Below, piece after piece: positions 1-20,733 of a stretch of DNA of 20,733 nt (position 1 is its first letter; each line of letters opens with the position of its first letter). The position numbers and the translations under genes were made by a program. The notes below the pieces were generated by a model. The model searched no databases. It was not told where the DNA came from and worked only from the letters and a program-made list of their open reading frames with translations. The stretch comes from Candidatus Thalassarchaeaceae archaeon (GTDB lineage: Archaea > Thermoplasmatota > Poseidoniia > Poseidoniales > Thalassarchaeaceae), in NCBI GenBank assembly GCA_030747675.1, contig JASLKH010000084.1:1-20733 (forward strand), given 5' to 3'.

Positions 1-936
1 AAAATTACTAGATTGCCCATCTTCAACCAGTACAGATTGATTAAAAACTTTAATCCCCGATGGGAATGAACAATCAAGCCAACCCGACCAATTCAACTCA
101 CCGGAATTGTAGATGGTTGCGTTCCAATATACTTCCTCGCCCAAATTTCCATTACTAGATGATGAAAGTGATAGGATTGGCCGAGGCAATGGTGGAGGTC
201 CAATGGAGACCCACACGTTATCAGATTGGATTAAGTTCTGGTTTTCAAATAACCCAACTACAATTTCCCTCTCCCCCTCTGTGAAAGGACCTGCTGTGAA
301 GTTAACTAATTTGGAAGATCCACCCTCCACTATTACAGACAAGTTTTGTGAGTTCAAAGAAAGGTTTCCTGTCCAATTGACATCGCCTGAATTATCTAAC
401 TCAATTAATAGCCATGCATAGTCACCATCACGTAAAGTGGTGTTCAAACTCGCCTCAGCCGTGTCAGCATTAACTGCTATTAGGTCCCAGTTATCTGAAT
501 CTTCCATTGAAATAGCAGCAGGAGAAAGACGGTGGATGTACACTTGGATAAACGAAACGTTACTGCCAAAATCCTGACCTACATCTCCGGTTAATTGCAA
601 GGTAAGAGTATGTACTCCTATCGGGACGGAGGAAATGTTAAACCATTCAATCCCACTTTGTCCAGAAGATAAAGAAACAGAATGGTTTTCTGACGCAAGC
701 AGTACTCCAGATGAATTTGACAGAGTCATTTCAATGAATCCAATGGAATTGCTATTGTGTGCAGTCACATCGACACTAATGTTCACATCCCCTTGCCCAA
801 CGTCTCCATCACCCTCAATTAACAATGAAGAATCAGACATCAAAAGTCCTGAACCTGAGGCTGCAGCAAGCGGTAAATATGTTGATATCAGCAACAAAAT
901 GAAGGTCGCTACTGCTGGTCGAAACCTAACGGCCAT
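1..936 (-). CDS. Secreted/surface glycoprotein with signal peptide and repeated CARDB/Ig-like modules (3' end beyond window)
   Basis: Hand translation gives an open frame from ATG 936 to the window edge (312 codons); it is absent from the ORF track because no stop falls in the window. N-terminus MAVRFRPAVATFILLLISTYLPLAAA is signal-peptide-like. There are 13 N-x-S/T sequons and a repeated motif NSGDVNWTG / NSGELNWSG. Confidence 0.8.
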   Translation of the reverse strand, partial: MAVRFRPAVATFILLLISTYLPLAAASGSGLLMSDSSLLIEGDGDVGQGDVNISVDVTAHNSNSIGFIEMTLSNSSGVLLASENHSVSLSSGQSGIEWFNISSVPIGVHTLTLQLTGDVGQDFGSNVSFIQVYIHRLSPAAISMEDSDNWDLIAVNADTAEASLNTTLRDGDYAWLLIELDNSGDVNWTGNLSLNSQNLSVIVEGGSSKLVNFTAGPFTEGEREIVVGLFENQNLIQSDNVWVSIGPPPLPRPILSLSSSSNGNLGEEVYWNATIYNSGELNWSGWLDCSFPSGIKVFNQSVLVEDGQSSNF

Positions 937-1036
937 AAATTGGTAACAGCCAAGGAGGGTTGAATACCCTTTCCTTCTGAGCGAAGGGCAAACGCTGAAC
1001 CTTTATCCGAAACCTGTTGTTCCGTGACATGTTATC

Positions 1037-1873
1037 ATGGATGTCGCAGACCTTCTCGCCGTCACGCCAGAGGCGCTCGCGGTCAAAATTCTTGAACGAC
1101 GGAAAGCGTTGAAAGACATACTTCCTGGAATTGAATCGAAGAACAAAGATGATGCAGATCGATTACAACCAGAAGTCGAAAAAATTAGATTATTACGGGA
1201 TTCAGGGTTGAATAAGATTTCAGAACTGAAAGCAAAACGTAACGAAGCACAAAAAGAAGCTCGTGATTTACTTAATAACACTAGAATGCTTCGTGAAAAA
1301 ATTTCTGAAACAGGCGGTATGAAGAATTTAGATCCGAATTGGGCGAAGGAAAAATTGGAAGAAGGACTTGCAGATATCGAAACTCGAATTCAAGAAGGTG
1401 CTCTTTCTTTGAATGATGAGCGGCGCTTAATTTCAGAAAGAAAAAGCCTCCTCGAAAAAAATCAAAATTGGCTCGATGAAAGGCGAAAAAGTAACCCCGA
1501 AATAGCAGAATACGTTGACTCAAGAAAGAAAATGCAAAAATTATTTCGGCGAGCAGACAAACTCCACGAAGAAATGCTTGACCTTGTTGAAAGAAATGAA
1601 ACAGAACATTCAAAATTCATCGAAAGTCGCGAAGAATTACGTATCGCTATGCGTCAAGTGGATCGGTCCCGAACCTTGATGAAACAATCCGACACGGCCA
1701 TCATGCATTGGGAAAAAAGGTTGACCGAAGGGTTTGGACTATTGCCAACTGGTGAACCGAACTTGCTCGATGCCGCAGAGAATGTGGAAAAGGGTGGAGT
1801 GTCCTCAGTTCGGAGAAGAAGTGCTGAAATGCCTACAGCCGAATCTTCACCCAATGGTGGTGAGGAAGAATGA
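1037..1873 (+). CDS. Archaeal coiled-coil protein (COG1340-like), paralog 1
   Basis: 278 aa, K/E/R-rich heptads. The central hinge IETRIQEGALSLNDERRLI and His-containing segments ADKLHEEM / ETEHSKF are typical of this family (from recall). Confidence 0.7.
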   Translation: MDVADLLAVTPEALAVKILERRKALKDILPGIESKNKDDADRLQPEVEKIRLLRDSGLNKISELKAKRNEAQKEARDLLNNTRMLREKISETGGMKNLDPNWAKEKLEEGLADIETRIQEGALSLNDERRLISERKSLLEKNQNWLDERRKSNPEIAEYVDSRKKMQKLFRRADKLHEEMLDLVERNETEHSKFIESREELRIAMRQVDRSRTLMKQSDTAIMHWEKRLTEGFGLLPTGEPNLLDAAENVEKGGVSSVRRRSAEMPTAESSPNGGEEE

Positions 1874-2883
1874 GTGCTTCACCCTCGAAAAAGAAATCCA
1901 ATAATAAGCCTGGCTTGTTCGATGATTTAGTTGATCTTACGGAGCGTGAAATTGATGAAAGGGCTAAATCAATTCGTGCATCAATCGCAGTGAGCGAAAA
2001 GGAATATGAATCTCTGCAATCTGAACGAGCTACACTGATTGCACTGGTGCAGTCTCTACGAGAAATTCAAGACAAATATCGCGGCAATAGCAAGGAAAGA
2101 AGTAAACACTTGGGGAAATTTAGAAATTTAAGGTCAAAAGCAGATAAAATTCGTGCAGAAAGAGATGCAATCAATGAATCAGTTCCGCCTCCACTGGAAA
2201 TTATCGAACAAAGGCTAGCGCAAACTTACCGCAGATTAGCAATGCATCAAAACGATCTAGTTCGCATGCCAAATACTGATCACGAAATTCGATTATTCAC
2301 ATTTTTCTTTGAACTCCAACAAATGCATTCCCGCAAGTCACATGGTAATAAATTACATCAACAATATGTAGAGTTATTGCGAGAACAAGAGAGTAAATTG
2401 AAAGAATTAGACAGATTGACAGCAGAGAAAAATACCGATTTTGAACAAAATAAAGGCGGCGAAGATGAACCCATTGATGAAACACAAGCAAATCCGAAAG
2501 AAATTCGTAGGATGAATAAGCAAATCGCCGCAATGTTAGAAAATATTCGAGAGCAGAGAGATGATATCAAGAAATTGCGGCGTGAGGCAGGTAGACTTGA
2601 AGCAGGATTACGGCTAAAGAAAAAGAAGGGCCTAGAAAAGAAAAGAAATGTTGGACCTCGATTAGAAGATGTAAAACAAAGGGCAATTAGTGGTGAGAAA
2701 ATATCTCTTGATGATTTGGGGGCTTTATTGAAAGGAGGAGGGTTGTCAAAATTATCCTCTGAGGGAGATGACAAAAAGTCGGGATCATCATCTAGTGGCA
2801 AGACAAAACGTCGACAAGCAACTGCTAAGCGTGGTACAAGGCGCAGGACTACTACTGAAGAAAGAGAACGGCGTCGAGGATGA
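1870..2883 (+). CDS. Archaeal coiled-coil protein (COG1340-like), paralog 2, with very basic C-terminal tail
   Basis: 337 aa, ATGA overlap with the upstream gene. Long heptad regions, C-terminal motif SGEKISLDDLGALLKGG, then a K/R-rich tail. Confidence 0.7.
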   Translation: MSASPSKKKSNNKPGLFDDLVDLTEREIDERAKSIRASIAVSEKEYESLQSERATLIALVQSLREIQDKYRGNSKERSKHLGKFRNLRSKADKIRAERDAINESVPPPLEIIEQRLAQTYRRLAMHQNDLVRMPNTDHEIRLFTFFFELQQMHSRKSHGNKLHQQYVELLREQESKLKELDRLTAEKNTDFEQNKGGEDEPIDETQANPKEIRRMNKQIAAMLENIREQRDDIKKLRREAGRLEAGLRLKKKKGLEKKRNVGPRLEDVKQRAISGEKISLDDLGALLKGGGLSKLSSEGDDKKSGSSSSGKTKRRQATAKRGTRRRTTTEERERRRG

Positions 2884-2887
2884 TAAT

Positions 2888-3409
2888 GTGCGACTTAGTT
2901 GGTCTCTCAATTCATCCCAAAAAACGTGGTCTGAGAAAAAAATTCAATCCGCATACAAATTAATTCTTGACACGACAGGTGAAGCATATTCTCTTGATCG
3001 ATTACGAATGTTGCCATTGGCGACGGACTTTGGAAATTGGGTGTTGCAAGAAAAAGATGGAGGTGCAGAAATAAAGGGTTTACTTTGGGTGATGAAAATT
3101 TCAGATTTCACCTGTAGAGTTCTCGTCTTTTCTGTAAATTCATTACTGCAAAGGAAAGGGTTTGGAACTGCTGCATGGTCCTTGTTTTCAAAAAAAGCTC
3201 TTGATTTAGGATTTGAATCAGTCCAATTGGAAGTCCGAGTAGATAACCTTCAAGCGATTTCTATGTACATGCATTGGGGGTTAAAGCCAGTCGGCGTGAT
3301 TACGAAATATTACCGTGATTCAGATGCATGGTTGATGCAAGGTTTACTGAGATCAACTGAGCGTCAGAATGATGCCCTTTCACGGCCACGACCACCACAT
3401 GCGAGATAG
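2888..3409 (+). CDS. RimI/Ard1-like GNAT N-acetyltransferase
   Basis: Acetyl-CoA motif QRKGFG and RimI-type signature LEVRVDNLQAISMY...KYYRDSDAWLM. Likely start is GTG 2888, 4 nt after the upstream stop and behind GAGGA; the ORF-track start at 2768 overlaps the previous gene. Confidence 0.85.
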   Translation: MRLSWSLNSSQKTWSEKKIQSAYKLILDTTGEAYSLDRLRMLPLATDFGNWVLQEKDGGAEIKGLLWVMKISDFTCRVLVFSVNSLLQRKGFGTAAWSLFSKKALDLGFESVQLEVRVDNLQAISMYMHWGLKPVGVITKYYRDSDAWLMQGLLRSTERQNDALSRPRPPHAR

Positions 3410-3731
3410 AATATTGGCGGACCTATCGGATTTGAACGGTGTTCAATGGGTAGCCCTAATTGGTCCAGAAGCCCTACCAATTTCCATTCACCCTCACTCT
3501 GATCAAGCAGAAAATGCGGCTGCAATGTGGCTTGGCTTAGAGGCGCGTGCAGAAGTATTACTGGGTGGTGTTCCTGAAAAATTCACACTCCGTTCTGATT
3601 CAGCAATAATGTTGTCACATAGAGTAGACCTTGGACACATCATTCTCATGCGAGCCGATGTGGGCACAAACCTTGGTGGGTTAAGGAATTCAATAAACGA
3701 TGCCGCTGAACTAATCGGAACTTTTCTTTAA
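3399..3731 (+). CDS. Roadblock/LC7 (MglB-like) domain protein
   Basis: ~110 aa with the Roadblock pattern: ILADLSDLNGVQWVALIGPEALPI...AAAMW...beta strands...NLGGLRNSINDAAELI. The start could instead be 3369/3372, which would add a His-rich MPFHGHDHH. Confidence 0.75.
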   Translation: MRDRILADLSDLNGVQWVALIGPEALPISIHPHSDQAENAAAMWLGLEARAEVLLGGVPEKFTLRSDSAIMLSHRVDLGHIILMRADVGTNLGGLRNSINDAAELIGTFL

Positions 3732-4420
3732 TCAAAAAGAGGCCCGAGTAATTGGACTCCTGCACCAGTGACATCCATGGCCTGTTTTTCCATAGAATGG
3801 CGCACATGTCTCATTTTCTCAATTTGCATTGTCCGGACAATCTGACCATTTCGACGATCAAGACCAAGATTCAAAATTGCATCTGCAAGGAACCCTTCAT
3901 TGCCTTCAAGTTCTGCATTTTCTCCTGCCTGTCTTTCAGTGATTACGAATGTGTGCAGATTCTGACTACGACAATATTCAAAAAACCGGAACATCCGTTT
4001 CCTCATTTCCTCGTCGACACGTGTCAGACTGTAAATAGCCCCCAACGAATCCAGTACAAATACTGAAAATGCATCCCCTCGTTCACGTTTATAATGCTCA
4101 ATCATTTTTTGCGTGAATTTTAGATAATCCATGGCTTCATTTTCATTCCTCAATTCAGTGAAATCAGTTATTTGCAAATTTTGTGGGAGGGATAGTCCAA
4201 GGGAATTTGTAGCACGAAGTAAACTACCAGTAGTTTCCTCAACAGTACAATACAACCCGAAACCACCAGATTGACGCAGATGGTTTGACGCTATTGACAA
4301 ACAAAATGATGATTTCATTGACCCAGGTGGACCAGTAACCAATGTCAAATACGGTGCTGAAGCATCAGAAGATAGGACTCGTTCCATCCCAGGCATTCCA
4401 TCAATAAACATACGAACCAT
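3728..4420 (-). CDS. Single-domain KaiC/RAD55-like (RecA superfamily) ATPase
   Basis: Walker A variant GPPGSMKS, catalytic EE (TVEET), Walker B VFVLDS, C-terminal IEKMRH. An alternative start is ATG 4411. Confidence 0.85.
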   Translation of the reverse strand: MVRMFIDGMPGMERVLSSDASAPYLTLVTGPPGSMKSSFCLSIASNHLRQSGGFGLYCTVEETTGSLLRATNSLGLSLPQNLQITDFTELRNENEAMDYLKFTQKMIEHYKRERGDAFSVFVLDSLGAIYSLTRVDEEMRKRMFRFFEYCRSQNLHTFVITERQAGENAELEGNEGFLADAILNLGLDRRNGQIVRTMQIEKMRHVRHSMEKQAMDVTGAGVQLLGPLFD

Positions 4421-4431
4421 TCCTTCCCATT

Positions 4432-4448
4432 ATTAAACAGGGTTTAAT
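4432..4448. promoter_or_regulatory. Palindrome ATTAAAC-AGG-GTTTAAT presenting TTTAAT TATA-like boxes on both strands of a divergent promoter
   Basis: Perfect 7-bp inverted repeat with 3-nt spacer in the divergent intergenic region. Function is inferred. Confidence 0.4.
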
Positions 4449-4485
4449 CGTTATCTCAAGCAAGAATGGAAATAATTGCTAGTGA

Positions 4486-4556
4486 TTCATCGAATGAAAC
4501 GCCCCCATAGGGGGCGGTGCGGAATAGAGCACCGTTATATGGACCCGCTATTTCCG
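4486..4556. promoter_or_regulatory. Cluster of overlapping inverted repeats around a TTATAT box upstream of coiled-coil 3/purP
   Basis: TTCAT-cga-ATGAA; CGCCCCC-ata-GGGGGCG (4500-4516); CGGTGC-8nt-GCACCG (4515-4534); CGGAATAG...CTATT(T)CCG (4520-4556). TTATAT lies at 4535-4540. Confidence 0.4.
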
Positions 4557-4598
4557 ATGTGTGTTAGCAAGTCCGGTATTGTCTTGCAGAGGGGTGAA

Positions 4599-5507
4599 AT
4601 GATGGAAGAACTCAAGCCTCAACTCGACGAACTTCGTAAGTCGGTCGATACAAAAGCCACAGAAAATCGAGATGTAAGGGACGGTTGGAATGGAAAAACA
4701 CGTGAATTCCTCACAACGAGAAATTCATTCAATGCCCAGGTTCGAGAATTGATCTCCGAAGTCCAGCGACAAAAATCAATTCGTGATGAGGCGAACGCTT
4801 CTGTACGCGATGCAAAAAGTGTACGTTCGGAAAAGAATCAATCGGTGAAAGATGCGAAACAAGCAGTGCAACAAATTACTGGTGAGAGCGATCAAGTGCC
4901 AGAATCACGGAGTGGTGGTCGCGATTGGAGAAAAAGAGAAAAAAAAGAAACACCGATGATGTTGAAAAAAACCCTTCGGCGGCTTGAAGGTGAATTTGAG
5001 AGAGGAATTCATACCGGAAAGAATGAGAAAAAAGTCATGGAGAAAATGAAGAGAATCCAGCAAAAAATTCGTGGCATGGAGCATGCTGAAAGCAGTAATA
5101 CTGAATTGAAGGGAGCAAGAGATGCTCTCACTGCTGCAATTAATGAACAAGAAATTGCACACCAAGCCGTGACTGAGGCTGCTGAATCCGCTCAAGAAGC
5201 GCATGATTTGATGATTAAATTGTCAGAGGAGGTAGATAGGCTTCGTGAAAAAGCAGATTCCGCTCAGGCTAAAGTACGCCGTGCGAAGCGAGAAGCTGAT
5301 GGTGCACATCAATCATACATTGTTAGTTTACGATGCCTCCATTCAATTCAAGATATTCTCAGGGCAAAGCGAAATCGAGAAACTGGTAAAGAAACCAAAT
5401 CAAGTGGGCAAACTGCTCGTGTAGGAGTTGCAGATCTCATGGAACGACTGATGGATGGAGATGAACTTTCAGTCGAGGACTTGATGGCACTCCAACGGGG
5501 CGGTTGA
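4599..5507 (+). CDS. Archaeal coiled-coil protein (COG1340-like), paralog 3
   Basis: ATG 4599/4602 follows the SD-like GAGGGGTGA; the ORF-track start at 4476 is probably an extension. Heptads, hinge LRRLEGEFERG...EKKVMEKM, and C-terminal DGDELSVEDLMALQRGG. Confidence 0.75.
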   Translation: MMEELKPQLDELRKSVDTKATENRDVRDGWNGKTREFLTTRNSFNAQVRELISEVQRQKSIRDEANASVRDAKSVRSEKNQSVKDAKQAVQQITGESDQVPESRSGGRDWRKREKKETPMMLKKTLRRLEGEFERGIHTGKNEKKVMEKMKRIQQKIRGMEHAESSNTELKGARDALTAAINEQEIAHQAVTEAAESAQEAHDLMIKLSEEVDRLREKADSAQAKVRRAKREADGAHQSYIVSLRCLHSIQDILRAKRNRETGKETKSSGQTARVGVADLMERLMDGDELSVEDLMALQRGG

Positions 5508-5508
5508 G

Positions 5509-6666
5509 ATGATTGAGGCGCCCGAAATCAATTCAATTCTCGAAGATTATGATAAACTCAAGTTACGTATTGGCATGACTGCTAGTCATAGTGCTCTTGA
5601 TATCTGTGATGGAGCAATCGAAGAGGGTTTTCCCACTGTCGCCTATTGTCAAAAAGGACGTGAAAAAACCTATTCTGAGTACTTTCGGACGCAACGAACA
5701 TCATCGGGAAGAGTCCGGAGAGGAATGGTTGACAAAGCTATCGTTTTGGATAAATTTAACGATGTGATGAATCCTAATTTCCAGAAACAAATGCGCGAAA
5801 GAAATGTTGTTTATATCCCAAATCGTTCATTCACATCCTACAGTTCAATAAATTCAATTGAGAATGATTTCCATGTGCCGCTATTTGGTAGCCGCAACAT
5901 GCTAAGGATGGAGGAAAGAACTGAAGAACAAGATTATTATTGGATTCTTGAAAAAGCTGGATTACCCTATCCTGAAGAAATAAACAATCCAGAAGATATT
6001 GATTGCCTTGCCATTGTGAAATTACATCATGCAGAGAAAAAACTTGAACGCGGATTTTTCACTTGCTCATCGCATCAGGAGTATGTCGAAAAGTCGCAAG
6101 AATTACTGAAACAAGGGGTCATTGACCAGGCGAGTTTGGAAGGGGCAAGAATTGAACGGTACGTTATCGGTCCAGTTTTTAATTTGAACTTCTTTTACAG
6201 CCCATTGGAAGAAGAAATGCCCAAATTGGAATTGCTCGGCGTGGATTGGAGATTTGAATCGAGTTTGGATGGCCATGTTCGATTGCCTGCACCTCAGCAA
6301 ATGACAATGCCTGCAAATCAGCAAATACCTGAGATGACAGTGGTAGGACATAACACAGCTACGATTCGTGAAAGTTTACTTGAAAAGGCATTTGAGCTTG
6401 GTGAAAAATTCATTTCTGCGAGTAAAGAACATTACGACCCCGGTATTATCGGGCCATTCTGCCTCCAAACATGTATTGACAAAGACATGGGGTACTACAT
6501 TTATGATGTTGCACCAAGGCTTGGAGGTGGCACCAATGTTCATGTCAGCGTCGGGCATCCTTACGGAAATGCAACTTGGAGAAAGCCGGTTAGTAGTGGT
6601 CGACGGATTGCGATGGAAATTCGTAGAGCTGTTGAACAAGATAGACTGAATGAAGTATTAACATAA
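5509..6666 (+). CDS. purP: PurP-family formate--phosphoribosylaminoimidazolecarboxamide (AICAR) ligase, ATP-grasp
   Basis: Motifs ASHSALDICDGAIEEGF, PNRSF, HAEKKLERGFF, IGPFCLQ, APRLGGGTN, GRRIAMEI. Confidence 0.88.
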   Translation: MIEAPEINSILEDYDKLKLRIGMTASHSALDICDGAIEEGFPTVAYCQKGREKTYSEYFRTQRTSSGRVRRGMVDKAIVLDKFNDVMNPNFQKQMRERNVVYIPNRSFTSYSSINSIENDFHVPLFGSRNMLRMEERTEEQDYYWILEKAGLPYPEEINNPEDIDCLAIVKLHHAEKKLERGFFTCSSHQEYVEKSQELLKQGVIDQASLEGARIERYVIGPVFNLNFFYSPLEEEMPKLELLGVDWRFESSLDGHVRLPAPQQMTMPANQQIPEMTVVGHNTATIRESLLEKAFELGEKFISASKEHYDPGIIGPFCLQTCIDKDMGYYIYDVAPRLGGGTNVHVSVGHPYGNATWRKPVSSGRRIAMEIRRAVEQDRLNEVLT

Positions 6667-7629
6667 CTAGGGCAGAGGAACTATCTCACCAGTTAAACCA
6701 TGGATTAGGACGTCACCCCTACTTGGAATTGTTATTTGCCAAGCAGGTAATAATGCCAACCTTGGAATCATCTCAGCCGAAGAAGGATCTAGTTTCCACC
6801 AATGGAGGACACTTCCTTGAACTTGGCTAGTACCTGATTTCTCGGTGATTGTGAAGTGCCTACGTTCCTCACATAGTGATGCAAGATGTGGTGCTAAGAT
6901 GGACTCATCTTGCCATGAATTCGGTTGAAATTGGTGCAACTTCGGAATGAAATCCAAAACTTCCACCTTACCTAAATGATCTATCTCATTTGTGAATGGA
7001 TCTTCAAGGAGTTCCCACCATTGCCTCTCTGCAGCGTCATTTGGCCCCCGCAAAATACCTGTCACTGACCATATCCTAGCATTAAGCAAGACTGGGCGTG
7101 GATTTACATTCGATTGACCAAGGTTCTGAATTATGGATTCTAATTTGACTATTGGACGTAAAGCACTAGGTTCAGTACTAATTAACCTCCGTTCAAGACC
7201 AAGTGATTCTTCCTCAAAAACTGTGCCCGGTACAGACTGTGGAATTGAATCAGGAATTGAGGCATTTAAATCACCGTTCAGTATTGCTTCACCTAACCAT
7301 TGTGCAAATCGATCAGGGCCCCATACATCATAGTTGACATCTCGTCTTGAGGGTTGATTCTCCATACGTAATACCCGTTCAGAAAGCAACCAATGGGTGC
7401 CTTCAGGGGCATCGACTAACCAACGCTCAATTTCTAATGAGTCAAGTGGAGCCCAACCGTCATAAGCATGCCAAAGATGTGTTCCTGATGGCAAATCAGG
7501 CGCACTTCGGGTTCCCGGAGGAGTTGAGATAATTCCTAAAAGGTTTATTCCAGGGCAAGGAGGATGTGGAGGAGCGGGTGAAATAATAGCCCCTAATTGA
7601 GCCAACAAATCCCTGATTAGGCCTTCCAT
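6667..7629 (-). CDS. Conserved-looking hypothetical protein (~320 aa), Trp/Pro-rich
   Basis: Long ORF filling the gap. Probable start is ATG 7629, downstream of a TTTATA box at 7675-7670; the ORF-track TTG 7722 overlaps the rpl30e stop. Confidence 0.7.
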   Translation of the reverse strand: MEGLIRDLLAQLGAIISPAPPHPPCPGINLLGIISTPPGTRSAPDLPSGTHLWHAYDGWAPLDSLEIERWLVDAPEGTHWLLSERVLRMENQPSRRDVNYDVWGPDRFAQWLGEAILNGDLNASIPDSIPQSVPGTVFEEESLGLERRLISTEPSALRPIVKLESIIQNLGQSNVNPRPVLLNARIWSVTGILRGPNDAAERQWWELLEDPFTNEIDHLGKVEVLDFIPKLHQFQPNSWQDESILAPHLASLCEERRHFTITEKSGTSQVQGSVLHWWKLDPSSAEMIPRLALLPAWQITIPSRGDVLIHGLTGEIVPLP

Positions 7630-7669
7630 TACCGACGACGGTGGACGCGCACACCTTGAACACTGCGTG

Positions 7670-7675
7670 TATAAA
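7670..7675 (-). promoter_or_regulatory. TATA box (TTTATA) for the hypothetical gene after rpl30e
   Basis: GGGTTTATAC on the minus strand, 41-46 nt upstream of ATG 7629. Confidence 0.45.
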
Positions 7676-7718
7676 CCCATCAATAGAGACAAATTAGATT
7701 GGAGTTTAAGACTTCCAC

Positions 7719-8018
7719 TCAATCTAAATTTGGACGGAGGCTAAGCAACTCACTGCTGCCCTCATCAAGTACACATATCGCACTAACAGAGAACGGTTTA
7801 CCACAAGCTGCACCAAGTTCACGATTGACTAAATCGACGCGGTGCATAGGGACATCTGGGTGCCTCGCACGCAAATTGTCAATGAAATTTTGTGGACAAT
7901 TTGCCGCAAATATCACCAATTTAGCATCACCTCTTCCACAACCGTCTGTTGCTTGGTTCTGACCGAAGGTCATATTTCCGCTACTTGCTGCTGTCTTCAA
8001 TTGACGACTAATGTCCAT
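7719..8018 (-). CDS. rpl30e: 50S ribosomal protein L30e
   Basis: L7Ae/L30e family pattern (AKLVIFAANCP, ELGAACGKPFSVSAICVLDEGSS) in the canonical position after rpoA2. Confidence 0.93.
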   Translation of the reverse strand: MDISRQLKTAASSGNMTFGQNQATDGCGRGDAKLVIFAANCPQNFIDNLRARHPDVPMHRVDLVNRELGAACGKPFSVSAICVLDEGSSELLSLRPNLD

Positions 8019-8061
8019 TCATATTCCTCCATTCTCCACATTTGCTTCCCATGGAATATAT

Positions 8062-12715
<4,654 letters not shown>

Positions 12716-12719
<4 letters not shown>

Positions 12720-15700
12720 CTTTGGTCCTCCAGTTCAAGTCTCATGGCTACTCCAAGTGATTTCATCTCATCCAGAAGTAACTTGAATGCGTATGAGGTT
12801 GAAACCGAGAATACCTCGGCCTTATCCCCATGGATTGGGCTAACGTAGCAACGTTTCCTCCAATCCCAATATGCAACGTGACCGCTGTCTGCGCACACGT
12901 ACAAATCCCATCCATCAGATTCGTCAAGTAATCTATCCTTAATCACCATGGAGGCACCATGGGCAATGAGACAATCTCTTTCCATTTCACCAAACCTTAG
13001 TCCACCTTGCCGCGCTCTTCCTTCAGTTGGTTGACGTGTGAGAATCTGTACACGGCCTCGGCTACGAGCGTGGATTTTCCCACTGACCATGTGGTGCAAT
13101 TTCTGATAATAAATTACTCCAACGAAAACCTGTGCTGGGAATTCATCTCCGGTTTCACCATTGATCATTGATTCACGACCAGTGTGTGCAAAACCATGAC
13201 GTAGTAACCCTTCGCGTAGAGAATCTTCCTTCTCTCCATTGAATGCTGTGCCGTCAATCAAACGACCTTCCATGGACCCAACTTTCCCACCAATCATTTC
13301 CAAAATATGAGCTACTGTCATCCTTGATGGAATCGCGTGTGGATTAATGAGCAAATCAGGTACTACACCATCTACTGTAAAAGGCATGTCTTCAGGATCA
13401 ACAAGTCGACCAATGACACCTTTCTGTCCGTGTCTACTAGCAAATTTATCACCTAATTCTGGAATTCTATTTGATCGAACGGTGAGGCGTACGAATCTAC
13501 CTGAATCAAGAGATTCAGTCACGAATACATTGTCAACATAACCACCTTCTCCATGACGAACATTCATGCTTGATTCACGACGCTCTTGTGCCTGCAAGAA
13601 AGCACCATGAGATTCTTCAAGGAATCTTGGGGGGCTTGTTTTACCTACCAAAATTGCTGGTACACGATCTCGGTCTTCAGGTTTATTGGATAATTCAATT
13701 TCGGGGGTTGGTAGACCATCTGCTTCAAGATGTGAATAGGATTCAGGTGATTTTAGCCCCTTTACTTCATCCAATCCAGTACCTGGTATCTCAATTTCAT
13801 CAACTTGGCCACCAGGGAATCGCTTTCGTTCAGCGTTATACGTTCGAACGAATGTCGAACGACCTAGCGCTCGTTGAACACTAGCTCTATTCATAATTAC
13901 AGCGTCTTGCATATTGTATCCATGGTGGGACATTACAGCAACTACGAAGTTTTGACCTGCAGGGCGACGAAGGAATTTGGTAGCCTCCATTGCTCGAGTC
14001 CCAGTCAGGGAGTTTTGTGGATAATGTAGCACGTGCTGACGCGTATCGGGTCGGAGTCGGAAGTTCGCACTTGGTAATCCTAGAGATTGCTTAACCATTG
14101 CAGTTCCACCAGTAACACGCGGTGTAGAGTTGTGTTCAGGGTATGGCACCAAGGCGGCACATACACCTAGAATAAGTTGAGGGTCTATCTCAACATGGGT
14201 GTAAATTAAGGCATCACCTGTCTTCTTTTCTTTTCGCTTTAATTTGTCCAAATCCTCTTGATAATAATTCAAAGGAAGTGAGAATTTTTCTGTAATCTTC
14301 TCGCCATTAGGCATGATTATTTCCGCGGCTAATTTCGCCTTGGAAATTCCTTCATCGCCCAAGTTCAGCCATTCAACCTTGGCAGGGTTAATTGGGCGAC
14401 CGTTCTTTGGACTGGCGGTTGGTAAATCATATGGTCGCGGTGCAACGAGTAAATCTTCTTCCTCTTCTGCATCGACCCATTCAACAATTCCCTCAACTAC
14501 TAGATCATTGAATGAAATAGTACCGTCACGCAAGCCATCAATATATTCTTTGGAAAGTGTAAGACTCCCATTCTCAAGTACCAACAAAGGACGTAGGATT
14601 CGACCCTTGTCTGTATTAATGAAAATGTCTCGATTCACAGCGTCGTGGCGAATACTAACTTCAGGGCGAATTCGGCCACTTCGTCTACGTCGCTTGAAAT
14701 GATCAACCAACTTGTGAGGGTTCATGTGCAGACCAAAAATATCACCATTAACGTGGACTCTTGCTCCTTCGGACCATCCAGTAGGACTTGGGTCAACATC
14801 AGCTTCTGCAAGTAATTCTTTTACTTCATTTTCATCCACTGCTTCTGAGACGTCAATCATTTGTGCCGCATTCTTCACTAAGCCGCAATTCTGTCCTTCA
14901 GGAGTTTCGTTCGGACAGAGACGACCCCATTGAGTGGGGTGCAGGTCACGGGCCTCAAAATGAGGCTGGCTGCGCACAAGGGGGCTGGTTACTCGACGCA
15001 TGTGAGAAAGTGCTGAAAGATACGTAGTTCGATCAAGTAGTTGACTGACACCACTTCGGCCACCAACCCAATTTCCTGTTGCTAATGCATGCATGATTTT
15101 GGATGTAAGAACGTCAGGTCTAAGGCAACTAGTAATTTTGAGTTCGCGCTTACGGTTGTGGTGTCTTTCAAGTTGGTATTTCAGATCACGAGCGAGTTGT
15201 TGAAGTGATACACGGAAAAGATCCTCGATTAAATCACCTGCAAGGCGTACTCTCTTGTTAGCATAATGATCTTTGTCGTTTGGCTCTTTATTACTAATTG
15301 CCATTTCAAGAACTTGGCGCACAATTCTCCCCAAAAATATAGCTTTCTTCTTCCGATTTTCTTCAAGATTACCCAGGTGTGGAAGTAACTCTTTATCGAG
15401 AAGATTCTGAATTCGCTGTTCTCGATATTCCTTTTGTTGGCCTGCAGCAAATTTCTTTTCTAACCATTGCATTCCGTCATCTTGAGTATCAACATTGTAC
15501 TCTTCATTGTCTTTTACTTCGTTAAGGTTAGCAACAATATACTTGAATGTCTCAGTCGGTCCGGCAATAGCCTGGAAGATATCCTGGTCGTTGTCGATAC
15601 CCAAACATCGCATTAACAAAACTACAGGTATTGCTGTTGTTCCTGCACTACTGATTTTGACCATCAACATACCATCTTTGCGCTTTTCGACTGTTAAAGG

Positions 15701-16405
15701 CTTCCTTACACCGGCTTTTTGTGAGAAAATCTTGGCTACTTCAGTCTTTCTGGCATAGCGCTTGTTCATTTCGACGGTAACTCTGTTTGGCGCAAGATCT
15801 TCCATCGAAATAAGAGCTCTTTCTGTACCATTTATGATGAAATAGCCACCAGGGTCACAAGGATCTTCTCCCTTGCTATTCAGTAGTGTATTGTACTGAT
15901 CCATGTCTTCATTACTCAATTCAGGAGTGAGTTTTTTGGGCTTCTCCGCAGAACCAGCGATATGATCAGAATGCAAATTGCAGCGCTGTGAACGGACCAT
16001 TATTGGTACGTTTCCAATCTGGACCTTCTCCTCAAAAATAGGCTGAGGTGTGTCATCTCGATGAATTGTAAAATCGAGATAAATTGGAGACATGTATGTC
16101 AATTTTCTAAGACGGCATTCAAGTGGGAGAGATGGGTGTTCTGAACCATTAGCCTCTCGTATGGTCGGAGGACCTACTTGCATATTTTTCATACGTACAT
16201 GGATTTCGTGATCCAATACGTCAAGTTTAATCATTCCACCTTCATCGTCTTCAAGTAACTCATCTGTACCGATTCGAATGTTGCGAACAATCGATTCAAA
16301 ACGTGACTTCTGACTATCAGAAGTAGGAATGCAATCGTTATATGAGGCAAGTTGATGATTCACTAAGCTTCGTTCTCGAAAGTAACTCTCAATAATTTCC
16401 TTCAT
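12716..16405 (-). CDS. rpoB: RNA polymerase subunit B (Rpo2), unsplit
   Basis: GDKFASRHGQKG, GGLRFGEMERD, CPNETPEGQNCGL, GGYFIINGTER. ATG 16405 follows GGGGGA; the ORF-track start at 16435 overlaps rpoH. Confidence 0.98.
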
Positions 16406-16418
16406 CTCTAAATTCCCC

Positions 16419-17030
16419 CTAGTTACCCTCAACAATCAATCTGTATGCAATACTCTTTCCAGCAGAACGACTGTAACGAATTACGCGGACAACACGGTTG
16501 GCTAGCCAGCCAGCATGTAACTCCTCATTTTCCGCTTCAGTCATTTCCTTGAGTACCTGGACTGCTGGGTCAGTGATTAGGATCTTTGGAAGGAGTTCTT
16601 TGGCAAGACGCATGCCATCTCCAATGGGGTCCTTGTGCATTAAGTCCCACGGAGATAATGCCTCAGCCTCCTCCTCAATTGGAACTAATTCGTGGTGTGG
16701 GACCAAATGATGATTTAATACATTGAATCGGTTTTCACCTGTTGGGATGTCATCGTCATCCAATGCTTTTTGAGAAATTGTGATTCTGCGTGATCGAGTT
16801 CGCTTGCGTGTTCCTTGTTCACGAATTACATTCATCACATTATCGAGGTCGGGACTTTCCATCTCAACTCCAATTTTCTTTGCTACTTGCTCAACACTCA
16901 TCTGCTTGATTGCATCCATATTTGCATCATCAGCAAGTCGATGCGCGTGCTCTTCAGAAACACCTAACTCAATTAGAAGTTTTTTCGTTGAACTCTTTAC
17001 TACCAAAAATTGCGACCCCCTTTTCCCCAT
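16419..17030 (-). CDS. rpoH: RNA polymerase subunit H (Rpo5) with ~90 aa N-terminal extension
   Basis: C-terminal half has FNVLNHHLVPHHE, LPKILITDP and SRSAGKSIAYRLIV. Start is ATG 17030 or TTG 17006; the latter gives MVVKS exactly as in RpoA2 and has AGGGGGT upstream. Confidence 0.92.
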   Translation of the reverse strand: MGKRGSQFLVVKSSTKKLLIELGVSEEHAHRLADDANMDAIKQMSVEQVAKKIGVEMESPDLDNVMNVIREQGTRKRTRSRRITISQKALDDDDIPTGENRFNVLNHHLVPHHELVPIEEEAEALSPWDLMHKDPIGDGMRLAKELLPKILITDPAVQVLKEMTEAENEELHAGWLANRVVRVIRYSRSAGKSIAYRLIVEGN

Positions 17031-17066
17031 AGCCTCGCAGTAAGCCTGTTCCCCAGAAAGATAGAG

Positions 17067-17140
17067 CGGGCCTGACGGGATTCGAACCCGCGGCCGACGG
17101 GTTAAAAGCCCGTCGCTCTACCTGACTAAGCTACAGGCCC
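17067..17140 (-). tRNA. tRNA-Lys(UUU), no intron, CCA not encoded
   Basis: Cloverleaf: acceptor GGGCCTG/CAGGCCC, anticodon stem ACGGG/CCCGT with loop CT-TTT-AA, T loop TTCGAAT, discriminator G. Confidence 0.97.
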
Positions 17141-17170
17141 ATTGCTATCTCTGGGCTTCACGCGGACCGA

Positions 17171-17184
17171 GGGGGTATTCAAAA
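17171..17184 (-). promoter_or_regulatory. Putative TATA-like element (TTTTGAATA) of the tRNA-Lys/rpo transcription unit
   Basis: The only AT-rich block ~36-44 nt upstream of the mature tRNA 5' end. Confidence 0.35.
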
Positions 17185-17344
17185 GGCTTGCGCTTGGAGC
17201 ATAGGCTACGCAAACCAGAAGAAGTTGGGGGCCCGTTTGGGTATGTGCCCGAATACCGATAAGTGGAATTCGACATAAAGGTTTGGGGGAAATATTCATC
17301 TCATTGTTATCCAAAACAACCAATTACCGGCAGGAGGGCCTCAT

Positions 17345-18781
17345 TTGACTATTGAAAGAGAGGTAGAAATCCAATCGAATAATAGTACTGTGGCTTCTTG
17401 GTTAGACCCATCTGGCCACCCAGTTATACTTACAATACCACCCACAGTTTATCCTCCTCGTGAGGACTCAGTATTGCTCGATAATATGTTGGCCGGGCTT
17501 GGGCCGGGCACTGGAAAAACACTTTTGGAGATCGGATGCGGAAGTGGAGCTATTTCAATATCGGCTGCAAAAAGAGGTTGGAGTGTTTCAAGTTGTGATA
17601 TCAACCCTTTTGCAGTTGCTGCCACAATAGGTAATGCGAAGGATTTAGGCGTTGTTAACTCGATCAATGTCGCTGAAGGGGGACCTGGTGAAGAAGGTGA
17701 TTGGTGGCCTGAAGAGGGAGTTGATGTAATTGTCTGGAACCTTCCTTACATGGACCCCCCTGATACAGATAAAGAGGGGCTTGGCCCCCTCGAAGATGCT
17801 GCGATGATCGATTCCTCCTGTGGTGCGAAATTAGCAGCAGAATTAGTGGAGAGCCCTCATATTTTGAATCCAGGAGGGATCATACTTTTGCTTCATAGTA
17901 GTAATGAAGTTGGACGAAATTTACCTCCAATATGGCGAAGGTTAGGGTGGTCCACACGAGTCCAAAGGAGTGAAGTCATTGGAGACGAAGAATTGACTGT
18001 TATTGCTGTATGGCGACCATATGCCATGTCACCTCCAATCCTAATGGATACATGTGATTCTACAAATTCAGAAATTTTGGATGGAGATTATCAAATTGGG
18101 CAACTAATTCAAACCTATAAACAAAAATCTGGACGTGGAAGAAAGAATAAGTTATGGGAAAGTGGAAAAGGTTCTTTTTTGGGGAGTTGGAGTATATCTT
18201 CAAATTCTATAGAAGGGAGCCCTGGGTACTTCCAAATGGGAGCTTCAATAGCTATCCTAGATACGTTTTCCAGTTTTTTGGGTTTTGGATTACCCAGTCA
18301 TTCATGGGCTAATGGCAGTAGACTTACAGAGTTAGGGGTTTTGTTGAAATGGCCTAATGACATCTACCTGGAAATGGCAAAAGAATATGCAAAAATTTGC
18401 GGCATATTGGTAGAAGGTAAAACTAAGGCTGGAAATACTCGTATTGCTATTGGGATAGGGATCAACTCCATTGGACCCAATATTGGAGTGAATACAGCAG
18501 GTTGGAGGGATATCCCTGGGCTTCAAAATGTGAAATTAGAACGTATCAGCGAAGTTCTTCATGCTTCCATGTCATCGGTTTTTGAAATACATCCGCTGCT
18601 AGAAAATACTGCTTTTGATTGTATTCTAGAAGGGCAATATAATGCATTAATCCCCTCATTCAATGCTGGTGGTAATCAAAATATAGGAGCCATCATAGGG
18701 ATTTCAAAAAATGGTCACCTATTAACTGTAAATGGAGAAATTAACAGTCTCGATGAATTGGATTGGCATTGGAATTGCTAA
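17345..18781 (+). CDS. Fusion: HemK2/Mtq2-like SAM methyltransferase + biotin-protein ligase (BPL/BirA catalytic domain)
   Basis: N-half: VYPPREDSVLL, LEIGCGSG, DINP, NLPY. C-half: DSTN, QKSGRGR...WES, LKWPND, KICGILVE, GIGIN. One uninterrupted frame; TTG start behind GGAGG. Confidence 0.85.
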   Translation: MTIEREVEIQSNNSTVASWLDPSGHPVILTIPPTVYPPREDSVLLDNMLAGLGPGTGKTLLEIGCGSGAISISAAKRGWSVSSCDINPFAVAATIGNAKDLGVVNSINVAEGGPGEEGDWWPEEGVDVIVWNLPYMDPPDTDKEGLGPLEDAAMIDSSCGAKLAAELVESPHILNPGGIILLLHSSNEVGRNLPPIWRRLGWSTRVQRSEVIGDEELTVIAVWRPYAMSPPILMDTCDSTNSEILDGDYQIGQLIQTYKQKSGRGRKNKLWESGKGSFLGSWSISSNSIEGSPGYFQMGASIAILDTFSSFLGFGLPSHSWANGSRLTELGVLLKWPNDIYLEMAKEYAKICGILVEGKTKAGNTRIAIGIGINSIGPNIGVNTAGWRDIPGLQNVKLERISEVLHASMSSVFEIHPLLENTAFDCILEGQYNALIPSFNAGGNQNIGAIIGISKNGHLLTVNGEINSLDELDWHWNC

Positions 18782-19305
18782 TCCATCTCCTGAGCTTTCC
18801 GCCAAATACCCCATGTCAGCAATAACGAACCGAATAAAGCAGGTACATATTCATGAGGAATTGACCTGTTAATTGTCATCTCCAACTGTAAATCAGCATC
18901 TCCTTCGAGAATTACTCGGTATTCACCCTGAGGGATTTTTTCATTGAAACTGACAGTAGACATCTCGCCTTTCTCGCCATCAAGTAATGTCATTGATGGC
19001 GAATCAACGGGAATTATGCCATCCCATGCATCATCTCCATTGTGGGATACTAATGTCACAACTACTGCTTCACAGGGATCGCTGCCTTCTTCCCAGCACG
19101 ATGCAGCATAACCTGCCTCAAAACTCACAGTGGCGTCTGAAAGACCAGTGTGGAATGTCATTACTTCAGTAGGGAGGTTTTCACTACTAACTGGAGTCGG
19201 TTGTGTCCACACTGCAATCACTAATGTCGAAATGACCAATGCTGCACCGATCAAAACCGCAAGATCCCAAGCCGGGACATCTGGGGCATCGCCACCACCT
19301 GCCAT
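18778..19305 (-). CDS. Membrane protein with N- and C-terminal TM helices and a small extracytoplasmic beta domain
   Basis: Hydrophobic segments DLAVLIGAALVISTLVIAVW and YVPALFGSLLLTWGIW around an acidic loop with a Cys pair. Start ATG 19305 is preferred over 19329. Confidence 0.7.
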   Translation of the reverse strand: MAGGGDAPDVPAWDLAVLIGAALVISTLVIAVWTQPTPVSSENLPTEVMTFHTGLSDATVSFEAGYAASCWEEGSDPCEAVVVTLVSHNGDDAWDGIIPVDSPSMTLLDGEKGEMSTVSFNEKIPQGEYRVILEGDADLQLEMTINRSIPHEYVPALFGSLLLTWGIWRKAQEMD

Positions 19306-19394
19306 GGCTCTCCGAGTCAAGCCAAGCACATCAAGATAATGTGTTGATTTCAGTAGATGGAATATTAATAAATTCTATAGATTGGTACTATAAG

Positions 19395-19679
19395 TTAAAT
19401 TTCTAGACGTTCTCTGACGAGCCTTATCTTTCCAGAGATCGTAACAGAATATATTTCTGAATTTGTGTCTGAAAGTATTTCTCGCCATTCATTTTGGTTT
19501 TTCAAATGGATTCGAAGAATCGCCTTAGATTTGGAAAAATCATATAGTTTCCATTCATTTACTGGAGCGATTTGACTCAACCTTTTTTCCAACTCATTTC
19601 TCGATTCAATCTTTCCAGAAACATGCAAGCCGACCCACCTCCTTTTTTCACGGAGAGCCTTTGTTAATCGCTTGGCCAT
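19395..19679 (-). CDS. rnp2: RNase P protein component 2 (Pop5/Rpp14 family)
   Basis: 94 aa with N-terminal LREKRRWV and C-terminal VTISGKIRLVRERL, the Pop5/Rpp14 signatures. Confidence 0.75.
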   Translation of the reverse strand: MAKRLTKALREKRRWVGLHVSGKIESRNELEKRLSQIAPVNEWKLYDFSKSKAILRIHLKNQNEWREILSDTNSEIYSVTISGKIRLVRERLEI

Positions 19680-19699
19680 GTCAATCGGACATGCGTCGA

Positions 19700-19707
19700 C
19701 CTTAACA
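19700..19707. promoter_or_regulatory. Candidate bidirectional TATA element (CCTTAACA / TGTTAAGG)
   Basis: TTAA at 19702-19705 lies 23 nt from ATG 19679 (-) and 25 nt from ATG 19730 (+). No SD on either side. Confidence 0.45.
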
Positions 19708-19729
19708 GCCCTCTTACGCTCGCAATGGT

Positions 19730-20733
19730 ATGGACGAGGATGTTAATCTCCCTGAAGAAAATAACTCCCCTACTGTTTTTGACTTAATAAAAAATCTACT
19801 CAGCCCCTCAACTTTACCTCATGTCATTTTACTTGGAATTGCAGGCATCGGATTGTACTTACTTTCATCCTCTGTTTCAGATTGGTTATTTGCCATTGGA
19901 ATTTCAGGTTATATCGCACTTTCAATAGGTTATGCACTGACTGCTTGGATGCAAGAAATGAAGATAATTTACCGCTTTAGCCATATCCAGCCCATCCCCA
20001 AAAGTACTTCATTTATCGAAAAAATATTGTTGTACGTTATTCGGATTATGATGTCTTGGATAGCACCCCTTATGCTCAGCACGATTCCATTCATCATTCT
20101 TGCTTCGTATCTCACATCAGACACAGGTAGTGACCAAGTGATATACTGGGCTATGAGCTTAGCAAGTCTTTTCATTATCTGGTCATGGGCCCAAGGTAAA
20201 GCCATGGCCAGTAGCCTTCGAATTGTAGTTGAAGCACGTGCAATGCGGCTTGCAAAAACTCCGCGAGATTCAAAACGGTTCACATCAACTACAGTGCATA
20301 TGTTCACAATCGGAATTTTTGCTGCTTTCACGTATTGGCTCACAATTTCAGGTGGGAAAAATACTGGTGATATGTCGCTCATTGAAAAATTGGGGCCACT
20401 AATCTTTGCAGTGTGCGCCATCATCGTTCAAGGGTTCCTTTTCTGGAGAACTACTGAACGAAGGAAAATCGACTCAGAACGGAAGGATACTGCAGTATTT
20501 GGATTCACTTGGGGTTTGCTTATTCAATTATTCGTGACATGGCATCTTTTGAGTGCATACAGACGATTTACTAGTGACAATTGGGGAGTTATGCTCATTG
20601 TTGAAGAACTTATTTTGATGGTGGTGACGGTCATTGCAGCAATTTGGAGTCTTGCTAAAGATACGCATGAACGTGGGTTTAGACTTTTTACTCAAAATAA
20701 CGCAATATTTTGGGGGCTTTCTTTTGGTTTTGC
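19730..20733 (+). CDS. Polytopic membrane protein of unknown function (3' end beyond window)
   Basis: Hand translation gives an open frame from ATG 19730 (MDEDVNLPEENNSPTVFDLIKNLLSPSTLPHVILLG...) to the window end with many hydrophobic segments. It is missing from the ORF track for lack of a stop. Confidence 0.8.
   Translation, partial: MDEDVNLPEENNSPTVFDLIKNLLSPSTLPHVILLGIAGIGLYLLSSSVSDWLFAIGISGYIALSIGYALTAWMQEMKIIYRFSHIQPIPKSTSFIEKILLYVIRIMMSWIAPLMLSTIPFIILASYLTSDTGSDQVIYWAMSLASLFIIWSWAQGKAMASSLRIVVEARAMRLAKTPRDSKRFTSTTVHMFTIGIFAAFTYWLTISGGKNTGDMSLIEKLGPLIFAVCAIIVQGFLFWRTTERRKIDSERKDTAVFGFTWGLLIQLFVTWHLLSAYRRFTSDNWGVMLIVEELILMVVTVIAAIWSLAKDTHERGFRLFTQNNAIFWGLSFGF

Follow-up and report, generated by a model that had tools for sequence, protein, structure and literature searches.

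Twin N-terminal helical heads on the RpoH and RpoA'' subunits of RNA polymerase in the archaeal order Poseidoniales

The polymerase operon and its two head-bearing subunits

The window analysed here, a stretch of 20,733 nucleotides from a Candidatus Thalassarchaeaceae archaeon of the order Poseidoniales, also known as Marine Group II, carries a single operon of RNA polymerase genes on its minus strand, in the order rpoH (positions 16419-17006), rpoB (12716-16435), rpoA1 (9633-12719) and rpoA2, which encodes RpoA'' (8062-9633); the boundaries of rpoB and rpoA1 are those of the open reading frame list. A tRNA-Lys gene lies immediately upstream of rpoH. RpoA'' is 523 aa long, and its ATG at 9633 overlaps the stop codon of rpoA1. 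RpoH can be read from a TTG at 17006, giving a protein of 195 aa, or from an ATG at 17030, which adds eight unconserved residues (the 203-aa reading). The orthologues listed are mostly of 195 aa, with unconserved extra N-terminal residues in the longer ones, and as the start at 17006 is conserved in orthologues the TTG was taken as the start of RpoH. The coordinates given for RpoH and RpoA'' in a preliminary description of this DNA were correct, and the minus strand of both genes, which had gone unstated there, can be added. In relatives the gene order and spacing are the same: rpoB and rpoA1 separate the two genes that carry the feature studied here, an N-terminal 'head', so that the head of RpoH lies about 7.4 kb upstream of that of A''.

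In RpoH, the head comprises codons 1-65 (16812-17006, minus strand), begins (M)VVKSSTKK, and was delimited by translation, BLASTP and AlphaFold (AF2) modelling, which predicts a five-helix domain of the SAM/(HhH)2-like type. Codons 66-95 (16722-16811, minus strand) form a tether in which the Arg-rich stretch RKRTRSRRITI precedes an acidic DDDDIP motif, a composition that is conserved across Poseidoniales. The remaining codons and the stop codon (16419-16721, minus strand) make up the core, the Rpb5_C assembly domain, for which RpoH passes the Pfam model PF01191 (RNA_pol_Rpb5_C) with 44.9 bits against a cut-off of 23.5 (E 9.7e-12); the match spans residues 102-199 of the 203-aa reading, and a genome-level search was also above the cut-off. 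RpoA'' is laid out in the same way. Its head, a paralogue of the RpoH head, occupies codons 1-62 (9448-9633, minus strand) and matches the head profile with an E-value of 2.9e-32; its tether, approximately codons 63-100 (9334-9447, minus strand), is rich in Gly, Ala and Ser and then in Arg; and its core, the Rpb1 domain 5 region with the stop codon (8062-9333, minus strand), passes PF04998 (RNA_pol_Rpb1_5) with 152.6 bits against a cut-off of 28.5 (E 1.9e-44). The Arg-rich linkers that had been described after both modules are present as claimed.

A full-length model of RpoH gave pLDDT values of about 80 for the head and 80-89 for the core, with residues 68-84 and 86-95 below 50, and the RpoH tether is accordingly predicted to be a flexible, disordered link between two confidently modelled domains. 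The composition of the RpoA'' tether suggests that it is probably disordered as well. Over the 40 residues that follow the head, the mean net charge is +3.3 in RpoH and +6.5 in A'' (about 20 genomes each). The head itself is bipolar, with a net charge of +4 over residues 1-12 and of about -5 over residues 13-62, and K4, K8, K9 and K/R10 are invariant.

Duplication, distribution and origin of the heads

Both proteins start MVVKS[SA]TKK, and BLASTP aligns the two heads without gaps at 23 of 47 identical residues (79% positives, E 3e-12), which confirms the earlier proposal that one and the same N-terminal module is fused to RpoH and RpoA2. A whole-genome search with the head returned these two copies only and no third. 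At the nucleotide level, 61 of 81 positions are identical over the first 27 codons, exactly the count made previously, with 12 of the 20 differences at third codon positions. For codons 2-45 in this genome pS is 0.64 and pN is 0.27, and comparison of the RpoH and A'' heads within each of 19 genomes gave saturated synonymous differences (pS 0.54-0.89) with a pN of about 0.3. Since synonymous sites are saturated and the protein sequence is conserved, the twin heads are an old duplication that has been kept through protein-level selection, as had been suggested, and they are neither a nucleotide-level repeat nor a product of gene conversion.

A query with a single head matched 40 of 41 relatives, nearly all of them with two copies; the genome that did not match is 72% complete. 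When a head profile was used, matches were obtained in all genomes of two families in a sample of the class (f1, 40/40; f3, 65/65), almost always as two copies, and in all Poseidoniales in a sample of the phylum (63/63). The same profile matched none of 45 genomes from other families of the class, and in the rest of the phylum it gave two weak matches in 237 genomes. The latter (two genomes of one family, E about 0.005) were rejected as chance; the one that was read falls in an open reading frame which, by eye, resembles the small subunit of a DNA primase. The lengths of RpoH open frames follow the same boundary, being 76-181 aa in 111 non-Poseidoniales genomes of the Thermoplasmatota (76-151 aa in all but two) and mostly 201-252 aa in 29 genomes of Poseidoniales, where a single frame of 141 aa is cut by a contig end. 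The RpoH extension is specific to Poseidoniales. The short frames found elsewhere agree with the view, taken in the preliminary description and in the literature, that canonical archaeal Rpo5 consists of the assembly domain only (PMC2675907, PMC3479171, PMC3906176).

Extensions on A'' are far more widespread. In 112 other Thermoplasmatota genomes the A'' open frame measured 357-1001 aa, with only nine at 430 aa or less, and in the loci that were read 150-541 residues stand ahead of the conserved SIGEP motif, compared with about 74 in canonical A''. In the sister order, A'' has 758-860 aa and starts MAK.DT.RAL.RRG, and RpoH is short (open frames of 81-121 aa). Across six non-Poseidoniales families the A'' extension opens with MAK.DT.RAL.RRG[ILM]..[ED].A.K.A, followed by a basic linker. 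Alignment of profiles by hhalign, using the heads of Poseidoniales against eight heads from the six other families, gave a probability of 84% and an E-value of 7.9e-6, with residues 4-47 aligned to residues 3-47, in register from the N-terminus; with only four sequences from the sister order the E-value was 1.8e-4. This relationship to heads in six other families supports the earlier suggestion that an extension on A'' is wider in the Thermoplasmatota, and the short RpoH outside Poseidoniales supports its corollary, that the copy on RpoH is the unusual part. In families f11 and f40 the A'' extension also contains significant Pfam HHH_5 repeats (1.7e-30 and 1e-19), and one stretch of A'' appendage passes the model of the bacterial alpha-CTD, PF03118, with 25.7 bits against a cut-off of 23.8.

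The A'' copy is the older of the two, and because RpoH is short everywhere outside Poseidoniales, the RpoH copy is an order-specific duplication. In the simplest history suggested by these comparisons, an ancient HhH-type appendage would have been present on A'' in the Thermoplasmatota; on the stem of Poseidoniales it may have been reduced to one head and a tether, and rpoH, which precedes rpoA'' by about 7.4 kb within the operon, may have received a copy of the 5' end of rpoA'', to give two arms.

Fold of the head and its non-polymerase carriers

The AlphaFold model of the head, made from an alignment of 14 sequences of both the RpoH and A'' types, has five helices and a mean pLDDT of 82. In the RpoH head these helices span residues 6-13, 18-25, 30-35, 38-45 and 52-64, and residues 1-3 have pLDDT values below 50. 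The best Foldseek matches were to (HhH)2 and SAM domains, namely those of FANCM/FAAP24, UvrC, RadA and SARM1, with TM scores of 0.6-0.73 and weak E-values (probability 0.9-0.99 for the top rows). VIA-align returned SAM domains and the HhH domains of FANCM, XPF, Hef, Topo V, NusA and UvrC, with rmsd values of 1.7-3.8 Å (about 2.2 Å in most rows) over 55-65 (mostly 59-64) of the 66 head residues, and with Z-scores of 5.5-7.5, where a Z of about 7 lies in the range that small helical bundles can reach without homology. The head is, as modelled, a SAM/(HhH)2-like five-helix domain in fold class, an assignment that does not extend to homology, and the helix-hairpin-helix or SAM-like fold that had been predicted from the sequence pattern is borne out at that level.

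None of the Pfam HhH models tried (PF00633, HHH_2 and PF14520) matched either head even at an E-value of 10. This negative result is meaningful because the same scan detects the HHH_5 repeats in the A'' extensions of f11 and f40. The first hairpin of the head keeps one glycine, in the motif L-G-[VI]-x-E (G15 is present in 80-100% of sequences), and the second is acidic and unconserved, reading for example GVEMES or CETDSE; a pair of hairpins of the G-h-G type was not found in the heads. Neither did the heads have a significant match in Pfam, PDB sequences or PHROG. Matches among PDB sequences to designed repeat proteins (dTor, CAP repeat) were rejected as chance, as they were sums of sub-significant repeats each with an i-Evalue above 100.

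These properties bear on whether the two arms might be non-specific devices for holding DNA, which would grip the downstream (or upstream) duplex and stabilise initiation or elongation complexes in the manner of the basic tail of Rpo13, the Rpb5 jaw or the contacts of the alpha-CTD with UP elements, and whose head would have been borrowed by the orphan proteins described below as a DNA-binding tag. Such a role would suit the invariant basic residues of the N-terminus and the Arg/Lys-rich tethers, the presence of the DNA-binding (HhH)2 domains of FANCM, XPF, Hef, UvrC and Topo V among the fold matches, and the HHH_5 repeats and the PF03118-positive stretch in the A'' appendages of other Thermoplasmatota; in addition, Rpo13 is known to bind double-stranded DNA through a basic tail adjoining Rpo5 (PMC3479171). 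However, the helical body is negatively charged overall (about -5), the second hairpin is acidic and unconserved, no Pfam HhH model recognises the head, and both paralogues and the diverged orphan families share about 14 positions conserved at over 90%, a closer constraint than DNA binding without specificity would normally require. Moreover, some carriers, such as P0226 and P0200, keep the head without an Arg-rich stretch after it. We regard DNA holding as less likely than the docking role proposed below, but the HhH ancestry and the basic tail and tethers make it a serious rival. The proposal in the preliminary description that the two copies form a pseudo-dimeric clamp on downstream DNA is unsupported, and the acidic body and the lack of canonical G-h-G hairpins do not favour a simple DNA clamp.

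The structural matches raise another explanation, that the heads are SAM-like modules for self-association, which would pair RpoH with A'', in line with the pseudo-dimer of the preliminary description, or with heads on other polymerases and onto which the orphan heads would latch directly. The best matches are SAM domains, many of which were solved as homo- or heterodimers; a basic N-terminal tail and an acidic body would suit head-to-tail contacts; and two copies per enzyme have been kept in nearly all genomes sampled. Against this, the single, older A'' head elsewhere in the Thermoplasmatota implies that the module works without a twin, and helices 4-5 differ between the RpoH and A'' types and are unconserved in the orphan carriers, so that self-association seems improbable to us. 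A prediction of the complex of the RpoH and A'' heads, each with its alignment, scored 0.00 and gave no answer, and it counts neither for nor against pairing.

A search of 1.84 billion cluster representatives with the head profile, at an E-value of 1e-3 or better, returned only 204 proteins. Among the best 150 of these 204, nearly all match at residue 1; 25 are A'' or fragments of A'', and 14 group with RpoH. One member of the RpoH group, P0175, has the RpoH head and tether only and continues as a Cys-rich (zinc-ribbon-like) protein. Also among the best 150 of 204 are at least 13 families, each of two to five mutually diverged representatives with homologous non-polymerase tails; further carriers are singletons, of 130-1292 aa. 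Both A''-type and RpoH-type heads occur among the carriers. At positions 1-30 the carriers are as well conserved as the polymerase heads; conservation then declines from about 41-46, and as it is gone after about position 46, the shared unit, as judged from these alignments, is limited to the first 35-45 residues or so, comprising the basic tail and the first helix-hairpin-helix and reaching into the beginning of helix 3. The head is not N-terminal in two carriers, P0212, in which it is internal (residues 93-144), and P0203 (residues 452-505). With the exception of P0212, the orphan carriers had no match in Pfam, PHROGs or PADLOC, and the ESM Atlas yielded nothing usable for P0226. P0212 is an ATPase that matches defence models (NsnB, 2e-38; also AriA, GajA and AbiL).

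The concentration of conservation at the N-terminus could mean that it is a signal and not a binding domain, serving as a tag for assembly, chaperoning, modification or turnover or providing an efficient translation start, and that mobile elements copied it for expression or stability. Consistent with this, the extreme N-terminus MVVKS[AS]TKK is the most conserved part and lies at residue 1 in almost all of the best 150 of the 204 matches, residues 1-3 are predicted to be flexible, and conservation in the orphan carriers is confined to the first 35-45 residues or so. However, the saturation of synonymous sites between the paralogues places the constraint on the protein and not on the mRNA, conservation continues across two helices that pack together with Leu and Ala at buried positions, in a fold that is confidently predicted, and P0212 and P0203 carry the head internally or C-terminally. 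A signal function thus appears very improbable.

As to the origin of the carriers, searches of over 100 genomes of Poseidoniales and of 185,579 species representatives found none of the orphan families. A scan of the species representatives with P0226 gave nothing, and one with the P0219 family gave 421 loci, of which the best 80 all read as A'' (76 were called by the SIGEP motif and the other four by eye, two of these being truncated at a contig end). As the carriers are absent from binned genomes, they presumably sit on DNA that escapes binning. Searches of IMG/VR with the head profile, P0226 and the P0219 family found no head-bearing gene, and tblastn with P0195 and the A'' head found no match in deposited genomes of phages and archaeal viruses. 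A 16.9-kb metagenome contig carries the C-terminal half of a relative of P0195 amid co-directional orphan genes; three genes of this contig have PHROG matches, to an endonuclease VII-like protein, a DUF932 protein and a phosphatase-like protein, the PHROG family of the last being labelled thymidylate synthase. Contigs from two runs of a single study, labelled as aquatic viral metagenomes, cover 30/30 and 27/30 of the bins into which the contig was divided, at 90-99% identity, and one member of a carrier cluster comes from the Tara 0.1-0.22 µm fraction. For contig L031, no further head copy was found in the remainder of its sequence, and no RNA dataset was listed as containing it. An origin of the orphan carriers from a virus or another mobile element would fit the gene content of the 16.9-kb contig, its coverage in the virome-labelled runs and the Tara fraction, and is a tentative reading.

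It can be supposed from this that viruses or mobile elements repeatedly copied the head from rpoA'' and rpoH onto at least 12 unrelated effector families, as a form of host-polymerase mimicry. We consider this possible, if somewhat doubtful. The effector families so understood include a defence-type ATPase. Were mimicry true, the head would give its carriers a means of binding either the polymerase itself or its partner, and one of the most abundant archaeal groups of the ocean would show a novel kind of host-polymerase mimicry. The head also offers a sequence tag for mobile elements and viruses of an uncultured host, and possibly a lead to their targeting of host transcription.

A proposed docking role and comparison with known systems

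Taking the two subunits and the carriers together, we tentatively propose, as an account that falls only a little short of an even chance of being right, that the twin arms are HhH-derived docking handles resembling the alpha-CTD in logic, which share one conserved partner with the orphan proteins. Each arm would consist of a five-helix head of about 65 residues and an Arg/Lys-rich tether of about 30-40 residues on the core of its subunit, and the arms would act as flexibly tethered handles at the DNA-entry (lower-jaw) side of RNA polymerase. Binding of the conserved partner would fall to the first 35-45 residues or so, which run from the basic N-terminal tail through helix 1, the hairpin and helix 2 into the beginning of helix 3, while the basic tethers would hold the arms near nucleic acid. 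Orphan proteins with the same head, probably of mobile elements or viruses, would plug into the same partner. The position of the arms on the enzyme, the partner itself and its nature, protein or DNA, are the parts of this account that we infer. By analogy with polymerases of known structure, and by position alone, two arms on tethers of 30-40 residues could reach the downstream-DNA face.

A docking handle is favoured over a plain DNA clamp on three grounds: canonical hairpins are missing from the helical body, which is acidic; both paralogues and the diverged orphan families agree almost invariably at about 14 positions; and in some orphan carriers the head is retained with no basic tether behind it. 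The existence of many non-polymerase carriers also shifts the likely role towards that of a docking handle. The acidic body and the missing G-h-G hairpins speak against DNA binding of the classical HhH kind, and the HhH ancestry and the basic tethers speak against a role confined to binding proteins.

The usual picture of archaeal RNA polymerase is that of a fixed enzyme with 10-13 subunits. Here, a whole order of very abundant marine archaea has two arms on its RNA polymerase that are predicted to be flexible, and an older appendage on A'' is common across the Thermoplasmatota. We found no description of the twin heads in open-access papers and preprints on Poseidoniales, Marine Group II, magroviruses, archaeal RNA polymerase or Rpo5/Rpo13, and to our knowledge the HhH-bearing A'' extensions of other Thermoplasmatota have no published description. 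The latter resemble the heads in that they begin at residue 1 of A'' and have a basic N-terminus, a helix, a G-[ILV] hairpin, a helix and a basic linker. They differ in that they occur only on A'' and never on RpoH, and in that they often continue with HHH_5 repeats or with an unassigned domain of about 150 residues; the MVVKSATKK signature is specific to Poseidoniales.

Among structurally characterised domains, those of the SAM/(HhH)2 class (the SAM domains of Scm and Sfmbt, FANCM-FAAP24, XPF/Hef, the C-terminus of UvrC, the N-terminal domain of RadA/RAD51, and AR1/AR2 of NusA) have the same five-helix topology as the head, whereas sequence identity is 2-25% in the rows listed (about 10% in the best), there is no Pfam SAM or HhH match, and canonical G-h-G hairpins are lacking.

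The closest analogue in logic is the bacterial alpha-CTD (PF03118), a small helical domain of HhH type that is present twice per enzyme on a flexible linker and serves as a mobile contact for DNA and regulators. The layout found here is alike, with a predicted disordered tether in RpoH and two head-bearing subunits per operon in nearly all genomes. However, the alpha-CTD lies at the C-terminus of alpha, the homologue of Rpo3/11, and the heads lie at the N-termini of H and A''; the head of Poseidoniales has an acidic body; and PF03118 matched neither head. The 50 best VIA-align rows contain no alpha-CTD chain, which counts neither way for the fold.

The eukaryotic Rpb5 N-terminal jaw is of a different fold and packs against the enzyme. 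Like the RpoH extension, it is an N-terminal addition to this subunit, which at the lower jaw lies next to the downstream DNA (PMC2675907, PMC3479171), but the RpoH extension is a helical head of 65 residues with a tether that is predicted to be disordered, and a Pfam search of RpoH residues 1-100 gave no match to RNA_pol_Rpb5_N, a domain of about 130 residues. The RpoH extension was acquired independently of the Rpb5 jaw.

According to the structural papers, Rpo5 has no N-terminal domain in any archaeon (PMC3479171, PMC3906176). The downstream DNA is flanked by Rpo5 and the jaw of Rpo1C, and next to archaeal Rpo5 an open groove of positive charge remains, where Rpo13 docks in Sulfolobus (PMC2675907, PMC3479171, PMC2847245); the Rpo13 literature predicted that other archaea might possess analogous fillers of this void. 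Rpo13 of the Sulfolobales is a subunit of its own; its core is a helix-turn-helix, and its docking groove lies between Rpo5 and the clamp head. It is neither fused nor duplicated and has no sequence relation to the heads, whereas the heads are fused to RpoH and A''. With recombinant domains, the filling of the void beside Rpo5 becomes directly testable in these archaea.

Judged from its sequence relationships, the twin head is a lineage-specific accessory domain on RNA polymerase that lies outside the alpha-CTD, Rpb5-jaw and Rpo13 families, and the twin arms would be a natural and independent parallel to the alpha-CTD, the Rpb5 jaw and Sulfolobus Rpo13.

The RpoH core and the region upstream of rpoH

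Behind its N-terminal head and tether, RpoH of the window carries a core that matches PF01191 (Rpb5_C; 16422-16721, minus strand). Poseidoniales have a divergent RpoH core: in the genome sample its PF01191 score was only 25-56 bits, whereas other members of the phylum scored about 60-120 bits. In the window's own family and in part of Poseidoniaceae, the 73 model positions were stretched across 97-108 residues, which implies that the core of these proteins contains an insertion of about 25-35 amino acids around PIEEEAEALSPWDLMHKDPIGDG. For the remaining Poseidoniaceae, the match was confined to the second half of the model.

Upstream of rpoH, a gap of 59 nt separates its start from the end of a tRNA-Lys(TTT) gene (17066-17140, minus strand), and therefore either the rpoH promoter must be located within this gap or rpoH must be co-transcribed with the tRNA.

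A'' extensions and cores in other genomes

Beyond Poseidoniales, a second conserved block, about 150 residues long (…IWSLPEG…VGVAFPINAKQFRYPF.GYIY…SARNYTQI…), is present in many of the A'' extensions; it was seen in other Thermoplasmatota at loci L033:337-1671, L034:283-1644, L043, L044, L045 and L047, and occurs twice in A'' of the family represented by L047. The block gave no match to Pfam and has the look of an as yet unassigned domain that has become part of a polymerase subunit by fusion. The A'' of another Thermoplasmatota family, f17 (L048:330-779), has a Lys-rich low-complexity stretch of about 80 residues (KKSKKTKKSTSKKT…) at its start where a folded head would otherwise be; its open frame runs to about 940 amino acids, and thus there are large additions beyond the Lys-rich N-terminus.

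A single in-frame TGA was present within the A'' core of one relative (G042:C25:17002-18030), which may reflect recoding, a pseudogene or an error in sequencing.

An internal head in the metagenome protein P0212

In P0212 (851 amino acids) an RpoH-type head is internal, at residues 93-144. On sequence grounds this protein is classed as a defence-type ABC/OLD-like ATPase; its ATPase was matched by PADLOC to NsnB (2e-38) and also to AriA, GajA and AbiL, and the protein additionally bears C2H2-like zinc fingers.

Other reading frames in the window

On the plus strand, a 478-amino-acid protein (17345-18781) has a SAM-dependent methyltransferase domain (PrmA/MTS-like) at its N-terminus, fused to a biotin/lipoate ligase domain (BPL_LplA_LipB) at its C-terminus. 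Immediately after rpl30e (7719-8018), in the downstream direction, comes a predicted ORF of 351 amino acids (6667-7722, minus strand) for which Pfam returned no match; in many archaeal rpo operons the slot after rpl30e is occupied by nusA.
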